From: Antechinus flavipes
Lineage: Eukaryota
Direction: 5' to 3'
Length of the DNA: 64,000 bases
Assembly (NCBI RefSeq): GCF_016432865.1
Contig: NC_067401.1
Coordinates: forward strand, 277,016,001 to 277,080,000
Each line of letters starts with the position of its first letter. Positions within the stretch are counted from its first letter, which is position 1. Below the pieces are notes generated by a model that was not told the DNA's origin, ran no database searches, and saw only the letters and a list, made by a program, of their open reading frames with translations. The position numbers were made by a program, and so were the translations under genes. This document shows positions 1 to 64,000 of the stretch, one piece after another.

Positions 1-132
1 ATTTTTCTCAGTTTTCTTATTTATAAAATGAGCTGGAGAAGAAAATGCCAAAGCACTCCGATATCTTTGCCAAAAATTACCCCACTAGAATCGAGTCTTA
101 AGGATCTGAAACTACTGAAAAGATTGAGCAAC
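1..132 (+). mobile_element. MAR1-type CORE-SINE, 3' part
   Basis: CORE motif (cagttttcttatttataaaatgag) followed by a BovB/RTE-like tail (ctggagaagaaaatgccaaagcactccgatatctttgccaa...actgaaaagattgagcaacaa). Confidence 0.7.
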
Positions 133-149
133 AATGCTTTCTGGAATTG

Positions 150-882
150 TGCACAGCCCTGAGGTTACAATGAAAGGCAAAAACATTGGCCCTATAGGCA
201 AGGAACTCACTTTCTAATGGGATAGACAATGTGCAAATAATTATGCAAAACAAGATGGCTACTATGTAAAAGGAATATAGGAAAGGAAACTTGGTGTATG
301 TGTCTGTGTGTATATTTAAGTATCCTTAAAGGCCTCCAGCAGAAAGTGCTGGCTCCTGTAGAGCACTTGGGGAATTAAGAGGGGAGAATTAAGCAGAAAT
401 CATTCTAGACATGGAAGATAGCCACTGGGTAAAAATGCACAGTTTAGGAGATGGAGTATTATGGGGTTAGAAACAGCAAGTAGCTGGATCCCAGAGAATT
501 CAGATAGGAGAAAAGCATAAGAAGACAGGAAAGGTAAAAGGGGCAAAGTTGTTAAAGCCTTTAAATACTGGAAGATTTGTCATTTTTTTTTATTCTGGAG
601 CTTAATAAAGAGCTGTTAGAATTTATTAGGAAGAGGTAAAATGGTCAAACCTATCTTTTAGGAAAATCACTTTGACAGCTGTAAGGAGAATGAATTGAAC
701 TGGGAAGAGATTTGAGTCAGGAATACCAACTTGAAGGTTATTACTATAATCTAGATGAGAGAGTTTGTTGTAGAGTGATGAGTTATTTGAGGGGACAGTA
801 GCAGATAAATATGCAAAATGCCTTGAAGGTAGAAATTTCAAGATTTTACAACAAATTGGATGTCTCTGTGTGTGTGTGTGTG

Positions 883-924
<42 letters not shown>

Positions 925-1110
925 GTGTGAGAAGTGAAGGCAAGTGATAAGATGAATGCAACACCTGAGGATAGGAGCCTGGATATTTGAAATAATGGTG
1001 CTGACCTTGAGAGTAAGAGGAAAAGTGGAAAATAGGAAAAAAGGAAAAAAAGGAGGCAATCTGTAGAAAAATCATGTCTAAATATTGTGTGATGTTCAAC
1101 ATGAGATGTT
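150..1110 (-). mobile_element. L2 LINE fragment, interrupted by a (TG)n microsatellite
   Basis: Purine-rich antisense L2 hallmarks (aaggaactcactttctaatgg; ttttaggaaaatcactttgacagctg; gagtcaggaataccaa...ctataatctagatgagag). Confidence 0.7.
866..929. repeat. (TG)n microsatellite, imperfect
   Basis: Seen directly; explains the THTHTH run in ORFs 626-1102 and 838-1059. Confidence 0.97.
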
Positions 1111-1127
1111 TAGTAGGTAGTTGGTAA

Positions 1128-1271
1128 NNNNNNNNNNNNNNNNNNNNNNNNNNNNNNNNNNNNNNNNNNNNNNNNNNNNNNNNNNNNNNNNNNNNNNNNN
1201 NNNNNNNNNNNNNNNNNNNNNNNNNNNNNNNNNNNNNNNNNNNNNNNNNNNNNNNNNNNNNNNNNNNNNNN
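1128..1271. other. Assembly gap (N run)
   Basis: 144 N, followed by a degenerate (AAG/AAC)n tract at 1272-1350. Confidence 1.
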
Positions 1272-1350
1272 CAACAAGAAGAAAAAGAACAAGATCAAGA
1301 ATAAGAACAAGAAGAAACAAGAACAAGAAGACAACAATGACAACAACTAC
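1272..1350. repeat. Degenerate (AAG/AAC)n simple repeat
   Basis: caacaagaagaaaaagaacaagatcaagaataagaacaagaagaaacaagaacaagaagacaacaatgacaacaactac. Confidence 0.85.
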
Positions 1351-1399
1351 AGGACCAGTCCTCTGAAGATAAGAGAGAACATAAGACATGTAGAGAAGT

Positions 1400-1447
1400 G
1401 TTTTGTTTCTGTTTCTGTTTTTGGTTTTTGGTTTTTGGTTTTTGGTT
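1400..1447. repeat. (GTTTCT)n/(GGTTTT)n hexamer simple repeat within L2 remnants
   Basis: Seen directly. Confidence 0.85.
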
Positions 1448-2554
1448 TGCCAAGAGAAGAACTTGTTAAGAGTTCTTTATGTAAGACAGAGCTAAAGAAG
1501 GTAGTAGAGGGACATTTCTGAATAATGTGAGATGAAGAAGAGGGGCAAAGGAGGAAAAACAACTCACTTTTGGCCAAGTAAAGTATGGAGGAATCACCAT
1601 ATAAATTCTGGAATGGTTGATGTTCCACATAAAGGAGCAAAGAAAGTGATTATTTTATTTTATTCTTTCTTGTTGTTCTTAATATTCTGATATTTATAGA
1701 AAAGAAAGATTAATGTGATTTCCTCAGAATAATTTTATCCTGTCATTCCCTGGAAACTTTACCCTGATCTGACTAACAATTTCTAATCATCTCCCAACCC
1801 CAAGGTAAATTGAGAATCTCCACTGTGGCAGCAGTCTCTAACTGTCCCTATTCCTTGTAGTTATAGCTCCAGGGACACTTCTGCAATTCCTCCCTTCCTG
1901 CAGATCAACTATTCAGTTGACTCTACTGGTAACTTCGGCTTTAGATACTGTCAGCAGCTTGCTTCTGTTATCTGCAAGCAGTCTAAGCCCATCTTGTGGC
2001 TTTTCCATGAAGGTGTATTAAATAACTTGAGATCCATCTACTATTTAATTTATTTACCTAGCCTTTCTTACATATATATGTATATATGTATACATATACC
2101 CGCACACACACACACACACACAAACTTTTGTTTGTGACTCCTATCACTGAACTTCCTTTTCTGAGTAAGACATTGTATTGTTCTGGATTGCAGTTCTTTG
2201 AAACTGAATAAATGTCTTTATTTATCGGTCACTTTGTTAATCTGATTTTTATACAGACTTGACAATTCTTATATAGCATTAAAAAAAAATTCCTAATTGT
2301 GCAAAGGCCAAGACCATTCATTACTTGAGTTGATCTACCAGAACTTTGTTAAGCTAGCTGCTTCTTGGTTCATATCATGCTTCCTTCCCAAAGCAGTTTG
2401 AATCTCAGCAAATCCAAATCTTATATTTTTTCCAATTTACTCCCTTACTTGACCCCAATCCAACACACTTAGTCTTCTGTTGTTGTTGTGGTGTACCTTT
2501 CTAATGACTCACTCCTTTTGCTATTTCTGACCCATCCTGATGACTTTTAGATAG

Positions 2555-2720
2555 TTATAAGATCATACATTTAGAGATAGAAGGAACCTCAGAAGCCATT
2601 TGTCCAAGTCCCTTAATTGAGTTGCCTACAGAGGCAGGAAATGTCAGAGGTGAGATTTGAACTCAGATTTTTAAATTCCAAAGTGGGTGCTTTTTTCAGT
2701 GTTTTGCTTCTTGGGAATAG
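2555..2720 (-). mobile_element. MIR/MIR3-type SINE fragment
   Basis: tttagagatagaaggaacctcagaagccat...gtcagaggtgagatttgaactcag. Confidence 0.65.
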
Positions 2721-4851
2721 TTGAATCTTTCTTCCAAAAAGACTGAATTCACACATTGGCAGCAATTCTATTCTGCTGTTTTTGTCCCTGAGGAATGAAT
2801 CTTTAATAATAGTTCTGATGATTGCACCAGGCACAAAGAATGATACTTCTAATACTACCATATCCTTCAGATTAATTAGAAAGGTGTTGAGACAATGACA
2901 GAAAGCTGATATTTGAAAGAAGGTAGGTAATGGATTGCTCCCGCAAATCACGTTATCTACACCACAGCAACTTCCTAATTCTACCAACAAAACTTTCAGG
3001 GTGTCCAGTGGGCTCAGTTGTGACTTAAAATACATTTAAAAAAATCACACTCTATATGAGATTGTGACAGTTTTCACTTTCCCTGTGTCTCTTTGTTCTT
3101 GATTTCCTTTCCTAGTTTCCTTGTTCTCATCACAAAAAACTACCTAGAATGAAAATCTTTCTCCCATTTTCTTTTCTTTTCTTCCTCATCTTTTTCAACT
3201 AAATCAATCATTTGTATTGTATTTACAGGAATTGGAGAAACCTCCTCTACACACACTGTGATTTGTAAACTTTGATAGGTAGATTTTTTCTCAAGGGAAA
3301 TTAACCACATCAGTTTATCACCTGATTCTAATTTACATACTTTTTATAACTTTGTTTGCAGCCAGTCTTATTTTCATTTGCTCTGATAATCTGTGACTAT
3401 ACTGATTTCAATGAGAAATAAAAGGAGGAAAATGACAATTTTTGCATAATAGTTATTTTTCCCAGTTGTTTGGCTCTTTTTGATAGCCATTATAAATTAT
3501 TCACCATCCATATTTAATAGAAAATGTTAAACTCCTTAATGCATATAGATTTCCTTTCTTCTAAGAGGAAAATGTTCTGGCTGCTTGTAGTTTATTTATT
3601 TATTTACTTGTTGAATGAAATCCTCAGAGAGCACAGTGGATTTCCCTGAAGGCCTTCTGGAGTTTGAATGCAACTCCTTCAGCCCATGCTAAGCTATTGT
3701 GTTTCTCTGAAAAGATCTCCTTGGGGAGGCTATTAGGTTCTAAATTACAAAGTATCAGCCTATTGTGAGATGCTGCTAATTGATTCTGACATTGTACTGA
3801 GGTGACATTTTAAAAAGTTAATATTTATAAACCTATGGAAGATGCTAAATATTTTCTCATTTCTATGTATTATCAGTGTGGAATGACTAGTCAAGTAAGG
3901 TTGAGCAGCTATTCAAACAGATGCCTAAAAGAGACAGGTTTTATTATTATTATTTTCCCACACAGTTATTATTTTAGTCATCTGAATAAATGTAGCCAAA
4001 GGCTCACTTTGACCTAAGACACCTGGTTTCCTTCCACTTTATAACACTATCAGAGGTTATACAGTTTTGGACCAGAGTAAAATAATCAGTCAACAATTTA
4101 TGAGTTCACAAAAGTGCTGCTTCAGTTAATGACACATAACTTCATCGTTGGCAGCACTAATCATTTTCAGTGGCATGGCCAACGGGCAGCAGACATTACT
4201 GCTATCTAGCAGGAGTTAGGTCACAGAACACATCATTATTCAATGCAAACATATTTCAGCTTGAGTCCTACAATCTGGAAACCTCAGAAGTATCACATAA
4301 TCTTGACTTAACTCAGTGTGCTGACAATTACCCATACCTACATGGAGACAAATGCTTTGGATACAGAATATGACTGAATATTAAGCAGAGTACATTTTGC
4401 ATCTTACCTTCAGTGTGAAAAGAGTTATGTGGGCTTTAAATTAGTAACAACAAAAACCTTAATAAAATAATTTCGGTATCAGCCCATTCTCTCTCAAATT
4501 TGTTATATTGCTTTTAAAAAAAAGAAGCCTTTAACTTGTAAATATTGGTAGGTTTGAAAAGAACAGGTGGGGAGGGTTTGGCAAGGATAAGGACATTTGA
4601 GCTTAAATTTACTAAAACAGTAAAAAGAAAGTAAAAGGGTGTTGTAGACTGGAAGATTTGTTTTTTGATTGTATAATTATAGACACTATTCTGAATAATA
4701 GGTAAAAGGAAGCCATATATCTTGTGTACCATGTTGCAAAAGAGCTTTATTTTTCTGATGAAAGCTGTCCATAGTTCATTTTGTTCTTTTTATTATAAGA
4801 AATGTCATTAGCAGACAATATTATGCCATTTGGTTAGAAAGCTTTATGCCA

Positions 4852-5031
4852 TGATACTTATATTGTATTTAATTTATACTTTAACATATTTAACATGTAT
4901 TGGTCAACCTGCCATCTGTGGGAGGGGATGGGGGGAAGGAGGGGAAAAATTGGAACAAAAGGTTTGGCAATTGTCAATGCTGTAAAATTACCCATGCATA
5001 TAACTTGTAAATAAAAAGCTATAATAAAAAA
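4852..5031 (+). mobile_element. Young, severely 5'-truncated L1 (3' UTR end only) with 16-bp TSD
   Basis: Dasyurid-type L1 3' end (ttaacatatttaacatgtattggtcaacctgccatctg...ttacccatgcatataacttgtaaataaaaagc) with A tail; TSD agaaagctttatgcca at 4836-4851 and 5032-5047. Confidence 0.9.
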
Positions 5032-5274
5032 AGAAAGCTTTATGCCAGGAAGTATGTGTTTTCAACTATGTCAAGCTAAAAGCTATGACTTTTTCATTGT
5101 CTAGTTACTTTAATGCTTATAAGAAATTCAGTCAAGCACCTTTAAGTAACAAAATAAATCAACGGAGACTAATGGAGTCTAGCTCTATACTCACCAAGTC
5201 CTTGTCTACAGAAGTGTAAAGGCTGTGGTGAATCACACTGTAGGGCTCTCAGGATACTTTACCTCAACATTTTT

Positions 5275-5575
5275 GAAGGTGAGAGGGATGATGGAAGGCA
5301 TGAAAGATCATTTGAAGCTCTGGCAATAATTCAGTCATAAGATAAAAAGGGTCCAAAGTAGGAAAGGTAACTGTGGAAATTTTAAAAAAGAGAGGAATGA
5401 ATATAAATAGATAAAGGAATAACCACATTTGCTGATTACCAAAGCATAAACTAGCTAAGAGTAAGAAAGGAATCAAAAATAGCTTTGAGTTTTCATATTT
5501 GGGACACTGCTGCTACCTTTGACAGAAAGGGGAGTTATTCAGGAGAGAAAGGGTTTTAGAAGACAGGAGAGAAAA
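5275..5575 (-). mobile_element. L2 fragment
   Basis: Purine-rich antisense L2 pattern ending in tttgagttttcatatttggga...tttgacagaaaggggagttattcagg. Confidence 0.5.
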
Positions 5576-5869
5576 AAAATAAGAGCCATAAATTATAAGA
5601 TAGATTTCTAACTATATTTTCCCTATATCAGCAGTTTATTTTTAGGCAGATAAAATTTGTTCCCATTTTACAGTTGGGATATTTGAGTCTAAGACAGGCT
5701 GACTGACTTGCTCAGGGTCACAGAACTTAGTAACAAAAGTTATCCAAATCCCTGGCCTCCTACTTCAGTGTTAAATAGTTTTAGATATATAAACTCATAC
5801 ATATTTAATAAGTAGCATTTACATATAATTTCATTATTCAATTATTTTAGTAGAATTTTGTTGTATTTT

Positions 5870-6485
5870 ATTTTTACATTGCCTACACTTTTTCTATGTC
5901 TTTCCTCAATGCCCCAGAGAACCATCCCTTATAAACAGATATTTTAAAGAAGGAAGACTGAAAAAAAAATCAATAAAGCTAATCAAAATATTAAAAAATA
6001 TGATACTGTGTATGCAATGTTCTATGCCTCCCGAACACAAATAAGCAAAAGTTGGGGGAAGAAGGCAATCTTTTATTTTGGATAACCTTATTCTTCATAA
6101 TTTCCCACAATTAATTTTAATTTGATTTTATAGTTGTTATTTCTATTTAGATCATTGCAGTCACTTTGTATATTGTTTTCCTGATTCTACTTCCTTCATT
6201 TTGTTTCAATTCATATATCTTTCCATGCTTTTCAATATTCATCATGTTCATTGTTTCATAGGGCACAGTAATATTCCATTTATTTCTTATGTCACAGTTC
6301 ATTTAGTCATTTCCCAATCAATTGGACTTCTACTTTTTCCCTAGTATTTTGCTACCACTAGAATTGCTGCTATAAATTTTTTGGCGAATATGAAGACTTT
6401 CTTTTTGTCAATGACTTCCTTGGGAATATATGTTTCACAGTGGAATCTCAGTCAAAGGGTATTGATATTTTAGTGACTTTATTGC
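5870..6485 (-). mobile_element. Old L1 3' region, antisense
   Basis: ttgtatattgttttcctgattctacttccttcatt...cacagttcatttagtcatttcccaat...gctgctataaattttt...tcaaagggtattgatattttagtgac. Confidence 0.7.
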
Positions 6486-6721
6486 CTAATTCTAAGTAAC
6501 CTCACCTTTCTGAGCCTACACTCTCTTATCTGGAAAATATGAATAATAATAAGTCATTCAAGATTACACTATGTCATCTTTTCCTCACATCCAGGTTTTA
6601 TAAATGAGGGAACTGAGGTATAGAAATGATTTTTTTATACTCTGTTGTTGGAGAGAGTGTCAGAATCTGAGTATTCTTCTGATTCCAAATTTGAAATTAC
6701 CTTTAGCTGCTTTAGAGAACG

Positions 6722-6870
6722 TGTTGGGACAGATGACACAATGGATAGAGCACTAGTCTTGGAGTCAAGAGAACCAGAATTCAAACCAGGTCTCAAATAC
6801 CTACTAATTGTGTAATCCTAGACAAGTCACTTAACCCTGATTTTTTCAAAAAACAAACAAAACAAAAAAT
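6722..6870 (+). mobile_element. Short tRNA-derived CORE-SINE (WSINE1/MdoRep1-like)
   Basis: Pol III A/B-box-like head (acaatggatagagcactagtcttggagtcaag...aattcaaac), CORE (gacaagtcacttaaccctg) and A-rich tail. Confidence 0.75.
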
Positions 6871-7539
6871 TCAGGCAATTTATAAATGATAGACAAATTA
6901 TAAATCACTTTTTCTTTTATATTAATGACTTCCCTGCTTTTTCAGCATCTCTCCTTTCCCAGTTTAGGGAGATGTTCTGGGGCAGCATCTGGCAACATTC
7001 TTCACATTCCACCATTTAGGCAACCACCTACTCTGTTTATTTCTGGGGATAGCCTTAGACCCTATTATATTCTTGGATAGAATAAAGCATTTCACTGGGT
7101 TTACTCTAGAATAGTGTGGGCCAAACACCTTTGCACTAGGGAGTTGCCCTAGCTGACAAAAATCAGTGATATTGTTGCTCTAACTAAAGATTTTATAGTG
7201 AATCTGTCCAAACCAAATGAACTCTACAATCTTGCCTTGGGCTCTATCTAGTTTGGCTCTATATACTTGGGCAAATTGGATTTTTGCTGCTAGACCTTTC
7301 TTGACTGGTTGTTATAAATTTAGTTAGGATAATTGCTAACTTTTTATTGCGCACACATGGCCAAATTATATTTCTGAGCAAGTCATGTCTTTCCTAAATC
7401 ATTATTTTATTTAGTGTGATTGTTCCTTTTTTTTTTTTTTCATTTGAGGGTGTTAGTGATAAAAAGCGGTGACAGCAACCATAAGGACATAAAAAGCATC
7501 AGCAAACATTGAATAATCTACTAGGAGATAATCAAATGC

Positions 7540-7790
7540 CCTATAATAAGAACTGATATTTATATAGTACTTTATGTTTTGCAACATACTCTCCATACAC
7601 TATCCCATTTGATTCTCACAAAAATCCTGTGCTATTTTTATCCCCATTTTACAGATAATGAAACTAAGATCCAGAGTAGTTTAGTATGTTGCTCACAAAC
7701 ATATAGTCAGCAAGTGTCAGAGGTGGGGTATTTAAATTAAGTCTCTGCTGATTCCAAATCTAGATATCCTTCTATTATACTACACTCATA
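7540..7790 (-). mobile_element. MIR SINE
   Basis: cccatttgattctcacaaaaatcctgtg...ccccattttacagataatgaaactaag...gtcagaggtgggg. Confidence 0.75.
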
Positions 7791-9844
7791 CATGTACCTA
7801 ATAAGTCATGATAATGATTATTCAAATCTAAAAATATATCTATCCATATATATATATATATATAATGTGCATATACATGTAGTTACCTATATATTTGTGT
7901 ATATGTATTTTGTATATATATTACATATATTCATACATCTGTTTGTGTGTGACTTACTACTTACAAGAGGAAATATGTTTTAGTGGATAGAGTACTGGTC
8001 TTGGGGTCAAAAAGATGGTTCAAGTCCTGCCTGTGACATTTTCTAGCCCAGGAAGCCATGGGTTAAATACCTTAATCTCTTAGGGCTCAGGCAATTCTTT
8101 AACACTAGAAATCGTCTAATTGCATTGTTGGAGGGAGTTTCCATATCAAGAGTCCTTTGTGGCAACCAAATCACAGGTCTGAAATTCCCTTCCTCTTCCC
8201 AAAACAAACAACAAACAAACAAAAAACCACAAGTACGATTTGGGGATGATATACTATGGCTCACATTTAGACAGCATTTTAAAATCTGCAAATTATGAGA
8301 TAGATAAATGAATTTATTTGCTCCTCACCACGACCCTGCGAAGTAGGTATTATACCTATTTTAAAGATAATAAAATTGAAATTCAGAGAGGAGAGCTGGT
8401 TTAAGAATCAAATATGTAATTGATTGCTCAAAACAGGATTCAAACTCAGGTTTTCCTGGCTCCAACTTTCTGGCCAATTCTTTATTTCCCTGTAATGTTT
8501 CTCTGGATTTAATAAAAAAGAAGAAAAAAATAGACAAAAGGACACTGCATATTAGCAAGTAAACTTTGTTTAAATGTTGTCATTCAGTTCTATTTAAATG
8601 CTATAGTGGAAGACACTACTCATTTTTAGTCTAAAGTATATTATTTTGGAATGTAAAAAAACCAGTAAGTTTATGTAACTATACATTTATGATCACAACG
8701 AAAAATGAAAACTACTACTTTTTTGTTCTTGCACTAAAACCTGTATTCAGATTTGTAGCAAATATAAAGGTACAGTTCACCACTGGGTCTTCTCTTTTTG
8801 ACCATCATTTATAATAAGTCTTGAAAACCAAAGATGAGAATTCTCTAAATATACATGAGAGTCCTAAAATATCTGAGTGCCCATTAGTGCTTCCAATTAT
8901 ATTCTTTGGCATTATCATCTATTTTCCTCCAGCAGCAGCATCCTTTTCAGTACTTAACCACATTATTCTGACTTGTTACAACTGCCACTGCAGAATATAA
9001 CCATTACTGAGGGGAATAGGTTCCAAAGACCCTGTCATATAGTCAAAAATTTCATTCACAGTACATGATTCTCTGGGGCCCAAAGTCTTAAGATTTGATG
9101 ATGATGTCCAGAGGCTATGTTGTAACTAGTCTAAGGACTGAACTTGACTTCCAAAGGGCAGAGACACAACTCAGTGAAACTATGCCTGGGGACAAAATAA
9201 GTATATGTGTGGGAAGAAAGGGGCCTGTAGAATGGATGTAGGGAGCACAGCAACCCAGAAAATGGTCCTGCCTTAAAAGTAATTGCATGATGGGACAAGA
9301 GCAGCTAAAGTACTAGTTCTGGAATCTAGAAGTCCTGAGTTCAAATGTGACCTCAGATACTTACTATATTAATGCATTGATTAAACAAACAAAAAAGACC
9401 AAACCTCTCCCATATCTTGGTCATGAAAATCCCTTAGGCAATATCAATATAATATGGTTCAAAGGGTCAAAACTGAACAACAATTACAATGGGACAGCCT
9501 GTTCTTTGGAGACTAAACATAGGGAAGCACAGGAACAATGGTTTTCTGCATTTGTTGATGCCTTGGGGCAGAAGCCTGTATAAATTCTGAGGAATTGAGA
9601 AGGAGGGTCTGAAATGTCTGATAGAACAATGTACACCATGTAGAGCTGTAAATCTATTCTAACTGAGATTTTCTTCCAATTGAAATAATACAAATTTAGA
9701 GAAAATCTAGTCAAACTGCCTCCTTTAGAAAGGTAACCATAACTAAGAGAGGTAGAGGTTGAATGAGAGAAGTGAAGGGCCCAGATTTGGTGTAATTTAA
9801 TACAATTTTTTACAAAAGAAAGCTCAATAGAATAATCTATTTAC

Positions 9845-10016
9845 ATTCTGAATAAAAAACAAATAAGAAACCTATATACTTTTTTTTATAAATAGTATTT
9901 TATTTTTTCCAAATACATATAAAGATAGTACTTATTTTTATAAGATTTTGAGTTCCAAATTTTTCTCCCTTCCTCCTCCTCAAGACAACTAATCTGATAT
10001 AAATTATACACATGCA
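9845..10016 (-). mobile_element. Old L1 3' UTR, antisense; left part of a host element split by a younger L1
   Basis: T-rich start then ttttataagattttgagttccaaatttttctccc...aatctgatataaattatacacatgca; resumes at 11456. Confidence 0.7.
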
Positions 10017-11439
10017 CCTAAACACTCCAGTTTTGGGAATAAGAACTCACTATTTGACAAAAATTACTGGGAAAATTGGAAATTAGTATGGCAGAAACTA
10101 GGCATTGATCCACACTTAACACCGTACACCAAGATAAGGTCAAAATGGTTTCAGGACCTAGGCATAAAGAATAAGATTATAAATAAATTGGAAGAGCATA
10201 GGATAGTTTACCTCTCAGACCTGTGGAAGAGGAAGGAATTTATGACCAAAGAAGAATTAGAGATCATTATTGATTACAAAATAGAAAATTTTGATTATAT
10301 CAAATTGAAACGTTTCTGTACAAACAAAACTAATGCAGACAAGATTAAAAGGGAAGCAATAAACTGGGAAAATATTTTTATAGTTAAATGTTCTGATAAA
10401 GGCCTCATTTCCAAAGTATATAGAGAATTAACTCTAATATATAAGAAATCAAGCCATTCTCCAATTGATAAATGGTCAAAGCATATGAACAGGTAATTCT
10501 CAGATGAAGACATTGAAACTATTTCTAGCCATATGAAAAGATGTTCCAAGTCATTATTAATCAGAGAAATGCAAATTAAGACAACTCTGAGATACCACTA
10601 CACATCTATCAGATTGGCTAGAATGACAGGGAAAGATAATGCGGAATGTTGGAGGGGATGTGGGAAAACAGGGACACTGATACATTGTTGGTGGAATTGT
10701 GAACACATCCAGCCATTCTGGAGAGCAATTTGGAACTATGCTCAAAAAGTTATCAAACTGTACAATACCCTTTGATCCAGCAGTGCTACTACTGGGCTTA
10801 TACCCCAAAGAGATACTAAAGAAGGGAAAGGGACCTGTATGTGCCAAAATGTTTGTGGCAGCCTTCTTTGTAGTGGCTAGAAACTGGAAAATGAATGGAT
10901 GCCCATCAATTGGAGAATTGGGTAAATTGTGGTATATGAATGTTATGGGATATTACTGTTCTGTAAGAAATGACCAGCAGGATGAATACAGAGAGGCTTG
11001 GAGAGACTTACATGAACTGATGCTAAGTGAAATGAGCAGAACCAGGAGATCACTATATACTTCAACAACAATACTATATGAGGATGTATTATGAAGGAAG
11101 TGGATTTCTTTGACAAAGAGATCTAACTCAGTTTCAATCAATCAGTGATGGACAGAAACAGCAACATCCAAAGAAAGAACACTGGAAAATGAATGTAAAC
11201 TGAATGCATTTTTGTTTTTCTTCCCAGGTTATTTTTACCTTCTGAATCCAATTCTCTCTGTGCAACAAGAGAACTGTTCGGTTCTGCACACATATATTGT
11301 ATCTAGGATATACTATGACATATTTAACATGTATAGGATTGCTTGCCATCTGGGTAGGCGGGGAGAGGGAGGGGAAAAGTCAGAACAGAAGTGAATGCAA
11401 GGGATTATGTTGTAAAAAATTACCCAGGCAAAATAAAAA
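10017..11439 (+). mobile_element. 5'-truncated L1 (frameshifted ORF2 C-terminus plus 3' UTR) with 16-bp TSD
   Basis: ORFs 10188-10496, 10533-10775 and 10699-11094 give L1 ORF2 C-terminal peptides (INWENIF...SDKGLISKVY; MQIKTTLRYHYT; CWRGCGKTGTLIHCWW); TSD aaattatacacatgca at 10001-10016 and 11440-11455. Confidence 0.95.
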
Positions 11440-11455
11440 AAATTATACACATGCA

Positions 11456-11960
11456 ATCATATTAAATGAATTTTCACATTAGTCATATTGTGAAGAAGAA
11501 ACAGAAGAAAAGAAAACCTCACTTAAAAAATGTGGAAGTAGTATGCTTTGATCTGCATTTAGATTTTACAATTCTTTCTCTGGATGTGGTTAGCATTTTC
11601 CATCATGAATCTTTGGAATTGTCTTGGATTATTGTATTGCTAAGAAGAGCTAAGTTATTCATAGCTGACCATTGCACAATATTGCTGTTATTATTTACAA
11701 TACTCTCCTGATTCTACTCACTTCAATAAGAATCAGTTCATGTAAGTCTTTCTGAAATCTACCTGCTCATCATTTCTTATAGAACACTAGTATTTCATTA
11801 CATCAATATACCATCACTTATTCAGACATTCCCCAGTGGATGGGGCTTCCCCTCAAATTTCAATTCTTTTTCACTACAAAAAGAGCTGTTATAAATATTT
11901 ATCTACCTGTAGATCCCTTTTTATAATTTCTTTGGCATAAAGATCTGGTAATAGTAGTAG
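11456..11960 (-). mobile_element. Old L1 3' region, antisense; right part of the split host element
   Basis: gtatgctttgatctgcatttag...ttctttctctggatgtggttagcattttccatcatg...gctgttataaatattt. Confidence 0.75.
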
Positions 11961-13059
11961 CATTTACAAAAACCCTTTCAAATAGTTTCAGTGATTAACT
12001 TAGACTATTATTATTATAATAACTTTTAAATAAACCTATTTCTGGGCAGGAAGAAAGGACAGATGGTATAACTTGGTTTGATGCCCCTACATGATTACTT
12101 ATTAGCCATATGACTTTGGGCAAGCATTTCATCTCAATGGGTTTCCAGCTCTTCTTTTAAAAACTAATACAATTGAACTTGATATATGAGGTTCCTTTTA
12201 ATTGTTTAACAGTCTAAAAACTTGAGACATCAGGAACAGAGTCTGCTACTAAGTAGCTGATATTTGAGGGTAGTTAGCACTTTAGAAACATTGAGATGCT
12301 GTGATTTGATTTTCTTAAATAATTTTCATATAGGACCCTCCAACAGGATCCCTATGCCTTTGGATGGGTTCTCTCCATGCCTCAGATGTATTTCTTCTTC
12401 TTTAAGAATGCCTACTTTCCTTCAGAGTTCAGCGCAAAGGATGTTTATTTTGTGTTAATTTTGTACATATTTATAATCATTAACACTATCTGTGTTTTTT
12501 TTCCAATGAATATACGCTTCTCAAGGATAAAGACGGTTTCATTTTTTCATTGTATATTCTTTATTATGTTATTTTATTCTGTATTATTAATTTGTGTTAA
12601 TCTGTATATTATATTCTTAGTATATTCAGCCACATATTATGTGTGTGGCATAGAATAGGCTTTATACTTGTTGATTAATTGATTGTATGATTATCTTTTT
12701 TGACAATTCTGCATTTTATCTTCTGCCCAAGATAAATTAAAATTATTATAGACTCTGGTGTAGAAACACTAAAGAAATATTTATCAAAGCATTGTGAACC
12801 ATGGATAGGAAGAACTGTATAATGATAGCAGCTCATGCACAGGAAATGCACTAGGTTGGTATATTTAGGGAAAACAAATTTAACTCTCTTTTGATTGGCC
12901 CAAAAGGATGCTATTGCTTCATATTCAAAGAATTTTCATGAGAGAATTACTAATATTCCTTTGCTGAACACAGTACTGAGATCATTATAGTCACCTGGTT
13001 TCATTCTGTTAGATGAAAAGCTACCTATGAAACATCACTTAGCACAGCAAAGTCTTCAC

Positions 13060-13255
13060 TCCAGCTGCTGTTGCAGGTGTCACCTGTGGTGCTCTGGAGG
13101 CAGTCCCTGAGTAGGCTGCCTGCCTTTTGAAGGTTGCCAGGTAGGCAATAATACACTTGCTTTTATTCCAGGATTAAACATCCTGTGATATTCATGGGAA
13201 TATCTGTGAGATGAAGTTATGCCCCAGGCAGATAATCTCTCCCTAAATAGGCAAC
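13060..13255. promoter_or_regulatory. Candidate enhancer (three E-boxes plus AP-2, GATA and CArG motifs)
   Basis: CAGCTG 13062-13067; CAGGTG-T-CACCTG 13074-13086; GCCCCAGGC 13221-13229; AGATAA 13230-13235; CCTAAATAGG 13242-13251. Lies in a TE-free, locally GC-richer block. Motifs only, no functional data. Confidence 0.3.
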
Positions 13256-13919
13256 TGAGTTAGGGAGACAAGAATGTGAATAGCTTTGAGGTATTTGGCT
13301 GTCTGTTCATGCCTATCAGAAATCTCCAGGTAAAGTGGTAGAAATCACAGGGTTTCTATTAATAGTCTTTCATTGGAAACAGGTAAAGTCCAACTGATAC
13401 TGGTAGAGTTTTCCCCAAATCTCATTCTATTTCTATATGAAGACAAACTTTCACCAGTATTTCTGTGGGAACTAGGTGGCTTTTTGGAATTCTCTTGAAT
13501 TTAAATTTATTTACTTATAAATCTTACTGGATAAGTTGACAATATGTTCTCTGACATCAATTCATCAACTCCATTAAAGGAAAGACCATGTAGTATAAGG
13601 GGGAAATAGCACTGAATTTGGAATATGAGGACCTGAAATCAAATTCTGTCTTTCTCAGTCTGACTTGTAGTATTTATTTACTTCTCTTCATCTCAGTATG
13701 TTAATTTGTAAAATAAGAGGAATCAGTTTAGATTTCTTATGACTTATCTTCTCTGCCGTATTGTGTGATACTATATATGTGATATTATCTGACTTATTCG
13801 TGAATTTAGTTCTTCAACACACTTATAAAAATTCACCCTGTTTGAGTTCAAGAAATATTAACAACAACAACAACAAAAACTATGCAGGTTAATGTATATG
13901 TATATGTATATGTCATTTT

Positions 13920-14160
13920 TCAGTTATGTCAGACTCTTCATGACACGAGTTGGGATTTTCTTGGCAAAGATATACTGGAATGATTTGCCAATTCCTTCTC
14001 CAACTGATTTTACAGATGAGGAAACTGAGGCAAAGAGGGTTAAGTGATTTGCTCAAGGTCTCACAGCTAGTAAATATCTGTGGTCAGAGTTGAAGTCAGG
14101 AAGATGAATTTTCCTGACTTCAGACTCCAGACTCTATCTATTGTGCTACGTAATTCCCCA
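13920..14160 (-). mobile_element. MAR1-type CORE-SINE
   Basis: cagttatgtcagactcttcatgac...ttttcttggcaaagatatactggaatgatttgcca...ttttacagatgaggaaactgaggcaa. Confidence 0.85.
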
Positions 14161-14180
14161 TAATAAATAATATCCCCATA

Positions 14181-14219
<39 letters not shown>

Positions 14220-14259
14220 TACATACACACACATCTGCACACCTATATGTGTATATGCC

Positions 14260-14301
<42 letters not shown>

Positions 14302-14310
14302 GTATGTATA
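14181..14310. repeat. Convergent (CA)n ... (TG)n microsatellite pair
   Basis: (CA)n about 14185-14214 and (TG)n about 14266-14296, separated by a CA/TA/TG-rich spacer. Confidence 0.95.
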
Positions 14311-15269
14311 TTATATGTATTCAAAAATAGCCTTCTGATAAAGCAGGGTAACTTAAATTTTATTTTCAAATAATAATAAGCATGTTTTTTCATTCTATCC
14401 CCTTTTCTACTGGGATAAAAAAATCCTTTTTTAACAAACATACAAAGTCAAGCATAATAAATTCCTTTGTAGGCCATCTCCAAAAAAGTGTGTTTCATTC
14501 TTTCCTTTGTATCAGAAGATGGGTAGCAATGCATCATTATTGGTCATCTTCCAGCTCCATATAGATGTACGCACAAATAAGCAGAAACCTTAAAAGGCAC
14601 TCCACTTTTTCAGGTACACAAAGACAAGGCTCTTCTGCTTTATATCATAACACAAAACATTAGTCATGAAGGAAGTGCCAAAACAAGATGCAAGAGAAAG
14701 TAGGTCTTATCACTGTCCAGGGTGTAGTGTTATGACATAATGGGTCCAAAGGTGAGCTTTTGAAATGTTTTATCTCATTGGTGAATAGCTCTGCCACATT
14801 TTTCAATGGACTAGAGAGAAGGGCAGGTTCTTTAAAACCAAGACAATACTTATATGCTTTTTAAAAAATGCATTTGGACATCCATATGGTGCCCCAGATC
14901 TACTCAGGTTTCTTATCAAATCTATTACTTCTGTCTTGCTCTTCTTCCCTATCCTACCCTATCCTCATGTTCTGATGTGGGAAAGGCAGTCATAGAGAAA
15001 CCATCATTACTAGAAAAGATATTTTATTGCCCCTTTCCCAGCATTCTCAGTGAGTCCCCAAATCAAAATTCCCATCCTTGGCCACCACTATTCTAGTGAT
15101 TTTTCCTTCCTTATTAGGATATAAGTTCTTTGAGGACAGGAACTGTCTCATTATTTTTTATGACCCAAAGCTAAAACAGTGTCTGGCACATAATAATAAA
15201 TACTTTTTACATAATAATATGCTTTTTTTTTCATTCGGATTGAACGAGATAAATGAAACTTAAGTGAAC

Positions 15270-15790
15270 AAACTTTTATGAAATGCTTGGTGTGTGTTGT
15301 CCTAGAAATACATGTTAAGCACTTTGAATACTAAATGAATAAGAATAAGAATAATAACTCATTCTAAGAGGGATAGTCTATGTGCTTCCTTTGGAGTTTC
15401 AGAACACAGCTCTAGACATGTAAGGCAGTTCCTGAGCAAATGAATATCATCTGGCTGTGTAAGGACAATGATTTGTGTGACAGCCCTACTTTGGCTGAAA
15501 GGCATTAAGAGGATGGAAAGATCCTGTGGGCCCGAGTGATCAGGGAAGGCTTCATAAGGAAAGTAGGACATGAGCTAGTCCTTGAAGGATATATAGGTTT
15601 TAAGCAGGCAGGGCAAAAAGGGAAGCACATTCCAAGAGAGAAAATGAGAACTTAAGACAAAGACATAGAGGCAAAAATTTGAAAAATATGCTTCAGGTAG
15701 CATATTTAACAGATTAGCTGGAACTGAAAGTTTAAGGAGGATCACAATGAGAATGACAAACTTCTGCAGATCCTTTATCAGTACATTAGT
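15270..15790 (-). mobile_element. L2 fragment
   Basis: gatcagggaaggcttcataaggaaagtaggacatgagctagtccttgaagga...aagcacattccaagagag. Confidence 0.6.
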
Positions 15791-16859
15791 TTTCATATAC
15801 CTATAAATAATACACAACACACATATGTAAGTATATGTATACATACACATACATGCATTATATACATGCTTACTATAGTAGACTTTTATTGTTACTGTTG
15901 TATTTTTGTTGTTGAGGAGGGAGTATAGCTTTACTTCTTATAAATAGCTGTAGATTTTTTATGTTATTCTGTATGGGCTGGTCTGAAACAAATTGCTTTC
16001 TTTGAAAGGAACTTGGTGTCTGTGATAGCATAGCTTTAAAAAATATTCATGTTTTTTCAACAGAATATAAAGATACTTTAAAAAATACAGAATAACTTCT
16101 TCACAATGCTTAATTCTATGGCTAATAGGAGTTCTAAGAAGGTAGAAGCCAGTTTTGTAGGTCCTTAAGATTCTTTATGATTCTGGAAAAATCTCTGGCA
16201 AATTTTTATTAGCCATACCCATAAAAAGAAGAATCAAAGTAAACCATGCTACTATATCCCACAATTTCACCAAATCCAAACTGAAAATGAAGTGTTTTTT
16301 TTTTTTTTCAGGAACAGGAACAGAGATAGGAAAAGCATGGTTTCTGAGATTTGCTTTGGAGACATGCCCATAACTCCCATTAGTAATAATGAAAGTTAAT
16401 GACAAGTCTTATGGGTTTAGACAATGGCTTGCCACATTTGTGACTACTTGTCAGAGAAGAGCTTGTTCTGCAGTGTGGTGGGTGTCCATTTGTAATTAGC
16501 AATTGCCTAAACACTATGCCCTGTACATATTTTGCCAACAAGAATTAACTTGGCATATAGAAAGGGGCATAATTTTCAAGCTGAAGGAAAAAAATATGCC
16601 TTTGAAAGTGCACAGGTTCTGAATATAATAAAGTCTTTGCCTCCATAAAATATAATTTCTTACTTTCAAATTCAAGGTTGAAAGAATGACTTCAGGTTTT
16701 CCAATTTCAAGAAGATAATTTGCTGGCTAACATTAGCCCCCAGGGAAATAAGTCACAATGAACTTTCCAAACCTAAGCAAACTATTGGTGCCCCACTGGA
16801 GCCTGAAGGCCCTCACTCTTTTAGGTCAATATAACACTACTTATATCATTAGATTAGCA

Positions 16860-17110
16860 GGAGGGCAGCATAAAAGAATGGAAATAGCCTTGGATTTAAG
16901 AGTCAGAAAGACCTGAGTTGGAGTTCTTGCTATTTGCTATTCTTTTGCTAGTTCTATTACTTACTAATAGTGTGTCCTCAAGCAAATCATTTATTCTTCA
17001 TCTGTACCATGGGAATAATAATATTTCTTGTACCTCTATCTGAGAGGACTGTAAGGATTAAATGAGATAATGCATGAGAAATTGTTTTGTAAATTATGAA
17101 GTGTAAATTA
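16860..17110 (+). mobile_element. MIR SINE
   Basis: ggatttaagagtcagaaagacctgagttggagttcttg...ttcatctgtaccatgggaataataata...ggattaaatgagataatgcatg. Confidence 0.75.
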
Positions 17111-17489
17111 TTGTGTCCCTTTTAGCACTTACATTCTGCGATGTTTATTATTAATGGTACCCTTAGGGTCTGAAAAAAAAGGTAATTAAATGTCTAAAAT
17201 GACCTCATTCACGAACAAGACATAGCAGTACTGCTTGTTAGGATTTAATTTAATTATTTGTTCAAGTAGAAAGAAAGACACTTTTAGATTTACAGTTTGG
17301 ATATGGAATCAGGAAAACCTGAGTTCAAATCCTTCCTTAGACATTAGTCATATGACTCAGGATAAATCTTTAGTCTTTCTACCTTAATTCTTCATCTATA
17401 AAATAAGACTTAGACTGGATAGACTTTCAGCTCTAAATATTTGATATTATAATATATCAAAGAGGTTGCTTTATTAGTGTACAAAGCAA

Positions 17490-18368
17490 CACAACTGTCA
17501 GATTGGCTAGAATGATAGGGAAAAATAATGCAGAATGTTGGAGGAGATGTGGGAACACAGGGATACTAATACACTGTTGGTGGAATTGTGAATACATCCA
17601 GCCATTCTGGAGAGCGACTTGGAACTATGCTCAAAAAGTTATCAAACTGTGCATACCATTTAATCCAGCAGTGTTACTACTGGGCTTATACCCCAAAGAG
17701 ATACTAAAGAAGGGAAAGGGACCTGTATGTGCCAAAATGTTTGTGGCAGCCTTCTTTGTAGTGGCTAGAAACTGGAAAAGAATGGATGCCCATCAATTGG
17801 AGAATGGTTGGATAAATTGTGGTATATGAATGTTATGGAATATTATTGTTCTGTAAGAAATGACCAGCAGGATGAATACAGAGAGGCTTGGAGAGACTTA
17901 CATGAATTGATGGTAAGTGAAATGAGCAGAACCAGGAGATCATTATACACTTCAACAACGATACTGTATGAGGATGTATTATGAAGGAAGTGGATCTCTT
18001 CAACAAAGATATCTAACTCAGTTTCAATTAATTAAGGATGGACAGAAGCAGCTACACCCTAAGAAAGAACACTGGGAAATGAATGTAAACTGCTTGCATT
18101 TTTGTTTTGTTTTTTTTCCCGGGTTATTTTTATCTTCTGAATCCAATTCTCCTGTGCAACAAGAGAACTGTTTGGTTCTGCACACATATATTGTATCTAG
18201 GATATATTGTGACATATTTAACATGTAAAGGACTGCTTGCCATCTGGAGGAGGGGGTGGAGGGAGGAAGGGGAAAAGTCAGAACAGAAGTGAGTGCAAGG
18301 GATAAGTTGTAAAAAATTACCCAGGCATGGGTTCTGTCAATAAAAAGTTATAATTATGAAAAAAAAAA
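17490..18368 (+). mobile_element. 5'-truncated L1 (ORF2 C-terminus plus complete 3' UTR) with 15-bp TSD
   Basis: ORF 17503-17829 is L1 ORF2 C-terminus (CWRRCGNTGILIHCWW...YPKEILKKGKGPVCAKMFVAA); AATAAA and A tail; TSD tagtgtacaaagcaa at 17475-17489 and 18369-18383. Confidence 0.95.
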
Positions 18369-19929
18369 TAGTGTACAAAGCAAAAGATATTTCAATACTT
18401 GTTTTGATCTGGGTTTTGATTCAGGCCCTGGCCACATTCTAACTTTGATTTTTCTATCTTTAAAATGGGAAGAAGGTTTTTTATTACATCAGATAGTTAT
18501 AGGAAGCTGATATGAAGATCAAAGACATTAATGATTCAATTTTATTTTATTATTTATGTACTTTATAAGAAATTTCATATTTTCTTCAGATCATCTGAAT
18601 CCCAGAAAAAGGCACTGCTTTAGCCAATAAAGCTGCTCTGATATCAAACTTACATCAAACTTAACCAGCTCTTCCCTTGAGGGAAATTTGCAAATTGATA
18701 AAATTTAAAAATTTGCAAAACACTTTCAAGTCTTCCTCTCAAAGCTTCCCTAAATGTAAAAAATGTTCAATGGGAATACCCTTCATGTTGTGACAGTCTG
18801 AACTCTATGTACCTATTCATGCTTTTAGATTAATTTAGTAACATAAGCTGTTCCAAAAATGCTTACAGCTGATTTAGCGCCCTTACATGCTTAGAATTTA
18901 TAGACGGACAAATAAAATGTATGTCTGGTTAGGTGGCAGGAATTGCTGAAACTACTATCTTAGTAATTCTAGAATCTAGGTTTAGAAGAAGTAGCATCTA
19001 GATCTCAAGAAGAGTCCTCCCCTGCACAAGTTCCTAATTGTTTAGAGACCTTAAATTGCCCTAATTTCATCCTTTGGAAAAGAAAGGAATTCAGGAATGC
19101 CCTATGCTATTTACTTGTTATAGAAAGGAACAGTCTGGGGCCATGTCAGATCAAAGAAAAGCTTACCTGAAATTTTGAAAAGCCTCCTGGTCTCACCTTG
19201 GGCAGCCTTCAAAGCTGGCTTTCCCTTTCATTACTATTTAAGGAGCAGAGTTTTGTGTTTTCATATAGAATAAGATTATTAAGAATAGCCTATTCCCCAG
19301 AAGAGTCTCAGTTCCAAGGTTCTGATCCATTATCCTCTACCTCTAGGTAAGACAGCAGAAAAAATAGGGGATGCAAAATTTTTCTTCTTTTATTTTGCTG
19401 CATTCTACAAACACAGTAAAATCTAAACTAAAATTTGAGAGAAATTGTTTTTTGTTCCTTAGAAATCTTAATGACTGCTATTAGTGTGCAAATATATAGC
19501 TGAACTGGCATAATAGAAAAAAAAAAACTTTACTTTTGTTTACAATTTTCCTTTAATGTTGTGGTAAATAAGCTGTAAAATCGCACAGATTGATAAAAGA
19601 GAATGGCATTGAAGTTGATCTCTTATCTATTTTTGTTACATGGCTCACTTTAATCTCCTGTATCAACATCATCATCATCATCATGTTTTCTTTTCTTGTA
19701 GAGAGAAGCATTGAATTTTCAAAGAATAAAAATCTCTTACTTGTATGACTAGTTTTTTTTATATAACCTCTTTAACCTTACCTCTGAAAGCTATTGATTT
19801 TTTGTGCCTTGTTTTTGTTCTCACAGTGGTTCTAGATTATGTTCTATCAATTTAATTCTTAATAGCAGAACCAGATAGTGGTGGTTTCTATATTTATAAA
19901 TGTTTCTTATTTAATTATGGCTAACAGTT

Positions 19930-20170
19930 ATCTAGTGCTGTAAGGTCTGAAAAGCATTTTAGACAAATTATCTCATTTAATTTTATAGCAACTCTGTTAA
20001 ATAGATGTTATTATTATCCCCATTTTACAGATGAGGAAAATGAGACTGAGAATAATTAAATGTAATGCCCAGGATCTCAGAGCTAATTAAACATCTGAGG
20101 CAAGATTCAGACTCATGTCTTCTTAACTTCAGATATAGAACCTTCTCTACTCTGTCATCTAGCTACCAAA
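19930..20170 (-). mobile_element. MIR SINE
   Basis: attattatccccattttacagatgaggaaaatgagactgag...gcccaggatctcagagcta...ctgaggcaagattcagactc. Confidence 0.8.
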
Positions 20171-20310
20171 CATGGTGGAATAGTTTTCAGGTATTCACTT
20201 TCCCCAAATACTGCTATGATTTTAGTTATGGAAATTTAAAGACCAAGAAATCAGGTGTTAGTCTCCCATCCTCAATTACTTCACATTTATTTTGTACTTA
20301 ATTGTGAACA

Positions 20311-20359
<49 letters not shown>

Positions 20360-20387
20360 ACAATTTTTTTTCTAATAGAATGTAAGC

Positions 20388-20611
20388 NNNNNNNNNNNNN
20401 NNNNNNNNNNNNNNNNNNNNNNNNNNNNNNNNNNNNNNNNNNNNNNNNNNNNNNNNNNNNNNNNNNNNNNNNNNNNNNNNNNNNNNNNNNNNNNNNNNNN
20501 NNNNNNNNNNNNNNNNNNNNNNNNNNNNNNNNNNNNNNNNNNNNNNNNNNNNNNNNNNNNNNNNNNNNNNNNNNNNNNNNNNNNNNNNNNNNNNNNNNNN
20601 NNNNNNNNNNN
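20388..20611. other. Assembly gap (N run)
   Basis: 224 N, followed by a purine-rich (GAAA/GGAA)-like tract. Confidence 1.
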
Positions 20612-20930
20612 GAAGAAACGAGAGAGGGAAGAAAGGAAGAAAGAGAAGAAGAGAGGGAGGGAAAGCAAGTGAGGCAGTGAAGGGAAGCAATGGCATTCCA
20701 GGTAAGGAGGCAAGATTTATTCCAGTTTAGATAATAGTTAGGATGATAGTTTGGTGGAATATAGAAGGCATATAGTAATGTACTTTGTAGGAAACTATTT
20801 GTGTTAAATGAATTCTGACATGTATCATAGAATTAAAGTTTTAATATTGGAAAGAATTGTGAAGGTCAGCTATTATAATCTATACAAATTCAGAGAATGA
20901 AACTGAGGCCTAGAAAGATTAAGTAACTTT

Positions 20931-21070
20931 TTTTCCCTGAGGCAATTGGGAAAATGACTTGCCCAGAAACACACAGCTAGGAAGTATTAAGTGTCTAAGG
21001 CTGGATCTGAACTCAGGTCCTCCTGATTTTAGGGCTGGTGCTCTAGCCACTGAGCTACCTAGCTGTTACA
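20931..21070 (-). mobile_element. WSINE1-type short CORE-SINE inserted into a MIR, 13-bp TSD
   Basis: Reverse complement reads cagctaggtagctcagtggctagagcaccagccc...gacacttaatacttcctagctgtgtg...caattgcctcagggaaaa; TSD attaagtaacttt at 20918-20930 and 21071-21083. Confidence 0.85.
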
Positions 21071-21589
21071 ATTAAGTAACTTTCTTAAAATCACACACAT
21101 AGTTTGATAGCAGAAGTAGGATTTGAACACTGGTTCTCTGACATCTAATCCAGGATTATTTGTAATATTTCATATGGACTCTCAGTTAATTTTATTTGGA
21201 ATAAAGACAGAGTATCCTCTTTATATTTCATATTAATTATTTTCATTTAAGATTGTGTCTTTCCTTTCCTTCCCCTTCTTCCCACCAGAATATCTACTTA
21301 AGGAATTGCTATGAAGAATAAATGAGATAATTTGTCTAAAATGCTTTGCAAATCTTAAAGTACTAGATAAATATTAGCTATGATTAAACAAGAAACATGT
21401 ATAAATATAGAAACCACTACTGCCTGGTTCTGCTATTAAGGAAGATTGATTAAATCAATAGAACCTAATCTAGAACTATTGTGAGAACAAAAACAAGGCA
21501 TAAAAAAATTAGTGGCTTTTAGAGGCAGGATTAAAGAGATTATATAAGACATCTTATATTCTGTTCTGTGACATCTGCTCTAATAAGTA

Positions 21590-21962
21590 AATTTTTGCTT
21601 CAGAACAAGACCTCCCTATCATTTCTTGACCATTTTCATGCTATGCAATTTTCTTCCCTTCTTCTGACTTCCATTTATGTGTTTTCCCTTATTTAAATTT
21701 AAACTTCCTTAGGGAATTAAAGTCATTTCTTTGCTATTCCCCAAACATGACATCCAATTTCCATTTTTTTGTGTGTGTGCATAGATTCCCCTATCTTGCT
21801 TTCTAGAATGTCTCTCCTCTTTTCTTCCTCTTGGAATCTTTATTTCTCTTTAAGGCTCATCCTAAGTGTCACTCCCTTCAAGAAACCTTCTTTGATTTTC
21901 TGCAAGTGTTAGTCTCCCTACCTCAATTATTTCACATTAATTTTTTACTTAACTGTGAACAC

Positions 21963-22002
<40 letters not shown>

Positions 22003-22140
22003 TGCAGACATATTTTTTTCCAATAAAATGAAGGCTCATAGTGGTCTGTAACTTAAATGTCTTGCTTTTTGTTTGTATCTTAAACCCCAAACATAATGCC
22101 ACATAGTACTTCTTATTACAAACTTATTGATCAATTGATC
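21590..22140 (+). mobile_element. L2 3' end containing a (TG)n microsatellite
   Basis: ttctagaatgtctctcctc...tttaaggctcatcctaagtgtcactcccttcaagaaaccttc...acttattgatcaattg tail. Confidence 0.7.
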
Positions 22141-23099
22141 GATACAAATGAAATGCAATACATAGTAGCAAACAATTGACATATGTAATAACCTTAGTTA
22201 ATATTATTCAAAATCAGTGACAGAGTCTAAAATCAAACCTTTGATTCTATGAATACTACCTATTGGTTAACATCAGGAGCACTAATGTTACACATACATA
22301 CTGAAAAAGATCAGTTTTTAGTAAAAGAGAATATTCTTTGCTGGATCAAAACAATCATAAATAATTTTAAGGACTCAATGTTTCTAAGTAGGATCCATGA
22401 ATTATAAATCTATGATTGTAGTAGTGGTTAAACACTGCATGACTCATAGATATAAATGGGACCTGCATGGATATAAGGCCCACAATGCTTGTCAGGTTGA
22501 TTTGTGCATCACTAGTATTTGTAATTTGGAACTGGCAAAAAGTCATCTAGACAATATTGCCTTTATCACACACATCATTACTGCAAATCCCAAAGCTCAT
22601 TTTTTTCCTTTTTGCAGTGGTTTGATCTGACAGACCAAATAGTTTACTAATTGTAGTTAGTGTGAGTTTTCAGGAAAAGGCCTCTTGTTAAGTGGGTTTC
22701 AGCAGACCTTTTGATGAATTTTAATTGGAATCACAAAAGATGCTTTTTTCTCCACACTCTCCCATGCTGTCATTTCAGGTATTTTTAAGTAAATAAAACC
22801 AGAAGTAGACATGCCTAAAAATGATTAATTGGAACTGGCAAACTTTGTATAAAATCCTAAGATACTGGAAAACAAATGTATTATTTATATCACTGATGGG
22901 ACAAAAGAATTTATTATAAACATCTTTGCAGATCTTTTCCATCTTTCATTTGTTAGTTTCCTTTCACTTTTATCTTTAAGAGCCCTTAGGATAATTGTTC
23001 TTAGTTATATCTTTTACTAAGCTTTCTTTAAAGTTGTTTTTTCTTATACTTCTTCCTGCTATTTTATGAGGCAATGTTGATTATAATATTCAACAATCC

Positions 23100-23240
23100 T
23101 TTATAAATGATATATCCTTATATCATTTATATTAATATTATAATAAATTATATTATGACATATTATAATATAATAAATTATATTAAAATAAAATTATAAT
23201 AATATTATAATAATTATAATCCTTATAAATTTATAAATGA
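23100..23240. repeat. Almost pure-AT low-complexity tract
   Basis: Seen directly; contains tataataaattatatta twice. Confidence 0.85.
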
Positions 23241-24099
23241 GTCTGTATTCTAACCTAATATTGTGATTATTTGCTCTATCTCTTCATTTGGCAAGGAGAT
23301 TAAGAATAAAGTGTTGTTCGACATGAATCCTAGCCTTGCTTCCTTGTAATGTTCATTCATGTACATAATCTATTTTTTTCTGTCGAATTGTCATCATTTT
23401 TACCTCCTTTTCTTTATTTCCCATTTTTTGAACCAATGACTTGATTGAATAGCTCAGATTGAAGTTATTTTAATTACATGACAAATCTTTTTTTAATTTT
23501 TAGTTTTTCTTCTATTCTTTATATTAATTTTATTTTTTGTTCTAACAAATCAATGAATAATCTGCACACATCAGATAGCTGATTTGGGGAATGACTCATA
23601 TCCGTAATCAGTAATTTCTTGTCCATCAAAATATATTCTTTTGAGATGTTATTTGGTGCTTACCATATTAAGTGCCTTCTCACACTTTTCTCAAAGTGAT
23701 TATGATATACAGGCAAGAGAATGGCTCCTGTATATTCTATAAACCTTTGGTCTTTCTCACTTATTACTCAAACTATATTTTATAACATATTTTCTACTGT
23801 CTTTCCCTGTACGCACTTCTGTACTTTCTGCACTGATGTTTTGTTTATTTGATTTAAAAGCTCTTCTTAAATTCCTCACGTCATTTCTCTAACTTTTTAT
23901 CTTCTGTAACAGATGTCATACAAACCAATTGTTTTCTAGGTAGTCTTTACAAATATTTATTAAGAGTTGGAGATGGATAAATATTCCATGATGTCACATA
24001 TTTTTGTAGACCTTGAATCAAGATAGAAACCAATTTTGTTAGCTTTTATATTTGCCTCTCCCAAGTAGAATCTATTAATAATAATGATTTATCTGATGT

Positions 24100-24330
24100 T
24101 TTAATGGTTGCAAGGGGCTTTCCATATGTTATATCATTTTATACTTAGTTCTTACCTGAAATAAGTGCTATTATTATCTGTATTTCATAGACAGGGAAAC
24201 TGAGTTTAAGAGAGTTTAATTGACTTGCCCTTAGTGATGCAGATAGGAATTGTTTAAGCTTAGATTTGAACACAAGTTTTCCTATATCCAAATTGAACAC
24301 ATTATCTATTGTATCATCCAACTACCATCT
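24100..24330 (-). mobile_element. MIR SINE
   Basis: tattattatctgtatttcatagacagggaaactgagttt...tgacttgccc...agatttgaacacaag. Confidence 0.75.
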
Positions 24331-26974
24331 ATAAATCATCCTTGAATTTAACTATACTCTGATTTTATCCTCTTGTTTAAATTTTTAGCAGGCTAAGATT
24401 CATACAATTCAATTCTTCCAGTAGGAGATCTATTCATTGATCAATGAACAATTTTCTCATATTTAAAGTACAAATACCTATGTTAAAGGATGATTTTAAA
24501 TCTCTAATTCTTAGCACTGTCTATCACCTTTTCTGCTACTCTTCCAAAGGTTAGTACATACATAAAGAGGAAGCTGAGCAGAACTAAAGCAATTTTGCGT
24601 TTGTGTCTGTTTCATTGGTTGATATGCCCTAAAAATCCACCCCTAGTAGCTATTCTGCCAGTTAATACTGAACCTTTCATCCCTTAGCTATTCTGGACCT
24701 CAGAAAATTGACAATTTGTCAATGCAACTGTCTTTCTAGCCTGAGAGAATCTACTAAAATTTGCCTTCCTTGGACATAATCCAAAGACCCAAACCACCTG
24801 CACACTATGATGAAGATCAAGATAAGACTTGGAATAAAAAAAAATACATATTTTCCCAGGGAGATAGGAAGTACTGAGCAAACTAGATGCTGGTATACAA
24901 TCTGGCTTATATTTTTGTTAGATATGTTTAATGGCTTAGTAGTAAATTATTTTCTTAGCAATTCAAACTGTGGAAGACTTCTATTATTGACTAGAATCTG
25001 AGGTACCACAAAAATAATAGTGTTCTTTGAAACTTCCTACCTATTGTTTTATACCTTGTTTTTTAAATTGTTTATCTCAATTTGCAATGTTTTTTTAAAA
25101 GTAAAATTGATTTTGACATGAGTATATACCATATGCAAAACACACTTGTGAAAGAGATATTTTGCTTTTGTTTTTAATAAGGAAACAGGCTTAAAAAGTT
25201 TAAAGTACTTACCTTTTGTTATACTATCAATACTTATCAAAGCCAGGACTAAAAATCTAGTCCTTTCCCCACTAAATGGCTTCTCCATTTGTAAGTTACA
25301 ATAGCCATTAAAGCAAATGTTTTTGTGCTCCTAAACTGAAAGAGTTTGCCTAGATATTTAAAAAGTCAATTGTTAGATAAATACAGAGAGCCATGGAATC
25401 AGAGGGTTGAAAAGGACATTAGAATTGTTTTTAGTTCAATCTCTTTACTTTATAGATGAGAAAATTTAGGGGTGAGGGGGTCAAATGACTAATTCATAGC
25501 CATACATTAATTCCTGTACCCCATTTAATTAAAAGTGCCTAGATATTAGCTAGTCTGGCATAGCAGCTAACAACAGAGCACATAGTAGATAACCTCAATC
25601 AGTGCTCCTTTTTTAAGCCTAGATACTTAATCATATTCATATTGTGGGAAAAATAAGTTATAATTATTAAACTAAGAATATTTAGAACTCTCACAAGCAT
25701 ATATGTTTCCACATGTACATATTTTCCTAAGTATCTGCCTGGTGTTTCTCAACTAGATTTTTATTTCTTGAAGTTGGGACTTACGTCCTCTATGGATTTT
25801 GTTGCCTCCCTAATTTTGTCAAGACCATCAAGACTGATGCTACCCAGACTCAGATAATAACAATGAGTTCTTAGTCCTATTTGGAAAGCATTTTTCCTAA
25901 ATGCCATTCCATAGCCTAGTGTACATTCTTAAGGATTCTTTGTGTGTGTGAGAGCTCAGGGAATTCATGGACACTTTGTTTCCAATAAATATAAACACAC
26001 TAATATATGTAAAAAGAAAGAACCTTATAAATTCATTAGGAAATTATTTTACTAAGGTGTAATTTGCAGGCTTTAACTGATTTTATGTGGGAAATTATCT
26101 AAGTAGAATTGAATATGTTGCTCTTTCCTGTACCCCATTTTAGTTAAAAGTGCCTAGATATTAGCTAGTCTGGCATAGTAGGAAAACTTATTTCCAAACA
26201 GTATTTAAAGATAATTAAGGATATTGGGGGCTGGAACGAGTTTCATCTGACCCTTTAACTGAAATTCAAATTCAATTTCAATAATGTAGGCAGTAGATAA
26301 TGTATGAAATATCCAAAATAAATAACGTTTAATCCAATTACTTACTCTAATTAAGACTGACAAGAGGCAGTATTGCATACTAGAGAGTCAGCCTCATAGG
26401 CAAGAAAACCTGGCTTATTTTTTTCCTGCCATATAATGGCTGTGTGACCCTAAGTCACTTAAACTCTGTGTGCCCCAGTTAACTCTCTCTGACTTTAAAT
26501 TGCAGAGCAGGTACTGATCTGCTTTGGGAGTGGGAGTTTCCTCATTGCTCATCTTCTATATTAATGAAATCACAGGTTCAATCCCCAAAATCCCTTATTC
26601 TCACTGATATAATAACTATTGTCAATATGCTGTAATAGAAATTTTGTAATAGAGGACCTGGGTTCAAATGTTGACTCCCCCACTTACTGATTTTGTAAAT
26701 CACTTCATTCTTTGGATCTCAAAGTCCTCACCTACAAAATGAGTAGATTATGCTAAATTACCTTATAATTTTCTTCCAGTTCTGTCAGTTATTCCGCTAT
26801 CTTGTGACTCAGAGTTTTTCTCTTCCTCTAATGCTTAGTAACTCCCTACGTGACTTCCTTCTCTGGATCTCAGTTTTCCTGAGATATAGAAAAAGGTAAT
26901 TATACTAGAAGGTTTCTAATAAATCTGTGACATTCTCTCTAGAAATGAAAGCTGAGTTGAGTTCAAAGTGCATG

Positions 26975-27320
26975 TTCTTTTTCTCTGTCTCTGTCTCTGT
27001 CTGTCTCTCTCCCCCTCTCTGTCCCTCATCCTCTCTCTTTCGCTCTCCCTTCTTCTCTCTCCCTCCCCCTCTCTCTCTTTATATATATACATATATGTAT
27101 ATATGTACATATATATTATACATACATACATATATATCTTGATACCTAGTGTTGTATGTGCATGCACTATTAAATCCCAGTGTGACATGTTCTTTCCATT
27201 TTACTAAAAGCTACATGCCACAAAAATCTATAACATCATCACCACCACCACCATCCCTGTCATTACTGCCATCACCAGCCTCAGTATCATCACCATCATC
27301 ACCACCACCATCATCATCCT
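26975..27320. repeat. Compound simple repeats: (CT)-rich, (TA/CA)n, then (CAC/CAT)n
   Basis: Seen directly; explains ORFs 26916-27188, 26927-27142, 26968-27207 and 27149-27343. Confidence 0.9.
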
Positions 27321-27469
27321 TATTTGTGTTCTGGAGAATATAATTTAAAAATTCTATGACAATGAACTAGTAACTTTGTCTTCCTTGATCTCATCTTCTT
27401 CACCTGTTAAATGGAGAAGATGATCTCTTTTCATACATTATAAGAGTTGTAGATGAAAGAAAAACCATT

Positions 27470-27735
27470 TGTATTCATTGTTGTTCAGTTATTTTGGTTG
27501 TGTCCAACATTTCATGATGGTACTTTTGGTTTTCTTGGCAAAGATACTGGAGTGGTTTGTTAATTCCTTCTTCAGCTAATTTTATAGATGAGGCAACTGA
27601 GGCAAATAGGATTATGTAATTTACGTAGAGTCACACAGCCAATAAGTCACACAACCAATGAAGTTGGATTTGAAATCAACTTTTCCTGATTCTAAGGCCG
27701 GCATTCCATCTACTGAATTCCTAGCTGTCCTTGTA
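27470..27735 (-). mobile_element. MAR1-type CORE-SINE
   Basis: ttgttgttcagttattttggttgtgtccaac...ttcttggcaaagatactggagtggtttg...tttatagatgaggcaactgaggcaaatagg. Confidence 0.85.
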
Positions 27736-29456
27736 AACATTAGAATATCATTTAAATAGGAGATATTATCATTTTACATTTACATAATACCCCTCTATTT
27801 TCTGGAAACAGGGTTTATTATTGCACTAATTTTTATTCCCTGACCTGATTATCTAGTGTTAATACAACCATTGTGCTTAGCCACAGAATAGGAAAAATGC
27901 TCTATGTCTTCAACATTTTATGTGTGAATTGCCTTTAATGGAAAAGAGAATCATTAGCACTATGTCCATCAGACTAAAGACCAAAAACTTATTCTTGAAT
28001 CCCTGAGATTTTTTTCTTTGTTTTTGAGTGTCAGAAATGGAGTTTTGAAATCCTGTGAGATTGGATTTTGCATTGTTGTTCTCTAAAATTAAATTCACAG
28101 AGGGAGTTGCCTAATTTAAAGATGGCTTCTGTGGCTTCTTATTTCAGCAAATACCCAGAATCCTTTGCATGAATACAATGTGTTCCTGAATATAGTCACA
28201 GCAAATCTCAGACTGGAACAGACAAATGATTTGTGTTGGTGACTAAAATGTCACACTTGTAGTTGTCTTTTTTATTTTTCCCCCTTCAACTGGTCCACTG
28301 AGCATAGCCTTTTTAGTGAGTAACATTATTTGACACAGTGACAGCAGCAATCTCTGGCTAGTGTTAACTTTTAAAAAATACATATTCAGTCATTCCTGGT
28401 ACACAATATTCAATTGCTTGTCTCCATGCCTTTTCAGAGGCTGTCTCTTTTGCCTGGAATATATTCTCTTTTCACTTTCACTTAGAATTCCTAGCTTTCC
28501 CAAAATTCAGGTTAATATCACATACAAAATGAGATTCTTCATCTTTCCAATGAATGAATGGATGGATAGATGAGATAAGAATTATTAAGAGCCTGCTATG
28601 AGCCAGAACTTGTCCTAAATATTTGATAAAAATTATCCCACTTGGTACTCCAAACAACACCTAGAGGGAAGTACTGGGACAGTTATTCAGCTACTAATAC
28701 CACTCCATCCCAGAAGTTACTTTGTATTTATTTATATAAATTCTCTTTGAGAAGCACCATGGCTTAGTGGATGGAGAGCTAACTGCAGTGTAAGAGAAAC
28801 CTTAACTCATACCTCTGACATATCCTGGCTTTATTCAAACAAGTTATTTAACCTCCTCTTGCTTTTAGAAGATCTCTGTTTATGAATTGCAAAGATGCTG
28901 CCAATTTGCATTAAAAGAGTATATTTCTTCATCTAGAAGTTTCCTCTATCATTGAAATAACAAATCCCATCCTATTACTACACATTGTTTATTTGTTCTA
29001 TTTACCTATATGGATGTCTATTGTTTTCCTCAATAGATTATTAGCTCAAGACTGTTTTATTTTGTCTTATTTTTGTATCTTCAGCACATAGCATCTTGTA
29101 GTTACTTAATAAATGCTTATTGATTGATAATTTTTTTTGACAGATCAATCATCAAGTCTGGATCTGAGAGCAGAACCATTTGGTACCCATCTGCATTTCC
29201 CAGTGATATATTTTTCAGTTTCATTTCTTTTATAAACTTTTCACTGTTTCACTTCTATGGCCTTTAGGACCTGGCACATTTCCTGCCCAGGGTTCATTTT
29301 TATTACTAATGTTGGTCTTCTATGCCAATGAATAACAGAAGTTCTCCTAAATTAAATAGCTAGTTAAATCCTCTTGCTCTCCTGGAGATATTTTCAAGGT
29401 TTAAAGTATGCTTTTATACCCTACTAAAGGTTACTGATCCCTTTTTCCTCTTACAG

Positions 29457-29498
29457 CATCAAGCAGCTTTTCCCCTTGCCACTGACATTTGCAATAAA
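29457..29498 (+). other. Candidate 42-bp exon (unverified)
   Basis: Branch-point-like tactgat, pyrimidine tract ccctttttcctcttacag, donor AAA|gtaaga. Two frames open (HQAAFPLATDICNK; IKQLFPLPLTFAI). No recognised protein. Confidence 0.2.
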
Positions 29499-30659
29499 GT
29501 AAGAATTAAAAATTCTCTGGATGCTGAGTCCTGGGAAATAGGTACAACAGTCCTAGAATAATGATATTTGTGTTACACAGATACTAACCTTGGGGCATGC
29601 TCTTAATGACTTTTTTTTTTCAATTTATTAGTCTTTCCCCGTGGCTTCTCAGTGTATAGAACATTTCACAAGGATGTTAAACTCTGGACTCTTTAGTTAT
29701 CATAACTTCTTCTAGTGATTTTAGTGGGATGGGGGTGGGGAGAGGATTGACACAAATTGAATGTCGGAATAAGTTGAATCTTTTAAGTCACAGCAAGAAA
29801 CAAAAGTAGTGCTATTCCTCATATTCTGATTTCAAAAAAAGAATCTGATCTCAAGAGACCAAAAGATTATAGAAGTACTTTTACAAAAGACACAACAGAC
29901 ACTTTTTTTTAGTATGGGTAGGGGAAGAGAACCAACCTTTATTTATAATGTTAGCAGGTTGTCAACTAAAAATAGTGCTGGTGAGCACAGGGATTGAGTA
30001 TGTGAGTGGGGGGAGTGTATGTATGCACATTCACACATGATTTGGGGAGAGAAAAAGTGATTCTTTTTCCTATTGAAAGGAATTAAACCAAGATAAGTAT
30101 GTTAAATGCATTTTTACTTTTATTCTAGGTTGAGCACATAGGTCACTGCTAATTATTCAAAGATATTTTCATACATTTTTCTTATTTTTCTACATCTGTT
30201 GCTTGCCTGATAAAATATTAAGAAAATTTTAAAATTGAAGTTATTATTTTCCACAGTACCTTGCACAGTAGGTCCATAGACTTAGAATTGGAAAGATCCA
30301 TAGAGAACAGCTAGCCCACCTTCTTTCTTTTACACATAAGGAAACTGATGATCAAAGAAACTAAGTGACTTTCCCAACATATACTAGTAAGTAGCCAAAT
30401 CAGGATTTAGACACAGATCCACTGAGAAAAAATCTAGCACTTTCCATAGAAACATAAAATATTTGTTGAATGTCTACTGGCTAAATTAATATTGACATTT
30501 GTTATTTTAAAAGGCCCTTGTGTGCCTATGCATAGCTAAATTGGGTCTGAATTATTCTAAATGCTATTGATTAAAATCAGGAGGAAATGTCAAAAAACAA
30601 ATTTCCACATATCTGGATTTTTTTTCCCTGAAATAGTCACCTTTTGTTTAAATATTTAG

Positions 30660-31410
30660 CACAGAGTACATTGTACCACCATTCCTATAAATATATTAAT
30701 TTTTATATCACTTATCAGGGTATCTCCCCTTCTTCTTTATACCTTCCAGAGAGCAATCTCATATAATAAAAAAATGAAAAAAATAGGGGAAACCATTCTT
30801 CAAAACTAATATATTAAAAATGTTTGACAATGTATGAAGTGTTTTACACTCTTCATCCTCCACATCTGCCAAAAAAGAGAGGGAGAAATATATTTGAATA
30901 TTTATTTCTACTTTGAAACCAAGCTTCATCATTACAATTTCTCAGCACCAGTTTAGATTATTTCACTCTTATGAAATTATTTCATTCTTACATTGTAATG
31001 TAATGGACATCATGTATATTGTTTCCCTAATGAAGTTTAGTCTTGGAATCAGAACAGTCATCTTTACTTAGTTTAAATTAGGCCTCAAAACAATTGCTGG
31101 CTGTGTGACCCCTAGGCAAATTGCTTCACCCTGTTTGCGGCTGGAAAAGGAAATGGTCAATCACTCCAGTATATTTGCCAAGAAAATATCAAAATGAAGT
31201 AACAAAGAATTGGACACAATCAAACAACAACAAAAATTGTTTCCTTGGATCTGGTTACTTCAATATGCATTAGTTCATATGCCTCTTCCCAAGCTTCTCT
31301 ATACTGATCTTACTCATTCTTTCCTATTGCATTGTAATGTTTCATTACATTCAGGTACCACAGCTTATTTAACTTATTCCCCAAATGAGGCAGCTCATTT
31401 TTAACAGTTC
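30660..31410 (-). mobile_element. Old L1 3' UTR fragments, antisense, split by a MAR1 SINE (about 31040-31240, + strand)
   Basis: aaaatgtttgacaatgtatgaagtg...catgtatattgtttcc; resumes ggatctggttacttcaatatgcattagttcatatg...cagcttatttaacttattcccc. Confidence 0.6.
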
Positions 31411-32174
31411 CAGATACTATTCATCATTGAAACACAAGTATTTGTCTATTTTTAAAAATAGCCAATGAAACTACATTTTATATCTGAAATCATTTTATGT
31501 CAGATTCTGAAGGTTCTCTACAGCATATATATCTCTGTATACCTGTGCTTGAATGAGTGAAGGATAAATTGTATGTGGAGCAAGAAGCCACTAATACACT
31601 TAAGGGATAAAGAACAAACCAAAAGAAAGCCACAAATTCAATCTGTGTCCCTATGGCACCTATGTCAAAATTTTAAGGTAACCTAACACTGATGAAAAGC
31701 CTATGCCCTTCTCAGCATCAAGAATCCAATGCTTACAGGCAGCATTCTGCCTCTTCTCAAAGGAAGAGGGCTATTTGATTTGACAGAATGCTCAAAGTCA
31801 GTTATGAGCACTGGTGACTTCTGTGTCTATACTATTAAATGTGACTCTAAATGTTAAATGTGGATTCATGTAAAAGTATTGTAATAGAACTGGTTTTGTA
31901 ACTCTTTATATATGATGATGACCTCATAACCCGCCTTGTGAAATTCATCTTTTAGATGTGATTAACATGTATTGTGTTTTCCCTCCAAAAATGTTTATGT
32001 TAACCATAAATGCCATAATATGTTAAAATACACAGGTTCTTTCACTTAAGGAATAGAGAGCACTCTAAGATTTTTGAGTAAGATGACATAGTCAAATGTC
32101 TATTTTTAGGAATATCAGTTTTGTAGTTGTATCAAAGTTAGATGGGAAATCTACCAATATAATATAACCTCTTT

Positions 32175-32620
32175 CAGTACAGAACTATTTCATTTTGTTT
32201 GTTTTTTGTATCTCTACCATTGAACACAAAACTTGGCGTACAATATGTATTTGATAAATGCTTGTCAATTAACTGATGAAGAGGAAAGAGAGTAAAGACA
32301 GAAAATCTAAGTAAAAGGCTACCAAAACAATTCAGGCAAGAGGCAACGAGGGCCAGAACTAGGGTACACTCATGTGGGTACAAAAAAGAGAATAATTTGA
32401 GAAATGTTAAAAAGATAGGATGGGTTAGATTTAACAACTGATCAGCTATGGGAGCTGAGGGAGTGAGAAAAGTTACAGAGAATTCCAAGGTTGTGAATCT
32501 GGATAACTGGAAAAAAGGTAAGGCTCTCATCAGATATTAGACAGTTTGAAGGAAGAGTTGATGCAAGGGGAAAACAAAATGAGTTCCATTTTGGAAATAT
32601 TAAATTTGAGTAGATCACTT
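32175..32620 (-). mobile_element. L2 fragments
   Basis: acaatatgtatttgataaatgcttgtcaatt; gagtgagaaaagttacagagaattccaaggttgtgaatctggataactgg...gagttccattttggaaatattaaatttgag. Confidence 0.65.
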
Positions 32621-33329
32621 GATATTACTACTTACTACTGTATTATTTGATTTTTTAAAAAATTCTATTTTTGCATAGATCAACTCAATTTACTAATTGA
32701 CCTAGCATTATTTTGTTTGAATAGCTTCCCTGAATATTGGATCTGAAAGGAAGTCAGAAATCATCTAGTATTTGCAGAAGCCAACTGGACCTAAGTACTT
32801 TCATTTTGAAAATTGTCTTCCAAAGATGTGAGGGAATGATTCTTTCCAATTTCTTTTACTAGTCACTAACTATAAGTGGATACTCTTTTATGCTGTAACT
32901 ATATCGTTTTCCACTTTTCTTTCCCTGGGAAAATGTTACTCAATTGTAGAAGTTAACTTAACTAAAGTGATCCTTAAATAACCCTTAAATGCCTGACCTT
33001 GCCTCAGCAGCTATCTGTTATTTTCTCCTTCCCTTATCAATCCCAAGATAATCATATTTTGAGTGCTTAGGAAAGTGTACCCCAAATAGGCATCTTCAAA
33101 CTGACTACCTTGTATACATATACACATACACATATATATAGAGAGAGACATATCCTATATAACAGAATATATATATATAATACATATATAATATATACAC
33201 ACATATCACTTTTGAGGTAGTTTTATATGCTGTCTCCCAATCAACTGTTTGTCTAATAAAAACTTTAAACAATTTGACCTCTCAGCCAAAGTCTGGCCAG
33301 ATTTTATTCTTCAACATTCTCTTAATTTT

Positions 33330-33473
33330 TTTTTATTTTAATTTTTATAATAGATTTTTAATTTTCCAAATATATGCAAAGATAGTTTTCTACATTCACC
33401 TTTGCAAACCTTTGTGTTCTAAATTTTTCTCCCTCTCTCCCCTTCCTCCTTCAAAGCGAACAATCTATATATC
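33330..33473 (-). mobile_element. Short 5'-truncated L1 3' end, antisense, with TSD
   Basis: T tail then ttccaaatatatgcaaagatagttttctacattcacctttgcaaacctttgtgttctaaatttttctccc; TSD ctcttaatttt at 33319-33329 and 33474-33484. Confidence 0.8.
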
Positions 33474-36329
33474 CTCTTAATTTTAAAAGTGAAGATATCA
33501 AGGCGCAGAAAAGTAAAATGATTTCTATTAGATAATGTACTCAGCTATAAGCTAGAATGAAGTTTGTTGAGATTTCCCTTATGTTGATCTCCCTTTCAAT
33601 ACATTCTACTTTCTTAAATCAACATGAATAATTAAACAAAACATTTATATTTCATAAAGGCATTTTTATGTAGAATTCTCAATATAACTTTAAAAAAAAT
33701 AGCAACAATGTGAATTCTGGGGAAAAGGCAACAAGGTATGTTGATATGGGACCTTGAACCAAAATAAGCATTTCAATGGTCCTTTACTTTTATTCTCTCC
33801 AAAGTAAAGTCAATTTTCATGGACTAAAGGCAGTAAAAACATGAAAGATCACCAGACATCTCCTAGAAGCAGAGGAATTAATCTACCAAAAAAATTGTTG
33901 TTGTTGGTGGTGGTTTTTTTACCAATTTTTTTTTTTTTGTATCTAAGAAATTTTACTTTCTTCAATGTTATTTACTTGTATTATTGAAATTTTTATCTGG
34001 ATTTGTTTGGTCACTGCTGGAGAAGTAAAGACAGTGTCTTTTTTAATTAGAATAAAAAGCTCTGTCAATATTGCTCTGTTAGTTTGGGACAGTGCTATTC
34101 TTCTGGAAGAGTTATAGTGACACTGGTATTCAAGTGTCAGGAAAAGAAATCAAATCTGATACTATTTAGGTCATTTCATTAGGCAACTATATATTAACAA
34201 GGAATAGGCTTGGTAAGCAAAGCTTCATTTCAGCTAAGAAGAGTGTGACCATATACAATCTAACTAAATGTGAAATAGTTTGTATGCCATCTCTGAGGAA
34301 GGAATCTGAAATCTTTGTTCTTTTGACTCTGTTCTCTCGATATCTCATAGGAGTAAAAGTAGAAGAACTTGTCACTGATAGGATGCTAGAAAATAGGCTT
34401 TGGATTGTTTTTTCTCAGGATGTCTTATTTGGTTTTGACTTAAAACCCATCAGTTGGTAGGTAACTAAAAACAAGTTTGGGAAGGACTGTGCTATACTGG
34501 CTTCTATGTTCACCTTTGGCTTTCACTTTTCACTTTGGTTGGGATCTAAGTCCAGTCTGTATCAATCATAGTTATATAGGCATAGCCTACCTACTTTTCT
34601 TAATAGGTAGGCCTAAAAGCATTCTTGAGTAGAACAAACTTACTTGAGGCAGTTAGTGTCAAGTTCTGTATTGATTGAGCTTCAAATGAGAACACAAATG
34701 TGCTACAAAATGTTATAACTGTGTTATAGCAGGATATATATCATTGGATAACAATTATTGTTTGGCCAAGTGCTTTACATATGTTAGTTCATTTGAGCCA
34801 TACAAAAATTCTGAGAAGTAGGTACTTTAGATGATGAACAGGAGGAGTTAATAATCCCATTTTATGGGTGAGAAAACTGGAGCTCAAAAAAGTAATTTCC
34901 TAATGAATTTCTGGGTTGGGGTCAAACAGGTTTTCTTAACTCTTAAAACTTTTATTCTGTGTAGTATATCACAGCATTTCTATAGGTGTTTATGTGTTAG
35001 TGTTCTGTGGGATTTATTTCTATATTCTGTGTAAGTAAAACTATGTCCTAGAAAATAAAATATGTAGATGTTAGCAAACAGTGTCTAATCTATATATGAT
35101 TTTATATTCACAGAGGTGGGAAAATTAAGTTCAATAACATAAATGAATTGTTAAAAAGTATATAAAGCCAAGTCTTTAAAAATGAATTTAGTACATTATA
35201 ACCTATTACTGAAAATCTTATATACCAGAAAGCTTATAAATAATTAGGCTTCCTACTATTGAGAGGAATTAATCACACAAAAGTTGTAAAACTGAAGAAA
35301 ACATTTGGTTTCCATTTGAAAATCAAATATTAAAAATTTGCCCCAATACAAGCAACAAAATTTAGTATTATAGATGTATAATGGTACCAAGTTGAACTTC
35401 ATTATTCAAATAGTTCAATAGTGATTTGTAATCCTTGTAGCATTGAAATAGTGATGACAATATAGGTAAAAAGTATATAGAAAGATGAAAAAATAATTAA
35501 TGGTCATTGGTTTTGCTCTGAGTTTGCAAAAGGAGAACACATACAATAACTTAGATTTTACTTATATCAATTATCTAGACAAAGTAATCACTACTATGCA
35601 TCAGTGATATGTCAGGACACAAAATTTAGGCCTGATAAAAGTCTAAAGCCTATTCAAGAATAATTTTACAAAACAGAAAGGATTACATGGTACATGGGAC
35701 AAACTATACCCCAAACTACATAGAAGTTATTAGTTGTGAGAATGAACTCCCAAACCTGAAATAATTTTAGAGAATTTTATTAGATCAGTTGGCAAAGGAA
35801 AGAGCCAGAAGAAGTTATGGTTCCTTCCTAAGTCTTTATGAGATTATGTCAAACAAGGACATAAAGACATTTACCTGATTGGCAACACTAATTTTCAGAG
35901 AAAGATGTATATCAGCAAGTAAGAATAAACATTTACTCTAATTTGGGGATCTAAGTGGGATCTAAGCATTCCCTAAAGTCACCTACCTTCCCTAGAATGT
36001 CTCTAAAGAGTCATCTTGACTCCTACAGTAGATTTTTGGATTGAACAATTTCTAGCTACGTAAAACTAGGCTTAAACAATGTAATAATTCATAAGGTTTC
36101 CAAAAAAGACAATAAAATACTTACCTACAAATTACATCTATATTATAGTTGAAACTAAACAAATTGGATGAGACAAAAATATTTATTGTGACAATTCAGG
36201 AAATAGTAATTAATGATATCTTCTAATAGGAAAAGTAACTTGTATCTAATAGGACATCACTATTCTTTGTGCAGTAGATTTTATCAATAGCCATTATAAT
36301 TCAATTCAAATAAACCACTCAGTTCATTT

Positions 36330-36930
36330 TAACAAAAACAGCAATAAAATTTATTAAGCCCTTTTTATATACTTAGTGCTGGGATTCTACAGAAAGGTAA
36401 AAATATACTCCTGTCCTCAAGAAACTTACATTCTAATGCAAATAATTATTTACAAACAAATTATATCCTGTGTAAAGGTAATCTCACTAAGAAAAGCATA
36501 AATAGTCAGGTGGATGAAACTGAGAAAGTCTTCTTTTAGAATGTAGAGTTTGAGCTGCATTTTGAAGGGAGCCAGGAGATGGAAGTGAAGAGGGGCAAAA
36601 AGGCATTTATTATGGACAGTGTATAATACTAGATATGGGGGACACAAAAACAGAAATAATGCATTGTTTCAGCCATCAAGGAGTTTACATTCACCTTGAA
36701 TATACAATGTAAACACATATAAAATACAAAAAGAGTTAGGCAGTGAAAGAAGCTAAGGAGACATTAGATAATGAAAGATTAAAAAAATATATTTGAGGGA
36801 GAGAAATAATAGCTATGGAAAAGAGAGAGAAAGCAGGAAAGACTTCATATAACTGGTGGCATCTGAGTTAATCTTAAACAGAAAACAATTCTGAAAGGCA
36901 GAGGAAAGGAGGAAGTGCATTTCACATTAG
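36330..36930 (-). mobile_element. L2 fragments
   Basis: ctgtcctcaagaaacttacattctaatg...gagaaagtcttcttttagaatgtagagtttgagctg; second gccatcaaggagtttacattc. Confidence 0.65.
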
Positions 36931-37029
36931 GGTGGGGAAGGCAACATTTAAAAAAGAACTACAAATCTTAGTATTTTCCCCTATTGTACTACATGATCAT
37001 AGCAAGTTTAGAAATATGATAGGTAGAAT

Positions 37030-37560
37030 TTTATAGTAAGATATACTAAAAAGGAAGATGGCTTGAAGTATTGGAGATGTGGACAATACAATCACAAATT
37101 ATTCCAATGTAGAAGGGAACAAAAGAAAAAAGAAACCATAAGAAGAGCTTCCTGACATGCTTAGATGCAAAAGGGAAATATACAAAGCATGGTTGGAAGT
37201 CAAGGGACTAGGTAAGTCTAACAAAAAGGAATTGGCAAAGGCTTATAAGAATATTTCTAGGAAGTTTAAAAGCCCAGATGTTCTGGGACTCATGGGAAAT
37301 GTTAAAATATAGATTGGACCTTTTCAGGTATATTCAAAACAAGAAGAACAAAGAACAGAAATCTTATTTCATGGTGGGCCCATGATGGTAAGTTGGAACA
37401 GAACTATTTAAATCATACCTTGCTCCTGTCTTCTCTGTCAAAAATGATAGAAGATGGTTAAGAGGGAATTGAAAATGATTAGAAAAAGCCCTAGTTACTA
37501 AAGACATGTTTGAATTCAGATTTCAGGTAATGAAATTATCAGGTAGGTTTTAACTATAAT
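37030..37560 (+). mobile_element. CR1/L3 LINE ORF2 remnant
   Basis: Degenerate CR1 ORF2 peptide ELFKSYLAPVFSVK (gaactatttaaatcataccttgctcctgtcttctctgtcaaa), resembling the CR1 ELLNSYFASVF motif, preceded by aaagggaaatatacaaagcatgg. Confidence 0.6.
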
Positions 37561-37619
37561 GAAGAGAGATTAAGGAAGTATCATGGAATAACTTTCAAAA
37601 AACCAAAAACAACTAGTTA

Positions 37620-37890
37620 CTTAGATATCTAGTTATTGTTAGCACAGTGAATTTCAGGCTCTGAACAAGAAGTCAAGAAGATGAGTTCAAATCTGACTTC
37701 AAACACATAAACTCTGTGACCTTGGACAAGTTCACTTAACCTGTTTGCCTTAGTTTACTCAACATGAACTGGGAATGATAGTAATACCTCTCTTCCAGGT
37801 TTATTGTACATTTCCAATGAAATAATATTTATAAAATATTTAGCACAATGTCTGGTACATAATAAGTGCTTTATAAATGCTGGTTATATT
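37620..37890 (+). mobile_element. MIR SINE
   Basis: gagttcaaatctgacttcaaacac...gtgaccttggacaagttcacttaacctgtttgccttagttt...agcacaatgtctggtacataataagtgct. Confidence 0.8.
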
Positions 37891-38499
37891 ATTATTATAA
37901 AGAAATTGTCTATTAAGAATGGAGGGGGAGGATAAGATGAAAGTTCTTCTGATTGGAGGGAAAAGATTATTTTTCACACAGGGAAATTATGCTGCTGACA
38001 AGGAAGTACATTTTGAATATCTACAAAATGATGATGACTCTTTGCAGAGGTCCTCGAAATGAGATAAAGTAACAGACTTCGTCTAAGATTCTGGAATGTC
38101 ATCTCTTTGCAGACATCAAAGAAATCTCTAGTTCTTTAAACAGGGAGACAGGAGAGAATCTGTTCTTAATTGTCTAGCAATCCTTTATTACTTAAATAGC
38201 CACCAAAGAAACTGCCTGTATTTTATACACTATTCATTTACATGTATATAGCTACAATAAAATATAATCTGTCTTAGGTTCAGTTAGAAATCTGGCTGTC
38301 ATCCCAGTAAAAGGCAAGTATATAAAATCTGAATTTCCTCATCTGCTCATTGAGTTACCTCTCCCTAACCTTGCCTGCATATTTTAATTTTAGTGTCAAC
38401 CTATTAGACTGTCATTGTATTTTCTGAATGGTCTACACCTTGTATATAATCATTAAAGTATAGATAACTCTGTTTTCCAAGGCTGAATACTCTTTCCTC

Positions 38500-38950
38500 A
38501 ATGGGAATATGAGTTTGGTTTTTTAATTCATTTTTTATTATAGACTTAATAACAAAAAAAAAAAAACAAATAACAAAAAAGAACAAGAAAGATGGTTATA
38601 GAAGAAACTGTGAACTCGAGGATATTTTAAAAATGTACATATATGTGCACACATGCATACACACAATAGCATGAATATGTAGAGATAGGAACAAAATTCT
38701 CCTATTTATTTTTATATTTCTTTTTGTGCTTTTAAAATTTTATTATTGGTGATTACTGGTGATTTGTTTTCTTCACTTATCTATCACTACCTACTAACTT
38801 AACACTTCCTATTTTTCATAGAAGTCCTCTGTTGTAACAAATATATATATAATCAAGTAAAGCAAATCATTTGTAATGCATATGTAAACCTCTACACCTC
38901 TTGTCAGTCTATAATCTCTCTACCAAGAAGTAAATGTTATATTTCATCAT
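38500..38950 (-). mobile_element. Old L1 3' UTR remnant, antisense
   Basis: gatggttatagaagaaactgtgaactc...agaagtcctctgttgtaacaaata...aagtaaagcaaatc. Confidence 0.5.
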
Positions 38951-39899
38951 TAGAAGATAGCTAATAGTCTTACTAGACTTTCTAATAGGAAATTGCCATT
39001 CTTTCCTTCCATGGAGGAACATAATACCAAAAAATCCTGAAGATCTATTCTTGTTCTGGAATCTTAAAATGCACTGTTCTAAAGGAGTGACAATCTACAC
39101 TTTTTTGTTTAGACTTCAGCTTTATATCCAGGGCCAACTCCCAGGAAATGTTCTTTGTTGTAGATTCCCAAGGCTTTTCTCATTTGGTCTCCAGGATCCT
39201 TTAGTTCTATAGCCTTCCACAACTGCTGGGACCCTGGGGAGTTGGACAGGGTGATCTCTGACGTCTTATATAGTTAAAAAAAATTATGATCTTTGTTGTC
39301 TTCACAACTCTGAGCACTTAACTGGTATTTCCAAGACTCATAGAAATGTTCTTATTGAGCCCTCTACTGGTGCTCTGGTGTCTTTTCAAAGGACAAATCC
39401 CCCTCTAATTAATTTGTTTCCAACACTCTAAAATTGTATTAAGAAAGCAAATATGTTCAACTCCCTACAATATTATACCTCTAGATCAGTAATTCTTCTT
39501 TTTCTTCTTCTTCTTCTTTTTTTTTTTTTTGTTTACATCATTTATTTACCATGAGAAATCAAAGCATATTAAGAGTTTAAATTGACTAGTCAGAGACTAG
39601 TCAAAAGTCTAGGGAGTCAGGAGACTTCAACTATGTGTGATTTTCCCTTAATAAAAACAATCATTTTTGTTGAGTTCTTTACTAGTTCAAAATTTGATAA
39701 ATTTTAATTTCATAATAGACTATGAATTACAATATTATAAATGTATGTATATATAGTGATATACACTTATGCACACATTTATGTACACACACACACACAT
39801 ATGTTCTTTTATTTGCAATAACATCACATCCAAAATTTCATGACATATCCTTTCAGAACCACTGCCCTAATTGCTCCCTCAGCTCCTGTTGCCTGAGGC

Positions 39900-40615
39900 A
39901 TCAGGACAAGTCAGTCAGAATAACTAGCATTTATTAAGCACTTACTATGTGTCAGACACTGTGTTAAATGCTGGGAATAAAAAAAAAAAAGATGAGACAA
40001 AACTATAATCCCCCATCTTTAAGGAGCTCACATTCTAATGAGAAAACAGCATGTAAATAATTAAATACTGATAAAATATATACTGAAGGAAGGTCATCAA
40101 CTGAATGGGGGGGGGGAGGTGGAGAACTGAAAGGCCTAATAAGGGGGGGGGGGATTTGTTCTCAATCTTGAAGTGAAAAAAGGTGCTAGTGAGGAGAAAG
40201 AAAATTTGAGGCTTATAAAAGAGCCAGTGCAAAGCAGTGGAAATAGGGCTGGTGGATACATTCGATAGTCATTCAGTGAATATTTAATAAGTTCCTGGCA
40301 CTGTGCTATGCACTAGGGATGCAAAAAGAGGCAAAAGCAGTCCCTCCCCTCAAGGAATTTTCAGTATCATGGGAATAGCTGGTGGTTCAGTACAGTTGAT
40401 TAGAGAATATGTAAAAGAACCAGGTCATAAAGAGCTTAAGTGCCAAAGAGAAGACTATATTTGATCTTGGAAGTTCCTGAGAGTCCTGGACTTTCCTGAG
40501 GAAAAGAAGGCAGACCTAAGCTTTAAGAAAAATCACTAAAGAAACTAAGTAATTTAGCCTGGGGACTTGAATCAGGGAGACCAATTAAAAGGTAATGGCA
40601 ATAATCTAGGTCAGT
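39900..40615 (-). mobile_element. L2 fragment with two long G runs
   Basis: ctagcatttattaagcacttactatgtgtcagacactgtgttaaatgctggg...aaggagctcacattctaatg; G10 at 40107-40116 and G11 at 40143-40153. Confidence 0.75.
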
Positions 40616-41240
40616 GCTACTTCCTTGCCTTGGGAATTGTGGTAGTGAGAGAGGGTTAGCTTTCTTACTCTCAAAGGACACTCTCTTAGTATGCTGCATT
40701 GTAGACTCCCTTCTGTCAATCCTGGTGGAGTCCCACCTTAGTTGTGCATCAAATTATTCTCCTTGTGTTTCTTCACACACATATATCATAAATAACTAAG
40801 GTCCTAGAATAACCTGACCTCTCTTTAACTATCATCTGCCTATGTTCTATATTCCCTCCAGGTATCTACTATAATCATTTGCTTGTTGCCCTGTTTCTAC
40901 CACCTAGGACAGTATATGCTAGAGCAGACTTTGAGAAACCATGCCCCCAGTTCCAGTCATTGGAAAATTAGCCTACTCAGCTTTGAGTCCCACTCTGGAA
41001 CTTGACTGTACCTGAGTAAGTGCTAATTTACCTAGTTCAATATATTTCGGTAACTCCAGACCAGAGAATGTTTTGCATTTTACCTAGTCATCTCCTTGTA
41101 CATTTTTGCTATTGACTCTGCCACCATGCACTATTGCTTTCTGGTTAGAGAATCTAAATAGATTGCACTATTGATTAATTTACCATCTCTGTGAGTCTCT
41201 ACACTAGAATTTCTTTCCTTTTTCTGTATGTGTTGATCCT
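40616..41240 (+). mobile_element. Possible unclassified solo LTR
   Basis: About 600-bp non-SINE/LINE block abruptly ending an L2, with a TATA-like tatatg and a U5-like pyrimidine-rich end. No clear TSD or termini. Confidence 0.35.
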
Positions 41241-41500
41241 ATTAGAAACTTGTTCAGACATTTTTAGTTATGTCCAATTCTTCATCACCCTATTTGGGTT
41301 TTTCATCACAGAAATACTAGAATGATTTGCTATTTCCTTTTCCAGCTTATTTTACAGATGAGGAAACTGAGGCAAACAGATTAAGTGACTTGCCCAGGCT
41401 TATACAACTAATAAGTATCTGAAACCAAATTTAAATTCAGAAATATGAGTTTTCTTGATTCTAATCCTGGCATTCTATCCACCTTAGAATTATGCCACAA
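41240..41500 (-). mobile_element. MAR1-type CORE-SINE
   Basis: ttgttcagacatttttagttatgtccaattcttcatcacc...ttttacagatgaggaaactgaggcaaacagattaagtgacttgcccagg. Confidence 0.85.
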
Positions 41501-42581
41501 TTAGAATGTTAAGTGCTTTAAAGGCAGGCTCTGTCTCAGTTTTGTATTTATAGCATTAGCACTTAACACAGTACCTGGCAAATATTTACAATAAAAAAGC
41601 ATTCATATTTTTCTCATCCTGTGGCTCTCCACTTTTTCATAGCTAAAATCTTGGGGGGGGGGGAAGCTCTCATTTTCTTTCCCCTTAAAAGCATCTCTAT
41701 TTCTCAACTTCTGAAATAATTCTGTGTATACCACTCTCCTTCCAATTCAACCGGGTTCAAATTTTTAGTCTTTCTTTTGTCTTCATTCTCCCTTAATCTA
41801 TATATCTAATCCTTTTTAGAATTTTAAGAATCCCATTTCTCCTACATTTCTGTTACTTTCTCTTCTCTATATACAAATATTACCAACAATACTAATTTAG
41901 GCCTTAATTAATTACTATTTTTCTTTTTTTAAAGGTTAACTTTAATTTGAGGAGGCTACATCATAAAAAGTTAGTAATTAGATTGGAGATATGATAGACA
42001 CCACAAAAGCCATCCCTGACTATGGAAACAGTAAGAGAAAATGAAGCTCATATGCACCAGGGATATTAGGGCCAACTTTTAGCCCCATTTCACAGTCAAA
42101 AGCTTATATTTCTCCAATAGTTGCTATAATCTATTAATAAAATGTTTATAGACTTTAAGACAAATTGCTTAAGATTTAGATAGGTAACCCTCCCATATAA
42201 CACCATTTTATAGAAAGGTGATGAGCCATTATTAACTCCAGAAGACAGAATTTTCTTTAGAAATAAAAAGAGAGATTCATAAGTAAGGAATCTGCCCACT
42301 TGACTGCTAGCAAATTATAGTTCAGAAGACTTGTTCTACAAAGAAATGCTAAAATAGATCCTGCCCTCAAGAAATTCATATTCTAATGGAGGTTACACTA
42401 TAAAAAAACCGTATTTTTATACCAAATATATAGCAAGGAAAAGGTATTTCTCTGTGGGGAAAAAAATTTGGAGCTGGAGAAATTGAGAAAGACTTCCACA
42501 GAAGGTGGGATTTGAGCTGAATTTTAAAAGAAACCAAGAAAGTTAAATCTATACACACATGGCAAATCATTTAATCTCTTT

Positions 42582-42779
42582 GTGTAGCTCTCAAATCTTG
42601 GTCTCAGGACTCTTTTCACTCAAAAATTATTGAGAGGCTGAGAGACACTTGCTTTATATTTATTGATATTTGCCACATTAGAAATTAAAATATTTTAGTA
42701 TTATGATGAAAGTACTGGATCTCCCAAAAGGGTCTTGAAGCCCTGCAGTGATCCTGAAACACACTTTTAAGAACCACTG
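42582..42779 (+). mobile_element. hAT-Charlie non-autonomous DNA transposon (MER33-like), internally deleted
   Basis: tctcaaatcttggtctcaggactcttttcactcaaaaattattgag...tattgatattttgccacattagaaattaaaa...aaagggtcttg...cacttttaagaaccactg matches the recalled MER33/Charlie subterminal pattern. Confidence 0.65.
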
Positions 42780-44355
42780 TTCTAGACAGTTCTCTGAGTC
42801 TATAATTTGAAGAAAAGTTGTTCATATACCTTGGCAGAAGAAATCTCCTCATCAAAGCCTTTCCTGTGTCTCTGAACTCATAGATTCTTGTTTCTATTCC
42901 CTATGCAGAACAGGTCATCTTCTAAGCTCTAATGTGCCAGTAGTCGAGAGAGCAAACAGAATTCTGACTCATAATTTGCTCTAATTATCCCAGCATAGTC
43001 TTATCCCCTGAGCAGTTGATGAACAATCAATTTCTCACTGGATTCCTATGAAATGTTGCATGGCAAGGACTCAGGACTTTCCTATTCTTCAAGCAACTTG
43101 TATTTAAAGACTATGAGCATTTTAATAATAGACTGCAGTTGCTATTAGGGAAAACATGAGCTATTAAATGTGAGGTAGGGCTATAGGTTGACAGAGATGT
43201 CCCTAGAGTATATTAACTTAATTTTCTCTTACTTGTTTCCATAATTAGAAATAGCTCTATTATATTTGTTATATCCCAGTTCAATTACCTGATTTTTATA
43301 ATATAACCTCTTCAAATTAAAGTTAATCGTTATTAAACATGAAAATAATAATTAAAAAGTACCAGAAACAATAACTGTTCAAGACACATCATCAATGCAT
43401 GTTTGAGTTATTAGAATTGCAAGGTGAAATGTTCACTAGAGTGTGTCTTGTTAAGACAAATACATAGGTAGCAAAGTTAAGAACGCTAAGGCATGTGTTT
43501 GTGTAATTGTATTTGGAGAGAAAACTGTCAATGTAGCATTTAATGATGCTTCTGTGTATAACAAAAGCAGAAAGCACTTTTATTAGTTACAAACATGGAA
43601 ATAGCTTTGGGTCCTACTCATTTATGAGTATTACTCCTTGCCCCAATTTTGCATTTGAATTTCTATCAGATGAAAATTCCTTTTGTTTAAAACAAAACTA
43701 ACATCTGTCAATCAACAGGAATTCACTGAACAATATACGGGTTTGTCATATGCAAATGAGTTGCTATAGAGAATATGAAAATAGCATAAATATGCCTTGC
43801 CCTCAAGAAACTCATCTTTTAGTTGTACTAACATATATACATAAAAAGACATAATAAAAACTATAGTAAACAAGAATCCCCCAAGAATTGTGCTGACAGT
43901 TAAGTGCTATAAATGTTTAGAGAAAGAAAATATTAGTAGGGAAGAGAAATATTAGGTATTTGAACTTTAAAGGACAAATGGGATTTTGAAAGAAAGAGGA
44001 AAAAGGAAAACTATCCCAGGTTGGAGAGATGGCAAATATAAATATATATATATTTTAAACAATAAAATCAAATTAATATAATTTCTCCCTCAAAGGGTTT
44101 TTGGGGGGATGGACAGGAAAGGAGGATGCAAGAAGATAGAGGATATTCGAGTCATACTTGGTATTCAGATTCAAAGCAAGAATCCAAACCAAACTAAACT
44201 AACCAACCAAACAAACAATAAAAACAAAGACCATTTGGTATATTGCAGAGCTAATCACAGATATTAAGTAAGGGAAACTATGCCATGTGCTTGTCAATGT
44301 GGGCATGAGAAGGTTGATCTTATTGTGGCTCAGAAATAATATGTATAATAATAAT

Positions 44356-44982
44356 TGATGTAGTTTCTAAATTTGTTGAGCATTCGGCACAAATAATCTT
44401 GTGCCACAGTTCCCTTTTATTGTCCTGACTCAGTTTCCCTAATGGTCCTGCCTCAGTTTTCCTAATTGTTCTATCTCACTTTCCCCAATTGTTCTGCCTC
44501 AGTTTCCCTAAATTGTCCTGCCTCAGTTTCCCTCAACTGGTCTGCCTCAGTTTCCCTGTTGCAACCACCCTTTTTTGCTCATTAAAACTGAGATAATTAG
44601 GGCGATGGAGATCTGGCATTCCAAAAGATAAAACTCCAGATGTCCTATCTCAGATACCTAATTGGTTTCTCTAATGATGGTCTCCTTCCTGGAAATTCCC
44701 ACTTACCATAGTTTGGACTCCACCCCCACCCCCACCCCCACCCCCACCCCTTTCACCTACTGTCCCATTTCCTCCCCTCCCTATCCTTTGTTTAGCTACC
44801 TAAGCTTGAAATTAAGTGTGTGTCTCTATATTTCATGGGAACCTCACATTTACTGCTGGGTGCTTTGGACATCAGCCCTGGGGGGTAACATGCCCCCAAT
44901 ACAATCTTTCCCTCTTAGAAATCCAAATAAAATGTTAAAATCTCTCTAATCTCTATCTTGCCTCAGTTTCTCCAACATTACA
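44356..44982 (+). mobile_element. ERV solo LTR with U3 tandem repeats
   Basis: TG...ACA termini inside an (AAT)n run (ataat on both sides); six or seven ~23-bp tandem units at 44402-44557; AATAAA at 44926-44931; U5-like end. The 5' end could alternatively be 44359. Confidence 0.75.
44720..44750 (-). repeat. (TGGGGG)5 G-quadruplex-forming tract
   Basis: Plus strand reads ccacccccacccccacccccacccccacccc. Confidence 0.85.
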
Positions 44983-45404
44983 ATAATAATTAAAAATTAA
45001 GCATATTAATATCTGTAAGCACGATTATCTTTTCATTATTTGATATTCTAATCATTCTTAATAACATACTTAATTCTAATTTTAACATTTTATGCATAGA
45101 AATACAAGTTCCTATTTTGTCATTAGAGGCAGCATATAAAAGAGGATTACATATCAAACCTTGGAGTCAGGAGAATCTGGGTTGAAATCTTGACATTTAT
45201 TAGCTATGTAAACATCTCAACTTGGCTAGGGCTGAAGTGGATAGAGCACAAAATTTAGAGGTCTTAAGTTTAAATTCTGCTTCAGTTACTTATTAACTGT
45301 GTAACTCTAAGCAAATAACTTAAGCTCTTTGATCTCAGTTTCCTCATCTGAAAAATGGGGATGGTAATAGTACCTTGCAGGGTTGTTGGGAGAATCAATT
45401 GAGT

Positions 45405-47060
45405 TAATCAATTTACTAGTAAACATTAATTACTAGATGCCTATTATGTTCCAGGCATAGTAGCTTCACTACTTAACACAATTTGGCTATGCTAAATGCT
45501 AAAAATTCAAGAAAAGGCAAAAGATAGTTCCTGCCCTCAAGGAATTTAAAATCTAATGAAGAGACAATATGCAACCAAATTAAGTTAACTATATACAAGA
45601 TAAATAGGAAATAATTAACAGAGAGAAGGGACTGTTATTAAAAGGGATTAGCGAGGACTTTCTGGAAAGTGAAATTTTAATTTGGATTTAAAGAAAGCCA
45701 GGAAAATCAGTAATTGGAAGAGAGGAAGGAGAACATTTCAACTAGAGAAAATGCCAGAAATTGAAAGGTGAAGTGTCTTATTTGTGGAATAGCCAAGAAG
45801 CCAATGTGACAGGATTAAAGAATATATATCAAGGTTAAGATAGAAGAGGACTACATTAGGAAGAGCCTTAAATGCTAAACACATCTGGAAGCAATAGGAA
45901 GTCAGTAAAGTATCTTGGATTGGGGATTGTACATGAACTTTTAAGAAAATCACTTCAATTGTTGAATGGAAGATAGATTGGAGTGGTGGGAGACTTGAGA
46001 CATGCAGACTTCTGCAGGCTATTTATCAAATTAAGGCAAGATGTGATAAGAAAATATACTAGAGTAATAGCAGTAATAGAGGAAAGAAGGAGGAATATAA
46101 AAGAGATGTTACAAAAGGAAAATCAACAGGTCCTCCCCACAGGGGAGGGATTTAGGGGATAGTGAAGAATCTAGGATGATTCCTACATTGTAAGTCTGAG
46201 GGATTGGAAGGATAATTTGCCCTCTATACCAACAGGGAAGGGAGGAGGTAGGGAGGGTTTAAGAGGAAAAGGTGATGAGTTCCATTTTGGACATATTGAA
46301 TTTAAGATATTTATTGTTTGAAATATCTGAAATTGAGATATGAGATTAGAGATCAGCAGAGAAATTGGGTCAGGGGAAGTAAATATGAGAATTGTTAGTA
46401 TAGAGATATTGAAATCTAGTGGAGCTGTTGAAATCCTAAAGTGAAATATTGTAGCTAGGGAAATGAAGAAGACCTAGGATAAACTCCTAAGGGACAAATA
46501 CAATTAGAGGATGAGGTCTTGAAAAGGATCCAGCAAAGAAGACAGAGAAGGAATGATAAGGTAGTTGGAGGAGACACAATAGGAAGCATTATCTGAAAGC
46601 CTAGCAAGAAGAGAGTATTAAGAGTGAGTGATCATAGGTGTCAAAGGCTGGAGAGAGGTCAAAGGGAAGGAAAATCAAGGAGAAGCCATTGGATTTGGCA
46701 ATTAAGAGATATTTCAGGGGAATGATAAACCAGAGGGTACGAGATTAAGATGAGAGCAAGAAGGCAACCATGGTAGATAGTCCTTTTGAGGAGTATAGCT
46801 TCAAAGGACAAAAGAAATATAGGCTAATAATTAATGAAGCTGGTAGGATCAAGTAAAAGCATTATGTTTGTGCTTTCCAGGTTGAAAAAGACATGAGCAT
46901 TAGGCAATAATAAATGTGCCAGTGACCATGGACAGATTAAAACTAAATGCAAGAGTGGAACTTATAGGAGTAATCTTTTGGAGGAAAAGGAATGAAATGG
47001 AGTCACTTGAACAAGTAGAGTTGGTAGCTTAGGTAAGGTGTCATATGAAACAAGGGCAAT
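45405..47060 (-). mobile_element. Long L2 fragment (about 1.65 kb)
   Basis: Continuous antisense L2 pattern from cctattatgttccaggcatag...cctgccctcaaggaatttaaaatctaatg through gagttccattttggacatattgaattt to gtcacttgaacaagtagag. Confidence 0.8.
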
Positions 47061-47613
47061 GGATCTCTATAATTCGTGATGGATGTGATAGGTTTTTGAA
47101 TCTTTCTGTGATTGTTAAACTGTTACGAAAAATAACATGCCCTGTAGTATGGTATAATGGATAGAAGCCAATGGATAAAGGGCTACTCTTTAAGTCAGGA
47201 AAACCTGGATTCAAATCCTGCTACACTTATTAGCTGTATGGCACCGAACAAATCATTTAACTTTTCTGATTTTCAGTTTTTTAATTTGTAAAATGAGTGA
47301 ATTGAACTAGTTAGCCCCCTAGGCTCCTTCTAATTTTAAAACTAATCATCTTACTGTGCTTGTCTGCTGTGAAAGAGTTTTTCCCCACTTCTTTATGAGG
47401 AGTATTGGGATTTTGGAAGGAAAGAAATACATGTTATTATTATGTTTCTCTATGTACCAAGCACTATACAAAACACTTTCTAAATGTTATCTCACTTGAT
47501 TCTCACAACAATCCTGGGAGGCAAATGCTGTTATTCCCATTTTACAACTGAGAAAAGTGAGGCAGACAAGTTAAGTGACTTACGTAGAGTAAGACATCGA
47601 GTAAGAGATTTGA

Positions 47614-47767
47614 ACTCAAATCTTCATGATTTCAGGCCTGGTATTCTAACGATTGTGTTATCTCAGTTGGTAAGGTTGAAACTAGATTTTACTCAAATCT
47701 TCATGATTTCAGGCCTGGTATTCTAACGATTGTGTTATCTCAGTTGGTAAGGTTGAAACTAGATTTT
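47614..47767. repeat. Perfect 77-bp tandem duplication (2 copies) at the end of a MIR
   Basis: 47614-47690 is identical to 47691-47767 by eye. Confidence 0.95.
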
Positions 47768-48721
47768 AGTAAATTATTTTTCATCACTCAAGTGACGTAA
47801 TATTGTTTTGTCTTTCTCTGAAGGATTTTTGAATTTTAATTCCCAGTCAACCAATAAACTTTTATTAAATATTTACTATGTCCCAGGCACTGTGCTAAGT
47901 CAATGTTAGAAAGATTTCTGCTTGAATAATTTATACAGTACTAGCAACAAGCAGTGAAGCAAAGTGACATGAGTAAAACAATACTGAATTTTGAGTAAAA
48001 TGACAAGGATTCCCATTGTAGCCCTGCTACTTTTGAGCTGTATGACAGTGGGCAAGTCACTTTTTCCCTTTAGCATATAAAATGAAAGGATTGAACTGAG
48101 TCATCTTCAGATTCTAAATTCTATGTTGCTATAATCTCAAAGCTGTCTACTTCCTTGATAAACACGAGCAAGACATTTGATTGGGCTATTGCCTATCTTG
48201 ACTTTATCAAGATTAACTATGTTTCCTCTAAAGCACTCCCCAAGTGATATATAATGTCTTTACAAGTTGACTTAAAAGCACATTGATTTGTCCCAAATTT
48301 TACAGTAAACCTGCAAAAAGTCCAGATGATCCTTCTTTAATTTTCCTAGGCAATGTGAAGTGAGGGGAGGAGGGTATGGGAGATTTTTGAGCATCAGTAT
48401 ACATAGGTTTGAGTCAGCAGTTCTGACACTCCATTTCTTACCCAGATCCACTTCTTTGGACATTTCCATCTTGCCCTAGAGGCTCTTCATTTTGTAAGAT
48501 CACATCAATCTTGAAACTTAGGCCCCATTAGTGTCCTCTGATTGGGAGATGGAAGAGTCCTATTTTCAAAACACCCAGACCAGCCATCTCTTCATTTCTG
48601 ACCCAGATGAAAGCCTTTGGACTTCATCCTTTCTCTCTTGCCTTAAAACCTGCTCTTTCCAGCTTCTTTTTGTCCGTTTTCCTTCTTCAAGTTTCTTGAA
48701 AGGAACCTTTGTCTTTTTTGT

Positions 48722-48867
48722 TATTGTTGTTGTTGTTGAGACAGTTGGGATTGTGACTTGCCCAGGGTTACACAGCTAGGAAATGTTAAGTGTCAGGACA
48801 CATTTGAACTCAGGTCCTCCTGATTTCATGGTTGGTGCTCTATCCACTCCACCACTTAGCTGCCCCT
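48722..48867 (-). mobile_element. WSINE1-type short CORE-SINE
   Basis: gtgacttgcccagggttacacagctaggaaatgttaagtgtc...tttgaactcaggtcctcctg...ctatccact...tagctgcccc; likely TSD ctttgt(c/a)ttttt at 48707-48718 and 48868-48879. Confidence 0.85.
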
Positions 48868-48935
48868 CTTTGTATTTTTTTTTTTTTTTTGCATCTCTAG
48901 TATTTAGCATGGTGCAGGGCATATAATAGATTCTT

Positions 48936-49300
48936 TTTTTTAGAATTTCAAGTTTAGTGTTTGACTGGGGTTTTTAATTTGTTCCTTTTCTAGCATTTTT
49001 AGTTGCAAACCCAATTCATTGACCTTCTCTTTCTCTATTTTATACAAATAGGCCTCTAGAGATATGAAATTTCCCCTTATTACCACTTTGGCTGCATCCC
49101 ATACATTTTGGTATGATGTCTCATTATTATCGTTTTCTTGGGTGAAGTTATTAATTATGTCTATGATTTGCTGTTTCACCCAATCATTCTTTAGTATGAG
49201 ATTATTTAGTTTCCAATTATTTTTTGGTCTACTTCCCCCTGGTTTTTTGTTGAATGTAATTTTCATTGCATCGTGGTCTGAAAAGGATGCATTTACTATT
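48936..49300 (-). mobile_element. Internal L1 ORF2 fragment (end of EN domain/linker) with its own 16-bp TSD
   Basis: ORF 48940-49266 (NNWKLNNLILKNDWVKQQII...ETSYQNVWDAAKVVIRG) is L1 ORF2; flanks catataatagattctt (48920-48935) and catatgatagattctt (49301-49316). Confidence 0.9.
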
Positions 49301-49740
49301 CATATGATAGATTCTTAATAAATATTTATTGATTTATACTTCCTATTTGTCTGACGGAAGAAAGTATTTTTTTTCTCTGACTCAGTTTCTTCATCTTTAA
49401 AATGGGAATAATAATACTCAAAATAACTTCATCAGTGGAATGTGAGAAAATAATTTTATAAACATAAATTTAGACTTTTGTCATTCCTTTTTCCAGTCTA
49501 GTATTCTATTCATATTAAATTTTATGGATATGACAGCATAAATCATAACAATAGTTTGTTTTCATTGTTAGTTATAGAAATGGTTGTAAGAAATGCAAAG
49601 AAAATGCTTTTTGTTTGATTTATTTTTACTAGACTTGCGATTTCATTGGTATAATTGAGACCCTGGTGAGGAACTCCTTTTACTAATAATGCAGGCTGGC
49701 ACCTCTCTGAAACTTATGGTATTGATAATTAATTGCCTAG

Positions 49741-49919
49741 AGTAGGATCATCAAATGCAGAGTCCCTATTTCCCAGATAGGCCAAAACCAGATTTAAATG
49801 TAACATTTAACAAAATAAATAGAAATGCAATAGAACATAATATTACTATCCAGTTTTTAAAATAAGTAGGCAGTCTTAAGAATCCTTATGCATGCATAAG
49901 GTGGGTTTGACATTACTTG
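49741..49919. mobile_element. hAT-type MITE remnant
   Basis: Degenerate TIR-like ends (atcatcaaa... / ...gtttgacattac) around ggccaaaaccagatttaaatgtaacatttaacaaaataaatagaaatgcaat. Confidence 0.45.
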
Positions 49920-50009
49920 AGATGGGACTCAAATTCAAAATCTTTCTGAAGGCAAGTTTAGCTTCACTATATTAGGTTATCCCTCATTCTTATGATATAC
50001 GATCAGTAA

Positions 50010-50250
50010 TTAAGGAGCACTGGATGGCACAGTGAATAAAGTATCAGGCTTGAAGTTTGAAAGACTCATTTTTCTGGGTCTAAATCTCACTTGACTCCCT
50101 GGCCAAATCATTTAACCCTACTTGCCTCAGTTTCCTCATCTGTAAAATGAACTGAAAAGGAAATGTCAAACTAGTACCTTTGCCAAGCACATCACAAAAG
50201 GGATCATAAAGTGTTGGATGTGATTGAAAAACGAGTGAACAAATGATCCT
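50010..50250 (+). mobile_element. MAR1-type CORE-SINE
   Basis: ggatggcacagtgaataaagta...cttgcctcagtttcctcatctgtaaaatgaactgaaaaggaaatgtcaaactagtacctttgccaag. Confidence 0.85.
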
Positions 50251-50639
50251 TAACTAAACAAAAAGAAATATTTTAAAGAATGATAACTTGTTTTGTTAAG
50301 AACTTTTTAATTTGGCTCTTAAAAAAAGTTCTGATGTGGGTCTGTAACTTGTGACTGTTAACTTGGTTGCTGTAATTAGTCATACCTCATCCTGGGCATA
50401 GTTTTCTCTAGACATGAGCACCTGTTTTACTCCCAGTAAACTAAACACAATGTTTCTTCCCAATATACTTCAATAGGAAATAGAAGTATATTAAGTACTT
50501 ATATTTAAATAATAATATCAATTATATATAATTATATATACAATTATATATAATGTATTATTTAAATACATTGATTATATATAATATAATAAATAAGCAT
50601 ATTAGTTAGTTTTCTTGTACTATCTAAATATTAAGTGGA

Positions 50640-51290
50640 GGATCATATAGAATATCAGGCAGGATTCAATACGTGAAGAAATTTTTACAATATTCCAGGT
50701 GAGACCTGATAATGGCATTATCTAGGGCAGTGACTGAGGGAGAAAGAGAAAGAAATTCTAAAGACTCAGAAATTACAAGATCTGAGAATTGATGTGTATT
50801 AAGTGAGTATGAGTAAGGAGCCCAAGATGAAATCAATTTACAAATATGAGTGACTGTAAGGATTATGGTGAACTCAGCAGTAATATAAAAGACTGAATAA
50901 AGAAAAATTTGAGAGGAAGAAGGGGGAAGTAATGATTTTTTTGTTTTGTATATATTGAATTTGAGATATTTATGGGACATTCATAGAGTTGAAAATATCA
51001 ACTTTTGCTACGTCATGATGGGAGTTAAAAGTTAGGAGAGAAACTAAGTATGACTGGATGTATAGCTTTTTAGATTCAGTTAGAAATGGTAATTTTGATC
51101 CATCAGAGATAATGAGGCCTTCAGGGGAGGAAACAGAAAAAAAAAAAAAGAGAACTAAGGAAAATATATTGGTAGACACCTTTACTTGACAGATGTGAAA
51201 TAACTGATGATTTAGTAAAAAGTGTTGAGAAGTTGGGGTACAAAAATTAGGCAAAGTCAGGAAAATCCAGAGTGGAGAGACTAATATTCT
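50640..51290 (-). mobile_element. L2 fragment
   Basis: caatattccaggtgagacctgataatggc...tgtatatattgaatttgagatatttatgggacattc...gatccatcagag. Confidence 0.7.
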
Positions 51291-52280
51291 TCAGAATATG
51301 AAAAGGTTTGTGAAAGAACTTGGAATCAGAAAGAACTGAGGTAGAATTACTGCACCTAGACATTTGCTAAACTATGTGAATCTGTGCAAGTCATTTAGAG
51401 TCTTTCAGCATTTTATGTATGAGTAATTTAGAATATTAAAATGTTTGAAAACTTGTTGAAAACAAAAAAAAACACCAGAAGATTCTGGTAATTATTAGAT
51501 TTTTTAAAATCTATTTTCTTCTTTCATGAGTTAGATAAATGATCTAGAAGCAAATGGATGTCTGATTTTTTTTTTTTTTAAAGTCTTCTTTCACAAACAA
51601 AATTTAAAAAACAACAACCAGTCTTTCAAGTTGTGTCACACAGTCAGTACAAATTCAGTGAACTCTTTTATCCTTTAAGATAATCACAGAATCTTACAGC
51701 ATTTATCTTAGGGATTATTTTTTCCAACCTCCTCATTTAAGAACCATGGGAAAATGGAGCGGCTTACTCATAGTCACAGGAAGTGACGAGTAAATGCTAG
51801 CAAGGGGCAGAGATAACATAAATTTAATTCTCCTGACTTGAAGCTTTTATACATGCCTCACTTTTTTCTGTATTTTTAGTATTGTAAATGTTTCCTGGTA
51901 TTATTAATTATAATCCAGAAGCTTTGCAAAGTTTTTCTCGTGATTGAAACATAAAAAAAGAATTGTTATGTCCAGTACAGTTTGTATTGGGTATGTTTGA
52001 TATCATTCTAATTCTCAGATCATGATCAATTGATCATAGAAGTTGGAATCCATATACCACATAGAAAGGCAGTTAGGTGATGCAAAGAGTAGAGTACCAA
52101 GCTTAGAGTTGGGAAGTCTTATCTTCCTGAGTTCAAATCTAGACTCAGACACTTATTAACTGTGCGACCCAGGGCAAGTCATTTAAACCTGTTTGCCCCA
52201 GTTTCTTCTTCTATAAAAAGGCAAGCCACTCTAGTATTTTTGCTAAGAAAACCCCAAATGGGTAACAAAGAGTCAGAAAT

Positions 52281-52777
52281 TGTTAGAATTCTTACAAGGT
52301 GCTAAGTCAGTTATTTAATTTAGCATGGTACTTAACAGTTCTCTAGTTTACTAATGCACTTAATATTTATTAGAGTTCTACAAGATTCACATCTTTAAGA
52401 GAATATATATATAAGCTAGGAGCTTCAACCAGGATTAAGTCCAGGAGATTCATAAGTCAGAGAGAATAAGCCCACTCTCAGAGGCAGAAACAGATTCATT
52501 CCATTTTCCACCTTTTTGCTGGCTGGAGGCTGAAGCTGGAGAGGCAAAGAACTAGTGGCAAGAGCTCTCAGAACCAAGGAGAGAGATAGGCCTCTAAGAA
52601 AGCTAACCAGCCCAAGGAAGGAGACAATTCTTTGAAAAAGAAAATAAAGGATTTGGACTTTAACTCCTGGCTGCATTTGAGGTGATTGTTACACAGAACT
52701 GAAACTAAGGCTGCCTCCAGAAGCCCCTCAAGAAACCTACTCTCAGAGAACAATATATTGTAGAGAAGAATATTACA
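52281..52777 (+). mobile_element. ERV LTR (497 bp), probably class II/betaretrovirus-like given the Lys PBS
   Basis: TGT...ACA termini; TATA (tatataa 52408-52414); AATAAA 52643-52648; immediately followed by a PBS. Confidence 0.85.
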
Positions 52778-52780
52778 TTT

Positions 52781-52798
52781 TGGCGCCTGAACAGGGAC
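52781..52798 (+). other. Retroviral primer-binding site complementary to tRNA-Lys(UUU)
   Basis: TGGCGCCTGAACAGGGAC is 17/18 identical to the canonical tRNA-Lys3 PBS TGGCGCCCGAACAGGGAC and lies 3 nt after the LTR terminal CA. Confidence 0.92.
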
Positions 52799-53509
52799 AC
52801 AGAGATGAAACACCTGAACAACAATAACAACAACAAAGCACTAAGAGCAAGTGTTTGCATTCAGAAATTCACTGCCTTTTACCTATCCTTTAACTTACTA
52901 ATTGGTTTCACTGACTTCACTCTTTCCTTTCTTCAAAGCAACCTCCACAAAGCTTTTGTGTTGACAATCTTAAAACACGGTTATGATCTTCTTGTGTCAA
53001 AAGAGACAATAAATGAGATATAAAATGTTTTGCAAAACTTAAACGTATTATATATAGCTAGTTATTTTTATGTTTTTGTGATTCTACTATTCAAAACTTC
53101 AGTAACTCCCATTTATTGTGGATGTTCAGTTGTGTCCAACTCTTCTTGACCCTACTTGGAATTTTCTTGGCAAGGATATTTGCCATTTCCTTCTCAGGTC
53201 ATTTTATAGATGAGAAACTGAGATAAACAAGGTAAAGCCATTTGCCCAGGGCTCTCTCTCTCTTCTTTCTTCTATGCTTCCCTTTTTTCTACCTTCCCTC
53301 CAAAAGCCTCAGTACAGTTTCAAGCTTCAGTAGCCCACAGTTGCACTAAGGCCTCTGGGATGCTCTGTATTTTGTGTTTAAAAAAGGTAAGCTTCTTGAA
53401 AGCAGACCTTTATTATTTTTGTCTTTATAGTCATAGTACCCAACTCAGCTTAATGCTGAATACATGATAAATAGAAGATGGACAGATTATTATTGAGATG
53501 AAGTGAAAA

Positions 53510-53750
53510 GACGGTGGCAAAAGGAATGGAGTACTCTACCTAAAGTAAGGAATACCTGAATTCAAATACAACCTCAGCCACTTACTAGCTATGTGATCCT
53601 GGACAAGTCACTTAACCCATTTATGCCTCAGCTTGTATTCTATAAAATAAGGATAATAATAGTACCTATCTACTACAGTTCTGAGAATAAAATGAATTAA
53701 TGTTTATAAGGTATATTGCAATAGATGAAATGCTAGTTATTATTATCCAC
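53510..53750 (+). mobile_element. MIR SINE
   Basis: ctgaattcaaatacaacctcagccacttactagctatgtgatcctggacaagtcacttaaccc...aaaataaggataataatagtacc. Confidence 0.8.
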
Positions 53751-54949
53751 TTATTATATGATTATATTATATTATGATTATATGAATATCTTGTTAAACA
53801 ATCAAAAAACCCATTCTCAAATTCTGAATAGTTAAAAATTACTATAAACAGTCAGAAAAAAATACAACTTTATAAAGATTATTCCTCCACCAGCTGTACT
53901 GGATGTATATTAAGCTTTCAGGGGAAAGGTGATATGATAGTTAAGAGATCTAAGATCATTTTCTATAATTAATCAGGAAAAATGTATTTTTAAAAATTAC
54001 ATTAAATTTTCAAAATGTAAGCTTATATCATTTTCTAATGAGTAGAGATGTTCTATAAAGTCTATGGTTTAAAAATACTTTGTACTATATTAAAACTTTA
54101 TCTAGTTTCAGTAGAAAATCAGAGTAGTTTAAATATCAGGATGTTTTATTTTGATTTGTCAAGAAAGAAAATATCAAAGAGAAGCTTGATAGCATCAGCA
54201 AGTAAAAACTTATGATAATAAGATTTGTTTTTCCTTCTCAGAAGTATTCTCTTATGGAAATATTAGTTCCAGGAATTAGGTGTTTAAAGCATCTTCCTGC
54301 AGACAAGAATGAACAGATGTTCATGTTTTATCTTTCTGCTGCTATTTATATTTCCATCTTTAATACAGGGTACAATTCAATATAGAATCAGTCTTAACTG
54401 GAAACATAAATCCATCATCTCTAATGATATGGAAGTGATTAAATTTATGAAGTTTTCTTTGTGGAATATATTTCAGTAGTAGATTTGTTTTCCTCTTAAT
54501 ACTTTGATTTCAATAATTTATGTGATGCTTTATATTTTTCTGAGAACTTTCACCTAATATTAAATACTCATTGCATCCTCCTTGGATGTCCTTGGAAGGT
54601 AGCTAGGGCAGCTATTATCTTCGTTTTATAGATAAAGAAACAGTTTCAAAAAGATTGCTATATCCAAAGTCATAAAGATTTAGTTCTGGTATTAAAATTC
54701 TATGTTCTAATTCCTGGGTCACTGCTTCTGACCTAAGGTACTTTTTGTTTCTAAAGTAATAATTAGCATATGAATGAAGGATGAAAATCCTCTTATATAT
54801 TTAATTTAAAATTACTAAGTGATTGATAGCTTGAATTAAATTTCCCCTTTTTTCCTATTTTCTATAATTTTATGTGCTTTTACACCTATTGGTTCATTTA
54901 AGAAATATAATAAAATATTTATTGAATATATATGGTACCTTTTGAATGA

Positions 54950-55200
54950 ATAGCTAACATTTATGTAAAGTTTTAAGTTTTACAAAGCACCTTACAAATA
55001 TATTTCAGTTTACCTTCGCAACAACCTTGGGAAGCAGGTGGTATAATCCACACTTCATATATGGAGAAGCTAAGACAAACTAGTTATGTGGTTTGCCTAT
55101 GGTTACATAGCTAGAAAATATCTAAGGCTAGATTTGAACTTAGAATATCCTTCTTCCAGTCCAGCATTTAGCCACTGAATTATTTAGCTGTTTTATAGTG
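54950..55200 (-). mobile_element. MIR SINE
   Basis: tttacaaagcaccttacaaat...caacaaccttgggaagcaggtgg...ctagatttgaacttag. Confidence 0.75.
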
Positions 55201-56236
55201 CTTACATAAAAATATTCCTGCCTCATGGTTCTTGTAGAGTCTTATAGGGAAGAAAAGGCATGTTCCCAAATAAGCATATTTTAAGTTTTTACTATGAAAA
55301 TATATTATAAGAAGGGTAAAAGTAAAAGGTCATGGGAATTCAGGGAAGTGAGGGATTATTTAGTGATTATTTTTAGAAAATATTTTAGTTCACAGAAAAT
55401 AGATGGGTAACAATGGCAACCAGCATTTTAATTTTTAAAAAGTATAGTAAATGAGAAGAATTTAAGAACTAAGGAAAACTGAATTTTTCTTAGTCTAGAA
55501 CTTTTAAAAAATGTAAGATATATTTCATTAGAAAATTTTTTTTAATTTGCAGTAAATTTCTTTGTTTTTAATTCACATTATAAATCATGTTGGGAGATAA
55601 AAATCAGAGTAAAAGGGAAAAATCATGGGAGAAATAAAAAGAAAACAAAAAAAGAAATGAACATAGCATGTATTGATTTGCATTGTCTCCATAGTTCTTT
55701 TTCTGGATGCAGGTGGCATTTTCTGTCCAAAATCTATTGGGATCACTGAATCACTGAGAAGAACTAAGTCTTTCATAATTGATCATAATAGATTCTTCCT
55801 GTTATTATGTACCATGTATTTCTGGTTCTACTTTTTTCACTCAACATCAGTTCATATAAATCTTTCCAGACCTTTCTAAAATCACCTTGTTTGTAATTTT
55901 TTTAATAGAATAGTAATATTCCATTAACTTCATATACCACAGCTTGTTCAGTCATTCCCCAAATTGATGGGTATCTAGTAATTTTCCAATTCTTTGCTAC
56001 CACAAAAAGAGCTGCTAACTAACATTTTTGCACATGTGGGTCCTTTTCCCTCTTTTATGATACCCATGGAATACAGACCCAGCATTGGCACTGCTGGATC
56101 AAAGGATATGCACGATTTTATAGTCTTTTGGGCATAATTCCAAATTGCTCTCCAGAATAGTTGGATCTTTTCACTACTATACTAACAATGCATTAGGATC
56201 TCAGTTTTCCCACATGCCCTCCAATTTTTATCATTA

Positions 56237-56391
56237 CCTTTTGTACATGGTACCTATACAAAAATTGACCATATATTAGGCATAAAAACCTATGCTTCTT
56301 AGTCTGGCCACAATGCAATAAAAATTATATTCAGTAAAGGGCCAGCGAAGGATAGACTAAAAACCAATTGGAAATTAAATAATCTCATCCT
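56237..56391 (+). mobile_element. L1 endonuclease-domain fragment, inverted relative to the host L1
   Basis: gtacatggtacctatacaaaaattgaccatatattag (HGTYTKIDHIL)...gccacaatgcaataaaaatt...aattggaaattaaataatctcatcc; flanked by tatcatta on both sides. Confidence 0.75.
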
Positions 56392-56878
56392 TATATCATT
56401 ATTTTCCTGTCATCTTAGTCAATCTGAGAAGTGTGAAGTGGTACCTCAGAAATGTCTTAATTTTTCTTTCTCTGATCAAATATGATTTAGAGTATTTTTC
56501 ATAAGATTAGAAATGATTTCAATTTCTTCATCTGAAATTTATCTGTTCATATCTTTTTGGTCAAATTTATCAATTGGAGAATGACTTGTCTCATAAATTT
56601 GACATAGTTCTTTACATATTTCAGAAATGAGACCTTTATCAGAAACACTGGCTGTAAAGATTTTTTCTCAACTCTGTACTTCTTTTTAAATCTTGTTTCT
56701 GTTAGTTTTGTTTGTGCAAAAACTTTTTAAATTTAATGCAATCAAAGCTGTCCATTTTGCCTTTCATAATGTTCTCTAGTTCTTTGATTAAAAATTCTTC
56801 CCTTCTCCATGGACTGAATAAGTAAATTATCCCTTGTTCTCCTAATTTGTTTGTGGTATTATCCTTTATGCCCAAATC

Positions 56879-56923
<45 letters not shown>

Positions 56924-57320
56924 GACCTTATTTTGGTATGGGGTATGAGATGTAGGTCTATGCTAAGTTTCTGACATATTATTTTCCAGTTTTCCCAGCA
57001 ACTTTTGTCAAATAGTGAGCTCTTATTCCAGAACTTGGAGTTGGAGGGTTATTAAATACTAGGTTATTATAGGTCCTGATTATTGTTTTGTGTTTATCTA
57101 ATCTATTCCACGGATCTACCACTCTATGTCTTATCTAGTACCAAATAGTTTTGATAACTGCTGCTTTATAATAGAGTTTTAGGTTGGTATCTTTAAGCTA
57201 CCATCCTTTGTGTTTTTTCATAAATTCCCATTATATTCTTGACCTTTTGTTCTTCCAAATGAATTTTGTTTTTGGTTTTTTAGTTCTTTCAAGTAATTTT
57301 TTGGCTGTTTGATTGATATG

Positions 57321-57515
57321 GATCAATAAGGATCAAAAAGGAATACATCTTTTTCTCAGCAGGACATAGCCCTACACAAAAATTTATCATGAAGTGGGGC
57401 ATAAAACCTCACAATCAAATGGACAAAGGCAGAAATAATAAGGAAATGCTTTCTTTTCAGACCACAATGAAATAAAAATTTCATTCAATAAAGGGGCCAA
57501 ACAAATAGACCAATT
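57321..57515 (+). mobile_element. Second L1 endonuclease-domain fragment, inverted relative to the host L1
   Basis: ttttctcagcaggacatagccctacacaaaaatttatcatg...gggcataaaacctcacaatcaaa...ttttcagaccacaatgaaataaaaatt (FSDHNEIKI). Confidence 0.75.
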
Positions 57516-60500
57516 TAGGAAGAATTGTCATTTGTATTATATTAGCTCAGCCTAGCCATGAAGAATTGATATTTTCCAATTGTTTAGATTTGACTTTATT
57601 TGTGTGCAAAGTATTTTGTAATTGTATTCTATAGTTCTTGGATTTGTCTTGGTAGGTAGACCCCCTTAAGTATTTTATTCTGTCTAAAGTAATTTTAAAT
57701 GGAATTTCTTGTTCTATCTCTTGCTGATGGCTTTGTCAGTAATATACAGAAATGCTGATTATTTGTATGTGGGTTTATTTTATATCCTGCAATTTTGCTA
57801 AAGTTGTTCATTGTTTCCAGTAGGTTTTTGGATGATTTTCTAGGATTTTCTAAGTATATCATATCATCTGCAAAGAGTGATAGTTTTATTTCCTCATTAC
57901 TTATTCTAATTCCTTCAATTTCTTGTTCTTTTCTCATTGCTAAAGTCAACATTTCTAATACAATGTTGAATAATAGTGATAATAATGGACATCTTTGTTT
58001 AATCCTTGATCTTATTGGGAATGCATCCAGCTTCTCTCTATTACAATTAATACTTGCTATTGGGTTTAGATAGATACTGGTTATTATTTTAAAGAAAACT
58101 GCCTGTATACCTATGCTCTCTAGTGTTTTTAATGGGAATGAATGTTGTATTTTGTCAAAAGCTTTTTCTGCATCGATATTATCATGTGATTTCTGTTAAT
58201 TTTTTTATTGATATGGTCAAATATGCCAATATTTTTCCTAGTATTGCACCAGCCCTGTATTTCAGTATAAATTCCACTTGGATTATCCTGTTTTCTTCAG
58301 GCAATTTTCTTCCTTTCTTTTCCAAGCTCTTGACTCTCTCATACCTACCTCTCATTACCTTTCTCATTTTTTAATTCTACTTCTTTTATTTGACTTTTAA
58401 ATTCTTTTGAGCACTTCCAAGAAGCCTTTTTGGGCTTGAGACCAATTCATATCACTTTTTGAGATTTCCTTTGTGGACATTATGTTCTATTTATTTGAAT
58501 TGATGTTTTGGTCTGCCTTGTCACCACAATAGCTTTCTATGATCAAGATTCTTTTCTGTTTCTTATTCATTTTCTTTCCCTTTCTTTTGGTATTTTTTTT
58601 GGTCACTTTATGGTTGAGCTCTGCTCTTGAGGTAAAAGGGGTACTATCCCAAGCTTCCTGTGCAACTCTGAGACATGGCTTTGAACACAGGGCGCCCTTT
58701 TGTTTGCAAGGGATAGCTTTGCCTGCTCTTTTCAGGAAACAGCCTGATTTACCAGAGTTTGCCTTCTGAGCTGGGTCTGGAAGCTGCCCCACTGATCTGT
58801 TCCTCTGTGGAGCCAAGACTGAAGGTCTTAATTCCTGATTTGCTAAGATTAAAATCCTCTTACTAGCTTTATAGAGTCTGTCTGAGCTAGCTTGAACACC
58901 CTTTCACCCCAGTGAGACTGACTTTTCTTGAAGTTTTTCCAGTCTATCTTGAGATGAAGAGTGGTTTCATTCTATCAGACTCTGTTCAAAAGATTGGTTT
59001 CATGTGGTTTTCAAGGGAAACTGGAACAGCTTAAACAGCTTACTGGCTTTACTCTTCCATCTTTAGAAATAATTTCTAATCTTTATGAACCTACGCAGGA
59101 TTTTTAAGGCATTAAAAATGTCACTAACTTCCAGGACAGGGAAAATATTCTCATAGAATAGGATTCTTCAGTATAACACGTTGTCTTTCCTTTAGTACTT
59201 AAGTATGTTTTCAATAATGGTTTTAATTCTATTATAAATATATGATTTTGTCATATTATTATTATTTAATTTGTTCCTTTGAAAACACAGAATTTCATCA
59301 GTATGAGCACTTTCTTCACTAACACAAATGAAGACTTCTTTATTTCCATATTTTCTAAGTTTCTGTAGCTAAAATGTACAAATGTACAAAGGTCGGATAA
59401 TAAGCCTTTCCAGAATTAGCCAGGTGAGGACAGACATGATTTATTGCTGGGCTTTTTCTTAAAGTCTTTCCATTTTGGTCAAAATTGCATTAGATTATGC
59501 ACTCTGCTGCTAACCATATCTCTGAAGATCTTGTAGGTACTTCTAAACCACAATGAAGCATTGGAATAATTCTTAATGGAGGTATTATTATTATATTCAT
59601 TATTAGTATCTTCCTTTCTTGTTTAACATTTTGCTTCTCAATTAAATTGTTACCTCTATAATCAACAAAGTTTCTTAATCTTTTACTTTTATCCCACCAT
59701 CAATTCCATTTTCACAATAGCTACAACAATCCTAACCATACATTGAAGACATTAATAAGTTTGTTGAATGAATAAATGCATCATAGATCACAAATTTAGA
59801 GCTGGAAGGAATCTTACAAGTCAGCTAGTCCAGCTCCTTCATTTTACAGATGATCAGAGTGTAAATCAATTAATCAATAATCAGTAAGAATTTATTAAGC
59901 GCTCACAAAGACTCCAAAACCAACATTATTATCTCTGCACCATGTCCTCTCAAACAACATGTAACTATTGAATGACTAATGTTTGTCCAAAATTATGCTG
60001 AGGGTACAAATCTATGATTTTATCAATATGGAGACCTTATGGGGACCTTCTGGTAGAGAATTTCCCTCCATCAAGGTAGATATGCAATTTAGCTGGAATT
60101 TAGGCTCTCAGTGTCTTGCATGAAAGATTAAGTGATTTGATCATGGTCATACAGCTAGTCTGAATCCAGGTCTAATAGATACCAAGGATATCCCATTACC
60201 CATTTAGCTACTCTTCTTCTCTATAGAATCAATCCCAGAGATCTGCTATTCCATTCTTTTTGAACGAAAATATGGAAACCCAAATAAGTTAAATAATGTC
60301 CTTAAAGTCACAGAACTAGAAAACAGAATAGTCATGCTCTTAACTATGTCTTCTTACTTCATATCCAATGCTATTGCAGTGTTGTATTTCCTAGGCAAGG
60401 GTAAAAGCCTTGTTACCTGGAAAGAATTTTGAAAGATGTTTTCTGCCACTGCGATGATATTCAATTCTAGGCCCTCCAGACCAATTGCAGTATAAAAATC

Positions 60501-60789
60501 AAAGCAGGGATATAGCCAATAGTCACAGAATAAATTCCTTTCCCATAATTTTTTATATTTGCATATGAAATATTTTCATAGTAAATTCATAGCTTTTTTT
60601 CTTTCAGGAAAAGAGTTTGTCAGAAACATAAAATATAATTTGTATTCTGTGTTCCTTTAATAAGATATTAGATTATGTAATGAATCTTTACATGTCTGGC
60701 AACTTTCCTTTTGACTTCAGGACTAGCTTTTTCTCTCTTAGCTTAGAGGCCAAGAACACAGGGTTCTAAATGAACTACTTAGACATAGC

Positions 60790-61150
60790 CTCAGGCAGTA
60801 CACAGCAGCATCTCCAAATAGCAGAAAGTGAAAGCATGGTAGAAGTGGAGGACTGACTGGTTTGCTAGCATTTTCTCTGAATTTGGCATTCTTCACACCT
60901 CTGTGCCTTTGCATAGTTCCTCTGTTCCTTGTTCCTTCCTGAATTCTATCTCTTAGAATATTGAGCTTTTTTTCAAGTCTCAGTTCAGATATCACCTTTT
61001 TGAGGGAAACCTTGCCTTCTTTTCCTAGCTGTGAATGATTTCTCTCTCCTAGAATTATCTTGAATTTAGAAATCTGTTTATAAATTATATACTAGTTTCC
61101 AGAATTAGGTCTTTCATAGCAATCACTTAGTAAATGCTTATTGAATTTAA
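60790..61150 (+). mobile_element. L2 3' end
   Basis: ctgtgcctttgcatagttcc...ttcaagtctcagttcagatatcacc...cacttagtaaatgcttattgaattt. Confidence 0.7.
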
Positions 61151-61489
61151 TCATCACCATTTTAAGGAACAATTCTCTCTTATATGCACAGAAAACTCTA
61201 GAATCCTAACTGTCTTTATAAAACCCCAAAACAAGGTAGTGAAAATTATTTTTTTCTTTTACTCAGGTAAATTTATTCATTCAATTAAAGTAATATTGAT
61301 AAAGAATTTGGTGCTTCTGAGCAGCTGTTGGAGATTAACCCATAGTAGAGAGAATGGAATAAAAGTACTCTATGTCATTAGAATGAGAGGTGACTTCTAG
61401 CACTAATACTTTAGCCAGAGTATAAAGAAAGGAACTGGAATATTTTTGAGCTGACATACACATGGTGATAGGTCAAGCCATATCAATAA

Positions 61490-61990
61490 GCACTATACCA
61501 AGCACTGGGGATTTAAACACAAGCAGAAAGAGCCTCTGCTCTCAAAGACCTTACTTTCTTCTAAACAAGATAGACCATACATTGAAAAAATGACTGAAGA
61601 GGAAAACAGAAAGGATGCCTGAGCAGGAACATGGAAGAAAATATCTTAAGAGACAGTAACATAAGCTGGAGAGGAAAAAAAAATTAGCTAGCATGAGCAC
61701 TTTCCATAAAATGGAAGTTTCAGGAGGAACCAATGAGGTTCCTTAAAAATGGAATATATTTCCAGTGTGACAAGCCCAAGAATAGAGTGAACATCAAAGG
61801 TAAAAATACTAATGTTATGTGGTAGAAAAATTCCAGAATCAGGAGTGAAGCCAATAGAAGAATGAAGACATTGCTGATCAGAATACCATCTCTAAAATAA
61901 AGGATTTGAGAGGAACCAGAAGAAAGTATAAAATAGTATTATAAGAGTTAATTGAAGCAGTAGGAGACAGGGAAGGAGTGGAGGAGGAAG
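61490..61990 (-). mobile_element. L2 fragment
   Basis: taagcactataccaagcactggggatttaaacacaag...ctctgctctcaaagaccttactttc. Confidence 0.55.
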
Positions 61991-62029
61991 ACTAGGTGAA
62001 AGTAAAAAGCACATAACACAGCACTTTCT

Positions 62030-62515
62030 ATGTTTGGTAGTGTACATGCCTCCGTTGTATTGTTATGATGGTGACTGTTGGTATTCATATGTATCTATGT
62101 CACTCTGGGGTAGTAGTACATAATAATCCTGAGACCATATACAACTAAATTAAAAACGGAGCAACCAACAATGAAGGCGTTGATAAAATATAGCCTAGAG
62201 TTAGTTATCTTAGATGGCCAAACTAAACATTCTTCTGATTTTTCACTTCTAAAGAATGCTGCTGAGGATAACTCAAAGCCTGATGGAGATGCACATGATA
62301 AGCCTGAGAAGAGTACAGAATATTATAAATAGAGTATTCTAAGAGAGATATGAAGAAGATGCCATCAAAGAAACATGTCATTATAATGTCAGGAAAATTC
62401 GGGAAAGATTCCCAAGATATTGGATGTCCCCTTTTTGGTAAAGATATGGGATAAATTGGATAAGAGTCACACGGGTTAGGAATGCATGGATAGGGTGCAG
62501 TCTGTATTACTGTAG
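62030..62515 (+). mobile_element. RTE-type LINE 3' remnant
   Basis: Ends in ...ttggtaaagatatgggataaattggataagagtcacacgggttaggaatgcatggatagggtgcagtctgtattactg, resembling the marsupial RTE 3' end. Confidence 0.55.
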
Positions 62516-63059
62516 TTACCCTTCAGGATTACTGATCTTATTTAGGATCCTCTCACTAACTGATCCCTCAGAGGACAACTGCTACCTGACAATAAAGGTT
62601 CTATATCCCTGTTCTTATTATATCTCATGGGTCTTTCTTCCTTTTAATAATCAGCCAATAGACACAATTAGCTCTTAGCAAAGGCTTTAACTAAGATTAC
62701 ATAGGAAAATCAGTAGCTTTAATATAGTTCACTCATAAACTCAGATAGTATTCTTGCACAAGTGTACATAGCTTCTTTGAGAATTCAAAGAGTATGGTAC
62801 TGAGACATATGAAGTCAAAGCCATCGATCTCTTTGGTTCTGCAGTAGTCTGATGTCCTTCTTCTTATCATAAACCCCTTGAGAAGCTCTCCTTTGGATGT
62901 AATGTCATTCAACTAGGCTCTCAACTGCTCAAGTCTTGATTTCAAATCAAATCAAATCCTAGCGTTAGAATACATAGCCATCTTCCTTCTCTTCTTTACC
63001 CTTCTTTCTTTCTTTTTACCTGGAGTATTATTAGTTCTTAGCACTGTGTCCGGCACTCA

Positions 63060-63330
63060 GTAAAGGAAAGGAAGAGAATAAGCATTTATGTGCTAGGCAT
63101 TGTGCTTTGTGCTTTAAAAATATCTCATCTAGAACTCACAATAACTTTGGGAGGTAAGTAATATTTTTATCCTCATTTTACATTTGAGGAAGCTGAGTCA
63201 GAAAGTACTTAAGTGATTTGGCTAGAATAATATAAATAGTAAGTGTCTGAGGTCAAACTTTAACTCAAGCCTTTCTCACTCCAGGCTTAGTGCTCTATCC
63301 ATGGTGCCACCAAAGTGTCTGCACATAATA
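63060..63330 (-). mobile_element. MIR SINE
   Basis: aataagcatttatgtgctaggcattgtgc...cctcattttacatttgaggaagctgag...gtgtctgaggtcaaac...ctccaggcttagtgctctatccatgg. Confidence 0.8.
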
Positions 63331-64000
63331 AGCCCTAAATACATTCTTATCAGCTTGACTTGACTCTTATTGAATTTTTAGGTAACAATTCCAGTGAATA
63401 AACAATGATTAGCCATGCCTTCACCTGACCTGTAAAAGACACAGGTAGTCCAAGTTAGTGGAGGAGTGGAGCATTTTGATTGTGACCCAAGAAAGGGATG
63501 AAAGGATTTATCTTTCCTTTTACCTCTACCCCTAGTTCTTGCCTATCTTGTCCTCTCCTCTTCTATTTTTTCCTCCTCTTCTTCTTCCCTTCGCTTCTCT
63601 TTCCCTTTGCATTTTATCTTATTTTCCTTCACCATTAAGTCAAAAAACTGGGCAGAGCTCTGCCATTATTTTACCTATACACTTTTCTTTTAATTCCTTC
63701 TTACATTAGGAAGTATCAAATCTTTCTATTTACTAACATCCACTTTACAAAATGAGAAGATAACTATGAATTTAAAACATGGTCTGAGTGAGTTAACAGC
63801 TGAAAATAATGTGTGTATAATTATATACTGTCAACTCTTTATCTGGAGGAGGTTTATCTAGTTTGCATATTAATCAAGTTCAAATAATTCCATTTTCCTT
63901 CTCCAAGTAGCAGAGAATTATTAAGGATTATATAACATGGCAAATGGACAGGGAGACTTGAGATGAAGTACAGGACAAAAAGATAGTAAGATGAAGGGAG

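Follow-up and report, generated by a model that had tools for sequence, protein, structure and literature searches.

Canonical solo LTRs are products of recombination between the two LTRs of a provirus. Errors at the strong-stop end are known from Ty1, and for single-round retroviral vectors Pulsinelli and Temin reportedly found, in 1991, deletions whose 5' junction lay at the PBS.

In plus-strand synthesis 18 nt of the tRNA primer are copied up to a stop at m1A58, and read-through of this stop as well as transfer to a wrong site are possible (PMC8599865, PMC12657518). For HIV-1 proviruses, 7-54 nt of tRNA-Lys3 copied past the PBS have been described, with A instead of T at position 58 in 5/44 (PMC12657518). 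Human tRNA-Lys3 carries the modifications m1A58, m5Um54 and ms2t6A37 (PMC8599865), which we assume to be the same in the host studied here. Within the literature surveyed, which comprised main texts with older subscription papers mostly outside its scope, we found no report of ERV fossils that consist of an LTR and a PBS only or that carry tRNA read-through.

The insert described in this work lies in a 64,000-nucleotide stretch of the Antechinus flavipes genome (the window). It is likely a dead, non-replicating germ-line fossil of a known reverse-transcription error, and within a class of products left by failed second-strand transfer it is most likely the shortest.

Structure of the Insert

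An earlier note on this DNA, made from the letters alone, had described an LTR, a PBS and an immediate return to the interrupted SINE, and all three are present (Table 1). The insert comprises one LTR without a PPT and without internal sequence, and its PBS is the sole PBS-like motif of the window. Within the LTR, a TATA-like run is found at 52404 and an AATAAA at 52643. Repeat depth goes up from ~52073, near the start of the SINE, and the anchor pattern of the SINE tail has 368 exact matches in the genome.

Table 1. Features of the insert and of the interrupted SINE (positions within the window).
Feature	Position	Strand	Remarks
Interrupted host SINE, 5' part	52075-52280	+	start approximate
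Candidate TSD, left copy	52274-52280	+	agaaat (52275-52280, 6 bp) or cagaaat (7 bp)
LTR	52281-52777	+	TGTTAG...ATTACA (TG...CA, complete), from the window sequence; assigned to a class II (ERV-K/beta-like) family
ttt spacer, LTR to PBS	52778-52780	+	matches normal 5' LTRs of the family
18-nt PBS	52781-52798	+	complements host tRNA-Lys(UUU) plus CCA; one CpG-type change
ac	52799-52800	+	between PBS and agagat; A makes a CA end at 52799
Candidate TSD, right copy	52800-52806	+	agagat (52801-52806) or cagagat; one mismatch; otherwise diverged SINE tail
SINE tail, continued	52807-52837	+	(AAC)n-type; from the window sequence

A canonical solo LTR has its TSD straight after the terminal CA and no PBS; at this locus the spacer, the PBS and the two following bases lie in between. 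The element itself ends no more than 1-3 nt past the PBS, and whichever TSD is accepted, or none, host sequence is back 1-8 nt past the end of the PBS. For the A at 52799 four sources are conceivable, namely misreading of m1A58, addition without a template, the first position of the leader and the last position of U5. An A stands opposite position 58 in 10/35 of the tRNA read-through copies described below, and an A after the PBS also occurs in locus L117. The base is not diagnostic, because the leader often starts with A: in many family copies it begins AGACAC or ACA. The LTR itself ends ACA.

Elsewhere in the window, a segment of 275 bp (48934-49207), presumably a young L1 fragment, is 98% identical to an insertion inside the related copy L191.

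The LTR Family

The window LTR is a high-copy repeat with 6437 first-look candidates; among the 40 which were scored, the best others are 80-90% identical to it. In the set of the 29 next-best copies, a TSD of 6 bp borders the LTR in 20 cases, a count which joins two tallies, automatic LTR ends having been miscalled for nine copies (L005, L007, L008, L014, L015, L020, L018, L019, and L021); three of the 29 are 5' LTRs that lead on to a PBS and a leader. Proviral copies of the family are mostly ~3.4-3.7 kb long with a TG...CA LTR at both ends, have a tRNA-Lys PBS and a 6-bp TSD, and in L191 all three ORF pieces score above the cut-off for Gag_p24 (PF00607) and Gag_p24_C (PF19317). Because of this proviral size class and the p24-type Gag pieces of related copies, we assign the family by its sequence features to the class II (beta-like, ERV-K type) ERVs. 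L191 was also considered as an autonomous long element and rejected as such, since its surplus length includes opposite-strand ORFs, which we take to be L1-like; it was kept as a natural reference only.

A sample of the young family is composed of 14 solos, four 3' LTRs, three clear 5' LTRs, six LTRs with a PBS embedded in U5 and two others. The six embedded-PBS LTRs may themselves be solos. Solos outnumber proviruses in this sample by ~4:1.

Candidate TSD and Empty Site

Three TSDs can be read at the locus: one of 6 bp that follows "ac", one of 7 bp (6/7 identical) if the element ends with the CA at 52799, and one of 5 bp that follows "aca". A CA end requires the 7- or 5-bp version, and the 6-bp version leaves the element without one. 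By chance, a match of at least 5/6 within four offsets occurs at 5.4% of random window positions and a match of at least 6/7 at 1.4%. No TSD-like match was found at the same cut in 30 intact SINE tails, and no 7-bp TSD in 29 window-family LTRs.

The nine measurable tails of these 30 SINEs were used to judge the empty site. If the host sequence resumes at 52802-52804, so that a TSD is short or lacking, the score against them is 7.3-8.1; the 6-bp TSD scores 6.2 and makes the SINE tail 4-5 bp too short. Contigs from four runs of related organisms (X1, X3, X7, and X19) cover the left flank and end in the SINE, none of them spanning the insert. From the sequence it is plausible that the TSD is real. 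The 6-bp duplication with one mismatch that the earlier note had proposed is present in the letters, but it is not secure, given chance levels of 1-5% and the at least equally good fit of a reading with no or a short TSD. That the TSD may be coincidental, that the family offers no 7-bp TSD and that the 6-bp version lacks a CA end all count against a direct integration of the insert.

Primer Binding Sites of the Family

The commonest PBS of the family is a 19-nt hybrid of the Lys3 and Lys1,2 types with 149 matches (e.g., L078; L078-L107 and L148-L187), the first 70 of which by position were examined. The Lys3-type PBS has 47 matches with CpG degeneracy only and 208 with at most two mismatches; the 87 Lys3 copies examined include all 47 of the former, 38 further copies with one mismatch and two with two mismatches (100 of the 208 matches were listed). 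Among the 20 nearest PBS-bearing relatives of the window LTR, 16 have the hybrid or the Lys1,2 type. L116 combines a Lys3 PBS behind its first LTR with a hybrid PBS behind its second.

The tRNA-Lys(UUU) genes of the host match the Lys3 type; ten full-length genes are identical to L243, and one more has 97% identity. An isodecoder of tRNA-Lys(UUU), once considered as the source of the C-to-T difference in the window's PBS, is unnecessary and was rejected, since the ten identical genes carry C at this place and the same CpG-type change is widespread among the PBSs of the family.

As the usual PBS of the family is the hybrid, a perfect Lys3 PBS can, on sequence grounds, label the plus strand that was copied from the tRNA. 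The PBS of the window was likely copied from a tRNA-Lys(UUU) primer at the end of plus-strand strong-stop DNA; possibly it belongs to a native Lys3 sublineage instead. On a speculative note, a hybrid PBS may accept either primer, or may lower silencing by tRNA fragments.

In L118, L119, and L035 the Lys3 PBS is followed by partial PBS repeats, as if a tRNA copy had paired with the genomic PBS in a shifted register.

Loss of the Leader behind Lys3-Type PBSs

The searches for the enrichment test were anchored on the PBS and blind to the sequence downstream of it. Among copies with hybrid-like LTRs, the leader is lost at the PBS or at most 6 nt after it in 15/51 Lys3 copies vs. 0/63 hybrid copies (Fisher p=1.5e-6, a value which includes the duplicated pairs L045/L122 and L134/L135 as well as L073, with its break 6 nt past the PBS). 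Copies with other or unassigned LTR types were left out of the test, namely 36 Lys3 copies, 24 of them leaderless, and seven hybrid copies, of which one (L084) fails the leader rule and by eye has a diverged leader.

The misjoined Lys3 ends lead to very different targets. Some continue in gag (L121, L073) or in the 3' internal region (L054), and the three-LTR element L116 has its junction to the PPT/U3 border; junctions to these three kinds of target show microhomology of 2-3 nt. Inversions start at the PPT in L125 and L144, a piece of U3 stands inverted in L130 (perfect TSD), and in L060 (perfect TSD) and L133 U5 has been copied again after the Lys3 PBS. The permuted L108 (L244:7155-8901) consists of an inverted U5 end, a pol piece, the PPT, an LTR, the Lys3 PBS, a short jump and an inverted U3 end; both att ends are present, and its 6-bp TSD is perfect. 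Host DNA directly past the PBS was found in L045/L122 (no TSD), in L127 (after TTGA), in L117 and in the window. L117, with its PBS, AAA and then a perfect 6-bp TSD, is the sole other copy with the LTR-PBS-TSD form of the window. L045 and L122 had also been considered as a family with captured sequence; they share the LTR and ~1.25 kb of flank (~90%) before they diverge, and are treated as one duplicated event.

These data bear on a history in which a normal provirus, its Lys3 PBS being native or reverted, was inserted and later lost everything from the first leader bases to the end of the 3' LTR via ACA/AGA microhomology; the earlier note had already raised a loss between the PBS and the 3' LTR end as an alternative. 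The leader start AGACAC or ACA together with the LTR end ACA can explain the junction letters, and 36 of the 51 Lys3 copies are indeed normal proviruses with a normal leader. However, such a deletion should ignore the type of PBS, and the leader is lost behind the Lys3 type only; the misjoining therefore belongs to reverse transcription, and later deletion is disfavored as the source of leader loss. In addition, every microhomology parse at the window locus needs an extra indel on top of the substitution, and a deletion offers no source for the tRNA read-through relatives. We regard this history as improbable for the window insert.

The earlier suggestion of an aberrant reverse-transcription product with a tRNA-derived end holds in so far as the PBS was likely copied from the tRNA, an origin strongly indicated at the level of the family; the direct integration which it implied is one of two histories that have to be weighed.

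tRNA Read-through Copies

A pattern of PBS plus tRNA continuation has 40 matches, five of which are tRNA genes. The other 35 hold the complement of CCA and are therefore derived from mature tRNA. They extend 30-45 nt into tRNA-Lys, eight of them 39 nt and four 40 nt (to about position 38), and the base opposite position 58 is T in 20, A in 10, C in four and G in one, the mismatch limit of the pattern favoring T. Ends of this kind cannot arise by genomic deletion. L236 and L238 (2/35) are CCA-bearing 3' fragments of tRNA-Lys without LTR context and possibly took a different retroposition route.

The start of the LTR could be located for 27 read-through copies. Eleven of them contain no internal sequence and close with a U5 re-copy (L209, L212, L214, L217, L224, L229) or an inverted U3 end (L207, L222, L233, L237, L239), followed by a 6-bp TSD; L209 and L229 come from a lineage that replicated with such an LTR (L213, L215), so nine of these closures look independent. 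In L211, L221, and L230 the tRNA copy jumps to internal sequence, and a normal 3' LTR, 98.8-100% identical, stands at the end. Overall, the end of the tRNA-copied strand is where the junctions gather, and those products that lack internal sequence have integrase-type ends and TSDs.

Five of the closures with an inverted U3 end (L207, L222, L233, L237, L239) share with L130 the order LTR, tRNA copy and inverted U3 end (17-480 bp), with 6-bp TSDs and two U3 att ends. In L293 a 3' LTR is joined straight to an inverted U3 end without a PBS, and in L269 a Lys1,2 PBS is joined to the PPT/U3 border, which results in tandem LTRs. An ARAGORN call of a tRNA-Lys(ctt) at L222:1080-1154 falls on an LTR end with two successive tRNA-derived pieces and probably mistakes captured primer copies for a gene.

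In the second history a full provirus, whose primer was removed too late, would have kept the tRNA copy at its right (U5) end upon integration; LTR-LTR recombination would then have left a solo with the PBS within the TSD. In repair-deficient cells, HIV-1 and MLV are known to form 3' junctions which keep 2-15 nt of PBS and have a short TSD or none (PMC2797772). The same Lys3 enrichment is predicted by this route. A PPT precedes the LTR in L108 and L127, with a Lys3 PBS behind it, and also in L293, where the right end is aberrant, so that right-end routes do occur. Yet neither L108 nor L127 has a direct 5' LTR within ~8 kb, and none of the examined copies (87 Lys3, 35 read-through) combines a direct 5' LTR with a tRNA-bearing 3' LTR. 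No PPT was found upstream of the LTR in any of the 27 read-through copies (L235 is borderline), and in all six insertions with a downstream direct LTR (L054, L073, L116, L211, L221, L230) the tRNA copy lies behind the first LTR. The absence of proviruses with a tRNA-bearing 3' LTR is itself weak evidence, because solos, which dominate these families, outnumber proviruses by about 4:1 in the young sample; finding 0/9 would have a probability of 0.1-0.15 (roughly, by hand). Both histories end in the same final sequence. We consider the one through a right-end provirus unlikely, though it is the foremost competitor of direct integration.

Lineages with Embedded tRNA Sequence

Some products became part of replicating LTRs. 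In an older family a Lys3 PBS and an 18-nt U5 re-copy are fixed in the LTR end at 13 loci (L034, L036, L040, L052, L056, L058, L059, L062, L064, L066, L067, L076, L138); several of its solos have a TSD after the second end, and the proviral L056 and L066 carry tandem PBSs, Lys3 and then Lys1,2-like. In L044, whose LTR is of the older family, tRNA read-through of 21 nt follows the PBS; next comes a U5 re-copy, and the TSD matches at 5/6. In the young family, LTR lineages with 39 nt of tRNA complement or with a Lys3 PBS in U5 have replicated as well (L209, L213, L215, L229, L225; L275, L278, L286, L287, L288, L291).

On this basis the LTR plus PBS could be regarded as a replicating mini-element, and the earlier note had proposed a distinct mobilization route in case many copies shared the structure. 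Lineages with PBS or tRNA sequence in U5 did replicate (the 13 older-family loci; L209/L213/L215/L229; six younger-family copies), but they did so in normal proviral form, having a leader and a further PBS (L056, L066, L215, L225). The form found in the window has one exact match of the U5 end plus PBS and one structural look-alike, L117, with another LTR start and other extra bases; among the Lys3 copies, 2/51 have LTR, PBS and TSD in this arrangement, each unique amid heterogeneous misjoinings at the PBS end. Many copies with the same end were thus not obtained, and the proposed route finds no backing. The insert has no PPT and no internal sequence, and the set of two LTRs, PBS, PPT and several alike copies which defines a TRIM is missing. 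A replicating mini-element is therefore a very improbable explanation.

Origin of the Insert

We favor, with a probability of roughly 0.5, that the insert is an LTR-only product of failed plus-strand transfer which was integrated directly and never contained internal sequence. An origin from a tRNA-copied strand, for which direct integration and the right-end provirus count together, is considerably more certain and can be called probable. Aberrant second-strand transfer is recognized by a junction where the PBS or tRNA copy has its 3' end, and the insert has such a junction.

According to the proposed mechanism, plus-strand synthesis would copy 18 nt of the tRNA-Lys(UUU) primer and halt at m1A58. 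The tRNA copy would anneal poorly to the hybrid PBS of the minus strand, and its 3' end, extended by one A to give CA, would land on the last bases of U5 or serve directly as an end. Integrase would join the normal U3 end, and the right end would be joined either by integrase at CA, with a 7-bp TSD, or by host repair, with a 6-bp TSD plus 2 nt or no TSD.

Taken alone, the locus is a dead insert; it is of value because it opens up a fossil record, across the genome, of errors in plus-strand transfer. As a natural label, the hybrid PBS tells which strand a provirus inherited, and the read-through copies preserve stall sites of reverse transcriptase on the modified primer together with the misread bases. 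The fixation of some products as LTR subfamilies provides a route for the lengthening of LTRs and the gain of tRNA sequence. Direct integration of LTR-only products, if it occurs, would mean that recombination is slightly overestimated from the number of solo LTRs. Furthermore, the cost of mismatched PBSs, which have been proposed to help ERVs against silencing by tRNA fragments, becomes testable from genomes.

As a tentative generalization, which we hold slightly less firmly than the favored reading of the locus itself, a measurable share of solo LTRs may never have been proviruses. Mis-transferred strong-stop DNA could have given rise to short double-stranded LTR-only molecules, ending in CA opposite m1A58, in a U5 re-copy or in an inverted U3, which integrase inserted in the germ line. 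Their fossils would record ancient stops at tRNA modifications (A58, ~54, 37-38) as well as misincorporation by reverse transcriptase, and such molecules would repeatedly have seeded LTR lineages with a primer fragment in U5.

Comparison with Known Systems

With the vector deletions and the errors of Ty1 the insert would share a strand-transfer error at the end of plus-strand strong-stop DNA; those are laboratory products. Canonical solos of the window's own LTR family have a CA end with the 6-bp TSD directly after it, whereas in the window ttt, the PBS and 1-2 nt lie inside the candidate duplication.

One complete LTR, the lack of internal genes and a candidate TSD are shared with canonical solo LTRs (PMC11334065), and the main text of that paper mentions neither PBS nor tRNA. 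Helenus TRIMs are alike in that tRNA-derived sequence lies inside the LTRs of non-autonomous elements (PMC10886601); there, however, the sequence is a tRNA-like promoter and does not complement the PBS of the element, whereas here it is the reverse complement of the 3' part of the primer. The ETn, MusD and IAP elements of the mouse resemble the window's family in their dominant mismatched PBS, in switching between Lys3 and Lys1,2, and in perfect PBSs that were proposed to represent the tRNA-copied strand (PMC7472051); in section 4.3 of that paper, the perfect PBSs are not tied to misjoined ends or LTR-only inserts.

The PBS remnants which Sakurai et al. (2009; PMC2797772) described for HIV-1 and MLV likewise show an unprocessed U5 end with PBS bases on host DNA, a normal 5' junction and an altered TSD length. 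They comprise a partial PBS of 2-15 nt in full proviruses from Mre11-deficient cells, in contrast to the full 18-nt PBS behind a lone LTR in the window.

Aberrant (deferred) second-strand transfer in HIV-1 is alike in a junction at the PBS or at copied tRNA-Lys3 and in a downstream transfer (Hardy et al., 2025; PMC12657518). Unlike the HIV-1 case, the class to which the window LTR probably belongs is fixed in the germ line as ERVs, its targets include U5 and inverted U3 without internal sequence, and the hybrid genomic PBS labels the tRNA-copied strand even without read-through. Judged by these comparisons, the insert of the window behaves like a product of the aberrant second-strand transfer known from HIV-1 rather than like a canonical solo LTR, a TRIM or a member of a replicating family.
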